The notes under the pieces are model-generated. The model did not search any database, was not told the origin of the DNA, and worked only from the letters and a program-made list of their open reading frames with translations. From Curvularia clavata (lineage: Eukaryota): a DNA stretch of 64,000 bases. A program made the position numbers and the translations under genes. Shown here in pieces: positions 1 through 64,000 of this stretch (position 1 is its first letter; every line of letters starts with the position of its first letter). The stretch is taken from positions 2,046,001-2,110,000 of the forward strand of contig CP089280.1 in NCBI GenBank assembly GCA_023920165.1, read 5' to 3'.

Positions 1-1811
1 ATTGGCGTTGACAGGTTCCACCTCGGCTCCCTTTTCGGGGTCTTCTGGGTCTGCGGGCTGGTTTTGCGGCTGTGGTGGTAATGTCTGTGGTTGAGGTTGT
101 GGTTGTGGTTGTAGTTGAGGTTGAGGTTGCGGTTGCGCTTCGTAGTGCTCTGCTCGACCATCTGCAGGAGCAGGCTGGGGCATTGGTGGCGTCTCACTAA
201 TTGGATGATAGCGTACTGTATATACTGTCGAATCGGCGCTGGTGGTGTCTGTCCTGCTAACCGGTGAAGAAATGACAGGGACCGGAGGTGGGGTATGCAC
301 GCGGACGTAGGAACGCGAGCTGCGGTCTCCACGTGTTGCAGATGCTGATCGTCGTGCGACTGGGGGCGGGGCAGGAATGTGGATAGTGCGCCTCTTGCGC
401 GCTTCTGCTCGTGGGGATTCCGTCATCTTTCGTCCAAATCGCTGGGCAATGTTGTTGAATCGAGCGGCATGGCCTGAAACGAAAACACCCAGGCTACCAT
501 TTCCGTTTCCTTTTCCGTCACCTCCTCCTCCTCGGCTGTTTTGCTTCTGATTCTTCTCTGATGGTTTATCCTTGCGCTTTGAAGGCCAGCTGTGATCGGA
601 TGGGCTGTTGTCCAGCATGTCGTCTCCGTCGTAGATTTCTCGTCCCAGAATTCCATCTTTTCTTTCTTCTCTTTCTAGAGCTTCAATTCTTTCTACCCAT
701 TCCCAAACAATGACACTAGCAGCGGCAGCACCGACCCAGCGGAAGTAGTCTCCCCAGCCGGCAATGGTGTAGTTTGCAATGTCAGTAATGAAGAAAACGA
801 CGGGCGTCAGGATGGCAATGATGGACAGAAGCGAAATGACGCTCATGTTCCACATCATTGAGTGGTAAAAGGCATATCGTCTCTTGGTAACGGCGTAGTA
901 CATGACCCAGGCGGCGTAGAGCATGCTAAGCGATAGCTGAAACAGGTAACTGAGTGCGGGGATAGCGGTGTCGAAATGAGCGGGGCGGCGCGAGTTCTCG
1001 TAGGGGCCGAAGCTGTTGAGGCAGCTGAACAGAATGTCGAGTAGGATGAGGGCGAATCCGACCCATTTGATGATTACTTTTTCCTTGTGGCGTGGGAATA
1101 GGCGTATCAGCGTCTGGACCTGGGCGAGCCAGAGGAAGATGTCGGATACGACGCGCGAAACCTTGATTTCCATGCCAGCGACGACCTGGTCGCGGAGTTC
1201 CATGGCATCGATGAAGCCGTCCTCGTACTGGCGTTCGGCAATCTTGAACGTGTCTGCAGTGGCGAGGGTGAGGGATATGGCGACGGTCAGGGCTGCGGCC
1301 TTTTGCAACCAGGGGCGGCTGCCGACTCCAATGATGGATCCTCCTCCTGTCGCGCCGCTGATCATGCCGCGGCGTCCCATGAGGCCTGAACGTCCAGAGG
1401 CGTTGCCGACGAAGAAGGTGCGCGGCGTGATGATGAGCATGATGACGAGCATCCAGGCGATGACGGTAGCGGCGCCCGTGGCGTAGGCCTGGGGGGTGAT
1501 GGAGGCATGGAAGGGGTCGCGCATGTCGGCGACGCTGGTGACGCCGTTTGTGCCATCTTCGCCGAGGCCTGAGGAGGCCGAGTTTGTGCACAGGGGACGG
1601 AAGAGGGCGCTCTGGTCGAGGGTGATGGTGTTGCCGGGCGAGATCTCAATGGTGCCATGGGCGGGGAGTTTGTACGAGGGACAGTGCTAGACAGCATGTT
1701 AGTCGCGTCGGCGACGATGGCAGAGCAGAGGGGGCTTACGTAGGGCGTCGTGGCATCGGGGGCGCGGGTGTCCAGGAGAGAGGCCCTGGGCGAGGACCTG
1801 GCCTCCCACAT
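1..1811 (-). CDS. palH: pH-sensing 7-TM receptor PalH/Rim21 (3' end lies outside the window)
   Basis: Manual translation: exon 1 1811-1740 (MWEARSSPRASLLDTRAPDATTPY), intron 1739-1687 (GTAAGC..CTAAC..TAG), then an open frame to the window edge with PalH-type segments DIFLWLAQVQTLIRLFPRHKEKVIIKW and WGDYFRWVGAAAASVIVWEWVERIEALER. Missed by the ORF track because no stop codon falls in the window. Confidence 0.93.
64..138 (-). repeat. Degenerate hexamer microsatellite (TGWGGT-type on +) encoding a (Pro-Gln)n tract in the PalH cytosolic tail
   Basis: tgtggt/tgaggt/tgcggt units repeated on the + strand within the palH frame. Confidence 0.75.
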
Positions 1812-3539
1812 GCTCGGTCGGGGGCTATACTGGTCCAGCAGCAGTGGATAGGGGATGGGAGGGTCCCATGGGTCTTCAGGCGAGCGGCATCTGGGGATGG
1901 GGTTGCGGTGCGGAGAGTCTTCTGGGGGCGAGAGTCGAGAGTCGCGAGTGTGGGTTAAGCGTCGAGGCCAAGTGGGAGTGGGCTGGGCGAAGCTTGAGGG
2001 CAGAGGGCACGCCGGCACCCTTAGTGGCACCTGTTGTTCCAGCCTGTCTCAGCAGCGCCGCCATTGGCCCAAACCCTGCCGGCACCACGCTCGACGGGCC
2101 CCGGTCCCACGTCGCTCCGCATCCAGCCTCATCCCTCCCCAGTGGGCCGCACCTGTGTAGCATGTTGCGCGCTGCGCTGGCCCCTCGCCCGTGCTGCTGC
2201 CAGAGGAGCTGCTCGTCGCACCTCTGCTCTGCTCTGTTCAACATCTTGTGCTGTGCTGCGCTGCGCCTCGGAACGAGCAGCGCGGCCATCGGATCACATC
2301 GGGCGTCGTGTCGGATGCGGCCTAGTCTCACTCTCTGCGCCCCCCAGCTTTTTGCACCCGCACGCCACCCACCCATGCCGGTCCAACAAATTAACACAAC
2401 CGACTCGGAGCCCGGCCGCCCTCGTCCATGCTGCCTCGCCTCGCAGTGTCGACTTTTGATTACACAGCGCAGTGGCCATGCGTGCCATGCCATGCACGAG
2501 CCAGCTGCTTCTGCCCACGCACAAATTGCCTCGAGTGGTTGACAGACGCGCCGTCTCCGCGCGCGCGCTAAAACCCGTGACCGGCCCGCGCACGGACCAA
2601 ATCACGGAACCTCCCAGTCTCCGTCCTGCAACACCAGCACAACAAGACCCAAACAGCAGAGCCAAGCCCACCAAGCCCACGCTTACCTACGCAGCCGGTT
2701 CCTCATCCGCATTGCGCGTCCCACTTGTTCACGCCGGACCCGCGCCCGTCAGTCTGCTCCGCATGCCTTTCCATCGCATTCCATCGACAAATGCCCTTCC
2801 CTGGCCATGTACCTGTTCTAGCGCCATCGACTTCCTAAAAAGCTTGCTTGCCCATGCCGTGCTGCACACTAGGCTACAGAACATTACGACACTCTTGGCC
2901 AATCCAATGCTTTGAATATATACATGCACGTCACATGAGCTTACCGTCAGCCAGCATCATGTCAGCTCTCGGTACTTTTACGACACAGAGTGACTGCAGT
3001 CCAGAACTTTACCAGGCATCCGACAAGGACTGTGCAGTGGCCCCGTTTGACTGCATACATAGTCCAAGAACAAGCACTCGTGCTTCTTGAACAAGGTTTA
3101 CCTAATAGCTCGACTAACCCGCTTCTTCAACTACATTCCAAGAATCTGCATTAGATGTATACAACAAATCAACTTGACAGCAGCTACTCCGTGTTGAATG
3201 CGAGGACATCACTAGTCTAGCCAAGAATGAGAGGATTATATCATCGCCAAACTCTACGTCTAGTACATACAGCCATACAAAACTAAGACGCAGAACATAC
3301 AACCATCTGCCGTGTATCCGTTCTGAGACGTTATTTAACCCACCAAGTACGCCAAGTGATAACTCACAAAAGCTTCTTATCTTAGCGACTGAAACAAAAA
3401 CAAGATACAGTGCATCTACGACATCATTTCACGGCTATATCGGCAAGGTACCCACCCACCTATTCGAGACTATTCTCTCGTTGCTATCACATCTCTCTTC
3501 TTCTGCATGCATTGCATTATTTGTCACCCGTTGTGCACA

Positions 3540-3800
3540 CCTGTATTGCGACGGGTCATTTGTTGTGCTATAGCTCGCGGATGAGGTGGGCCTAGGGAAA
3601 CAACTATAAACATAATCAACCTTTGGAAACACGCACATTGTTGAGAGAAGTGCAAGATTGCTGTACAACAAATCAAAGAAAGGACCTACTCTTGTGAGCC
3701 TGCAGTGATACAAATATGCACAAGCGGTAAACGAGGCCGATGAATTTGCGTCCAATAGCTGCGATGCGTTTGGGTAGTTCTTCCAGGAGCTACCATGTAT
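3540..3800 (+). pseudogene. Degenerate fragment resembling the SNF2-family helicase motif I region
   Basis: 3574-3600 translates to LADEVGLGK, preceded by an in-frame TAG and followed by an apparent 1-nt frameshift and further stops. Confidence 0.4.
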
Positions 3801-5759
3801 GTCAATACACAACTAGTACGCAGCAGCAAAGAAGTGGTTTTTGCATCGTGTTTTTTTTTCTCCTAACAAGACAGCGAGATGAAAGATTAACTATGTATCG
3901 AAATACCACGGAGACAGCGTGTGTCAACATTCTCAGTGATGGGAAGGACTCGTTCACCATTGCCGACACGTAAACACTAAAACGAAGAATGTTTCAGCAC
4001 ACACCATAACTCTGCGCGGAGTATCCCGTGGGCCCCTAAGATATCTCAATAGTCTCGGTCCACCACAACTCCTCTATCTAGTCCCCATCTACAAATCCAA
4101 TCTCAAATCTTACCCACTAACTACCCTATCTGCACACAGAATAAAAACCATGCATCATGTAATCGTACCGCGTAAGTACTTGTTCTGGGTCTGGAACGAG
4201 GCATGTCGTTACACGACTGCACCCTGATAGACTCTGTCGCCAATATTTAGTGGCTGACCTGAGACAATCGGTCTAGGCCGCCGTCTAATTTACAAAGTAC
4301 AAGGGCGGAGTATTCGGAAGGTTCCGTCGTTTGAGATCGACGATGTGGAAGATGCTTGCTAGGGTTAGGCGGCTTTTCGGTCTTGGTATATTTGGTACTG
4401 TCATTCTTGCATGAACTTGCGTTGACGGAAAGAATGGAAAAAACTAGTAGGCAATCTCGATCGTGATAGTAAACTCAGAGGAGATTCTAGGAAACAAAAT
4501 AGAGATTGTAGCTAGCAACCTATGGAATCAACTGAGCAATTAAGTGGTTTGTGAAGGCGAATCTCGAGCGTGGAATATTGATAAATATGCTTGCACTGTC
4601 TATTGTCGTTCAATCCCGAGGCTCCTGGCCATAAGTATCCTTACACACAGCCAAATCCTCATCCCCAAATTCAGCCCCGAAAGCAACACGTACGCATCCT
4701 CAACCTTGAAAAAGAAACCATCCATTTCACAAGCTCTCTCATCATCCGCATAAACAAACAAACAACAACCCCTAAGGTTTTGTTTCCCAGTCTTCTCTCA
4801 CCGCGACGATGAAGGTGATGGGCCAACACTCCAGATCGCCCACTGCGTCGCCACTGTTGCGCCGCTGTATCCCCTTGTCTAAGTCGATATGCACCTGTAC
4901 AATTTCCTGAAGAATGTTGGTTGTACAAACAATATTCCAGATATTGAATCAGAGTGCCAATCAAACAGGAGGAGACATCGACAATACGTACTGAGTTGTT
5001 GCTCTTCTTCTGAGTTAATCGAATAAACCTCCATAATCAATAGGACTTATAGGATATTTCACTAGGTTCAGTGTCGTAGATATCACTCCCAAGACATGGT
5101 TTGGTGCAACAATGCCAAAAGGTAAATATGAAAGAACACCAGCCAATAGACCTTGAAACAACCCAACGGAGCTTGACCAATCATGACAGGGATATTGCTC
5201 TCAGTATTTTGCAGTCGTATAAATCCATGATTGGATTCACCTTCAGTACACTCCGTAACTCCAAGAAGCCTGGTGAGAATACGACAGAGGCCGCAAACAC
5301 CTACCGTAATTATAAAATTGTACAGAGTTTCGAGAAGTATAGCACAGAATAAAGCCATCTGGGCCTTATTTTCAAACACTGCGGCAAAAGGATATAGCTA
5401 CGCAGTTTACTTTGCTTGTTAGTAATGAGAAATAACATTTCGTGCATGACGTGGTTGCACGTGCTCGCGCGTTTTGCCTCCATCGCCAGACCCTTGCAAT
5501 CTTTCTGCCTCGCCCCACTGTCGACTTCGCATTGTGCCTCGCACACCTCACTCTTGACTCAGGGGATTACCGTATGTCTCTGGCGTCCCATGCGCTGAAA
5601 ATCTGCTCGAGATAATTTTGCGACATCACTCGAGACAAACACACCGTTTGCGCAACGCGCGCATTCCTCACCGCGATCGTGACGCGGATAGCAGTAGCAG
5701 CAGTGAGCGAACACTAAGAGACTGGCGGTGAGAGAGATTTTGAGAAAGACCTGTTTAAA

Positions 5760-7814
5760 ATGGCGCGCAAGAAAGTTCGCGATCGCAAACGGCAGACAAA
5801 GATCAATTTCTCACCAGCGTCCCAATCCACCCAAGCGACTGCATCCTCCAACGCCGCATCTACAGCTGACTTGCCGACGAGACCGCCCCGAAAGCAGCAA
5901 AAGTTGACTGATATTATGTCTGGTACGACAAGGAAGCAAAAACATCAAGAGTCAACAAGCGAAGATGAGCTAGTGGTCGTGAAAAAGAGTGGCATGTTTA
6001 GAGGTCCACGAAATGACGCCAGTGACTCTGAGAGCACGGATGAGGTGGAAGAGCGGGCTCAAATCCGCATTGAGCCTGAGCCTGAACCTGAGTCGCGAAA
6101 GCGGCGGCGCAAGGAACTGTCCAGCGAACCTGAAGACACGAGACCAACTGTAACAGTTTTACCGCGCAAGCGTCAGCGGCGCACTGTCGAGATTGAGATT
6201 GGAAGCTCAGACGAAGGACACAAGAAGAAGGAAAAGAAGAAGGGCAAGAAGGAAAAAAAGCAAAGTAAGAGACGTAAAGAGAAGGAAAGCACACCAGAGC
6301 CTGCGCCGCGTAGCACTCGGCGGGAAGTCACTCCTACACCAGATAACGATGAGGAAGAAGATGAGCTCCCCCGGCCAGCCCAGAGCTCTAAGCGGAAGAC
6401 TATGCAGAGACGCTCTCCATCCGCTGAAGAGCAAGAAGAAGCTCAGAGTCCGCCTCGCAGTGCCAGGCGCAAGCTGAAGAGACGGAGGCTCGCATCTGAA
6501 GATGAGGACGAGGTACAGATAAAACCTGAACCTAGAGAACACGGAGCCGGGGCAATTTCCGCATCAGATGCAGAACCTGATGACGCCGAGAATAATGAAG
6601 AGCAAGAGGAACTCAGAGAAGAGCTCGCATACCTGCGATCGTCCCCAGTCGCAGATCGTGGCCTAGGCAGCACGTATAAAACGAACAAGAACAAGCGACA
6701 AGAGGCTCTCGAAGCCCTGAAAAGACGACGAGCCGGCACAACCGAGCAGCCTTCTTCCTCAGCGACACCTGGACGACGAAGAGCAGTCGTGGTAGACACA
6801 GATTCCGACTCAGAGCTCGAGGTCATCAAGGAGGAACCAAATGATGATCTGGGAGCTTCTGGCCAGGATGACAGCGATGAAGAGCCGGAATCAGATCGTG
6901 AGGCCAATGCACTCGATATGTTCCAAGAAGACCAGGATGACGACCAGTTCATCGACGACGACGAAGAAAATGTCATTGGGGAGCCCTCGGCAAACGCTGA
7001 TTTGGATGAGATGCGTTTGGCGTTCAGCCTTTCGAGGGCGAAGACGAAGGAGCTTTTTAGACACGCTGTCGAGTGGATGGTCATGAAGAAGATCCATCCG
7101 GGCTTCGAATCTACCAAATACATCTACACAGCGACTTTCCGCAAACTCGACGACGAAGTCAAAGCTCTCGCAGGATCAAAATACACATCATCAGCTTGGA
7201 CTGCGGACTTTACACGCGCTATTTGCGCACGCCCAGACATCATGATCAACGACCTCAGCGCGGCCGAAAGAGCAGTAATGTCTCCACATTGCGAAGCCTG
7301 TAATCGCACCAACCACACCGCAAGCTCGGAGATTCTCTTCCAAGGACAACCGTACGATCCCGAAACGCTTGAACCTCTCGCCAGCGATTCAGACTCTGAT
7401 TCTGACAGCGACTCTTCAGGCTTGTCGTCTGACTCAGAGGCCATGCTCAACGGCGAAAAGCCAACCTACAACCGCCGGGGAGAACGCATACCCCCAGAAT
7501 CTCATGCCTTTCCAGTCGGTTCGACCTGCAGGGCTAATGCACAGGTTGCGCATACCTTGTACCATTGGCGTTACCATCTCTACCAATGGGTCAAGGATTA
7601 CCTGAAGGCAGAAGGCCATTTGACGGCAGAAAAGTTGGTCAAGAGGGATGGCTGGAGTGACAGGAAAAGAGACAAGGCAGCGAGGAAGATTGTGAGTGCA
7701 ATGGAAGCCAAAGGACAGATTCGAGAGTTGTACCACTCGTACAAGAATCAAGTCACAGCGGCCGTGGAAGCAGATAATGACTATAGGAATGGATGGGGAC
7801 GGAACCGTGGATAG
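5760..7814 (+). CDS. DUF4211-domain nuclear protein (acidic/basic low-complexity N-terminus)
   Basis: 684-aa intronless ORF; C-terminal conserved region SSAWTADF..CEACNRTNH..CRANAQVAHTLYHWRYHL typical of fungal DUF4211 proteins. Confidence 0.8.
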   Translation: MARKKVRDRKRQTKINFSPASQSTQATASSNAASTADLPTRPPRKQQKLTDIMSGTTRKQKHQESTSEDELVVVKKSGMFRGPRNDASDSESTDEVEERAQIRIEPEPEPESRKRRRKELSSEPEDTRPTVTVLPRKRQRRTVEIEIGSSDEGHKKKEKKKGKKEKKQSKRRKEKESTPEPAPRSTRREVTPTPDNDEEEDELPRPAQSSKRKTMQRRSPSAEEQEEAQSPPRSARRKLKRRRLASEDEDEVQIKPEPREHGAGAISASDAEPDDAENNEEQEELREELAYLRSSPVADRGLGSTYKTNKNKRQEALEALKRRRAGTTEQPSSSATPGRRRAVVVDTDSDSELEVIKEEPNDDLGASGQDDSDEEPESDREANALDMFQEDQDDDQFIDDDEENVIGEPSANADLDEMRLAFSLSRAKTKELFRHAVEWMVMKKIHPGFESTKYIYTATFRKLDDEVKALAGSKYTSSAWTADFTRAICARPDIMINDLSAAERAVMSPHCEACNRTNHTASSEILFQGQPYDPETLEPLASDSDSDSDSDSSGLSSDSEAMLNGEKPTYNRRGERIPPESHAFPVGSTCRANAQVAHTLYHWRYHLYQWVKDYLKAEGHLTAEKLVKRDGWSDRKRDKAARKIVSAMEAKGQIRELYHSYKNQVTAAVEADNDYRNGWGRNRG

Positions 7815-8049
7815 GCGTTTGGCGGAGCCGGTTGGATTTAAGCAAATAATGGCTTTGTGCTTTGTTAAGGGAAAGGTTGAATTTTGATCTGGATACCCTA
7901 TGTCTGCGAGAAGGAAGTGTTTGTTTATCGAGTTGCCAGAGAAATGATGGTCAATGTAAAAAGCAACAGATTGATTCATGAAATCTGGGTATCATGCTTG
8001 TTCATCATGAAGTCAACATCTTCGACGTCGCGCCTCTTCGGCCAGAGCC

Positions 8050-8667
8050 TCACAACATCTCCTCCTCCTCTACCGGTGCCGCCGCACTCTGCGCTATCGC
8101 AACATCGACCTCTTTGCTCTCACCCTTGACCTCGCCATCCCCACCATCATCCATGTCCTCGTCGCTCACCCACTCCCTCTCCGTCTTCTTCTGCTCCGCC
8201 TCGTCCTCCAACGTAGTCCCCTTCTTACCCTTCTTAGCTCCCTCTCCGTTGATATCCTCCCAGCCCTTGGACCTCTCCGTAATCTTCCTCCCTTTACCCA
8301 TACTCTTCAGCCGCTTGTTCGCCAGCTTATCCATATTCTCTTCTGCGCGCTCTAGACCCTTTTGATGGCGCAAGCGCTGCGCCCGAGTCATGTTTGTGCC
8401 TTTTTTCTGTCGCTTCTGGATGCCCGCATCTTTGGCGGCAAGCGCATGTGGGTTGATAGACGAGGGCCGTGAGGGCGAGGCCGAGTCGCGTGTTGTGTGG
8501 GCGGGTTTTTGGGCGGATTTGGGGAGATCAAGAGAGGGAGAGGCGGCGCGGCGGGCGGCGCGAGAGTGTACGGTGACTTCTGTTAGGACTATTAGAGAAA
8601 CTATAGAAGATAGTTAAGCATTGTGAAAAAACTTACGGCGCTTCTTGACTTTTGCTGTTTTCGCCAT
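8050..8667 (-). CDS. ALB1: Ribosome biogenesis protein Alb1 family
   Basis: Exon 1 8667-8637 (MAKTAKVKKR), intron 8636-8580 (GTAAGT..CTAAT..CAG), exon 2 VTVHSRAARRAASPS...RAQRLRHQKGLERAEENMDKL...RSKGWEDIN, the Alb1 signature. Confidence 0.85.
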
Positions 8668-9252
8668 TATGTCTGGATATTTGCGATAATGCGCTGGAGT
8701 AGTGTTGGGTGCGGGTTATTTTCCCGATCGGCTTTCCAAATCCACTATCTGACTAGACCCTATATGTAAAGGGTGTACTTTTCCCAAGCTCTAATAACAG
8801 GCTTGTCAAAAGTATTTGAAATGTCGAGAGTAATCTCACATCCAAAAAGTTCCCCACTAGCTCGTCAAGGGCCAAAATTCCGGATCCACTTCGGACGCTA
8901 ATTGCACGCCCGCACCTTCTCCGATCACCGTTCATAATCATCGGCCCCAAAGCCTTGCCTTTGGATATCCACGCCATCGCTCCGCCACCCACTGTTGCCC
9001 CCCATCGCCCTCGACCGCTGTCGCGTACGTCCGTTCCTCCATGTCGCAGACAAACACACCACCGCGTTTGCTCTGTTCGACACCGTCTATGCGCTGGCCC
9101 GAGGGCTGAAGTACTCGACCGACCGTTTCCCATTTGCGCCATCGCTGCTTTATCATCATTCACGAACCTTCGCTCTGTTCGCCCCGGCGACTGACCACAG
9201 CATCCTGCGGTGACTTGCACGTTTCAGTTTTATTTTTTGCTCCCTCAGAGCT

Positions 9253-11496
9253 ATGAGCTACGGCGAATACCCCGAACTTGACGCCTATCAACAACGCTGG
9301 AACACAACCGACTCGCATTCCTCCACTACTTCTACTCTCCTCGGTGTTATCCTAGGCATATACATCCTCTTCAAGTCCCTCGACTATCTAGGTTTTCCCG
9401 CCGGATTTTACATACGTCAGTTTCTTAGGATGGCGGCGGAAACCTTGCGCTCGCGCGCATCCTCGTTTAGTTCCGTGGCGGGATCAGTATCAAGCGATGG
9501 CTCAGCAGCACAGAACGGAGGCATGTTGGGTAGCCTCTTTGGCATGAGTCCTGGAAGTCTGTTACAGAAAGGCGTCAGAGGCGTGGCGAGCGCTCTCTCC
9601 ATGGGCTCCAGTGACGCCCCGCCTGGCTTGGGCAATATCAGCAATTCTTGCTACCAGAACAGTGTCATTCAGGGCCTTGCCTCCCTCCCTTCTTTACGCG
9701 ACTACCTCGCGAAAACCACGTCCGAACATCCCTCACTCTCCCCTGAAAGCACCAACGGCGCGTTATTCGACATCATTACGCAACTCAACGACCCAGAGAA
9801 TAAGGGGCGGCACTTTTGGATCCGCGGCAAGCTGAAGTCAATGAGTACTTTTGAGCAGCAAGATGCGCAAGAGTACTACAGCAAAATACTAGACGCGCTG
9901 GATGAAGAGGTCAAGAAAACTGCGAGTAGTAAGAGGCGTTCCTCGGTCTCCTGGCTGGAAGTCACAAAGGTTCTCAGTGACTCACCAAACGCAGATGAAA
10001 AGACAGAAGACGGAGGGAAAGACGACAAAGAAAAGACCATACAAGCCCCACCAAACCCTCTCGAGGGCCGTCTTGCGCAGCGCGTTGGCTGCACAGTCTG
10101 TGGATACTCCGAGGGCCTTACACTCATCCCGTTCAACTGCATCACTGTGTCTCTTGGGAAGAATCACGGATACGACATTCGTGAATGTCTTGACGAATAC
10201 ACGACCTTGGAATTCATTGACGGTGTCGAGTGTTCGAAGTGCACCTTGCTCAAGCTGCAGAGAACTCTGAAACCTCTGGTTGATGCTAAACCAGATTCGC
10301 CAATGAAGTCCAGACTCGACGCTGTTCAAGAGGCCTTGGAAAAGGAGGACTTTGAGGACAAGACACTACTGAAGACTCTCAATGTGCCCAAGAAGAATTG
10401 GGTACAGAGCACCAAATCAAAACAGGCAGTTGTCGCTCGCGCACCCCAATCATTGGTGCTTCATGTCAACCGTAGCAGTTTCAATGAGTACACTGGCATG
10501 CCGTTCAAGAATACTGCTGGCGTCTCTTACCCGAGTGTTCTTGATTTAGGCAACTGGTGCCTGGGTGGTGCACTGGCTGGCTCCCAACAGCCTGCCATGT
10601 CTGAAGAAGAATGGCCAAGGGATCCTAGGGAGTCCATGTTACCAAAGAGTCACTCCATGTCGAACTCTCCTTTCCAATATCGGTTGCGCGCTGCTGTCAC
10701 CCACTACGGCTCACACGGTAACGGACATTATGTGTGCTACCGGTCGCACCCAAATACTGTTTCTCACCCAAGCGAGAGTGAGGCAATTGATGTCTCATCA
10801 GCAGATGAGACAGAAAAAGACAATCAAAACAAAGACAGCGAAGATGACCAAGAACAACAAACGCAAGAAGACGCAGCTACTTCTCCATCCGAGCAATGGT
10901 GGCGCTTTAGCGATGATAGTGTTTACCCTGTGTCGGAGCAAGAAGCGCATCAGGGAAATGTGTTCATGCTCTTCTATGAGCGCATCGACGAGTCATCTCC
11001 TGTTTCGTCTCAATCCGCAACAGAGAGCGCCGTAGTAGCCGAGGATGCTCCGTTACCACCAGTGGACACTCACGCATACCCACAAGATCTTGTAGACGAA
11101 GAAGCCATCGCTATTGCTCTACCAGACGAAGACGAAGATCTTCTAGATCCTGTTCCTGCAAAGGCAACCGGCAAGCCGCAGCAGCTTCCACTCGAAATCC
11201 CTCCCATTCAGGAATTGCCAGAACTAATCAATGAAACCTCATCTGATGCCACCACTACGCCAACAGAGCTATCGCCACCACAGTCACAAACCGAGCTTGA
11301 AACAGAAGCCAGCGATGCGGAATCAGAAGACGCACCTTCGACCCAATTAACCTCTGACTCTGAGGCTGATGCGCCCACACCACTAAAGTCGCTACCTGTT
11401 TCTAAAATTTCGCCGAATATGATGCGCACGGCTGGTAATGCGTCGAGCAGAGGGCAGCGCAAGAGACAGAGCCTGCCGCTAGTGTCGGCCACGTAG
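9253..11496 (+). CDS. Ubiquitin-specific protease (peptidase C19) with N-terminal membrane anchor, USP30/Ubp16-like
   Basis: 747 aa; Cys box GLGNISNSCYQNSVIQ, QQDAQE, His box HYGSHGNGHYVCYR and WWRFSDD (Ser at the third catalytic position, as in USP30); hydrophobic LLGVILGIYILF near the N-terminus. Confidence 0.92.
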   Translation: MSYGEYPELDAYQQRWNTTDSHSSTTSTLLGVILGIYILFKSLDYLGFPAGFYIRQFLRMAAETLRSRASSFSSVAGSVSSDGSAAQNGGMLGSLFGMSPGSLLQKGVRGVASALSMGSSDAPPGLGNISNSCYQNSVIQGLASLPSLRDYLAKTTSEHPSLSPESTNGALFDIITQLNDPENKGRHFWIRGKLKSMSTFEQQDAQEYYSKILDALDEEVKKTASSKRRSSVSWLEVTKVLSDSPNADEKTEDGGKDDKEKTIQAPPNPLEGRLAQRVGCTVCGYSEGLTLIPFNCITVSLGKNHGYDIRECLDEYTTLEFIDGVECSKCTLLKLQRTLKPLVDAKPDSPMKSRLDAVQEALEKEDFEDKTLLKTLNVPKKNWVQSTKSKQAVVARAPQSLVLHVNRSSFNEYTGMPFKNTAGVSYPSVLDLGNWCLGGALAGSQQPAMSEEEWPRDPRESMLPKSHSMSNSPFQYRLRAAVTHYGSHGNGHYVCYRSHPNTVSHPSESEAIDVSSADETEKDNQNKDSEDDQEQQTQEDAATSPSEQWWRFSDDSVYPVSEQEAHQGNVFMLFYERIDESSPVSSQSATESAVVAEDAPLPPVDTHAYPQDLVDEEAIAIALPDEDEDLLDPVPAKATGKPQQLPLEIPPIQELPELINETSSDATTTPTELSPPQSQTELETEASDAESEDAPSTQLTSDSEADAPTPLKSLPVSKISPNMMRTAGNASSRGQRKRQSLPLVSAT

Positions 11497-12045
11497 TTTG
11501 TTCGCGACACCAAGCGCACCAAGCTTAGGCATGTGATGACGTGTGGTGAAGAGTACTAGAGGGGATGGAAGGGGTATGATGGAAGGGCCATCTGAATGAA
11601 TAAAACTGCATGTCATGGAAGAGATCCGATGAGACAGGATAAGAATTCGAAATGGGTTAAGGCGTTCAAGTACCTGTTTGCCCGACAGGGTCAGGTCCGG
11701 AGTTATTCTTTCTTTTTTAGGGGTTGGATTATACGCATGTTCTATTGCGTGTTTCAATTCGCATGCACGCGGAGCGGTATTTGCCACAGGATTTTTACGA
11801 TTCCAAAAAAAATCATTTGCCTTGTTATTCGCTGTCTTTGTTGTGTCGTGATGTGTAACGTGTGTGTATTGTCTCTTCGTTAATGATAATTCTATCTACA
11901 CAAATGTATATACGCTGCATGGTCATCCTATGTAAAATGCATATGGCTACAAAGCCCGAATAAGGATGAATGACGCTCCAACCCAATCGTTCAAGCATAT
12001 GGGTACCTATTCATATTTTCCAACAACTACGCCTTCTTCACTGCA

Positions 12046-15000
12046 TCATAACATATCTTCATCATCATACTCGAACTCGCCGTCCCTTTCTGATCCTGCC
12101 ATGCTAGCCACCTCATCGCCCTCTGTGCCTTTCCATCCCAGTCCCGCCCAATCCCTTCCTGCTGTTCTCATGACAGCGTTAAAGTCAACATGAGCATCGA
12201 ACCACCGATCTCTTCTCTTAGACTCTCGGACCCCTCCTTCGAGCGCAACGCGACTCGCCCTCGTCGTGCGTGCTTTCTTTACTCCCAAGACACCGCCATT
12301 CGAGCCCAGCACGTCGGCCATGCGAGTCCGCTGCTGCTCAAGCGTTTGCTCGTGCGCTACGATGCTGCGGACGTAGGGTGCAAGGTCGAGTGTAATGAGA
12401 CTGAATGCGCGATCAAAAGACGAAGGAGTGAGTGTGAATGAGGTGCGTTCTGGAAGGAATTGGTCGGGTGGTGCAGCGAGGCAGTCGAGGGCTATGGCGA
12501 AGTCCTGGCGAGTGAGTCTAGTCTTTTGTTTTTTGTTTCGTTGGCGTTGAAGAATAGTTTGGGCATAGGCGCTCTCCGACATGGCTGCTGAAGGGTTTGG
12601 TGAGGAGAAGCACCGTTCTTGAGCCACTTCGGGATATGCGCGCTGGAGGAGCAGGTGGGTCTGCGTTGCTAGTGCTGTGTCGAAGTTCAGGAAGTCGGCG
12701 TAATGGTCGATTTGAATAAGGGGCGCTGCGAGTGTGTAACTCAGACGAGATTTCTCTGGGACTGGGGGTTGTGAGGCATCGGTGGGTTGGTCGTGATCGC
12801 GGCCATATGTGGGCAGGTCAATGCGGCAGTAGATGTCTGCCGCACTGAGTGACTCGGCATAAGCATCTAAACGGCTAAGTTCTTGGATACGCTGAGGAGG
12901 CTCCGCATTCTGCGTGTTGGGTGTTTGTCGTCTAGTCGTTGTCGAAGCTCCCCAGTCAGAAGGACTAATGCCCCAATCAATCCAAACTTCTTGCAGGAGT
13001 TCTTCTTCTTTGTCAAAAGCGGTATTGTCTGAGACCTCAAAGACGTTGTGCGAGAGCCAGCCCATACCAGACTGATATGTGTCCTTACTGGCAACTCTCA
13101 GAGTCTGACCATGTTCATCAACATCCTTGCCTGGCGGCCAGCGTTGATACATCCACTCCAAACCGCCTTTCCGATCTCCAACAGACATCTGACACCAGAA
13201 GTCAAGCTCCATGATACTAGCTCGGAGATCACAAGCTTTGGACAGATAGAGTTCGTTCACTGCCTGTCGCTCAAGGACATGTCCTTCCTTGCCCGCTACA
13301 ACAAGCAAATAGTCAGTGGCGAGTTCCACAGGAGGAGGCTGGAGGCGAAGAACAGCAGCGAGCGGCAGATCGTGCATTGGCACTTGTCGCTCATCGTTGC
13401 AAGTAATGACTATGGGCCGTTTCGATAGAGACGCAATCTTCGTGATCTGCGTCCAGAACTGTTGGTCCTCTTCGAATAAAATGTCCGCTTCTTCGATAAG
13501 GATTAGAGATTGTTTTTGGGATGCACGTGATGATTGTGTGAGTGGCAGCATTGCTTGAGTCGAGGTTGGTCGTGATTTCTTGACTTCTTGAAGCCGTGCT
13601 TGGGCTTTTGGTTTTGCGGCTGCCGTGCCAGCCTTTGCTTGAAAGAAGGATGTCATGGTGCCTTGCCGCCCACTGCTGATGTCTTTCTCAAGGCCCGCAT
13701 CCATGACACCATCTTCCGTATTGTCTACGGATTGAAGGGGTTCTTGAATTGACGCTGCGTCGCGTTTGTGGTTCACCAGGTGGTTTCCGGTCATATCCCC
13801 TACTTTGTCCTGAATGTCCTTTCCCGAACGACGCATTCCGGCGTGAATCTCGAACACTTCAAATCCCATCTCTTTGGCTACTGCGTGGACGGTTGCGCTT
13901 TTACCACAACCATGAGGCCCACTGATGAGCACCACATTCTTATCACGTGTCCACTGTGGTCGCCGGAATGAGCCTGGTTGCATGTAGCTTCTCCCTTCGA
14001 CGTCTGGAAGGCTCACCATATCTTCCTCTTCTTCTTCATCATCTGGTACAATGAAATTATCAAGGGTCTTCTTGCGTTTCTTGCGAGGTGGCTGTTTTGC
14101 GTCTACTGCAGCAGTGGTTTTTGACGCACCACTTACAGCCATAACGGTTAGACTCTCCAACCAATCTTTCAGTACTACTGCATCCGTGCCAATCTGCAGT
14201 ACATGTGCTGAAGAGCTTGGGGCATATTTTTGGGTCCAAGATCGAGTCTCGCATCTTCCCTCATCGAAGGGCGTGAGGGAGTACTCAATTTCTCCGAGAA
14301 GGCCTTGAATAGCTGCATGTAGCGTTTGTGGTTGTTTGATCAATAGCTGTTCACATACCCGACGCTTTATCTCAGGGCCTGTGGTAAGCAGACGTATTGG
14401 AAGTCGGACATCTTCGGGAGGTGCGAATTCCACTGCATGCTCATGATCCTTCCGGTCCGAAACACTTGAAAGATCTTGCGCAAGTCTTGCGACCATGTCT
14501 TCATGTTCTGGAAGTGTTACAACGGCGCTTTTCATCTTCCGGGGTCTCAACGCTAGCTGTACACGGCTGGGATTATGCAAAAGGGGTGGCCGGATTGTCG
14601 CCTCCAGATTGCGAACATGTACATTTTCGCCAGCCGGCCATGATGGTTCACTGAGACCAGACTGCTTGCCAACTTTGCTCGTCTGCAGTCCCCTGTTGTA
14701 GAACGCGGTAGGCTCTGGTGACTGGTCCCTTCGAGTTTCAGCACGAAGTTTCCCTGGGGTAACGGCACTTTTTCTAGGTGTCGTTGGTGGTAGCTCGTTA
14801 ACGACCTTGACTGAAGGTGTATCCTTTTGGGCCTTTCCAAGAAAGAAAGGATGCGTAACTTTAGGCGGCACAGCTGGCTTCGGCTGCACGCTCTTTTGAG
14901 ACACTTGGGATTTGGTTGACGTTTTCTTTGTGCTCAGAATCTCTTCGATTTTTTGACCGATGATGGATCTGCTTGCTGCGTCTGTACCATACTTGATGAC

Positions 15001-15863
15001 AGTCACTGTAGGAACGGCTTTGACTTTGGGCTTTCGGCCTCGTTTTTTCTTTGGAGGTGAGGCTGGGTCTACTGCTTGTTTTGGTGGACTTGAAACAAGT
15101 CGGCCACTTTTGGTAACTTTGATCTGCTTCTTTGGTGTGACGTTCTTCGTATCTTCTGGTACAGTTTCGGATGGCACAGCGACGGACTCCGGGCAGGCTG
15201 GCAATGATGGTGTACTAGGCGTAGTAGATGTGTTTGAGTGTTCCGTCTGATTGTATTGAGGTACTTCGGGCATGTCGATCATGGCCATGTCGGCCTGCAC
15301 GAGGGTGTTTGGTCCTGAGCCAAAACCCGCTGACCCATCTACCTGGACTTGCAGTTGTTGGTGCCAATTTAGAGAAGGTGGTTGCTGTTGCGCCAAGTTT
15401 GACAAATTGAGCGACGGTTCTGGAGACTCTGTCTTTCGCCTTTTCCTTCGATCATGATTGGGATCGACCTCCAAAGACACTTCAGTAGCACTGCTGGTAC
15501 CGTCTACAGTGTTCTCACTTGTTGTTTGTGCTGGCGGAGGTCGTGTGAATCGGTCCAAAGATGCCTGGTTCTTTGTATGAGACACAAGGTTCCTCTCTTT
15601 TGCCCCACTGCTCTTCGTAGCCTTCTTCTTGCGCCCTTTACTCGACTTAGAGTCTGTATCCGTACATTCGGAAGCGTCATGGACGTTTTCTGTTGGAACA
15701 TCGTTGGTGGTTCGACAAGGATTAGGTGCTTGGCCATCTAGACGAGGCGTGAGTGTTTGCATATCCGCGGTCTTGACAAGAACATACTTGGAGGCTTGGA
15801 AAAGAATGGATGTACGCTCTTGGCCTCCAGATTCATTGCAGATTGTACTGCTGTGAGGGCCAT
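12046..15863 (-). CDS. ELG1: Elg1/ATAD5-like RFC-family AAA+ ATPase (PCNA unloader)
   Basis: Exon 1 15863-15788 (MALTAVQSAMNLEAKSVHPFFSKP), intron 15787-15738, then a long exon with WTQKYAP, Walker A GPHGCGKS, degenerate Walker B LILIEEADILFEEDQQFW and KRPIVITCND. Confidence 0.88.
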
Positions 15864-16231
15864 GTACACGTTCAGAGCTACCAGAGCATTCGTAACATCA
15901 GGAAACACCGGGGAGAAGAATAACTATCACTCAAATGGCAATTGCGTGCGTAAACGTCGTAAAGGCAGGGTATGCGGTCACGGTCTGGGACGATGACCAA
16001 AAGACACTCGCAGGACACGCGACGTGACGCGCTAAAGACGCCATCCAAGCCACACTTCCCTGCGCGTGGCGCAGTTGCGCGCCAAGATTCCGCACGCTCG
16101 TCACCGCCCGTTTTCTGCCGAAGCTCCAACTTTTTTCCTGACGGGCACTCGACCACCAAACCAAAGCACGCGCTCCGCCCTACGGCTCACGCAGACCTCA
16201 GATAATCCGACTTCCAGGTCTGGCAAACATC

Positions 16232-19147
16232 ATGTCGTCCGATCAACCCATTGGCGCTCCCTTTACTTTGGCATCGCTGTCCAAGCCCATCGGCTCGACC
16301 AACGGACGGGTGCACGCTGCTGGCGTTTGCAGCATTAGCGGCATCAAGAAGAGAAAGCGCACAGAGATTGCAGTCGGCGTGGATGGTGAAGGCGTATCCA
16401 TCTACAGTGTATGTACCTCACGTTTGCGACATGCGACAGCTACTTAGACTTTCCAGCTACAAAACCCACAACTTGTAACCTCGTATGCGCTCCCACCTAG
16501 CGCAACGTTCACAGCCGCTCCATACTCCATATACCGCAAGGGCCCCTCGAAGACACCGGCGCATCGCTTCACATATGCCTCTCTTACTGGGTCTTCGCCT
16601 GCTGACAAGCCACAACTTGTCTGCTTCCACGACAAGACGAATGGAGAGCACACTGAGACTACCAAGACTTCATATACGCCCTCTGGTGCTGCGCATATCT
16701 CCACAATAGACTCTCTTCCCGTCGGGTCTAGCGGTTCTTCAAAGGACGCGACTCATGATGTCCTTGCGACCTTTGATAATGGCGATGTCATCTGTCTTTC
16801 TGCAGACCTGGACGTCGTCAGATGGGTCGCAAACCTGACCTCGTTGGTCTCTTCTGGGGAACCCCAACTTACGATCGAGCACGTTACGCTTGCCAGTGCT
16901 AGGTCCGTAACCCGAGGACTGTTACGCGGCCGACAGGACGTTGCGACAATTTTGGATCCCATGGCAGACAGCACGTCTGATCTTCTTGACCTTGTCCATG
17001 TACTCTGTGTTCTTGGTCGCAAGGCAAATGGCGCAAGGGTTCTGACTCTTTTACAAGTGCAACCAAGGTCTGCGGATCTCACTACGGCGCCACTCTCACC
17101 CATCAAGCATTTGCTCACCTTGGACCTTCCAGCGCCCTCGAAAGTGTCTATACTCCAAAGTCCTTCCACCCAGATCGCTCTGCATGCCTCTAGTGGCGCA
17201 CTCCACCTTATCGCGAAGGGAACACTGCTCTCCTACGATCTTTCAGGAACTGTGCCAAGGCTTTCCTCCGAGTTCGTCCTCCCTGCGCCCGGTGTCGATG
17301 CATTCCTGCGAACAGGACAGGACGTAATCTTCACCACTTCGCAAAACATGTGCAGGGTGTTTGACGTCAAATACAATTCTCTGCAAGCTTTGCAGTCAAT
17401 GGCCAGCAGTTCCTCTCCCTCAGACTCTACCAGCCCTTCCAAGAAGAGAAAGCACGCTCAACCAGAGACCAGTGAAAACGTAATGTCCCCTTGCAGCCTG
17501 GTGGCGTACTATGCCGACACTGGGCTCGTGGTAGCTGTCCGTGACGACGAGGTGTTTGGTATGCAATTCGGAGGGGCAGTAGCTCGGAAACGGGCCAAGA
17601 TTGAGGGCACTTTGCTCATCGACGCCCTCGGTAAAGGCATTGCGCCAGAACAAAGGGCTAACACCGGAGTCGACAGTCAAGCTTGGCAAGAGCGAAAGTG
17701 GAAGTTGAACAAATATGCCGCTAGGGGCAAGATTGCCAAGTTTGAGCAACTCTTCGCTACAGATCTGGGTATTGAGGTCGAGAGTGCTGATATAGTCCAA
17801 AAACGCGAAAATGAGGAATCTGGCGGACCTTTGACCAACGGTGGTGGACCAAGCCTACCAGAAGATGACGCCATGCTTATCGACAAGCTCGACGACGAGC
17901 CCTCGAAGGATGAGCTCCCGAGATGGAAGATGCCTCATGCTGTGCCTGGACACCAAAGACAGCAATACCGTCAGTACGCACTGTATGCACTCAGTAGAAT
18001 TTTCCAGTGCACAGATGCGAGTGAATCCGAACAGGACTCTCAAGGAGCCCTCAGGATTGCCTTTTTCCCTCCGAATGTCTTCCAGTGGCTTCTACACACT
18101 GGCCACCTCACCAAGGAGTCTATTCGCCGGTCACTACTCGATGAGGCAGACGGTCAGGTTCAGTCGGTACCAACTATCGTGGACGGTGACATTGTCAAAG
18201 CGCTTGTGGATTACGATTCAGAGTTGCATATTCTCTCTGCAGTTTTGAACCACACCCAGTTCCTTCCAGTTGGCGAAGTTGTTCAAGCTATCAAGCTTCT
18301 CATCCAAAGTATAGATGACGAACCGGAACAAGGCCAGACAACCAAGCTACTGACCAATGGCACTGCTCCATCAGAAGGCGAGATGGATGTAGATTTCGCT
18401 TCCGAACTGGAGGCAGCCTCGCACGAAATTGATCATGCCCTGTCAGTCCTCGACCATGGTCTTCTCACCCGGAGCCACACCCTGCGACCTGCACTCATTC
18501 GACTACATACTTTCCCAGCTCCGATGGTTAGTTCAACACTTCGGTCCATGTTGCCACGACGCGATCTTGAATCACTTATTCGCCTCTTGCACCTTGAGTT
18601 GAAGAACGGAGGATGGTCGTCGCCGCTGGGTTTTGTCGACATCGAAACTGCTGGTACTGAGACTTCTGGAGAGGACCCAGATGATCACGCAGTTTCTATT
18701 ATTGCTTCTCTACTTTCAAGTACTCTTGATGCGATTGGCGCAGGCGCTTGGCTCGCTTCGGTCGGCTCAGCATCCGCATCTGAAAATGCTGATGACATGC
18801 TCAAGTCACTCAACAAGGACGCTTCCGTCGCTCTTAGTGGTTTCTTTGAAGCGCACTTTATTCGCGGCTTACTCTCCGAGTTCCTGCGCTACGCATCTAC
18901 CGTACCTGCTTCAAACAAGCCCTCCAACGAGAGTTTGGAGATGCAAAAGAAGCCGTTTGAAGTCACGGGTAAATTGAGCGGAGAGGAGGATTTGCCAATG
19001 CTGCCACTTGGTGCAAAGGCAGATCAGGGCATAGAGAAGATGAAGAACAGCAAAGGTGGAAGAAAGGAGCAACGGAGCAAGCGGGAGATGGGTATGCTCA
19101 TCAGTAAAAAAGTGCCCAAGTACAGCTTCGAGCGCATTGTTGTTTAA
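16232..19147 (+). CDS. UTP8: Utp8-family nucleolar protein (SSU processome)
   Basis: Exon 1 16232-16408 (..KRKRTEIAVGVDGEGVSIYS), intron 16409-16456 (GTATGT..CAG), exon 2 LQNPQLVTSYALPP..., C-terminal PKYSFERIVV motif typical of fungal Utp8. Confidence 0.75.
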
Positions 19148-20020
19148 ACGCCTGTACCGTTGCTACTGGGTTTGTATAGCAACAAATAGTTTCCTTTTCG
19201 CAGTTCCAATGAACAGATGGTTTCTTTCTCCACAGACCCCCCTTCATCTACCAATATGGCAGTGCTGGCTTCTACGTACCTCAAGTTGCGATTGGCTCTC
19301 TCTACAGACGACCTTCTTTTACCAATGTGGCTGTGCTAGCCTCTACGTACGTAAATTGCGATTGGTTAGTAATATGTAAGGCTTCTATATTGACTGTCTA
19401 ATATTGACAGGGCCCCCTATACAGTAAATCGTCGTGTTGCAATTTTAGCAACAGAAAGCATACCGTGTCATGGGGGTAAATGCCATTATGCGCTACAGAT
19501 ACGAAATTAGCTTAGGTAGTTGTACTTTTTTCGGACACTATGCAGTTGAACACCCTGGGGAACAGTGGGTACGCGGCTTTTGTGAGCGCGAGGATCCGCT
19601 GATCTAATGATTAGGCCTTCCCACTAACAACTTGTAAGCTCACTTCCGTTAGAGGATGGCAGGAACTTTGCGCAAACTCTGTACTGTACTCTGTGCTCGC
19701 AAAGCAGATCGACATGCCGAATGGCTCCGAGGCAGGCCCAGGAGTGCTAACTAAGCTGTAAGCCCGCCTTGGCATGTTGCTTGGCCAATGGAATAGCCTG
19801 TCATGACGTGACTCGGATGTCCAAAACCGCCGAGGCGATCTTTGTTGCGGAGCGTCGGACGATGCAATAGATGCGATAGGCCATACGTCGAAGATCTCAC
19901 CCCTGTTCCTTGCTGCACAGCTCGGATGGTCAATGCCTTGCACGTTCCCTCTTGTTATTTCACCCTCTCCCGCATCGGACGTGTAAGCTTGTGCCATAGA
20001 CTCGGGTTCTCGTCGTCGCA

Positions 20021-23000
20021 ATGGCGTCTTCCGCAACCAAGCGAAGCGGAGAGGATGGGGATGAAGTGGATTCTAACACGACTGCAAGGCCATCACCTAG
20101 CGAGGGACTGGAACGAGCTGCGAGTTATCGACAAGACGTGCCCCAAACGGAACAAGAGGAGGAAAAAAAAGAGAAGAAACCATCCAAATTGAAAACAGCA
20201 TGGGACAAACTAGGCCTCGACGTCCCGACCCTTTTGATGATGGGCAAAGCCGCATTGCCACCTACCATTGCGCTGTCCATGTATCAAGCAACCGACGTTG
20301 CGCAGACGTACACGACATTGGGATACCTAACTGCGATTATTTCCATTCTCGGCTTCTGCATCATGCCACGCGCCAAATTCGTTCAGACTATGACGATGAA
20401 CATAATCGCCACATGTATCGGAGCGGGACTCGCAATGTTCATGTGCTGGACTGGCGTGAAAGCGCGAGAGCACTCTGCCAATCCTGCTGCACTGTACAAC
20501 TCCTCTCAGTCTGTTGTCCTCGCAGTATGGCTCTTTTTCCAAATCTATGTGGTTAATACTATGAAAGCAAAGTTCCCCCAGCTGGCCTTTCCTACAATAA
20601 TATACGCCATCTTCGTCAACGTCGCGGCAACAAACGGCTTCTTGTTCCGAACGGTACCGCAATGCCAGGCGTTCGTCCGGAGGCTGCTGGAAGCATTCTT
20701 GACAGGATTTGCGATTGCGACGGGCGTGAGCTTGTTGATTGTTCCTGTAACGTCACGAAAAGTTGTAATGAAGGAGTTCGCAGGCTATGTTGGACTGCTT
20801 AAAGGTGCCCTAGGTGCCCACAGAAATTACCTCAACAGTTTAGAAAACAGCGACGTGTTTGCGCAAAAATATGTCCCAGATCAGGAAGATGGCAAAAAGA
20901 AGAAAAACAAGCAGAAGATCAGGCCAGAGATTCAAGCGGTGAAGAACATGACGACATCGCTGCAGCAATTGCACGGCAAACTCACTGCAGATCTTCCATT
21001 TGCGAAACGAGAAATCGCCTATGGAAAACTGTCACCTGACGACTTGGAGGCCACGTTCAAAAACCTGCGATCCATTCTGCTGCCAGTTCTGGGACTAGCC
21101 TCGATCATTGATCTTTTTGAACGCATTGCAGAGGTGAACCACTGGGACGGAAACCAAGACGAGCATGACGATGCATTGCACAAGCAAATGGTAAAAGAAT
21201 GGAACGAGATGTTCACTTATGCGCACGATCAGCTCGGTAATATGTTCGACGCCCTTGACGACGCTCTCACGCACGTACTTTTCAAATTGGAGTTGGCAAA
21301 ATCACCGAAGAAGAAAGGCCAAAACCAGGACGATGCAGAGGCTAAAGGAGATTCTGTAAGGCCAGGAGATGCTGGATTTGCAGAGCATCTACAAAAGAAG
21401 ATTGATGAGTTCAATAGCACGAAAGAGCCCACGCTCTGCCACTGGGTCCAAACCAAAGGAATCAAGGTTAGCGACAACTATTTCTCGCATCCTTCGGCCA
21501 TCGACGAGGAAACTTTGAAGCTTATGCCTAGTATTGCTACAAGGAAGCGAGACCAACGGCAACTCTTCATGATCCTATACGTCATGTTTCTGCTTGGCGC
21601 GATAAGCCGCTCAACACTCGAACTGGTCAAGTTCGCCGATAAACACGATCAAGCGACAAGGAAGAACAAGCTTATCTGGCCCGGTGCACGGCGTTTCAAG
21701 AAGTGGGCGAAAAGTATTTTCCAGGCCCAAGATGCCAACTCAGAGGATGAGACAACAATTGCTGGTTTCGACAGAAACAAGACTACTGTATACATGGGAG
21801 AGGCATACAAGAAGAAAAAGGATCCAGAGCATCTACCACCCGCCAATGCATGGGAAAGATTCGGTAACCGGCTACGCGGAATTAGTTCCTTTCTCCGAAG
21901 TCCTGAATCAGCCTTTGGATTCCGTTGTGCTTGTGCTACGATGAGCTTAGCGATCATAGCCTTCCTGCACCCGACACAGAGGTTTTTTGTCGAGCAACGC
22001 TTAGTTTGGGCTTTGATCATGGTTGCTATCTCTATGACACCCACTGCCGGCCAAGCAATCTTCCAGTTCATATTACGTATCATTGGTACGGCTATAGCTA
22101 TGATCATCGCCTGGCTCATCTGGTACATCCCTGGTCAAAAGACTCCGGGCATACTTGTTTTCCTCTGGGTTTTTGTTGCAATTGGATTCTACATCCCACT
22201 CAAGCGCTTAGATTTGGTGATTGTTGGAATCATCAGTGTTGTCACGGCTACCATGATTGTTGGTTACGAGCTCCAAGTTCGAAAGATTGGCGAACAAGCG
22301 GCTGTGGCGTCGACAGGTCAACCCGCATACGCAATCTACATCCTGGGTCCCTATCGCCTGGGTACTGTTGTTGCCGGTCTGGCAGTAGCATTTTTCTGGA
22401 CGGTCTTTCCCTACCCTATTACTGAACACTCGGCTGTCCGCCAACAGCTTGGTGGTGCACTGTATCTTTCTGCAAATCTGTACTCTATCATGCATGAGCA
22501 GGTCATGGGCCGTATACGAGGCGAACTCGGTGGCGATGAAGAGAGCAATAAGGAGAGCCCCGGATATCAACTTGTCAAAGCCAGAAATAAGGTTTTTGCC
22601 AAACAAATGCTTACACTCCAAGGGTTAAAGATGCACGCAGGGTTTGTAAGATGGGAGTTCCCGCTCGGAGGCAAGTTCCCTACGGAGGAATATGAAAAGA
22701 TCATTGGATATGTTGAGAAGTAAGTTACCCCTCCGTCTTGGATGAGCACCAAATACCCGAATTAAAAAAAATATCTAACCAGATAACAGCATCGTCAACT
22801 ACACAGCTCTCCTCGGCTACACCTCCCAAGCCTTCACCGACCCTAAACTACACGAACTAGCCGCCAATCCAACCTCACCCTCAGTTTCTGACCCCAATTC
22901 ACCAGATCACCACCGAGCCCAGTGGTTCAACGACTTCCGCTGCGTCCTTTTGGACGCAAAAGTAACCTCTCACGAGACAACCTCCATGCTCGCCATGCTC

Positions 23001-23318
23001 TCCTCCTCCATCCAAAACGCGCAACCCTTGCCACCCTACCTCCGCGCGCCACCCGGCGCCCAGCTATCCCACAAGCTGGAAATGGTTGACCCTGAGATCC
23101 TCGGCCTCAGACACATTGCCGAACCAGGCTACGCAGCATTTGCTGTTATGGCGGTTAGCACGAGGTGTATTAACATGGAGCTTGAGAGGCTACTCAAAGC
23201 GGTCAAGGGACTTGTGGGCGAGCTCGACTTTTCGTTTCATATTGTTAGTACGAAGGAGGATGAGGATAGGGCGTCGAATGAGACCCTTGTTCAGAGGAGC
23301 TCCAGGAAGATGGATTAA
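20021..23318 (+). CDS. Multi-pass membrane protein, ArAE/FUSC-like (Bre4/DUF2421-type putative transporter)
   Basis: 900-codon exon with two hydrophobic TM clusters, KKKDPEHLPP motif and RLVWALIMVAISM; intron 22720-22789 (GTAAGT..CTAAC..CAG) joins in frame to a terminal exon ending LVGELDFSFH..KMD. Confidence 0.85.
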
Positions 23319-23628
23319 GGGTGGGGGTAGGTTGTGCATATTTGGGTTTTGTTGAATACACACCACATTTGTAATTTGTTGATAGAAATTCGTTTCTTAG
23401 TTTGAGGTATAGCATAGAAGAGTAGCTGAGCGAATCAGTTCAACAAGATAGGTGAAAATATACAAATGGCAACATAAGTAAGATAGGAACGCAAATCATG
23501 GTCTATTCATTATTCGTCTGCTAATCTCTACACAAGACATTATACTGCATCATATCTTTCGTTAGGCATTGTTCTTTTTCTTCGCTTCTTCCTTCGAATC
23601 AGCAACTGCAGGGTCTTTGGCTCCCTTT

Positions 23629-24098
23629 CTAGCAGGTGCCAACAGTCTTGGCGGAACCAATGGGCTTGAAAGCACCAAAAGTCAAGCAAGTCTTTCCGAC
23701 CTTGGTGACGGTCTTGGTGTTCTTGCCAGAGCACTCGCGGTCCTGGTAGATGACGACTGTAGAAGTTTCTTCGTTAGCTTTCTTCTCCTCCCTTTTCTTT
23801 GTGGTGTTTGAAACATTGTGAGGATTCTGAAAGGAAACTTACGGGAGCAACCAGCAGGAAGTTTGCTGAGGTTGGCAGGGTCAACGTAGAAGCTGTTGGT
23901 GTTTCCGCTGAAGATGGGCGAGGTGGGGAAGCAGCTGCCGTCGGTGGGGATATAGGCAGTGGTAACGGCCTGGGATGCGCATTGCTCGCCGCTGAAGATG
24001 CTCAGAGGGACGGCGTCGAGACGCTTGCTGAAGTCCGTGGGAGCGGCATTGGCACCGATGGCGGCGGCGAGAAGGATGGCGACAGTGGTGAACTGCAT
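23629..24098 (-). CDS. Small secreted cysteine-rich protein (127 aa, 6 Cys), effector candidate
   Basis: Signal peptide MQFTTVAILLAAAIGANA, pro-region ending in KR (Kex2 site), intron 23842-23757 (GTAAGT..CTAAC..CAG), exon 2 VIYQDRECSGKNTKTVTKVGKTCLTFGAFKPIGSAKTVGTC*. Confidence 0.88.
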
Positions 24099-27000
24099 TT
24101 TGAAAAGTTGGTTGGAAGATGGAAGTGGAGTTTGAAGAGGAGAACGAGTTATTGAGTAGAGATGTTTAGACGGTAGTTGTAGTCGAGATTGGTAGCTTGC
24201 TGGATGAGTAGAAGATTGGGTGAGATATGGGACCTCTTTATATTTTTCATGTATGATGGACAATTAACGCTTTACCCCATCTACACGGAAAGCTTTGATA
24301 TTATCTTTGCCTGGTGAGAAGTTTATCCTACGAGGCGCTCGCCGAGGTACTCGCGTCGTGGACAGTGCATTCTCGGTAGCGCATTCTTTGCAGTAACTAT
24401 TGGTACAGGGGTGGAGTGAGCGGGACACAGAAAGGCTGGCACTTGGATGGCTCGAGTATGATCCGAACAGATCCGTTTCTTTTTTGGGGATGAACACAGT
24501 CAGCATCCGCAACGCCACCAGGGGTGTTCCAGGAAAGCGCTCTAGTGAATGTCATCGCATCTTGCATTTTGCCTATTTGCTAAACCTAGACGGCTGAAGC
24601 GATTCTACCGCGAGATGTTGTGCTGCATTGTTGGTGTAAAAGTCCTGCATTAGGTTTGGCGGTCAAACAGCATCTGCCATGCTTACTAGCGAACTTAGTT
24701 TTTTTAAGCATTCACTCCGCTCCCGGGAGTAGAGGCTGCTCAGAAAACACAAACGGAACAGATGCATTGTGCAAATCCGGGCAGGTGATAATAACCTGAC
24801 GAGTGGTGTTTTCGGATTTTTTTGGACTGACGAGTTTTCCTAGATACAACCGCTTGACTGTATGCAGGTGCTTACTAGTAGCCTAAGTCGTAGGATTGCT
24901 AGGTGTATGCATGACTGTCCAAAGTCATGCGAAGGATCGGACCTACCAATAAATTTTCGAGACTTGCGTTGCGTCTAGGCTAGCATCGACCTGCATCAGC
25001 TCCCAGGCGCCTAATTCGTAATATTCGTTATGGATAGCAGTTTTGAGAGTCCCAAGAACATGACAAGCAGTGATAAGTGATTGGATACATAGCTTTTTAG
25101 TTAATGTCTCAGTCGCTAACAGGTGGCGTCGAGACTGCAGTTCTCTCTTAGCTGAGCTGCCCATCACCATGTGTGAACCACGGACTACTGTTGGACCTTA
25201 CAGAGAACCCACATAAGGATTGTCTACCGTAAACGGTACTAACAAAATGATCTGAATTGCAAGACCCGTAGTCGAGATACATGTGCTCGAGCCCACTGTC
25301 CTGTGCTCGGCCATCTAGTGATGGCCGTTGCGAGAATATCGGCGTTCGTTTCCTGATGTGGATCCAGGATGCCGGCCCTAGGGATGGATCCTTCAAAGAC
25401 TGAGCGTTCCGTACCGCGCGCTAGTCTTCAAAAGGCAAGAACGGACGGGATGTGGATCGGGTATGCTTGACACTTGTGAGGCCTGTGACCGAGTGCAAGC
25501 CGAGAGAGTTGAGAGTGACATTCATGTTCGCAAAACGGTACGTTGTTCCGAGATCCCCCTCTCCTATAGCATGCTCTGCTCTAGGTGATTGAACGCCCAA
25601 GCGTTCTTCATTGGATCCTCATGGCAGGATGGTAGGCTGGTGGGTATGCTGGAGACATTGCCAGAAGTAGCTCGGAGGACCTGACAACAGGTCGAGTTGA
25701 CCCACACATGCTAGAAAAATCTGAAAGGCCACCGATCAGGTCCCTCAGCGTCAAGATCAATTGTTAGATTCTTGAACTTATCCGCAGGCTAAATTCGAGC
25801 GATCAAAGGATTTGAGTCCGGACTCTTGTATTGGGGCCATCGTCCCGGGGGCGTTCGGGAGAAACCAGCGGTGGCCGAAGAATTGATCCTGCGTTGTTGG
25901 GAGAAAGTTGCGGCTGCGATGCATGTAGAGGTCCAGCGTATTCCGTGGCTAGCAGGTCCCAGCAGGTTGGTACTCTAGCCTCCTTCGACACAGGCTAAAT
26001 TGCATTTCACGGCTAGCCACGCCACCGTTGCATGGGCGCATATCCAGAGCTGAAATCCAGGTTGGCGGATGAGCAGTGAAGAGACTAGCTAAGGGTCCAT
26101 GATGTGGGTCAACGCTTTCCCCCACTTAGCCACATCTTGACTTCGTGGGGGCAGATTTTCAGTCCATGTCCGTGTCCTATTAGTAGCTCGCTCAGTCTAG
26201 ATGCATTCTTGAGGGGTTCTTCAGGCTGCAGCAGAGCGAATTTATGGAAACGCTAACCACCTATTTCCTTACAAGTGTCTCACAAAGGATTATTCACGAC
26301 TCCACTCGCCATTGTTTTCACCGCATTTTTCAGGAAAAACACTGGCATTAGAGATAGGGTTTCAATTATAAACACTGAAGTATTATTAGGCTTAGAGATG
26401 GGTTCAAGTAGAATGGTGTTATTTGTATAGTCAGACAGCTGGTTGGCCTGGCGTTCGTATTGAAGCAATCAGTGCCTTTAAGACACGACGTTCAGTCCTA
26501 TCCAGTCATCGCCTTCAAAAGCCACGCATTATCCAAAAGAGGAGCAACCATGAGAGTTCTCTGCAGGCGATCATCGGCTTTTTCATGGTATTGGAATGAT
26601 GGATATAGGAGAGAGTGTGATTCACGATCCGGAGCGACAATTGCTGCGCACGAGCAATAGTGTATGAGCTTCAGTAGACACAAAATACAAATGATAGGTA
26701 TAGCAAATACGAACCAAAAGCAGCTGCATAGTTCACTATGCTGCGCATGCAGTCTCCCGTTACCCCCTTATCCATGAATATCAAAGCTGTGAATAATGCA
26801 CTTCTACTCTTCACATCTCGACCAAGAACATCCCATCCTGACACGTGCTTGGGGGAACCTATTCTCCCGCCCGTACTTGTCAAATCTTCTGCAGGGGCGT
26901 TCGGCACTTTATAATACCACCTCTGCACTTTGTTTGGTAGAGAATTGATCACAGCAGCCCCGCAAAAGTAGAGTGCCATGATTCAGGCAGCGTCACAACG

Positions 27001-27932
27001 ATACGTCGTGATGGTAATCGCATGGTTCAGTTGAGAAAGATTGCACAGGCCTTATTCCATACATGAATGACGTTCAGGTGCTTCATAAAGTAATCAGATA
27101 ATGTGACAGATTCAGTGTAGTGGGCTATCATCAGCTCTGCTTGCTCCTTGGGTGGCGCTGCGCCCCGAAGCCTGCACTTGTGGACCTGGGCTTGGAGAAT
27201 ACGAGTTCTCAGATTGCAGTGCGTCAAAGGATGACGGAGTGCAGCAGATACGCAGCAAGTTCCTAGATTTAGACGAGTCTCATTGGGGATGGAGGTATGT
27301 CGACTATTTACGGTAAGAGGATGCAATCCTAACGCCACATTTCAGCTGCCTATGAATGATGATATTGGTGTGCCTTACTAGAGTCTCAAATTCGTTCTTG
27401 GGTAATGATGCGTTTGGTGTACAATTAGCATATGCGACGAGTCCCTATGATTGCTTTATGAGCGGTTAGTTTGTTTTCTGTAGCTTTGTCTCAGCAGAGG
27501 GTAGGAATGCTGCTGATGATGATGTAGGCGATGTTGTTGCCTTATGCAAGTTGAGAATAGCCGCCACCGGAGTATCTCTGTCAACCCTGCATTTGACTCT
27601 TTCTGCTAATCTTAAATCTCTAGATCTCATTCCGGTGTACTTATCTATTAGGCTAGATTAGTCTGTTGAGATACAGAAGCCAGAAGTTGGAAGCCAGAAG
27701 CCAGGACGCATTGCGTGAAAGCTGTAAATTTTAGACAGGAAATTGTCATTGGTATATCTACATCATCTCGAATAATCGTTGTAAATGGCCACCATGAAGG
27801 CGCAACAAGAAGACCTTCACAGTCCATAGCAGTCCTGTAGCTACCTCGTAAATATCCCCAAAACGCCATTTTGCAATGCATGTTCCTTCCACAGTATGAT
27901 ACACGGCTAACTTTCTATCTCCTTTCTGCTTT

Positions 27933-28416
27933 TCACCTGAACTTGGCTGTGCCTGGCACGTCCTTGATTTCCTCAAACTTGGTACCCATCTTCACAACGC
28001 TGTATCTGATCAGGCGCGGGTCCAAACTCATGGTCCTGCGCAGCGCGTGCTGGGCGCGGGCACTTGCATCGAAGCGCATGATGAAGTGGTGGCCGTAGTG
28101 GTGTGTCGATTGCAGTTTCTTCGCCGGCTTGGGGAGGAGAAAAGTGCCCCAGTTGGACACACCGCGCACAACGCCCTGCTGATCAAGAACGATTTTGCCA
28201 GCGGTTTTGGCAATTCTAAACATGACACAGAGTCAGACGGGCGACATCTTCGAGAGGATGGCTCCGTGGTGGGAGGGAAGGTGGGGTGGTTTACTCTTTG
28301 ACTTCGGAGAGGCGGCCAGGCCGTACCTGTGGCACTCATCAGCAAACGAACGCGATGTTGTCGGAGATCGAATACGACGACGGGCTTCATACCACTCCAA
28401 TCATTTCGTACAGCAT
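27933..28416 (-). CDS. MRP17: Mitochondrial small-subunit ribosomal protein bS6m
   Basis: Exons 28416-28393 (MLYEMIGV), 28326-28295 (VRPGRLSEVKE), 28215-27933 (IAKTAG..GVVRGVSNWG..HFIMRFDAS..DPRLIRYSVVK); S6 family motifs. Confidence 0.92.
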
Positions 28417-28659
28417 GTTTGGCGTCTAATCGCGCGCGGGTTGCGTTGGTTTGGCAGATGGGTGCGCTCGCTCAATGGCTCTCTCCGTCGCAAAAAGTGT
28501 TCGAAAGCGGCCAACCTTTCCGCTAAACCGCGGAGGAGCTCCACTTTTTTTGCTATGTCTTGGCGCGCCGCATCGCTATCACCTTACCCTATCTTTTACT
28601 TTCCTCACTTGCTCATTTCTATTCTCTACACACACTCAGAGACCAATTTACTGCAGAAA

Positions 28660-29362
28660 ATGGCCGCCAGAATCTCAATTGCTCGCGCTGCCCGCCAATT
28701 CACTTCGGTGGCTGCGAAGAGGCCGTCGCTCTTTGTTTGCCAGAGGTCGCAGTTTGCCCAAAAGCAACGGCTATTCTCGGTATCTGCCGCACGTATGCAA
28801 TACTCCCAGCGCAATTGAGTCGCAAGACCATGTTAAGTGGGATGAGCTGACCATCTATACAGTCAAGGAGAAGAAGTACACCGAGGATCACGAGTGGATT
28901 GAGATGTCTGCTGACGGCAAGACATGTATGTCAACTCTACCTCAATCTCCCCGCATTCCCCGCATTCTCGACTCCTAGAGACATTTTTTTCCTCAAGTTT
29001 CACTACGCAGACGTAGCCCTTGATCGCACAGACTAACAAGCCATGATTCAGGTACTCTGGGTATCTCTGAATACGCTGCCAAAGCGCTTGGTGACGTCGT
29101 CTACATCGAGCTTCCCCAGGTCGACACAGATGTCAGCGAGGGTGACGCAATCGGCTCCGTTGAGTCGGTGAAGTCGGCTTCGGACATCCTCACGCCCGTC
29201 TCTGGTGTTGTTACTGAAGTCAACGAGGGACTGGAGAGCACGCCAGGCAATGTGAACAAGGACCCTGAGGGCGATGCCTGGATCGCAAAGATTCAGGTGT
29301 CGGGAGAGCCGAGCGGAAAGACCATGACGAAGGAGGAGTATGCCGCATTCACCGAGGAGTAG
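28660..29362 (+). CDS. GCV3: Glycine cleavage system H protein, mitochondrial
   Basis: Arg-rich presequence; introns 28793-28862 and 28926-29051; KYTEDHEWI, ALGDVVYIELP and lipoyl-lysine motif VESVKSASDI. Confidence 0.96.
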
Positions 29363-29560
29363 GCCTCCGAGGCTTGGGCAAAGACAGATTTCATGGATGG
29401 ATGATGAAGATACCTATGCGCATACTTCAACAGGGAGCGCGAAATACGACATGGGTTTTACGATTAATCTATATTTCTACGGTAAAAATTACAAGTCAGT
29501 CTATAAACAGAAAACCGTCTCATTACTTTCCACATTTTGCCCTCCACGCTCTCAATCTCA

Positions 29561-30604
29561 CTAATTTCCAACTCTCATTACAACCTTTCCCCTCGCATGT
29601 CCACTAGCAGTCTTTTCAAACGCCTTTTCATACTCCTCGAGCTTCCACACGCTATCCACTGCGGCCTTCAGCATACCTTTTGCAAAGAACTTGCTAATGC
29701 GCTCCAAATCCTCGCCCCTGGATTCCATAACAAACCACTTAGTCTTGACCCCAACAGGCTTCCCCTCTTCAGGTTCTTTGAACCCCGGCACAATGGTGAT
29801 ATAGGCTCCATGGTCCTTGACACCATTCCAGCCATCCATCATAGCCTCGCCACCCACACAGTCGAGCACAAGATCGAATTTCGCTTCCGCGCTGTTACCC
29901 TGGAGCTGCACGTATTCCTTGACGCTCGTCTTTGTGTAGTCAATCACATGGTCCACGCCCAACTCCTCAAGAAATGCCTTGTTGCGTGGTCCAGCAGTGC
30001 CAGCCACCCACGCGCCAGCCAACTTTGCCATTTGTACCGCCAAGATACCCACGCCGCCTGCAGCACCGAGAACGAGGACTCTCTTGCCTCGAGCTTGGTT
30101 CAGCACCGCTTCACCAGTCTCGGCATCAACATGTGGTACAGACGTTGGTGAGAAGGAGCCAGTCAGCAACCCGTGTTCAAACAGCGCCTGCCACGCTGTA
30201 TGCGCGCTCATGGGAATTACGGCTGCATCTTGCATGTCTAGTTCTTTGGGCACGAGGGCCGCTTCCGAGAGGAGAATGGAGGCGTATTCGCAGGCAACGC
30301 CCTCGCGCTGAGCCCAGATGCGGCCATAGACACGGTCACCGATATGGAAGTTATGGCTCGTGGTCGAGTCGGTGGGGAGAGCGACAACGGTGCCAGTAAC
30401 GTCGTAGCATGGAATGTGGGTCTCGCCCCAGTTGAGGAAGGGGGCCCATGTTAGCTCCCCGTTGGTGATTGCGGTGCTGTGGACGCGGATGATGAGGGAG
30501 GAGGAGTCAGGAGCGGGCACGGGTGCTGAAGTAGTGAGGGAGAGGGTGGATGTAAGTTTGTTGAAGAGGATGGCACGTTGTGTTGTGGGAATGGAGGTTG
30601 CCAT
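29561..30604 (-). CDS. Medium-chain dehydrogenase/reductase (zinc-free quinone/enoyl reductase type, NADPH)
   Basis: 347-aa intronless ORF; GroES-like N-terminus (IPCYDVTGTV), AWQALF, Rossmann VLVLGAAGGVG, C-terminal GHARGKVV. Confidence 0.92.
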   Translation of the reverse strand: MATSIPTTQRAILFNKLTSTLSLTTSAPVPAPDSSSLIIRVHSTAITNGELTWAPFLNWGETHIPCYDVTGTVVALPTDSTTSHNFHIGDRVYGRIWAQREGVACEYASILLSEAALVPKELDMQDAAVIPMSAHTAWQALFEHGLLTGSFSPTSVPHVDAETGEAVLNQARGKRVLVLGAAGGVGILAVQMAKLAGAWVAGTAGPRNKAFLEELGVDHVIDYTKTSVKEYVQLQGNSAEAKFDLVLDCVGGEAMMDGWNGVKDHGAYITIVPGFKEPEEGKPVGVKTKWFVMESRGEDLERISKFFAKGMLKAAVDSVWKLEEYEKAFEKTASGHARGKVVMRVGN

Positions 30605-31950
30605 GTTGGTGATTAGGAGATTGTTATGAGAGGAGATCGAAGAATGTTGATTTCTTTGAAGAGTTGGCTGCTTGATTCGAATGATTGTGTTCTATTCATT
30701 TTGCAAACATTTATCTACTTTATATTTCTCATTGCTGGACATCTGGATGCGCCAAGTTCTGTATGATCGTGAAGTTCCGTGTTGTCGCGACACACCGAGA
30801 CACCGAGTTGCCGAGCTGAAAACCAATATTTTCTTTGTCGCGCTGTATAATAGAACAGTTTCAGAGCATGTTTGTCTTGGCCAGTGATGTCAAGCCTAGA
30901 TGATTAAGCAATGATGCATTAGCTCTCGCTCTTGGCAGCGATGAATGTTCAGTACTGCAATGTCGGAAGGACGCATTGCCGCGGAGAAGGACATGGGGTT
31001 GATTTGGTGACTCAGCCAGTATCGCCGAGATAACGAGCGCTGGGATGAAGGACTACAGCTGCATGATTAGGGGATAATCAGGCTTTCTGGGCAACAAAAC
31101 ATGCTTTGTGACTCGACATCCAGGAGAAGGTGGATGGATAGTTTGGAAGTAGTATTGTGCATCTGATCGGAACAGCGCCTGACGTCATTGGCCTCGCCCA
31201 CCTCAAACCACCCAATCTCACAGTACTGCGCACCCAAGCGTATGCTAGCTGCTGGGCGTTTGACTCATCTCATTGTCGCTCGGAATCCATGCTGCTCTAT
31301 TCTGTGGGCAATCATCCATGTCTGAGTTCAGGGCGAGGATACAAAAGTCCACGAATTACACAGTTGCTGGATGATGTGAGGTGGATCCTCGCACTCAAAT
31401 GGTGTTCCAGGGTCTTAGCTGAAAGAAGTCTGCTCTGCATAGGCGTACAAAGCTATCCCTGCCCCTGATGGCGCATACGAGCCCAACTGTACGATACAAA
31501 GCCTCGGAGCTGGTAACACTTCAAAGCCTGCAAGACGCGCCTAACGAATGATTGTCATGGCACTCCAGCAAATCGACTCGCCAGGTTGTGTGCTCTGTAA
31601 TAGTTTTCTTTTGCAGTCTCAAAAGCCGACGTTGGCTTAGGGTTTGAGGCTGAGGTCATATTTAAGCATGGCTGATGATCCCAAGCATATCAACTCAAAC
31701 AGACGGTACCATAATGCGACGACTGGATATGAACTCAGCAATAAAACCCAGCATCTGTCGATCCCGTACGAATTACAGTGCCTGTGGCTTGAATGGGAGA
31801 GCCCAAGCAGGTATGAGGTAAGACTTTCGTCAGAGTCACCGCATATTATCACAATGGCATGTCCTGCCCCGCTGTGTACTTGAGAATATAACCAGAATCA
31901 TGGGCGCCTGGATAATAGAAGATATTTTTTTCTCAGTACATCAGATCAAA

Positions 31951-33266
31951 ATGGCCCAATCCATCAACCAAGGCGTTCTTCGTGAAAGGCACACAATTCA
32001 GCAACTGCCCATCCCCAGTCGAAAAGGCTACAACGCAATCCTAAATGCAGAATATCTTCAGGATATTGTCCAGGCTGTTGGTACATGGGGCTGTCAGAGA
32101 CTACTCATAGTGCATTCCAAAGCACTCGATGAGAACACTGACGTTATTAAGAAGCTGAAAGAGAAGTTGGGGTCCTTGGCCGTGGCCTTCAAATCTGGTG
32201 TTGGCGCGCATTCACCATATGAAGACGTGCTGGACATAACGAGATTGGTAGATGACAACGAGGCGGATTGTTTGGTCAGCATCGGAAGCAGTAGCTATTC
32301 GGACGCGAGCAAGATTGCCCGCTTGATGCATGCGAATCTTGCAAAGGACAACCTGACAGTAGAAGCGATGGAGGCTCTGGTGGACCAAGAGAAGGGAAAG
32401 GCAGAGGGCTTGAAAAACCCGACCATCAGATTAATCGTCGTACCAACGAGCCTTTCGGCAAGCGAGTGGAATGCCAATTCATCGGCAACAAATCCTCAGA
32501 CCCACAAGAAGCAACACTTTGAGAGCGAGTATGCAGCTCCAGACCTTATTCTCCTCGACCCTGAGGTAGCGGCTACATCGCCTGGCAAACTATGGCTTTC
32601 AAGTGGTATGCGCGCAGTGGATCACTGCGTCGAGACAGTACGCACCCACCCTTTTCTAAAACTTCTCGAGGATCCCACTAACCCACGTTTCTCTTCTAGA
32701 TGCTAAACGAAAAGTGCACTGAAGAGATATTCTACCACATGGAAGACGCTCTCGGAACCCTCCTGAAAGGACTGGGGGACTACAGAGAGGGAAAGAACAA
32801 CGAGAAGTACTCTGTGATCCTGGAGGGAATAGCAAATTGTCAATTAGGAGCTCGGAATGCCATGATGGGGCTTATACGATGGAACATCCCCATGGGTCTT
32901 TCACATGCTATTGGCCACCAGCTGGGTAGCATATGCGGCGTCATGCATGGCATCACTTCCTGCATCATGCTTGCACCTGTCCTGAGGTATACTGCCTCCA
33001 AGTCAGATAAGCAGAAGCAGGTTCAGCAACGTATTCTGAAGATCTGGAATAGGGCCCTGTCGACCGAGGAGACCTATCTACCGGATGCAGTCAGCAACTT
33101 TGTCAAATACCTAGGACTACCGACTACGTTGAAGGAAGCTGGCGTGGAGAAGCAAGAGGACATTGATAAAGTGGCCGAGAGCACCATGACGGATGTATTT
33201 GGGGCAATGGAGGGCATGGGCGGAAAGGATGACGTGATTGCCATACTGGATGCTGCAAAGGGCTAA
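31951..33266 (+). CDS. Iron-containing (group III) alcohol dehydrogenase / maleylacetate-reductase-like
   Basis: Exon 1 to 32637, intron 32638-32699 (GTACGC..CTAAC..TAG); VPTSLSASE, PDLILLDPE, metal ligands AVDHCVE, SHAIGH and VMHG. An alternative in-frame ATG lies at 31900. Confidence 0.92.
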
Positions 33267-33298
33267 GATGCTTCGTAGGATGAACTATGTCTAACTTT

Positions 33299-34231
33299 TT
33301 ATTTTTCATCAAATCTTTGGTCAAATGCATCCGTTTGTGATGGAAGGTAGAGCTCTCTCAAATTCCCGAGGGGCAGATTTTCAAACGCAGCCACATCTTC
33401 TACAATTACGTTCGCCAGCTCAGCAGGCAACTGGCCGTTGCCGGCACGTCTCATAGTCCTCCATATCTCATAGATCCTAGTACTCTCTCGAAGAAATTTC
33501 TTTGAGCGACGGAACCAGCCAGGCTCGAAAACTTTGCCTGAATAGTCCTCGGAGATGGACGTTTTCCATCGTTTAAATTCCTCCACATCCTGCTGATCCC
33601 ACAGAGGCACTAGAGTCTGAGAATTTGCTAGCGATTGCACAATGGGTCTCGTTGCCACATCCCATGGAACAGTTACGAAAGCCGAAAATCTTGACGAAGC
33701 GCAAGTCTGGGAGGGCGACGATGGGGCCAGAGGAGATTGTGGTGGATCCCATTGGTCGAGACAGATCCGCAACAGGGCATCGTCCAGTATCCAATACAAG
33801 CTCTCGCGCTGACTATTCAGGAAACGCTCAAGCCCGATTTCCGGATGGCGCAGAACATGCACACCCCAGTCTACAAGTAGGCAGCCTGCCTGGGCCCACA
33901 TGCTGGGCGCGATTCTGACCAGTTGGCGAACCGTGGCAGCAAATTTGCGCGTACGATGGAAGAGAGCAGCATATACCCGTGGTATAGAGGATAGACCCTG
34001 AATGTCTGCTAATATGGCGGAGTTCATGCTAGCGATGTCGCGGGTGAGCCTTCTGGCTGCGGCGGTCGGCGACCAAGCAGTCCATGGCAGCGGCTCGAAG
34101 AAGGGAGATGGTTTATGATGATTTCCCAGGGACGAGTGTTGAGAAGACTCGGCGTCGGGTTGCACAGCAGTCGTTGACATTATGACAAGGACGAGGGCGA
34201 GTGGGACGTCGTCGGGAGGTGCCGCGGGCAT
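33299..34231 (-). CDS. Hypothetical protein (310 aa) with an F-box-like LPAEL motif near the C-terminus
   Basis: Intronless ATG-initiated ORF with protein-like composition; no recognisable family. Confidence 0.65.
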   Translation of the reverse strand: MPAAPPDDVPLALVLVIMSTTAVQPDAESSQHSSLGNHHKPSPFFEPLPWTAWSPTAAARRLTRDIASMNSAILADIQGLSSIPRVYAALFHRTRKFAATVRQLVRIAPSMWAQAGCLLVDWGVHVLRHPEIGLERFLNSQRESLYWILDDALLRICLDQWDPPQSPLAPSSPSQTCASSRFSAFVTVPWDVATRPIVQSLANSQTLVPLWDQQDVEEFKRWKTSISEDYSGKVFEPGWFRRSKKFLRESTRIYEIWRTMRRAGNGQLPAELANVIVEDVAAFENLPLGNLRELYLPSQTDAFDQRFDEK

Positions 34232-34940
34232 GGCTCAAGCGGAAGCTCGGCAGCGGGTATTACGTCATCAATGATATGGGTGTTTTGGTTCCAGTGGAGT
34301 CCATTTTCCCCGGATTTGAGGTTTGGGCTTCACAACACCACGGTATTAAAATTGTCGGCTCCAAGTCTGCATTACGGGGTTACTGGCCAGAGCATCACAG
34401 CTTGCCCTGGCCTTGCTGACGCATTCCTTATGTCACCGATGTCTGACCATATCTGTTAGATAATTATGCCCTCTCACCTGTTCTTCTGCCACCTATTCGG
34501 ATATATGTATAGTCTTCTATCCCGGGAGCGGTACCTTCAGTGGTCTGGCCAGCCACCTTCGACCCTTGCGGCTGGGTGAACAAACAATACCAATCCCTAC
34601 CGAGGTCCAACACTTATAACCGAACATGTGTGAAAATAATTCTAAGCCTTTCATCCAGTGACATGTTTAACATTGGAAACCCACTGCTTGTTGTTGAGCA
34701 TGTCAGGTCATATAAGTGGGAAAGCCTGCTATCAATGCAGCTGGTATAGGTGTACGAACGCTACAGTATCCATAGCAACACATGGTTGAGATCGTCTTTC
34801 TTGTAATTATCACTACGATTTGCGAGACAGGCTTTCTCCCGAATGTTACTTAAAGCTTCACTAAGTTTTCAAAGTATTCGTTATTCTCTAAACAGTTTTA
34901 AGTCTTAATAAGCTTCAGTCCATTTGTCTTTAGCCTCAGC

Positions 34941-36221
34941 ATGAAGGTAACCTTCATCACACCCGCCTTCATTGGCACAGCCTTTGCTGCTGTATCTCGA
35001 GATTCGAATGGCCCCTGTGCTCCCAATTCCGAAAGCACTGCCCCTGCGCCCCTCGTCAACACTCTTGCTGGGTTCTATGAATGGCATGGCTACAATCTGA
35101 TAGCGTTGAACGCCCGAGTGCCTACTGGATATGAGACGACGCTGGTAAATGGGGACTGTGCAATCAGCTCATCCAAGTACATGCTGTACTCAAAATTAGA
35201 GACGTATGACGTCCAGGCCTGCGCCGACATATGCGACGTTCATCGTGGCTGCGACGCTTGTGAGTAGCACCTCTGCCTCCCTAGTGCACTACTCTACTGA
35301 CATTACTAAAAGTCAACATCTATGTCCAGCGTGAGCCAAGTGTAGTCCCAGGCGCTGGATGCCCTAATCCCAAGGCCATCTTCACTACCATTTGTGCTCT
35401 CTACTCTGAGCCTGTTTCCCTCGCCCAGTGTACCAACGCCGGTCAATACATGGGCCCTGAGGATGCCAATGGTAAAGCCTTCAGGACCGCTGTCCGAGCT
35501 TCTAACAGTACGTTGCTTCTATCCTCGAAACATTGTGACTTTTCCTGGCATATTCTAATGCCGTAAAATAGTCTACACCAGGCTTCCTGCCAAGGATGCG
35601 GCCAAGGTGGTGACGATCGCCCCCAACGTCCTCCACAACAAGCAAAATCTTCACATTGAAACACTGCGTCCTTCAGAGACCACCACTGCTAAGGAGATTG
35701 ATACTGTTGTTAGCAATGCCACCATTCTGCAGTCAATCCCCACTGCTATTTCCACCCTACCGGCACCCACTAGGGTCTCTGCTGCGATACTCCTCGGTAC
35801 TCCTTATGCTAAGCCGGTTAAGGCTCCCATCAGCGAAGCAGCAAATACGCCAGCACCCGCCGCTCCCGTCACAACTGTAGCCCTAGCCATGCCGTCCGCC
35901 AAAGCGATCCTGCAAGCAAAGCTTACCACCTTACTCACGGCTGTTATTCCACAGGCCTCGCTTGTCAGTCAGATTACTGCGTCCGCTACTGTAACCCCAT
36001 CCGCTCCATCCGCTAATGAGATGCTGCAATCGAAAATTGCTAATATGCTCGCGGATGTGATTCCACAGGCCTCATCTGTCAGCCAGGTTTCCGCGCCAAC
36101 AGCAACGCAATCATCGGCACCCACTGGTAACTCAACTACTTCGGCCGTAAAGACGCATCTGCCAGTCCAGAAGAGATGGAGCCTGTATGCGCATCGTCAC
36201 GGAATATTCAATAAGCCCTAG
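34941..36221 (+). CDS. Secreted protein with Cys-rich (apple/PAN-like) N-terminal domain and Ser/Thr/Ala-rich repeat tail
   Basis: Signal peptide MKVTFITPAFIGTAFA; introns 35260-35312 and 35508-35571 give YDVQACADICDVHRGCDAFNIYVQREPSVVPGAGCPNP..CALY..TNAGQ and join the 35607-36221 ORF in frame. Confidence 0.82.
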
Positions 36222-36535
36222 ACGTTATTTACCCAGGAAGCGCGTTTAGACTGAAATATTGACTGAGCATGAAAATTCGCATGTACCTAGTCTGATGAGT
36301 TGACACCCAGAATGTAGTATTTGCGTCTGCTTGATGTACTAAAAAAATGAAAAAATTCAATCACGCATGACATGAGGCAGTGCTCCAAAGGGTATTCATC
36401 TATCCATCCTCCTGCTCAGAACAAAAAAACTCCTCGGACCTAAACTCCAAGAAAAATCCCTAACCGAATAAAAAGTGCACAGGGTAATAGCAGCTCAGAA
36501 TTAAAAACAAATCCCGCTCCAGCAAAGCCCAGACT

Positions 36536-37531
36536 TCACCTCTTCCTCTTCTTTCTCCCCGCCTTCCCCTTCCTACCCTTCGTCTTCGTCTTCTTCATCT
36601 CTGTACTGCACTCATCGCAGTACCATTTTCCCTTGGGCACCGTCCTCCTCGTCATGCCCACACACTCAAAGTGAAACCACTCGCGGTCGCACTTCTTCCC
36701 GTCGCAAGCCACCATCTCATTACTCGATGGCTGGCCGCAAAAGCAGTACTCAGGCTCCTCAGGGCTTGACTCCTGGGAGCTCTCATGGCTCTCGTTGAGA
36801 GCCGTTTGCTCTTCGGATACGGGCTCTGGAGCAAAACGGACACGCTTGCGAGCCGGCGCTGCGTGTTCTTCATCTTCTCGTTCTGCATGATGTTGCCGTT
36901 TCTGTCGCTTCTGCCCAATCCGTCTTGCAGGAGGTTCCGAATCTTCATCCTCCTCTGGCTGTTGCTGCTTTTGCTGCTTCTGCTGGGGCAGCTTCTGAGA
37001 CTGAGCTTGCGGTTGCTGGCGTTGCTGCTTCTCCGCCTCATCCTCATCCTCATCCTCATCCTCCCTATCCTCCGTCACACACAACTGACAAAGCCACTTC
37101 CCCTCGTCCTCCAGCGAGCCAACACATGCCCTATGGTACCAGCGAACGCCACAAGCTGCTTTGCGGCTGCACTGCACAATAGGCGTGGAGAGTTCCAACT
37201 GATCACCGCAGATACACACGCGAGTGGGGACCACATCATCTGACATGCAATGCGCACAGAACCATAGTGTTTTGTCGTGAAGATCGCGGGGGACTTCCCC
37301 TACGCAGGCCGCATGGTAGTACTTGACTGGACATTTACTTGCCCGGGTCCTACAGATGATGAAAGGTTTAGAGTAGGTTTTATCATGAGGCGTGTCGCAG
37401 ATGCAGATGGGTTTGGGTTTGTAGGTTCTGCTGGCGTGGTAATAGCGTGGTAGCTCTGGTAATGGTGGTGAGGCTGCGACGGACTCTCGTGCTGGTGAAG
37501 ACGGTGGTGGTGATGCTACTTGGGTGGACAT
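36536..37531 (-). CDS. Triple PHD-finger protein with ING-type C-terminal PHD
   Basis: 331 aa; three C4HC3-like arrays, the third being [43 protein letters not shown] followed by a polybasic tail. Confidence 0.88.
36940..37072 (-). repeat. Coding microsatellites: (GAGGAT)n encoding (ED)n and CAG-rich poly-Gln
   Basis: cctcatcctcatcctcatcctcatcctc and tgctgc runs on the + strand inside the PHD gene. Confidence 0.8.
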
Positions 37532-37989
37532 GATTGGGAATGTATGATTGTGTTGCTTCTTGAGCGATTGAAAATTTACGAGTGTGTTGCTTCCTAAGCA
37601 GTTGAATGTTAAGTGGTTGAAATTGTTTGGGCTACTTGGAAGAGTTGTGGCAGGGCAAAGGGGGTATATATGTGTGCCTCACGGGCGAGTGTGAATGGGG
37701 ACGCTTGGCAAGACAGATTCTGTTCTATTGTATTGGGCGACAATGACGATAGGCCAATTGACTTAACAATAGATGAGTAGTGGAAAGGGAGTGAGGGCAA
37801 ACCAATTGACGCTAAACGGGATTTATTGTTAGAGCGTTTGTTGTATCCAGGCGCGCAGGGTCCAATTGTAGCCGACAATACAGTCTCACATTGTACTTGA
37901 CGTAAAGATGGTGTAGAATAAGACGCAGGACGTTACGATTCACTACATGGCCTCATGCGCTAGTACAATAGTCTTGGCATCATCGTGTC

Positions 37990-40900
37990 TCACTCTCCGT
38001 GACCGACAATTTGTCTCCTCCCGTGCACTCCCTCCCAATCTTCCCACAGACCCTTCCAGACATCCCGTTCACTTCTGCCTAGACCAGCAAACATTGCGTC
38101 CAGACTCTCCCTACGTAGACTTGCTGTGCCCACAACCTCCCAGATACCTGGCATCAATTTCTCCCTCACCTCCTGATCTAACCTGCCATTGAGCTGGAAG
38201 CGACAGAAAGACGCAAGTAATGGATACAGAAAACTACTCGCTTTTTCACGTGCTGCCTTAATTGGGTCATTGAGGTCTTTAGATTTGCGAGACTGATGGT
38301 GTTGGTGGGCCTTTGTTATAGAAGACTGCGGCGGGTTGCAAAGCGTGGACAAGAGCCGCGTAAACTGGGTGGCATTAGCAGCAGTGAGCCGCACAGGCTC
38401 CATGACTGCGGTGGTTCGTAACCATGAGGGTAAGGCACCGCTGCGACTGGCGTTCGGAATGAACAAACAAAACAAAAGGCCTTGCAACAGCGGTAGGAAG
38501 AGGTGGAAGCGCCCACCGAGGCGACCCCTGTGCACGAGAAGAATCAGGCGACTTGTATGGCAAAGCCTAGAAAAGATCTCAGGTGCATATTGAGGTGGTA
38601 GTGCAGGGCTGCTTCGCGAAGTCAGTTTAACCAGTACGCTGAAAGCGCATTCGATGCTGTATTGCGATGCGAGCGAGGATTTGTCGTTCAGAACTGTGTC
38701 TACACAGTCGAGGAGGGCGTTAAATGACTCATAGTCAGGGCATTCGGCAAGCAAGGCACATAGCTTGGGCAACAACGCCAACTGCCTTTGCTTCAGCTCC
38801 ATGTTGGACTCGAGCTTGTCCTCCATTGTTGAGATCAGGTCGTTCAGAATGTGATATGATGCGGCCAAGTTCGAATGTTTCTGATCAACGGTCAACGTTG
38901 GGATTAAATCCAACTTCTCGTAAACCGCGAGGTGGCCAATGACTCCTCTCAGTGTAGCGTAGACAGCATTTTGTACAGAAACTGGGCTTCCTCTCACAAG
39001 CGTAAGTATCAGGCGCACTAGCCATGTCACGTCAGGATATAGCTGGAACTTCGCGACCAAGGCTTGAACACGTGCGACGTATTCAAGCACCTCGGACGGA
39101 ATCCGGACTTCAGGGTCGAGGTACTCATCGAACTCCACGGCATCCTTGATCCATGTACGAAGCCAATTTTGAACGCGGTCGAACAGTTTGGCTTCTTTCA
39201 GAGCAGGTATGGACAACTCGTTGAAAGCATCCAATGACCCTTGTAATACAGCGATGTCCGGACTACTGAGTAACTTTTTCAACAAGTCGACGTAGCGCTC
39301 CAGGTGTAGTAGCGTATTCTCCTTTTGGGCGCGTGATGTTGCTCGAAGAATTGAAAGCCTTGCTAGCGAGCATTGATCTGTAGCCTTGGTAATGGAAAGC
39401 AGCTTCCCTGTAAACTCAATGACGAATTCCTTGTTCTGTGCTTGGCTTTGATTCGGTAATATGTGCGTCATTGTCCTTTGAACGAGTTCTCTGAGCAGTT
39501 GCAAAGTTGTCTCCGTCTCTAAGTGTTGACGATGCAGCTGGTCGGCGATGTCGAAAACGATGGTGGCTTCAGTTGAGACCTTTGCCGATGCATTTGGAAC
39601 CTGCTGGAGATGGGCGACCACGCTCAACAGCTCTACAGGATTCGCCTTTCCAGAGGCCAGAAGCTCCGTTGTGCGATCTAATATTGATCGTCTTTGTTCG
39701 CGACCAAATGCTGACGGGTGGATATGAAGAATGGCCTGGGCGACTGCAACATAGATACTGCCGCCAACATCCTGCTTGAGCGCTGTCAAGAGAGCAGCGG
39801 AATAAGCGTTCTGAGTTGATGAACTCCCACTTTCAGCAATAGACTCAGAAAGTGACCTACAAATGAGATCACTAGAAACCTTTTCAAGTTGGGGGAGTTT
39901 GGACAAGATGCCACATATCGCGTCATGGCAAGCCTCTGCCTCAAGCGGCTCAAGCAAATTGACGAAATAGGCAGAGAATACTTCTATCATATGTCCATGT
40001 TCATCTTCTCCCAATTGGCTAGGATTGAGGTTTGCCATAATCTTCTGTAGCCCGTTGCGGATTGCATCTTCTGAGCCAGGGACTGTTTGTAAGCAATCGC
40101 ATGTGTTGAACCAGAAAAGCATGGCAGCTGCTCTCGCAGATGGATACACATGTCGACCCTTGCTCTTTTTTCCAGAGGAAGCGTCGTTGACAGCTTGCTT
40201 AAGCAATGGATGTAGTAACTCTTGCTGTGTGGTAGGAGAAGCGTGTATGTAGATCGGCCATAGAACTGACAGTAATTGGCAAAGTGTGAACCAAGACAGG
40301 TCAAGCTTCATGTAGAAGCTGCAGTTATCATCTTGGACCCAAGTGGCATATGTGGTGAACAATGCTTGGAGGTCTGGCTTGAGTGCCTCGATTATGCTGT
40401 CTGATTGTATCGATTGAAGGAAAGCCGGAAGAAGGACCGCGCTGCTTGCCGCATTCTTGTAAGCTGCGAGCTTCTTGAGTTTGACGCCTTCTTTGGAAGC
40501 GTTTTCAATGGTCTCCTTCAATTTCGACACCCGTACTTCATGCTCTTGAACAAGAGTTGCAATCTGGCCTTGGGTGAGAGACTGTTCGAAGACTCTGGCC
40601 AAGGCAGTATGCAAGGCGCGATCTTCCCAAACAATGTCTTGTCCGTCTTCGAGAGCTTGGCGCTTTCCATGCCTGTAGCTTTTGATCAACTGATCATCCC
40701 ACTTGCGAATGAAGCCCAGCAAATTGCGATTTCGTACAAACGCTGACATGAGAGGGACGATGATTCTCTCCAACATCGCGGTTCTCGACAATTGGCTTAC
40801 TCCAGTAGTTTCTGGTCCATCTTGGGGCTGGGGCGCGCCATAGCTCATCCGCTTCTCGTTAATGAAGCCTTGGCCGCTCAATTCTACTGTAGATATCTCC

Positions 40901-42562
40901 TCAAAAATGAATTCTACAAGCTCAATACGGTCTTCTTGCACACCCTTGCTGCCCGCTTTGGATCCGGTGACGAAAACTGACGGGTCAAGCTCAATCAAAG
41001 ATGCGATTAGCGACCAATGTATTTGTTTTTCTTGACGTTCTGGGTATTTGACGCCGCAGTGATACCAGAAGATGGTTTTGACAAGATCTGCACTCAGGGT
41101 TACTTCGTGGACTTGCAGCACACGTAAAGCGGCACTGAGCGCAGCAACAGCAGTTTGGCGCGTAACGAACTCTGGGGGAGTCGTCAATGAACAGCCCGCG
41201 CATTCAGCAAGTGTAGAGAAGACAGCCTGCAACCAGGGCTTCTCCATAGCTCTACTCTTTGGCGTCCGAGATGGGGATACGCGGATGGTCAAATCCAACA
41301 AGTGAGGCACCGCATCAAACAAGGATGCGAGTTCGATTGGTGGCGCATCGCCACCATCTTCGATCTGTGCGGCTTGAAGAAGCTTCGCGCGTAAAGGTTC
41401 CAAGTTGCTGGCCAGGACTTTTGCATCTCGCGACTTCTGGGTATTGCTCGAGGTGGGCCCACCAACAGCCTCGCCAAAGAACGCCGCTCTCGAGGGCGCA
41501 AACAAATGTCTGGTGAGCAACTTGTCCAACGCTACGATTGCACGGTTGACTGCGTGAGGAGCAATGTTTGAGGCAGCTGCGCCACGTAGGTTCTTCAGGT
41601 ATGTGAGAAGTGCTAATGTAGGAACAAGACACTCTGCGCTGAATTCTTCGGCAGAGGCACCAGCCTCATCTTTAGCATCCACTGTTCGTAGATCCCACAT
41701 TCCACATGGTAGGGATAGGTCGGTAAGTTCGGCCCAGTCAGAAACCAGACTTGCGTTTTTTGGGGCAATGCTCAGACTTCGGTAAACGGCCGTGAGCCAG
41801 AACCTCAGATTTCGCGAAGCTTGCGCGCTGTCAGTCCTCAAGACCATCTTCATAAGCTCAGCCTGCGTAATGTCATCGCCCTTGTTCCCTGTAGCTAGAG
41901 CTGTAATAGAAGCCAAGACAGATCGAATGACGCGGAAAAGATGGCTGAGGTTGGCCGGGTCGAGCACCGCTGGTCTCGAAGGTGGGTTCTTTGTGGTTCC
42001 GCGTTTCCGTTTTTTCGACGGTTTGCTTTCTTCCCGGAGAGTCGCGCTCGAATCGGTATCATCTTTCATGTGGACATCATCAGAAGCGGCCGAGGACTGT
42101 TGTACAGCGGGGTCTTTGTCGAAGTTCTCGACAAGCGTCTTCTCAAGAATGGTCGGGAAGCTGGCGTCGCGTAGATGAGGAGCGCTTCTCGAAACAGGCA
42201 AAACGTGAATCATCCACTCCAACAGCTGCCATGCGTTCGCGTTTCCTCGCGCTGTGCGCCCTATGTCCGAATCATCCTTCAGTTTGTCGAGGATCCAGCG
42301 CAAAACCCATTCGGCTCTTGCGCGCACAAGTCGCCGTATGATATCATCCCTTGCTTCCTGCTCTTTCACAGCACTCCAGTCATTTGGAAGACCTATTATG
42401 TGCGCAACCTGGCGGATCTGTTCGTCTAGGTCGGAGAAGTCCTGGTTGATGGCTTGCAATCGAGGACGGGTTGACGCAACGTCGTTCTTCGAGGCCTAAT
42501 CGCATGTTAGAAACATTCCTTGATACTGACTTTGTTCTACTTACTGGCTGAATTGGCGCCAT
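37990..42562 (-). CDS. URB2: Urb2/Npa2 nucleolar pre-ribosomal protein
   Basis: Exon 1 42562-42545 (MAPIQP), intron 42544-42496, then a ~1500-codon helical exon; N-terminal EWVLRWILDKL and C-terminal Urb2 domain HRGRLGGRFHL..LMPGIWEV..ERDVWKGLWEDW. Confidence 0.85.
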
Positions 42563-42813
42563 TTTGTCACCTCTGTCCCCGTCTTAAGTTGTGAAAGCTG
42601 GAAGCATCGCAGAACCAGCAATGGTAATGTCGAAAAAAGTTAGGCACGGACCATGACCACCCTTGTCGTTCCTGCCAAGGGCCGGCGACGTCAAAGTTCG
42701 GCTTCCCAGCTGTCGGGCGAGACCATCAACACCACGTCGAGCCGCTCTCAATCACCCTCAGCACACCGAGTGCGCCGTTGCATCCATCAATTGCACTCGA
42801 AACCTCCGCTGCC

Positions 42814-43379
42814 ATGGCCGAAAACAACCCCCAACCCGTTGCGAACATCTCGCGGACCACACGTCCTATGAGCGAAGCTCTCCTCAACGAAAAGGTAGAG
42901 TCACTCCCGACTTAGGCCTGTAATGAGCCATTGGCCATATTTGGATTCGCTATCGGCAGTCTGAGTACTGGGGTGGAAAAGGCTGTTGCGTGTCATGGCG
43001 GGGCACAATGCTCTCACGCGACTCCCATGCCCACTCAGTCCCGATACAACAAGCGGATAAGCGACAGAGAATCGATCTCGGACAAGATTGCTAACACATG
43101 GTGACAGTGGGACCGCTGTCTCTCCTCAATGCTCATCCGCTCCGGTCTCGGTGTCTCGTTCGGTGTCGTTTTCTCCGTCCTCCTCTTCAAGCGACGCGCA
43201 TGGCCCGCATTCGTCGGTCTCGGTTTCGGTGCTGGAAGGGCATGGGAAGAGTGCGACAACGTCAGTTTCCCTCAATGCAATATGTGCTATGAGTCAGACA
43301 GCGTCCTAACTACGGCAAACAGTCCTTCAAGCGAGCGGCAGCACCTTCAAAAGACGGCCTCCGTGTTATCCGACCATAG
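42814..43379 (+). CDS. MIC10: MICOS complex subunit Mic10
   Basis: Exons 42814-42894 (..PMSEALLNEK), 43108-43260 (WDRCLSSMLIRSGLGVSFGVVFSVLLFKRRAWPAFVGLGFGAGRAWEECDN), 43323-43379; GxGxxxG TM motifs and the KRR loop. Confidence 0.95.
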
Positions 43380-43600
43380 ACGGTACTTCACATGCGAGCG
43401 GGGATATGGAACGATACCATTCTGTGGATTTGACGCTTTGCATGCCAAGTATGCATTGTACAATAGGGCATGGTATAGAACCTCTGGGCAATTTAAAGCT
43501 GTTCATCTTGACCTCCACTGTTTCATATCTCTATTTCTATCTTTCATCCCGTTCTATATTACATCCTGGACCCAGCAGCCCTTTTCTATCTTCTTCCTGT

Positions 43601-44516
43601 TCACGCCGTATAATCCTCAAATCTATACCCCTTCACTCCCTCAAGCACGGTAAACCAATGCGTAGTAAAGTCAATACGCTCATACAGCTCCCTCCCCGCC
43701 GCCCTCGCCTTCTTATGCCACGGCCCCAGACCCCCTCTATACGCATCTTCCCTACTATGCCAGAAGCCTGATCACAAAAGTCAGCTCAGCTGCGCTCTTT
43801 CACATGCACTGATATTCGCAACGGGGACAACACATACAGGTAGCCAAATTCCTCCTCTCCGCATCACTCTTTCCAAACCAATACTTCAGCAAGCCCCCCG
43901 ACGCACACGCCTCGGCATGACTCTCCTCGTCCAGCTTGTACAGGTAGTCGTTGTCGATGTTTTGCTTGAGTTTGCTGCGGAAAACGACGACATAGAAGCG
44001 CGTTTCGGGCCAGTCTACGCCTTCGCTTTGGACGAGAGCGCGCAGCACACCGAGAACGGCATCCAAATTGAGTGCGGATGTGTATGCTGTTGTTGCGTAT
44101 GTGGGGACTAGGGGCTGCAGTGCTGTGAGGGCTAGGGCTAGAAGAACAGAGGGTAAGGGGAGGGGTGGGTGTGTGAGACTGAGGTAGTGCGAGGGCTTGT
44201 TGTAAGGAGATGTGATGAGTTGATCTGAGGAGCTGGGTTCTTCATCTACGACTTTGGTGCGGGATTTTTCTGTTGTTGATGATGGATGAAGAGAATGGCC
44301 ATGGTGGTAGACGAGCTGCGTGTGTGCTGCGGCTTCGAAACGCAGCGCGTCGAAATCAGTCGCTATGTAGTCTGGAGGCAGTAGAGAGACGCGACGGACT
44401 GGAATTGAGTTGTTGGTCACGGGCGGTGTTAAAGGTAGTGTTGTGACTTCGACGCCGGGCTCTTTGATGTCCAGTGCTGCAGGCGGAAGTGCAATCGTGT
44501 ATCCAGAAGTCTCCAT
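43601..44516 (-). CDS. Conserved fungal protein, UPF0643-like (dimeric alpha/beta-barrel-like)
   Basis: FYVVVFRS..LDEESHAEACASGGLLKYWFG..RNLATC, intron 43837-43768, then FWHSREDAYRGGLGPWHKKARAA..*. Confidence 0.82.
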
Positions 44517-45225
44517 TGTTTTCTTCGAATGCGGTCTGCTAGATGCGGTCAGTCAAGTGTCACTCTTCTTATGATTACACTGTGTGGTAGCGATCCGCTG
44601 CATTCAAAACCAGACTGAAACCTACTGCTTCGCTTTTTTTTTGGACCACGTTTGTATTGCTACTGAGCTGAATACTATTTTACAACGATTTCGATTAATA
44701 GTTGAGAAAGAGACAGTGCCCGTAGACCGGAGTGCGTCACTCAAGTGTTGTTTGACGACCCGTGGTTCGGTAATATTCCGCTACGAGCACGTTGAATCAC
44801 GCAATCTTGGAAGACGCCATTTTAGCTTCCATTGTGACTTGAGCCCGTATATAACAAAAATAAGCCCCGAGACTGGGAGATCTTCATAACCAGGGGATTG
44901 GTCGATTACAATAGGGCAAACGCTCTGAGCCTCGTCTTTTGGGTCGGTTCAGTTACTAAATGTGAGCTAGCACGCGTATTCTGTTACCAACTAAAGTTAC
45001 GCGGCGAGGGTCCCTGCAGCAACTCAAACATACAGGAAAACTAGTCAGAGAAAAGTCGGTGACTATCAAATCTGGAATGGTACCTACATGCAGTGCGGTG
45101 GGTAGAGGAAAGCCGAAGAGACTGGCTACAAGGGGTACTGTCCGAAAACAACTGCATCCAATGGTACAATCACGCGACAGCGCTAGTCCTCTTGAAAGGA
45201 ACAAGGCTCAGCGCAAATACTTACA

Positions 45226-47123
45226 TCAATCCATGTTGATAGTCGTTAGTGCGAGTTGGTGCATACGCTGATAACCAAACGGGTGCTCCTCCGAGATGGG
45301 TACCTCACAGCCATACTCTTCTATGCACGTGTCAAAAGGCTTGTTCTGTAGGCGGTTGTCCCCACGCGGCAACGGGAGATCTTTGCCCTGAGCTCTCAAT
45401 TCGGTCTTCAACTCCATCAAGTTACCCCAGAGGATAAACAGCTTGTTTTCCAATTGTTTGAGCGCATTGGGGTGCATATTGAGGCTGTGAGCTTGTCAAT
45501 CATAGTGTGTTCAATAGCAATGCAACCCTCACTTACTCCCGAGCATTCATTTTCAGAAGGTGCTGTGCCGCGTTGTTGTTCACCACAACACGCAACTTCT
45601 CAGAGGGGGCATCCCTAGGTACTTCTGCGTCTTCCAGTAGAAGAACAAAGCCCCATTCCCATCGTTCTTTCGTGCTTATAGCGCCCGTCTTCGACTTCTG
45701 AGAGCTCTTAGCCCAGTTTGGATCACTCAGAGAATGAGCAAAAAGATCGAGTTTGGGAGGGAAGACATCCACCACACGGACATGACATCGATACCGGCAA
45801 TTGACGAACGGTAGGGTATAACGGTTCATCTTTTCAAGTGTTTGCATATGAAGATGCGGGTTGTGTATAATTTCCGAGATAGTAGAAGGCTTTATGTCAA
45901 CATGAGCGCATCGAACTGTGTGTGGTCAGTAGTGAACGACAATAAATAGTGAATTTCTTACCATTGGTGTTGAGACCGTTGCGATCCGCCTCCCACTTAC
46001 GACCTTTCTTTTCAAGCTCTTCTTGCTCCGCTTGCTTCTCTGCCCGCTGACGTTCTTTTTTCGCCTGTCTTTTCTTCTTCAATCCTGCAGCAGAAGAATC
46101 TTGGGGCTCGCTTTGGAGTTTGTCGAAGGCTGTCATCCGCCCACGTCGTTTTTCATATTCCTCCCGTCGCCGGTTGATTTCTGCAATATCGGACGCGTTT
46201 TTTAACACAGAAATATCAACTTTTGATGGATTGAGTTTGTCCTGGTGCAGTGCGCCCTCAAGTTTACTGCTTGTCGACAGCTTCACTCTCATGTTTCGAA
46301 TGAAAACATAGTCGCCTTCCGACAAGTTTTCTGCAGCCCAGTTCGCATTCGCTTCGTATAGAGTCACGCTGAGAGTCAAATATCCATATGGGCCTTTCCA
46401 GTGGCTATTTGTAACCAGGGCGGCCTCTGTTTCTGGGTCTGCATAGTAGAACATAGCCTCGTTCGCGGTGTAATCGGTGATCTTCATGTCCAGATGACCT
46501 GCCATTCCATGGCGGTACATATTTACGACTTGCGCCCGGACATCGGCGAATGTGTTGAGCTGCAGGTCCTTGATCAAACTGTCCCGTTTCGTCTTGGGGG
46601 CAGTGATCTCTATATGCTGTTTTATTTGCTGGGTAAATTCCCGTGAAGCATCCTTCATGTATATGGCAGCCATCTGCTCTGCGGTAGTGGGCTGTGGAGC
46701 CCCGGAGGTCGAGCTACAAAACATGGCTTTGCCCGCCTGGTAATGATGGCTAAGGTCTGGAGTTGGAATTACTCTGCTTGGGATTACGGTAATGGAGGTC
46801 ACGTCTCTCTCGCTAATGCAATCCACGCCATTCTTCCATGGAGTGAGCTTGCCTTTGCGAACAATGAGGATGTCCCCAGGGCTGGCAGAAATTCTGGACA
46901 ACTGATCCTGCCGCTTGAAAACCCGACCGCTGATACTGGACTGGGCACCAATAGAGCCAGACGCAAAGTCATCTTGGATTGTGAAAGAAATGCAATGGTC
47001 GGATCCTTTAGTAGGGTTGGGGCCATTGTACTTGGTAATGACACCCATCAGATTGACACCTGATCTGGCCGAACTGGCCGATGTTGCGTCCCTGATGGCG
47101 GTAAAGCCCTTTGGCAATTGCAT
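45226..47123 (-). CDS. POT1: Protection of telomeres protein 1 (ssDNA-binding OB folds)
   Basis: OB1 VNLMGVI..TKGSD..FTIQD, OB2 ITDYTAN..WKGPYG..TLYE, introns 45961-45916 and 45536-45485, C-terminal LFILWGNLME..NKPFDTCIEEYG. Confidence 0.92.
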
Positions 47124-47574
47124 GGTAGCTGTGTGGCCAAAAGCGGTTAGCGTGCTGTTGTTAGTGTGCTATTACTGTTAGGCAATCCAAGAGTATAGCC
47201 ATGGAAGAAGGGCACATGCGAGTGTGCAAGGGGGAACAGCTTGTTGATTTGCAGTAAGACTGAGAGGGGCGTCGTCAATTTCCTAGGCGCGCACCATGTA
47301 GAGGGGTCGTGGAACAAGTGATGGGCACCGCGGATTGCTTGCTGTGAGCGAGACAAAGGAACGCGTTGTGGCATTAGGCGTGGAGTGGTTTGGTTGCTTG
47401 GGCGGCGTAAGGCTCGCGCCAAGCCCCGGTGCTAGCGCCAGGACCGCTTCGCCGCTTCCGCTTTCAAAATCACCCCTCTAGTTAGAAAGTTTACTCCCTT
47501 TTGCAAACAAACACGACCCACCCACATCTTCTCCGACTCAACTCTCAGTCCGTCAAATCGAGTCGTCGCAGAAA

Positions 47575-49388
47575 ATGGCCGACAAATACATCCCCGAGCA
47601 CCGTCGCACGACGTTCAAGGCCAAGAGCGCGTTCAAGCCAGACGAACTCCGCCGCCGCCGTGAAGAGCAACAGGTCGAGATCCGCCGGGCGAAGCGTGAG
47701 GAGAACCTGGCCAAGCGCCGTGGTATTGCTGGACGAGACCAGCCCGGTGCCTCGCTGGGCGCTGCCCCCGACAGCGACGATGAGGGCGGCAATATCGAGA
47801 GCCAGGTCCGTATACCCCACCATGCCTTGCTTTGCCCCCTCGCCCTGCAGTGGCCTGTGCCGTACGAGAGGACCCAGGCTGACACAATGCCATAGCTCAA
47901 CGAAGAACTCCCCCAGATGGTCAAGGGCGTCTTCTCGGAACAGATCGACGAGCAGATCCAGGCCACGACGAAGTTCAGGAAGCTTCTGTCCAAGGAGCGC
48001 AACCCGCCTATCGAACGCGTTATCGAGACCGGCGTGGTGAGCCGCTTTGTCGAGTTCCTCCGCTCGCCGCACACACTGGTACAATTCGAGGCTGCTTGGG
48101 CCTTGACCAACATTGCCTCTGGTTCAGCGCAGCAGACACAGGTCGTCATCGAGGCTGGCGCAGTGCCCATCTTTGTCGAGTTGCTGAGCAGCCATGAGCC
48201 AGACGTCCGGGAGCAGGCTGTCTGGGCTCTGGGTAACATTGCTGGTGACAGCCCTGCCTGCCGTGACTTTGTGCTGCAGGCCGGCGCTCTCCGCCCGCTG
48301 CTTGCTCTACTGGGTGACAGCCGCAAGCTGAGCATGCTGCGCAATGCCACATGGACTCTCAGCAACTTCTGCCGTGGCAAAACCCCTCAGCCAGACTGGC
48401 AAACTGTGAGTTCTTTGCCCGACTTACTGCCCCGCATGACGGCAAGCCCCTAACAACCAAGCAGATCCAACCCGCGCTTCCCGTCCTCGCCAAGCTTGTC
48501 TACTCCCTCGACGACGAGGTCCTCATTGACGCCTGCTGGGCCATCTCCTATCTCTCTGATGGCTCCAACGACAAGATTCAGGCCGTTATTGAAGCTGGCA
48601 TCCCTCGCCGTCTCGTAGAGCTGCTGATGCATGCTTCTACGTCTGTCCAGACCCCCGCCCTCCGCTCCGTCGGCAACATTGTTACTGGTGACGATGTCCA
48701 GACCCAGGTCATCATCAACTGCGGCGCGCTCCCAGCTCTGCTATCCCTCCTCAGCTCCACCAAGGACGGTATCCGCAAAGAGGCCTGCTGGACCATCTCC
48801 AACATCACCGCCGGCAACTCTACTCAGATCCAGGCTGTCATTGACGCCAACATCATTCCTCCTCTGATCCACCTCCTCCAGAACGGCGACTTCAAGACGC
48901 GAAAGGAGGCTTGCTGGGCCATCTCCAACGCTACTAGCGGTGGCCTGCAGAAGCCTGCTCAGATTCGTTACCTCGTCCAGAGCGGCTGCATCAAGCCCCT
49001 CTGTGATCTGCTCGCGTGCCCCGACAACAAGATTATCCAAGTTGCTCTCGACGGTCTGGAGAACATCCTCAAGGTCGGAGAGATGGACAAGGAGGCCGGC
49101 GAGGGTGGTGCTGGCGGTGAACCCATCAACCGCTACGCTCTCTTCATCGAGGAGGTTGGTGGCATGGAGAAGATCCACGAGTGCCAGAACAACGCCAACG
49201 AGGAGATTTACATGAAGGCCTACAACATCATCGAGAAGTACTTCTCGGATGAGGAGGGCGAGGCAGAGAACATGGGCGAGGCAGGACCCCAGGTCAACCA
49301 GGAGGGTCACTTCGGCTTCGGTGCCGCTGGCCAGCAGCAACAACAGAACTTCAACTTTGCCAACGGAGGCGACTCCATGGACATGTAA
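47575..49388 (+). CDS. SRP1: Importin alpha (karyopherin alpha)
   Basis: IBB domain [26 protein letters not shown]; introns 47806-47895 and 48406-48464; ARM repeats [34 protein letters not shown]. Confidence 0.98.
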
Positions 49389-50297
49389 GCGGACACTGGG
49401 TTCGCGACGAGTCGCGATGCTGCTGAGTCGCTGCATGGGTAATCCACGCAGCGGCTCCCTCCACCACCCTAGCCAGCCACCCAGAGGACGTCTAGAGGTG
49501 CTTGCAGTGCCCTGGATGAATTTGAGAAAATCATACATGATATGATACATGATCCAGGTAAGAGCCATGATTGCGAGGACTTTGTTTTTCCCCTTGCAAA
49601 TGTCGCCATGTTTTACCAGCCTTCACTTCGCCATGATTTCTATGAAGCCTCAAAGATACACCGTCTTGTAACCCTCCCAATATTCGTTATCCGCATCATA
49701 TCCCCGGCGTTGTGTATTTGCCTAGCGGTTTGGGCCGGGCGATCTGCTCTGTGATGGGTGCTCTACACATCTGGGTGCGGGGGCGAAATGTACTCTCAGT
49801 TCAGTCGCGCTGGCCAGATAGCTGAATTTATGATCCTCAATCCATCCGTCTGTAATGCGTCTGGAAGTGCTCTATGATGATTGGCTCGTTCGCTGACTCG
49901 GGGAACCCATCGTGCGTCATTGGGGAAGCCTGGGGTGTGTGAGCAACCCCCACTCGCCCGCACGCATACATGCGACGCGCTTGAGCCGTAAGTCTTTCCT
50001 CTCTCAGTTTGCGTCGCTCTGTAGCCATATGTCACATGTTGTCGGATTGGTGTTTTGGCCCTCAGTGTCCTGTTCTCTTGCCACTTCTCTTTGCAATTAC
50101 GAGTGAGCTCCAATAATGTCTCGTCCAATGCCCTGTGCCGATGGCGCAATCATAGCGGACACACCGCCCTGAGTGTCACAGCCAGCACACCACTGTCCAT
50201 CATACAATCGCTATCTGGGTTTCGTTCCTAGCACTTCGTCTTTGCTCATCTAGTCCACAGTATAGTCGAGGTTGAGCAAACCACACAGCCGCCCACC

Positions 50298-51532
50298 ATG
50301 TGCAGATTCATGGTAGGCCAGTCACACGACACGTAGAAGACCGCAAACTAAACACCCAACAGGTCTACAAGGGCAAGGACGACATCCTTCTCTCCGAACT
50401 CATTCTGAACCCTACACATTCCATCCTTACCCAATCATTCGATTCGCGCCTTCGCCTTGTACGTCCCCGTTGCATCATCCCCCATCACCTCTCCGCTAAC
50501 ACCACCACCCTTATCTCAGGACCGACGACGTCCACACAATGGCGACGGTTTCGGCATCGGATACTACACTTCGCCCTCTCTGGGCCCTACACCGTGCGTC
50601 TTCACGTCTACGATCCCCGCCTGGAACTGCATCAACCTCTCGCGCATCGCCTCCAAAACCACCTCGTCGCTCATCTTCGCCCACGTCCGCGCCACCACCG
50701 AGGGCAACCTCAGCGACAGCAACTGCCACCCGTTTAGCTACAAAAGCATCATGTTCATGCACAATGGCGGCATTGGCGCCTGGAAGCAGATCAAGCGGCG
50801 CTTTGCCATGAGCCTTGACGAAAAATGGTTCAATGTCGTGGGCGGATCTACGGACAGCGAATGGGCATTCGCCATGTTCCTCGACTGCCTTAACAAAGCC
50901 GGGTTCTCGCCCGACCGGGAAATAGAGCCTGGCGTTGGCTTCGGACACTCTGTGCTGCGGAAAGCCCTGCTCAAGACGATTGAGCGGATCAACGCACTCA
51001 TCAAGGAGGTGGTGAGTGAGCAAGGGGTTGGCGAGGAAGACAGTAGGAGTCTACTGAATTTCGCCGTCACAGATGGTGTGAGTGTGGTTTGCTCGCGGTA
51101 TGTGAGTTCGAGGACAGATGAGGCGGCGAGCTTGTTCTTTAGCAGTGGTACGAGTTGGAAGGAACTGGCGCAGCGGACAAGCGATGACGGTCACCATGAT
51201 AACGACGATGAGGAGAGAGAGAGGAACTATGTCATGGAAAGGAGGGACAAAGGATCCGACATCGTTCTTGTAGCCAGTGAGCCTCTGACTTTTGAACGCG
51301 GTATGTACCTCCACCCTCCCCACACCCTTTCTTTTTTTGTCCTAGTGAATTTGGTAGCTGATGGTTGTCAGATAATTGGGTCACGGTGCCGACGAATAGT
51401 ACCCTGACCATCTCGAAACAAACGGTTATGATTCATCCCATTGTGGATGAGTTCTACTCGCATAACCCCGCACATGCGCGGAGTGCGCATTTTGCCAAGG
51501 CAAAGGGCCAGACGGTTACGGAGAAGAGTTAG
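50298..51532 (+). CDS. DUG3: Class II glutamine amidotransferase Dug3 (glutathione degradation)
   Basis: N-terminal MCRF (catalytic Cys2); introns 50313-50362, 50459-50519, 51301-51371; NGDGFGIG, FAHVRA, NCHPF, HNG, TDSE, VASEPLT motifs. Confidence 0.95.
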
Positions 51533-51842
51533 AAGAGAGAAGGAGGGGAGAATTGACTAGGTGGGTGGATGAGGGTAGCGGGCGTTTGTTTGGTTTAGGA
51601 CATACATTTCCTTTTGGGTGCTTATATGTGGGTAAGGATATATCAGGAGTCTGGGCAAGGAATTGAGCAAGACCTGTGTTGTTTCGCACAGTATTATATA
51701 AGACTCAGTAGAATAGGATATGGGTATCATAACTTGCACGTGACTGTGTTACAACGTCTTTGAATCCAGCAAATGAACAACAGACTTGATTCTTGAGACT
51801 GATTGCAAGATTTCCGCTTCTTTTTACCTACTCACCAACTCA

Positions 51843-54246
51843 TCATCCCTTCGACCCCAGCGCCTTCAACACTTCTGGATGTCTCCTCTTACGCGACGGA
51901 TACGCCTCCTCCGCCTTAAACGGATCGATTCTCTCCCCATCCATTAGAAACTCATACTTATCCACCACCGCCTTGCAGAAATCAGCCCACGCCTCGTTGA
52001 GATATCTGTGACCTTCTTCTTTCTGCGAGGAACTCAAGCAGCTGTAGTCGATACTCCAGCGCGCTAGCTGCTTCCAGCTGTACAGAGACATGCTGGGCGC
52101 GCCGACCATGATTTGATAGAATTCGTGGGACATGGAGTTGCTGAGCATCTCGTCAGTGAATGCTGTAAGAAAGCGGGGATGTGAGGGCAGCGTACCTGAA
52201 TAGTGAAGGGTTATCGGAATTCACAGTGCAAGGAATACCCGCAGCCAGCAATTCCGGGTACGGATGTTCCTTGATATTTCTGCAGAGATGCAGCAGTTCG
52301 TTGGAAATGGGGCACAATTCTATACAGATGCCTGGGCTAGTAGCTGTCTTTTTGAATTTTTCGAGAAGATGCGGGTGTTTCATGAGGGCGAAGCCGTGGC
52401 CGATGCGCTTTGAGTTGAGGGCTACGGCATCGTAGAGATTGGAGTTTCGAGGGTCGCTGGAGCCGCCGGTGTCGAGCAGTGTCTCTCCCGCGTGGAACAT
52501 GAAGGGGATGTCGAGGTTCATGGCTTTGCAGGTTTCCTGGAAGGCAACGAGTTGAGGCCGGTAGAAGTCGATATGATTAGGGCGGTCTTCGGCACCGACG
52601 AGATCGAAGCCTGGATACGGTTTAGAAATTGGACTTGTGACTGAGACCTCGTGATTTTTACTTACCGCAGATCAGATCATCAAACTGAATCTTGAGCTTG
52701 ATGCAGTCCCTCATCTCGTTCTCCATCATGCTGGGTGGTATTGATCGCGGCGTGCAGTATATAATCTTAAGTCCAAATGGGAACTTGTGCAGCTCACCCT
52801 TTTGCTTTAGCTCAGCCTTTTTCGCTTCTACTTCCTCAATAATGAGTCTCATCTGCGCAGCAAGATCAACGCGATCTTCTGGTTTCCCGCTATCACCGGG
52901 AATCGACTTATCTAAAAGCATCGGCCGAAGTTCAGCGTACATGACCTTTTCCTCTATCATCCGGTCAATGGCATCGTTTATGTATGACTTGTAAACACTC
53001 TTATAGTTTAGTAGCCCCTTAAACGCCCTTGTAGCTTGGTTGAATCGAGCCCAGACACTGTAGACATGTTAGAGAAGGATTTTGCAAAGACAGGATAAAC
53101 ATACCCGTTGACGGTTTGGTCGGGGTGATAGGCTTCTTCCTGGCTAAGAACCATCTTTGACCTCAGCCAGTTCTCCGCCGGCCTCAGATTAGGGCGCGCT
53201 GAATCTCCACAGTGATGTGGTCGCCCCTCACGGAAAGTCTCCGGTTCCTGATGTACATACTTGCCTGGGAACTTCTTTTCGAATTCATCTTGAAACCTGG
53301 ACCATGGCATCCATATCTGCTTTTGAAACTCTTCCTTTTTGAGATCCGCAGGTGCAGTGGCAAGTGGATAGTCGGCTGAGAAGATGTCGACATTAGGATT
53401 GACAGTGTCTGGGTCTAGGACATTAAAGATCAACTCAGTCGTGCCCAACTGAGTCTCATCTTGGATGCGCTGAATGCTGCGGATATACATATTCTTCATT
53501 GTTCGAGCTCGCACAAGAAGGATCTCAGGATGCAGTTCAGCATTGAAGTGCAGATGCAAAAGGCCTCCCTTGGGAACCATTTTGGAAATCTCAAACAACT
53601 TGCTCTGAGCGTCTATTCGTTCTTTGTTAGTAAGATACTGGCCGCCCATGTCCTGATCCTCAGCATCCGGTAACGCCTCCGAGGCCAGGTTCCCAAATGT
53701 GACGATGCGCTCATACTCGCGAATCGCGTAGGTGATTGTTGCAGCCCGTCTTTCCAGTCTATCTTCGTCAGATGTTGAGTTGCTGCTTGGCCTTGCTTCC
53801 CGATCCCATACATTCTCGTCCTCAACTTTGAGAAGATTGTTTCTCTGTTCCCCATATCTCTCCGAGGCTTTTGCATCGGTTAATGACTGACTAAATTTGG
53901 CCAAAGCCTCTGCTTCTTTCTGCTGTGGTGTCATGCCAGTAATAGATGAAGCAGATGTTTCGGCTTCTACTGGAATCACAGGCATTTTCCGTGTTGGATG
54001 TGGGCTTAATGCCCTTTTTCTCTTCTTTGGCGAGTCAGCTACAGTCATGACGGGCCTGTTTGCGTCTTCCGGGGACGTGTGCCTGTCACGTACAAAGCTG
54101 CGTGCATCTGTTAACCCAGACACACAAGATGGGTGGGTTTGGCCCAAGACTCACAATGTGGGGATCACGATACCACACTTGGCGAACAAGCCTGGGCGGG
54201 CTTTCTGCGACTCACTCGAAGGTTTGAATTCGCCGTCAAGGGGCAT
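51843..54246 (-). CDS. Adenosine deaminase-related protein (ADA2/CECR1/ADGF-like), multi-exon
   Basis: Exon 1 54246-54155 (MPLDGEFKP..IPT), intron 54154-54098, further introns near 53.06-53.10, 52.61-52.67 and 52.14-52.20 kb; metal/catalytic motifs LLHLHFNA, FDLVGAED, FHAGET, RIGHG, ELCPISN, NSDNP. Confidence 0.92.
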
Positions 54247-55382
54247 GCCGACGATTTTGATAAGATGACTATCGACGGCTGTTCATGCCGATGCAAGTGA
54301 AGCTGCAGGTAGAAGGATGCAATGCTGGCCGGATACGGTTCAGCTGCATTCAAATGCCTTTCCAGTCGAGTATTTACTCTCACCGGATAAGGCTGTGCAA
54401 AATACTCGGTGTTGAATAAAATGGTGACTCCCGCGACGATGTTGTGCTTGGGCCCAAAGGTGGATCTCAGCCTGGTGTCGGAAGGATGGAGTACCAAAGT
54501 CCAGTGTTTGCTGGCCCGTCTCGCGGCCTAGGGCACGTGGCCGGTCAGATTAACAGGGCAGTGGACGAGTAGAATTCCGGTGTACATGTAGGCGCTGCGC
54601 CCCTTTTGTGCCTGGTCTTGTTGCCTTGGAGTGAAGAGGGACGACAACGAGGTTGCCTGGCGGTGATGGTGTGTATCCAAGGGCGCGCGATGGAAAGGGA
54701 AGGAGCGGCAGGTACACCAGCGCACACCCTACCCTACCCTCAGCAAACAATGATTCCTTTTCCCTCTTTTGACTCGTCCGGTACATGCGACACCACTTCC
54801 AACGACTTGTCGAGACTATGACGCTGCTGTGTGCGGGTGTCGCTGTCGATCGTGGCACGACAAGGCTATTCCTCCAGTCCCCGCCAGGAGGCGCAGCAAT
54901 CTACGAGCCCGCGAGGCGTTCCCACGGCCGGCCCATCACTTACTCAAGCAGCAGAGCAGCCTAGCATGGCTTGCACAAATGAGGCTATGCAAAGCCACAG
55001 GTTGTCAGCTAGAAACCCCTCCTTGCAGAGGCCCCCCAATCAGATGGAGCTGTCGACATGCATCAATCCACCACCCGCCTCCTCCTCGCAGCGCGTAGCG
55101 GCAACCTTCTAACCGACGCTGTAACACAGCGCTTCGGCCCATGAACCTTTTCCCTTCGCGCTCCCACGCCTACGCCCACGCGTCGTCATCGTCATGCGTG
55201 CCTTCTTTGCCTGATATTCGTGCCAGGCATATCTTCATACCGACTTATAAGCAGCTTTCCGTATATTGACATCGCGCTTCGATTGACAGGGCGCCTTGTG
55301 TTGGACATATGCCGCTTTTCTGCCTGATAACGCCCTTGTCCACTTCCAAGTTCTGAGCACCCAGTGCCCTTTTTTTGTCGAC

Positions 55383-56701
55383 ATGTACTGGCTTCCGGCT
55401 GACAGTAACGGGAAGTATTCCTACAAGGAGTTGCAGCTAGACATTGTCGGTTTCCTCGCTATTTTGGGCGAGGGTTCAGTTCTGGCCAATGCCCAAGTCT
55501 CGACGCTCTCCAGATGGATCTTCTTGCCACGCCTGCTCCCAGCCCCTCAGGCTCTCATGAGACCGACGAGACCTGATAAGCTTGAACCGTTTGCTGGCCA
55601 TGTGACGGGCACCGTATCTGGCAACCACAGAGACTACATCAACCATATTGGCAACATTGTCTGGTGAGTACACCACGGTGGGAAAATGTGGGAGCAACAA
55701 ACTTCGACAAAGCGCCTCGCCGCCTGTCCAACAGACCCCATGAGACCCGGCACACAACCACCGTCCAATGCTTACACGAAACAACCAGTGACGCCAACAA
55801 CCTCCCTGAGTTCTCCGTACGAGTCGTCCGAATCGAACGCATCGGCACAAAAGCCATCAAGGCAAAGACCTTCGGCCCACTCACCGTCGTCCTCCTCATT
55901 GGTTTTGCCCTCTCTGGTATCCTCCTCGCCTTGTCAATCTGGCAAAGGGATGGTATGTCCATATTGGCCCTGGTGCTACTATCGTGCCTCTCTAGTCTGA
56001 TCGGCTTGAGCAATAAATGGGAATTGAAACTCCCTAAACGCCATGAGAAAAAGGGCAAGGTGCCACGCGGAGACGTTGTCATACGGTACCCCAAAGGAAG
56101 TTTCTTGATAGTACGGTGTGCGGAAGACGTTGCTCGAGAGCTATATTTTGCACCCGAAAGCATCTGTTATCTCCTCTCACACGCTCCAGTATACCGAATT
56201 TTCAGTTTGATAGGCACCATGATGCTCATGGGAGGCGTCATATGCCTCGCCAACGCGCAAATCCAGGTCCAAATCGCCTGGGCTGGTTCATACATGCTTC
56301 TCGGCGCCCTTTACTGGATCGTGGCTGCGTTGCCCAGCAAAATGCACTGGGATACATCCTGCTACAACGTCATACCAGAGTGTCTCTCTGATTCGAACAT
56401 GGATCTAAAAGGATGGCCATCGAAGAACAAGACATATACCCAGGCTTTGTGGAAGGCCATCTGCGTAACCAAAGACACAGATTGGGTCCTCAGGAGTTCG
56501 GCTTGTCCCGAGACAGTAGCCTGGAGGGATTGGCTACTCGAGGCCAAAGCATGCAGCAAGGACGTCAGGCTAAAGGAAGACCAGGACAAAACACTGAAAA
56601 GAACCATCTGGGAAGTGCCCGACTGGGATCCTCAGGCATCTTTGATACGCCTATTGGCTGAACAGGCGGACAACGATCATACCAAGCTCGAACAGGTTTG
56701 A
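55383..56701 (+). CDS. Conserved fungal multi-pass membrane protein of unknown function
   Basis: Exon 1 MYWLP..LDIVGFLAILGEGS..PRLLPAPQAL, intron 55664-55788 (GTGAGT..CTTAC..CAG), exon 2 with about four TM segments and GDVVIRYPKGSFLIVRCAEDVARELYF. Confidence 0.8.
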
Positions 56702-57415
56702 CAAGAAGCGCATGGAACGATTTTCTTTCTCTTTTTTGGATGCTTTTTTTGCATAGCGCTGGGGAAAAACGGGATCATCAAATCTATCACAGATGTTACT
56801 ATGATTGGGACGACATTTAACGAATCGAGACGGACACGCATGCAGCGTTTTTCACGGTGGAATCAGCAACGAGTTTTCTTTTTACTTATATCGTGTTCAT
56901 CATTTTTCCAAAGCGATTTGTTTCGTTTTTGTCAGCAAGCGTTCAGTATCATCTTCATATCCATGCCGAAAAAGCCTCAATATCATTGCATCGCATTTGG
57001 ATTTCACTCTGAGCAGCCTTTATCATCATAGATCATCAAATCAAAGAACAGAACGTATCTTATCCATTGGATACCAGGATTCCATCATTATCCAATATCG
57101 CTCAAGGGTACAGGTCCCGTTTGGACCTTCGTATCTCTTTTTTGTGCTGCTCATATGTCGCTACGTAGAAAGCGGACATGTTCGTGTTCCTCGAAAAGAC
57201 ATATCTCCCAGATAGCGGTAAGACACACGCTAGGAATCATTTGTACCACACTGCTGTGGTACTAACGGCTTGCATCATGAGAAGATGCCTCTTTGGAGGG
57301 GGCCTGGAGCCAGCCTTTGTTGCGCATAATCTCCAACCTGGACATGCGCGTCGAGGAGCCGAGTAACTTAGCAACAGTCTTTACTGCATCTGTTCCTCTG
57401 ATCACGACCCTCAGT

Positions 57416-58306
57416 TCAGGTAGCACTCTTCCACCGCTGCTCATGCTCAACCTTCCTTTTGACCACACTTCTCAACCACTTATCCAAGTTCTCTGGCTCG
57501 ATTTCCACATCGACGTCCATCGCCTCGCCCTCAACGTCTAGCTTGATTCCGCCTTCATCGTCGTCGTCATCTTCACCGCAGCATGCCTCTTCACCCGTCT
57601 GACAAACTTCATTCCACTCCTCGTAGCTGAAGTCTCCTTCACTCTCACTCAGCAGCATCTTCCTGTCACCAGAGAACGCAAAGACATGGACTGAGCGTAT
57701 GGGTTTCGCGCGTAGCAGTTGGTTGGCAGTCGGTGACACAAGCGGTGGCGAGGACGACGCAGGCTGTGCAATGAGTATCGATGTGAAAGTCGTACGGAGG
57801 GGTATCGAGGCCGAGAGTAGCGCGAGCAGCGCGGTATGAAGAAGATGGGGGAGGAGCGAAAGAGACTTGCGACTATAATCAGCGATTTTGGCTAAGAGAA
57901 AGCATGTGAGAGTGGAAACGCACTGTGTTGACACGCGCTGTGCTGTCTTCCTCTGGCAAGCTTCTTACTTGCAGGGTGATTTGCACCAGTGTTCGGGGTA
58001 TCGATTGCATTAGGATAATGCTGCGGAGTGTGTTATGCACAAGGGTTTCGAGGTGTCGCTCTCTTGGGCCTTTTGGGGGGTTCATTGTCAGCGGTTTTGT
58101 ATTGATCGGGAGTCAGAGTACGCACTTCCTACGCCCGTCGCTGGCCTCACGTTGACTTCAATGGCTGCTTCTTCCGGCAACTCATCACGTCGCTGGACCT
58201 CGATTGGGCCATTGACGGCGCCGATAATAGAGTATCCAAGATGTGTGTATGTCGCTGAACCGTCTGCACGGTTCAGGTGTGTGAGAATGACCGTCGGAGC
58301 AACCAT
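57416..58306 (-). CDS. RRP46: Exosome core subunit Rrp46 (RNase PH fold)
   Basis: LNRADGSATY..AVNGPIEVQRRDELPEEAAIEVNVRP; two GTGCGT introns (~58.07-58.12 and 57.87-57.92 kb); RERHLE..IPRTLVQITLQV; LLSESEGDF. Confidence 0.93.
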
Positions 58307-58609
58307 GGCTTGAAATGTTTGTCTGTATGCGCGTGTTCACGTCATGTATTGGCGCAGTCCAAAAGTTTTGGCGGGGAGGACAAGCTTTGGTCGCGGAGCG
58401 CACATGAGCGCTGGACCGAGGCGCCAGCATCACCGCGGCCAACCCCAGCTTCCCTTGCGATTGGGAGTGCGCGTTGGCAGCCAGCCTCCCAGACCAGCTT
58501 TCACCGCTTTCTCGCGCACCCCCTCTGTCTCCTTCTCTCGCACCATTAGTCTGTATTGCGCGCGCGCATTGTTGTCGTGAAAAACTCAGTGACGCATCGG
58601 AAACCCATC

Positions 58610-59182
58610 ATGGCCGGCTCATCGCGCAACGCCTCGCCCATCAAGCGGCTCATGACGGAACTACAAACCTACCAGAGGGACAAGAACGAAGTGCTATACG
58701 ATCTAGGTCCTACTGATGACGACGTAATGCAATGGCGGGCCGTCATGAAAGGCGTGCCAGGAACAGCTTACGAAGGTACATACATCTCTCCCTCTTCAAG
58801 ATAAACAAATACACGGTTATATGCTACAACCCCATACTGACCCACTATCTCAGACGGCTGCTGGCTCCTCTCCATCTCCATCCCACCAACCTATCCCCTC
58901 GCGCCCCCCACCATCCGCTTCATCACGCCTATCTGCCATCCGAACGTCGACTTTAAAACGGGCGAAATCTGTCTCGACCTACTGAAAACATCGTGGTCTC
59001 CTGCGTACACGATTTCTACGACCATGACCAGTATACATCAGTTGCTGACTAGCGCGGAGCCGGATAGTCCACTCAATGTCGATGTGGCGCAGTTGTTTCG
59101 CACGGGCGATGAAGTGGGCGCGAGGAGTCTGATTAGGTGGTATACGGTTAGTGAGAAGTATGCGTGGAGAAAGAACTATTGA
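58610..59182 (+). CDS. PEX4: Ubiquitin-conjugating enzyme E2, peroxin-4 type
   Basis: KRLMTEL..WRAVMKGVPGTAYE, intron 58776-58853, YPLAPPTIRF, HPNVDFKTGEICLDLLK (active Cys), EPDSPLNVD. Confidence 0.85.
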
Positions 59183-59916
59183 GGGCAGAGAGGGAGTCAT
59201 TGAGGGGGTGGAGGGGGTGGAGGGGGACTTGTTGTGAGAGTGGAGACGATGTTATTGAGGGCGAAGTGCAAAGAAGTTATGCAAGTGGAGTAAGGAGAGA
59301 GTTCGGAGATGGAGGGCTTTGACGGGCGTTTTGTTTGGAATTGTTTTTGGGGATAAGATACCTGTCTATTAACTATATACGAAGAGAATATTGAGAAGAG
59401 CTGTTGATTGATTATGAATTTGGGACTTTACATGCACTGGTTCACTTCGCATATGCGATATCATGTATCTAACTCAACAAGTACATCAATCTTTTGGGAT
59501 AATTTCCCCTCCCGTCTCAAAGAATAAGCAACATGGTCATACGCATACAATCATGCCTCATCTCACACCTCTAACTTCCACCCCCGGCCCCCAACACTCA
59601 AGCGCGCCATTATGCAAGCCCAGACTCCTTTTTTCGGCAACCGCACAGCGCGCGCTTACGGCGTTTTCATTTTTGGTACTCGGAGTTGTACCCTTCACCC
59701 ACCACCGACTTGTCCTACTACTTGGCATTTGACTCCTCTTCCCTCCACCCGATCTCAAACCTGCCCACCCACCTCCGCTGCCGCCGCGCGCCGGATTCAT
59801 CACTTCCGTACCTAAGTACAGAAACACGCCAGCCACATTTGCCCTTAGCACCAGGGAGACCCACGATAAATTGCATGTAACTAAACACCAGCTCTGCCCA
59901 CACTTTACTCCTCAGC

Positions 59917-60160
59917 CTGTCCAGCCCATACAGGTTCCGCGGGGCAACAACTTGAACTAAACATTGAAGTATGTTTGTGTAAGTAAACCCGCGGAATTTG
60001 CCGTACGCTGGAAAGAATAGTGGAAGCTTGGCGCGAGCGAAATGGCAGTAGAAAGGGCTTTGTTGGCTGTTATGCTTTTGCAAGTCGGCGAGCTGAGTAC
60101 ACAGCTGAAGAAAAACAAGGCTTTTCTACTATAACAACAGCTCATATATCCATCACATGT
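59917..60160 (+). ncRNA. Candidate box H/ACA snoRNA (snR37-like guide for the LSU rRNA GAGC-psi-GGG site)
   Basis: Hairpin 1 59920-60012, H box AGAATA 60014-60019, hairpin 2 60020-60153 and ACA at 60155-60157. The 3' pocket AAGCT (60024-60028)/GCTCAT (60140-60145) begins 15 nt upstream of the ACA. Confidence 0.7.
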
Positions 60161-60204
60161 TCAGAAAATCTCCTGATCCCGCGGCGCGGAGAAAGCTGCA
60201 ACTT

Positions 60205-60570
60205 GTATATGCCGGAGTCATGTAGGTGTGTGTTGTACATCTGAAAAGCAAACCATGGCGGCTGGATGCGAGTCACGAGGAACCATTATAGTAGAGAGTC
60301 TGTTCCACACCCCACCGAGTCTTTCCCCGGATGATGCCGAAGGTAGAGGGGACTATGAACGCCATCGAGTCATGCAACAAGAATGAATGGCACTATGGAA
60401 TAAGGCGGTAAATGATGGATCGAGCATTTTACTTCTACTATGTACCTACTACAACACACCAATTCCGGATCCCCTTCTTCCGTGTGTAGTCCCAAACATG
60501 GGCAAAAAAAAAAGCGAACATGATGGTTTGCCTGACATTCTCATGACTCTTCCTACATGAACTCCGTTCC
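60205..60570 (+). ncRNA. Putative structured RNA of unknown class directly downstream of the H/ACA candidate
   Basis: Four nested inverted complements: 60213-60226/60552-60566, 60248-60256/60523-60531, 60288-60299/60431-60441, 60301-60307/60396-60402. Confidence 0.4.
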
Positions 60571-61222
60571 TTCAACCCCCTCCACATTACTTTATCCTAC
60601 CCTGCCCTTGCCCTGACCTGTCTAGCTTCCTGCTTCCTGCCTTGCTAGCCCTGGCAACCTTCAGCTACTAAGCGCGCAAGCCACTACCGCCACCAGCACC
60701 ACCATGCAGCACTGCAACTGCGTAAAAAAAAGGACCCTCATACTCGTACGTGCGTGCACATTCGAAACCCTGCCCGCAGAAAGAGAAACAAGAAAGCTTG
60801 CCATACTTGTTTTTCCAACCGCTTTTCGATCTTAGATAAGCACAGCCCACTTTTTTTTTTGCCTTGTTTTTTGGGAGAGGGGCGCTGGAGAACGGAACTA
60901 GGACGGGTGTACACGGGTGTATTTTGTGTATCGTACTAGTTGGACAAGGAAAAACGTGTTGGCGGTGAGTGTATGTGTATGTATGTGTCCGGAACAGGGA
61001 ACATCAAGAAGAAGTGGCGTAGCTGAGGGTTGAGATTGTGAGATACAAGACAAGGAAACCTAATCATGTGCGTATCATGCTTCTAGATTCGAGCAGATTG
61101 AACAAGCCTTTCAGCAACGCCTAGAGGCGAAGGCTTGTTTTTTTCCTTGTTCTTGAGATTCATTTCTTTTCCCTTGCGCGGCAGCCGTGCAGATGGGAAT
61201 GTAATGAATGGTGTGAGGATGG

Positions 61223-61933
61223 TCAACCGGCATTGACCGTCCACAATGTGCGCCGCCAGCCTCTTGTGGAAACTGTGACGACGCCTTCCCGAACGGATTC
61301 GGTTTCTGAAGCGTTTGGAGTAGGAAGTCGGCGCGAATAAACAATGGTTTCCAGCTCCTCGGGTCGGTCATCTGACGTAGTTGCGTGCTCGCTGGTTTGA
61401 GAACTGGTGTCGTCTTCGGCAGTCTCTTGGATTGCGATTGTCGGTAAAGGAAGTGGATAGTAAGGTGCGTCGTACGGCCCTGGAAGTCTTTGCGGCGGTG
61501 CTATCCATGGATGTATGGGTAGAAGAGATGGCTCCAGAGTTTCCTGCTTCAGTGACTCCAGGTGATCGTTCTGGTTCTGTTCCGGCGACACCCGTCGATT
61601 TCTGTCACGATTTCGTTCTTCCGAGTGATCCTTTCCTTCCAACTCTGCAACTTCAACTTTTTCTTTGCTCTTAGAGACGTCGAACTCGACATTCTGGGAA
61701 GAGTCTTTCCGTCGCTTGATAGGTAACCCCTCGTGATCCATGCCTGACCCCTCCAGATTCCGGTCAGAACTTGATGCTCTACTCTTTCTTCTTCCCAAGA
61801 CAACAATGATAGATTGCAGGGCTGCTGCGAGTAAGGATACTAGCAGGACGGTGCTCCAGTGACTGTGCGATTCAAGTATTGTGCTCCAGCGGTCCAGGCT
61901 GGCAACACCGGGAGATATAGGAAGTGGAGACAT
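61223..61933 (-). CDS. Hypothetical single-pass membrane protein
   Basis: Open frame with hydrophobic VLLVSLLAAALQSIIVVL, a proline motif PWIAPPQRLPGPYDAPYYPLP and C-terminal GWRRTLWTV. Start uncertain (first in-frame ATG at 61933; the frame is open to 61984). Confidence 0.72.
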   Translation of the reverse strand: MSPLPISPGVASLDRWSTILESHSHWSTVLLVSLLAAALQSIIVVLGRRKSRASSSDRNLEGSGMDHEGLPIKRRKDSSQNVEFDVSKSKEKVEVAELEGKDHSEERNRDRNRRVSPEQNQNDHLESLKQETLEPSLLPIHPWIAPPQRLPGPYDAPYYPLPLPTIAIQETAEDDTSSQTSEHATTSDDRPEELETIVYSRRLPTPNASETESVREGVVTVSTRGWRRTLWTVNAG

Positions 61934-64000
61934 CAGAACAGTGATGACGATGATGAGAGAAATATAGGCCTTGGCACTGTGCACTCACGCGACTGGCGAA
62001 TCGAGAGTTGCTGCAGGTCCGGATAACACTAATCACTTGCGTCAGTACAGTCAATGGTAACACGGCAGCCTTTTCATATTACATGCCTCAGAAAAGGGAT
62101 GGGGGAAAGCCGTTAGCATAAGCACTAGGATACGAGGCTTTCGGTCGATAGTATCGATATCAAGTACTTAATAAGACTCGCGGACAAGCCTCCCTGTTGT
62201 TTCTTGTATGATTTGCACCGGGGTCCTGGAAGTTATGAATGGAGGAAGTTCGCATACAAGCCTGGGCTTATGTTCCTGCATATGGCTCTCCTTCCAGCTC
62301 TCCATTGTGAATTACTTATTTACCTTGATGGCAACATTCAGCACGCCCAGGTGGCACTGAAACATCACGATTTCAAGATGCTAGCTCGCCGCGATCTGGT
62401 GGCACAGGCAAAAATGCCACGCGCTAGACGCAGCGTAAGCCCATGTAGTCGGCGAATCGAGTAAAAGGCACCAAACATGGCCCATTTCAGCTCTATCTTG
62501 CCAGCGGCAGGCGTAACATGACAGATGCTACTAGGAAATCGGCTTAGTGTAGTGCGCGGTCTCAGCACGTCAACCAAAGTACTGGCATCTTGGCGGGTGG
62601 ATGCTCAGCTGAAGATGCGCAATGGTGGCGTTCGTTGTGGCGTCCGGCGCTCCCCATCTTACCGGATTGGCAGGGGTAACCCGAGAGAAAACCCTGCTTC
62701 GAGAAATAACGGCGAGCTGGGCTGTGGATGAATTGGATCAAACGATTCGGGCGGCTATTGACGCCGCTGCTACTCGTACACTGTGGCGCAATCGCAGAGA
62801 GACAAGGGGGTGTGGTGTGCCAAGACAAGACATCCCGTGATGGGCGGGTTTCAGCTCCTCTCCGGACGCCAACTGAAGAGCAAGCAGGCATCCATTGCGA
62901 CATGTTGATGAACACGTGAGAAGAGTATCATTAATCGACATTAAAGCTTATAGTAGCCAATCGCTTGACCAAAACAGCCGCCGTTTCTGCTATTTGTGGG
63001 TTTGTTTATCGCGATTTTGTACAGCGACTGGTTTGGTGTGCCTACGATGTGAATGGCGGGTATTAGCGCTGGTGAGGCTTTGATGGCTTTGTCCACGATT
63101 TCGACATTGCCAATATCAGGTCCATGCACGGCCATGTGTATCTAGACGCGGCTCTCGATCTCTATGCTTTCTCTCCACGTTTCTCTCCACGATTCGTCGA
63201 CTCACTCGCGATCTCGAGACACTCTGCCTGACCGCATCTATCCTCGTCTTGACCGGATACAGATTGTGGATAGCTAGCTGCCATTGACTCTGAGAATGTT
63301 GGTCAAAGGCTAGCTGGAACCTGGACTCTAGACTGTTCGATACATAGTCTGTGACCAGCTGTTCTGCAAGCTGTCAATTCTCATTTGCTCACACATCCTG
63401 GAAGTACATATATATAGTCGGTATCATGCGCTTGTTGCTTGCTTTTCGAAGCCACCAACCGGATTGCTCTGGCGTTTGACTAGGAAGTTTGAACTTTCGT
63501 AGGCATATTCCAATCTGAGAAGAGCAGCGACTCACAATGCCGACATGGTATGCATACTCTTACACCGTACTAGAGTGTGCATGGACCTAAAACTCGACTG
63601 TCAAAGACATGCCGCTTGTACCGATGATGCCGTCATCAGGCGGAAGATCTGCTTTTAGTGAGCTGGCTGTCAAGTCCTAAGAGAGATGTGATTAGCTAGT
63701 ACGCAGAGTATACGGGTACGGCATCCGCAGAAGTCTGTCGTTGATATTAATTAGTGCGCCTGAAACTTAAGTGTGGCGGGCTCCATACCACGGCGATCCC
63801 GGCGCCACATCAACACGTGACCCGCCCCTGATACTAATGTCTTGACACTCACGCACTAAGTCAATCGCGCTCGGACTTGGACGACAGGAATGACAGCAAT
63901 GCTTTCGGGTGGAAATTACAGCTGCGGTTGTCAATGACACAGGACGACGGACATGACTATTGGACCGGAGCTGCTATTTTCGAACATCGAAATTGGAATG

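Follow-up and report, generated by a model that had tools for sequence, protein, structure and literature searches.

The stretch of DNA analysed here, referred to as the window, comprises 64,000 nt of Curvularia clavata (GCA_023920165.1, contig CP089280.1, positions 2,046,001-2,110,000 of the forward strand). A UBC-type E2 gene ends at ~59182 on the plus strand; its two exon pieces match Pfam UQ_con, with E values of 3e-4 and 1.5e-4, scores that fall below the curated cut-off because the exon pieces are fragments. The next ORF downstream of the candidate element, 61223-61984, lies on the minus strand. The ~2 kb between the two contain ORFs of at most 121 aa, none of which has a Pfam match, so that the ORF-poor stretch between convergent genes described in the initial annotation is indeed there. 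Within it lies an H/ACA-like element of ~240 nt on the plus strand (59920-60160, with the listed stems and boxes at 59920-60157). A TATA-like ATAAAT was read from the sequence at 59866-59871 (+), ~50 nt 5′ of the first hairpin, and might act as a promoter element of the candidate; PMC4138321 offered no promoter motif applicable to the locus. The same intergenic region also carries a perfect 14-nt inverted repeat, GGCAAAAAAAAAAG at 60501-60514 and CTTTTTTTTTTGCC at 60850-60863, with 335 nt between the copies.

Layout and fold stability of the candidate

The hairpin-H-hairpin-ACA layout proposed for this element was recovered with all of its stems and boxes, each being present in the sequence or in the predicted fold, and two closed hairpins were found in both the MFE and the centroid structures. 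All features that follow are on the plus strand. Hairpin 1 (59920-60012, 93 nt) has 32 pairs, 3 of them G-U, in the predicted fold. Its 6-bp lower stem, UCCAGC/GCUGGA (59920-25/60007-12), opens into an internal loop of 5/6 nt made up of CCAUA (59926-59930; unpaired in the MFE and centroid structures) on the 5′ strand and CCGUAC (60001-60006) on the 3′ strand. Above this pocket the fold predicts a 13-bp upper stem (59931-43/59988-60000), followed by the short stems ACUUG/UAAGU and AAACAU/AUGUUU. The base of the upper stem, G60000, is 14 nt before the H box, and hence the hairpin 1 pocket is canonical. The H-box-like hexamer AGAAUA (60014-60019), which fits ANANNA, begins 1 nt after hairpin 1 and directly abuts hairpin 2 (0 nt).

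Hairpin 2 (60020-60153, 134 nt) consists of a 5-bp lower stem, GUGGA/UCCAU (60020-24/60149-53), a large irregular loop, a long stem of 17 bp with one bulged G (60047-64/60114-30) and a branched top with two small apical hairpins. The ACA triplet (60155-60157) follows after 1 nt; in box H/ACA snoRNAs this triplet is 3 nt from the 3′ end. No upper-stem closure of more than 3 pairs was found in hairpin 2 at 14-16 nt from the ACA, and when the proposed guide bases were held free the first stable stem began 25 nt from it, so that this pocket is non-canonical. The distance of 14-16 nt from the box that the initial annotation gives for H/ACA pockets is thus seen in hairpin 1, at 14 nt with its 5/6-nt loop, and not in hairpin 2, where at most 3 closing pairs are available at that distance. 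In the MFE structure GCUC (60140-43) pairs internally with GAGC (60035-38). An alternative hairpin 2 pocket below this GAGC/GCUC stem was rejected: its distance to the ACA is 12 nt, and in the relative described below the AUAUA arm is altered at 3 of 5 positions and has an insertion in addition.

The two hairpins differ in how they compare with shuffled sequences. Hairpin 1 has an MFE of -39.2 kcal/mol (z -5.08 on the plus strand), and an equally stable fold was obtained from none of 200 shuffles. Its minus strand folds equally well (z -5.34), and a hairpin without strand preference fits a DNA palindrome better than selection at the RNA level. Elsewhere in the window the hairpin 1 arm has no copy: at ≤3 mismatches 5 matches were counted, where 4.9 are expected. 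Hairpin 2 has an MFE of -40.6 kcal/mol (z -1.78), which 12 of 200 shuffles matched; its stability is thus only marginally above that of shuffles of the same composition. For the whole element the values were z -2.82 (+) and z -1.24 (-), and the strength of the candidate resides almost entirely in hairpin 1. Stable local folds are common in this DNA, with at least 12 distinct 100-nt stretches of the window at -43 kcal/mol or below.

Both strands of the window were scanned for an ANANNA and an ACA 45-150 nt apart with a closed hairpin between them, a second hairpin ending at most 2 nt before the H box, and spacers of 0-2 nt. This returned 34 candidates, among which 59920-60157 came first (-79.8 kcal/mol) and was the only one below -65 kcal/mol with a pocket at 14-16 nt. 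After dinucleotide shuffling of the whole window, the energy of the candidate was reached in 17 of 62 cases, in one of the 62 together with a pocket at 14-16 nt, and in none was an equally stable hairpin 1 combined with a canonical pocket. Such a layout, the canonical pocket included, is rarer than chance would have it, at roughly 1-2% per 64-kb window. The minus strand showed no comparable H/ACA layout, the best overlapping candidate there having -44.2 kcal/mol and lacking a pocket. The next-best layouts elsewhere in the window were 12928-13195 (-), at -71.0 kcal/mol, and 2816-3071 (-), at -70.0 kcal/mol, both of them without a pocket at 14-16 nt.

Such a complete geometry, with the hairpin 1 pocket at 14 nt and only one shuffle in 62 as good, in an intergenic and ORF-free position, is what argues for a genuine H/ACA snoRNA, a reading that taken as a whole we consider rather unlikely. 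In its more plausible form, itself an unlikely one, 59920-60160 (+) would be an independently transcribed snoRNA of ~240 nt confined to a narrow lineage. Hairpin 1 would then hold the sole canonical pocket, which would either guide a uridine in a species-specific part of the rRNA, in an snRNA or in a pre-rRNA spacer or have no target, as in orphans; the 3′ hairpin, lacking a pocket, would have a structural role and bind the second Cbf5 module. As in the class at large, the RNA would be small, stable and bound by Cbf5, Nop10, Nhp2 and Gar1. The absence of a strand preference in hairpin 1 speaks against it, as do the comparisons that follow.

Family searches and conservation in one relative

The whole window gave no Rfam match at the gathering score, and when 59700-60400 was searched at E values up to 10 no family appeared, just two weak and irrelevant matches. 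The comparison with Rfam H/ACA models that had been suggested at the outset thus matched no family, a result that weighs against a snoRNA. A pattern search of metagenomes over the 3′ arm, lower stem and ACA led to one locus (L043), which was rejected as a GC-rich bacterial coding region and no homologue.

Among public sequencing runs, eight of one organism contain nearly all of the sampled words, and several others contain identical fragments. The contigs from runs X10, X12 and X18 (186, 201 and 243 nt) are identical or near-identical to the window and are uninformative. Conservation was accordingly judged from one true relative (organism 'E'), represented by one 2536-nt contig of run X13. This contig aligns with 59776-59866 (8 other letters, 3 gaps) and with 60061-60398 (32 other letters, 17 gaps), with a likeness of roughly 86-88% in these parts. 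Between them the contig has 192 letters where the window has 194 (59867-60060), and the two are not alignable at 80%. The TATA-like site, the whole of hairpin 1, the H box and the 5′ half of hairpin 2, with the AAGCU arm considered below, all fall within this block. The initial annotation had named a lack of conservation of the boxes and pocket among the findings that would refute its proposal; in this one relative the block that holds the H box and hairpin 1 could not be aligned at 80%, and the ACA and the 3′ strand of the lower stem were kept.

The 3′ part of the candidate (60061-60160) carries 6 substitutions and 3 insertions in the relative, i.e., 9 differences per 100 nt, and the following 238 nt carry ~19 substitutions and 5 insertions, ~24 differences. 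Counted in this way, the 3′ part is kept no better than its flank in the one relative available. Over its full length a functional snoRNA should be kept better than its surroundings; the candidate is not, and this counts against a snoRNA. Six of the eight changes in 60061-60160 are at unpaired positions of the model. The relative has an extra U after 60121, which could pair with the bulged G60057, and a U>G change at 60125, the pairing partner of which is inside the non-alignable block. GCUCA, the 3′ strand of the lower stem and the ACA are unchanged, and the 3 nt between the GCUCAU arm and the lower stem vary freely.

The longest identity begins in the candidate and continues beyond it. The 50 nt at 60149-60198, from the 3′ strand of the lower stem to 41 nt past the ACA, are identical in the relative, and they stand out from surroundings that differ at about 1 position in 10. 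CCCGCGG in this stretch is the same heptamer as the core of the hairpin 1 stem (59988-94). The kept block 60061-60398 as a whole runs across the presumed 3′ end of the candidate, and it is noncoding, its indels in the relative having lengths not divisible by three. Precisely at 59776, ~144 nt before hairpin 1, the X13 contig stops in Illumina adapter sequence, with no run of A or T; this hints at the discrete end of a molecule, with the kind of run (RNA or DNA) being a guess.

A conserved block that ignores the 3′ border of the candidate suggests that the locus may belong to a longer noncoding transcript, or to a long 3′ UTR of either convergent gene, an alternative that we regard as distinctly unlikely. 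In that case 60061-60398, with its 50 identical bases, would serve the longer transcript and not a snoRNA, and hairpin 1 would be some other element, for instance a Dicer-type hairpin (a milRNA precursor) or a protein-binding palindrome. The 2536-nt contig, which bridges the region, and its adapter end at 59776 point the same way, to the extent that the guess on the kind of run is right, and the 32-pair hairpin that forms on either strand would suit such an element. However, hairpin 1 itself is within the block that could not be aligned with the relative at 80%, and the Rfam searches yielded no family of any kind.

Proposed pairing with the large-subunit rRNA

The initial annotation proposed that hairpin 2 pairs with the LSU rRNA at the peptidyl-transferase centre (PTC). 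The LSU segment concerned, GGGAACGUGAGCUGGGUUUAGACC, was read from a eukaryotic fragment (L001) and is identical in three complete eukaryotic rDNA units (L017, L021 and L035), which were used for the target search and which are divergent and, by their primer sites, not fungal-looking. A search for the LSU motif gave two fragments in viral contigs and 40 loci in genome contigs, and no fungal rDNA was found in the viral contigs via the ITS1F primer. The three units (L017 at 7712-13462 of its contig) lie in contigs filed under bacterial MAGs, one of them in a 532-kb contig labelled Actinomycetota, and are likely to be eukaryotic contamination of the bins. A group I intron (Rfam RF00028, 97.5 bits) is present in the SSU of L035.

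The proposed 3′ guide arm, GCUCAU (60140-60145, +), pairs with GUGAGC of the LSU at -6.8 kcal/mol, with G60140 at 15 nt before the ACA. The proposed 5′ arm, AAGCU (60024-60028, +), pairs with GGUUU through a duplex that includes 2 G-U pairs and contributes -1.0 kcal/mol, and it overlaps the top pair of the hairpin 2 lower stem. In total the pairing comprises 11 bp, 3 of them G-U, at 15 nt to the ACA; the bipartite duplexes of H/ACA pockets with their rRNA or snRNA targets have 9-13 bp. By comparison, the 7-bp arm of the Neurospora type discussed below reaches -10.4 kcal/mol. The pairing to the PTC segment is weak.

Published yeast residues were then mapped onto the segment. According to the portion of the preprint 10.64898/2026.03.20.713187 drawn on here, snR37 guides U2944 via its 5′ hairpin, A2946, C2948 and C2959 are methylated, and yeast U2953 corresponds to human U4530; the positions of ψ2944, Am2946, Cm2948 and Cm2959 are also given in a table of PMC8307265. 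With U2953 as the first U of UUU in GGGAACGUGAGCUGGGUUUAGACC, ψ2944 is the U of ACG-U-GAG, and it follows that the uridine left unpaired by the proposed duplex (GAGC-U-GGG) is yeast U2949, 5 nt downstream of the site of snR37. The context (A/G)UGAGC-ψ-GGGUUU, which the initial annotation gives for yeast ψ2944, is thus wrong, since its uridine is U2949. What survives of the pairing claim is that GCUCAU and AAGCU do pair with the LSU at 15 nt to the ACA; the site that they would present is U2949 and not ψ2944. Located by this motif in rrlH of E. coli K-12, the uridine is at 23S position 2580 (U2580). The yeast table of PMC8307265 gives no modification for 25S-2949. In the part of PMC7600485 cited here, ψ2580, made by RluC, corresponds to the single pseudouridine of the mitochondrial LSU, and the table of that paper has 'no' for the cytosolic equivalent.

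The specificity of the match was evaluated with the three rDNA sets. At canonical spacing, hairpin 2 had 49 distinct matches in the three LSUs, 22 in the SSUs and 1 in 5.8S, and the PTC match was the sole one with a target identical in all three LSUs. When the pocket strands were shuffled, a conserved match at least as good was obtained in 55 of 400 trials. Target matches of hairpin 2 at 18-24 nt from the ACA were set aside. The hairpin 1 pocket, for which no target had been recognised earlier, had no conserved target in the LSU, SSU or 5.8S of the three non-fungal rDNA sets, in agreement with that remark; species-specific matches alone were found there (2 in the LSU and 2 in 5.8S).

A lineage-restricted H/ACA snoRNA with an open pocket in the 3′ hairpin could place the universally conserved GAGC-U-GGGUUU uridine of the PTC (U2949, or E. 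coli U2580) in the active site of Cbf5, and the result would be a cytosolic pseudouridine beside Cm2948 that is absent from yeast and human. We judge this second form of the snoRNA reading to be very improbable. It is consistent with the 11-bp pairing at 15 nt to the ACA and with a target segment shared by L001 and three divergent eukaryotic LSUs, and the same uridine is a pseudouridine in E. coli and in the mitochondrial LSU rRNA. Furthermore, GCUCA is kept in the relative next to 3 nt that vary freely, and the relative has C at 60145, a U>C change that would turn a G-U pair of the rRNA duplex into G-C. Set against this, equally good conserved matches arise from shuffled pockets at the frequency given above, and the 5′ arm adds just -1.0 kcal/mol, overlaps the lower stem and lies inside 59867-60060, which the relative does not retain. 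The pocket has no upper stem of more than 3 pairs above it, and GCUC is engaged with GAGC (60035-38) in the MFE structure. The yeast and cytosolic entries of the two published tables also speak against a modification at this residue.

Interpretation and comparison with known systems

The reading that we prefer, with confidence evenly balanced, is that the candidate resembles an H/ACA snoRNA gene by chance and does not function as one. Hairpin 1 would be an imperfect local palindrome that probably arose at the DNA level and happens to precede an ANANNA hexamer; next would come 134 nt with a fold about as stable as their composition alone would give, and then an ACA. The PTC complementarity would be a chance match to a site that is unmodified in yeast and human cytosolic ribosomes, and no stable RNA of ~240 nt would be made from the locus. 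Four observations make us favour a look-alike: hairpin 1 is symmetrical in the manner of a palindrome, hairpin 2 is of ordinary stability and has an irregular pocket, the target match is at chance level, and conservation in the one relative is poor and out of register with the element. The lack of an Rfam match, the lack of a conserved target for the hairpin 1 pocket in the three rDNA sets and the abundance of stable 100-nt folds in the window lead in the same direction. Against it stand the rarity of the layout (1 of 62 shuffles; best of 34), the spacers of 1, 0 and 1 nt and the pocket at exactly 14 nt, the ORF-free intergenic position with ATAAAT ~50 nt upstream, and the PTC site as the only hairpin 2 match identical in three LSUs. 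The retention of the ACA, of the 3′ strand of the lower stem and of GCUCA, with 6 of 8 changes at unpaired positions, is also against it, within the limit that the conservation comes from a single relative with a non-alignable middle block.

If the candidate is a look-alike, the case calls for caution: a palindrome followed by ANANNA and ACA, motifs that are low in information, can mimic the H/ACA layout, and about 1 of 7 random pockets matches a famous rRNA site over 11 bp in two parts. A real snoRNA at this locus would be an ordinary addition to the H/ACA repertoire of filamentous fungi, which is poorly catalogued. The sole notable outcome would be a true guide for U2949, i.e., RNA-guided pseudouridylation of the U2580 equivalent in a cytosolic ribosome, which would have converged on a modification made by protein-only enzymes in bacteria and mitochondria.

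The stand-alone synthases for this uridine are RluC in E. coli, and human RPUSD4 and a yeast mitochondrial enzyme, which act on the mitochondrial LSU. They are protein-only and serve bacterial or organellar ribosomes, whereas the guide proposed here would be a snoRNA acting on the cytosolic one, and the tables of PMC8307265 and PMC7600485 contain no snoRNA-guided cytosolic counterpart for the U2580 equivalent.

The label 'snR37-like' was not upheld in target, guiding hairpin or sequence. In yeast snR37, Neurospora crassa Nc ACA15 and human SNORA10, LSU ψ2944 (helix H90) is guided by the 5′ hairpin through a GCU/CGUUCCC pocket, complementary to GGGAACG-U-G-AGC. Nc ACA15 (233 nt) guides 26S-ψ2902 from the H-box hairpin, with the arms GCU and CGUUCCC(N8)AAAGUA (entry in PMC2780460). 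An arm of the CGUUCCC type is absent from the candidate, the hairpin 1 pocket of which is CCAUA/CCGUAC and has no match at the PTC in the three LSUs; by eye, the printed sequence of Nc ACA15 does not resemble it either. Unlike in snR37, the arm (GCUCAU) belongs to the 3′ hairpin, and it is U2949 that stays unpaired. snR37 also has 386 nt, with extra helices for Upa1-Upa2 and Rbp95. The likeness to snR37 consists in a proposed pairing that involves the same helix of the rRNA and overlaps the region bound by snR37, and in the 3′ hairpin, since that of snR37, as described in the cited portion of the preprint 10.64898/2026.03.20.713187, is branched with a pocket-less middle, as is that of the candidate. 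A precedent thus exists for the pocket-less 3′ hairpin that a narrow-lineage snoRNA would have.

The closest frame of reference is the set of Neurospora crassa H/ACA snoRNAs, Nc ACA1-20, which measure 136-309 nt and are mostly intergenic, and 6 of which were published as orphans (Liu et al. 2009, PMC2780460, in the portion used here). The candidate differs from them in having no predicted target, in a 3′ hairpin without a canonical pocket and in being poorly kept in one relative. When it was compared by eye with the 20 Neurospora sequences, no convincing likeness was seen, a short resemblance to Nc ACA7 aside. There, the base of hairpin 1 (59920-59930 and 60005-60019) resembles by eye the base of the Nc ACA7 5′ hairpin as printed in PMC2780460, with UCCAGCC-AUA on the 5′ side and ACGCU-GAA followed by AGAA on the 3′ side; a likeness of such length is expected about once by chance, and the 3′ hairpins are unlike each other by eye. 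The sequence comparison, together with hairpin 1, H box and the 5′ half of hairpin 2 not being kept at 80% in the relative and with the empty target search in three non-fungal rDNA sets, weakens the case for a narrow-lineage snoRNA. In its favour, size and location resemble those of Neurospora H/ACA genes, 6 of the 20 having been published as orphans, and lineage-specific gains and losses are many in H/ACA families (PMC5824354, in the part cited). The candidate is like Nc ACA1-20, as far as the cited part of PMC2780460 describes them, in the order hairpin-H-hairpin-ACA, in a length within 136-309 nt, in its intergenic position and in a pocket 14 nt from the H box, and its H box, AGAAUA, is that of Nc ACA18.
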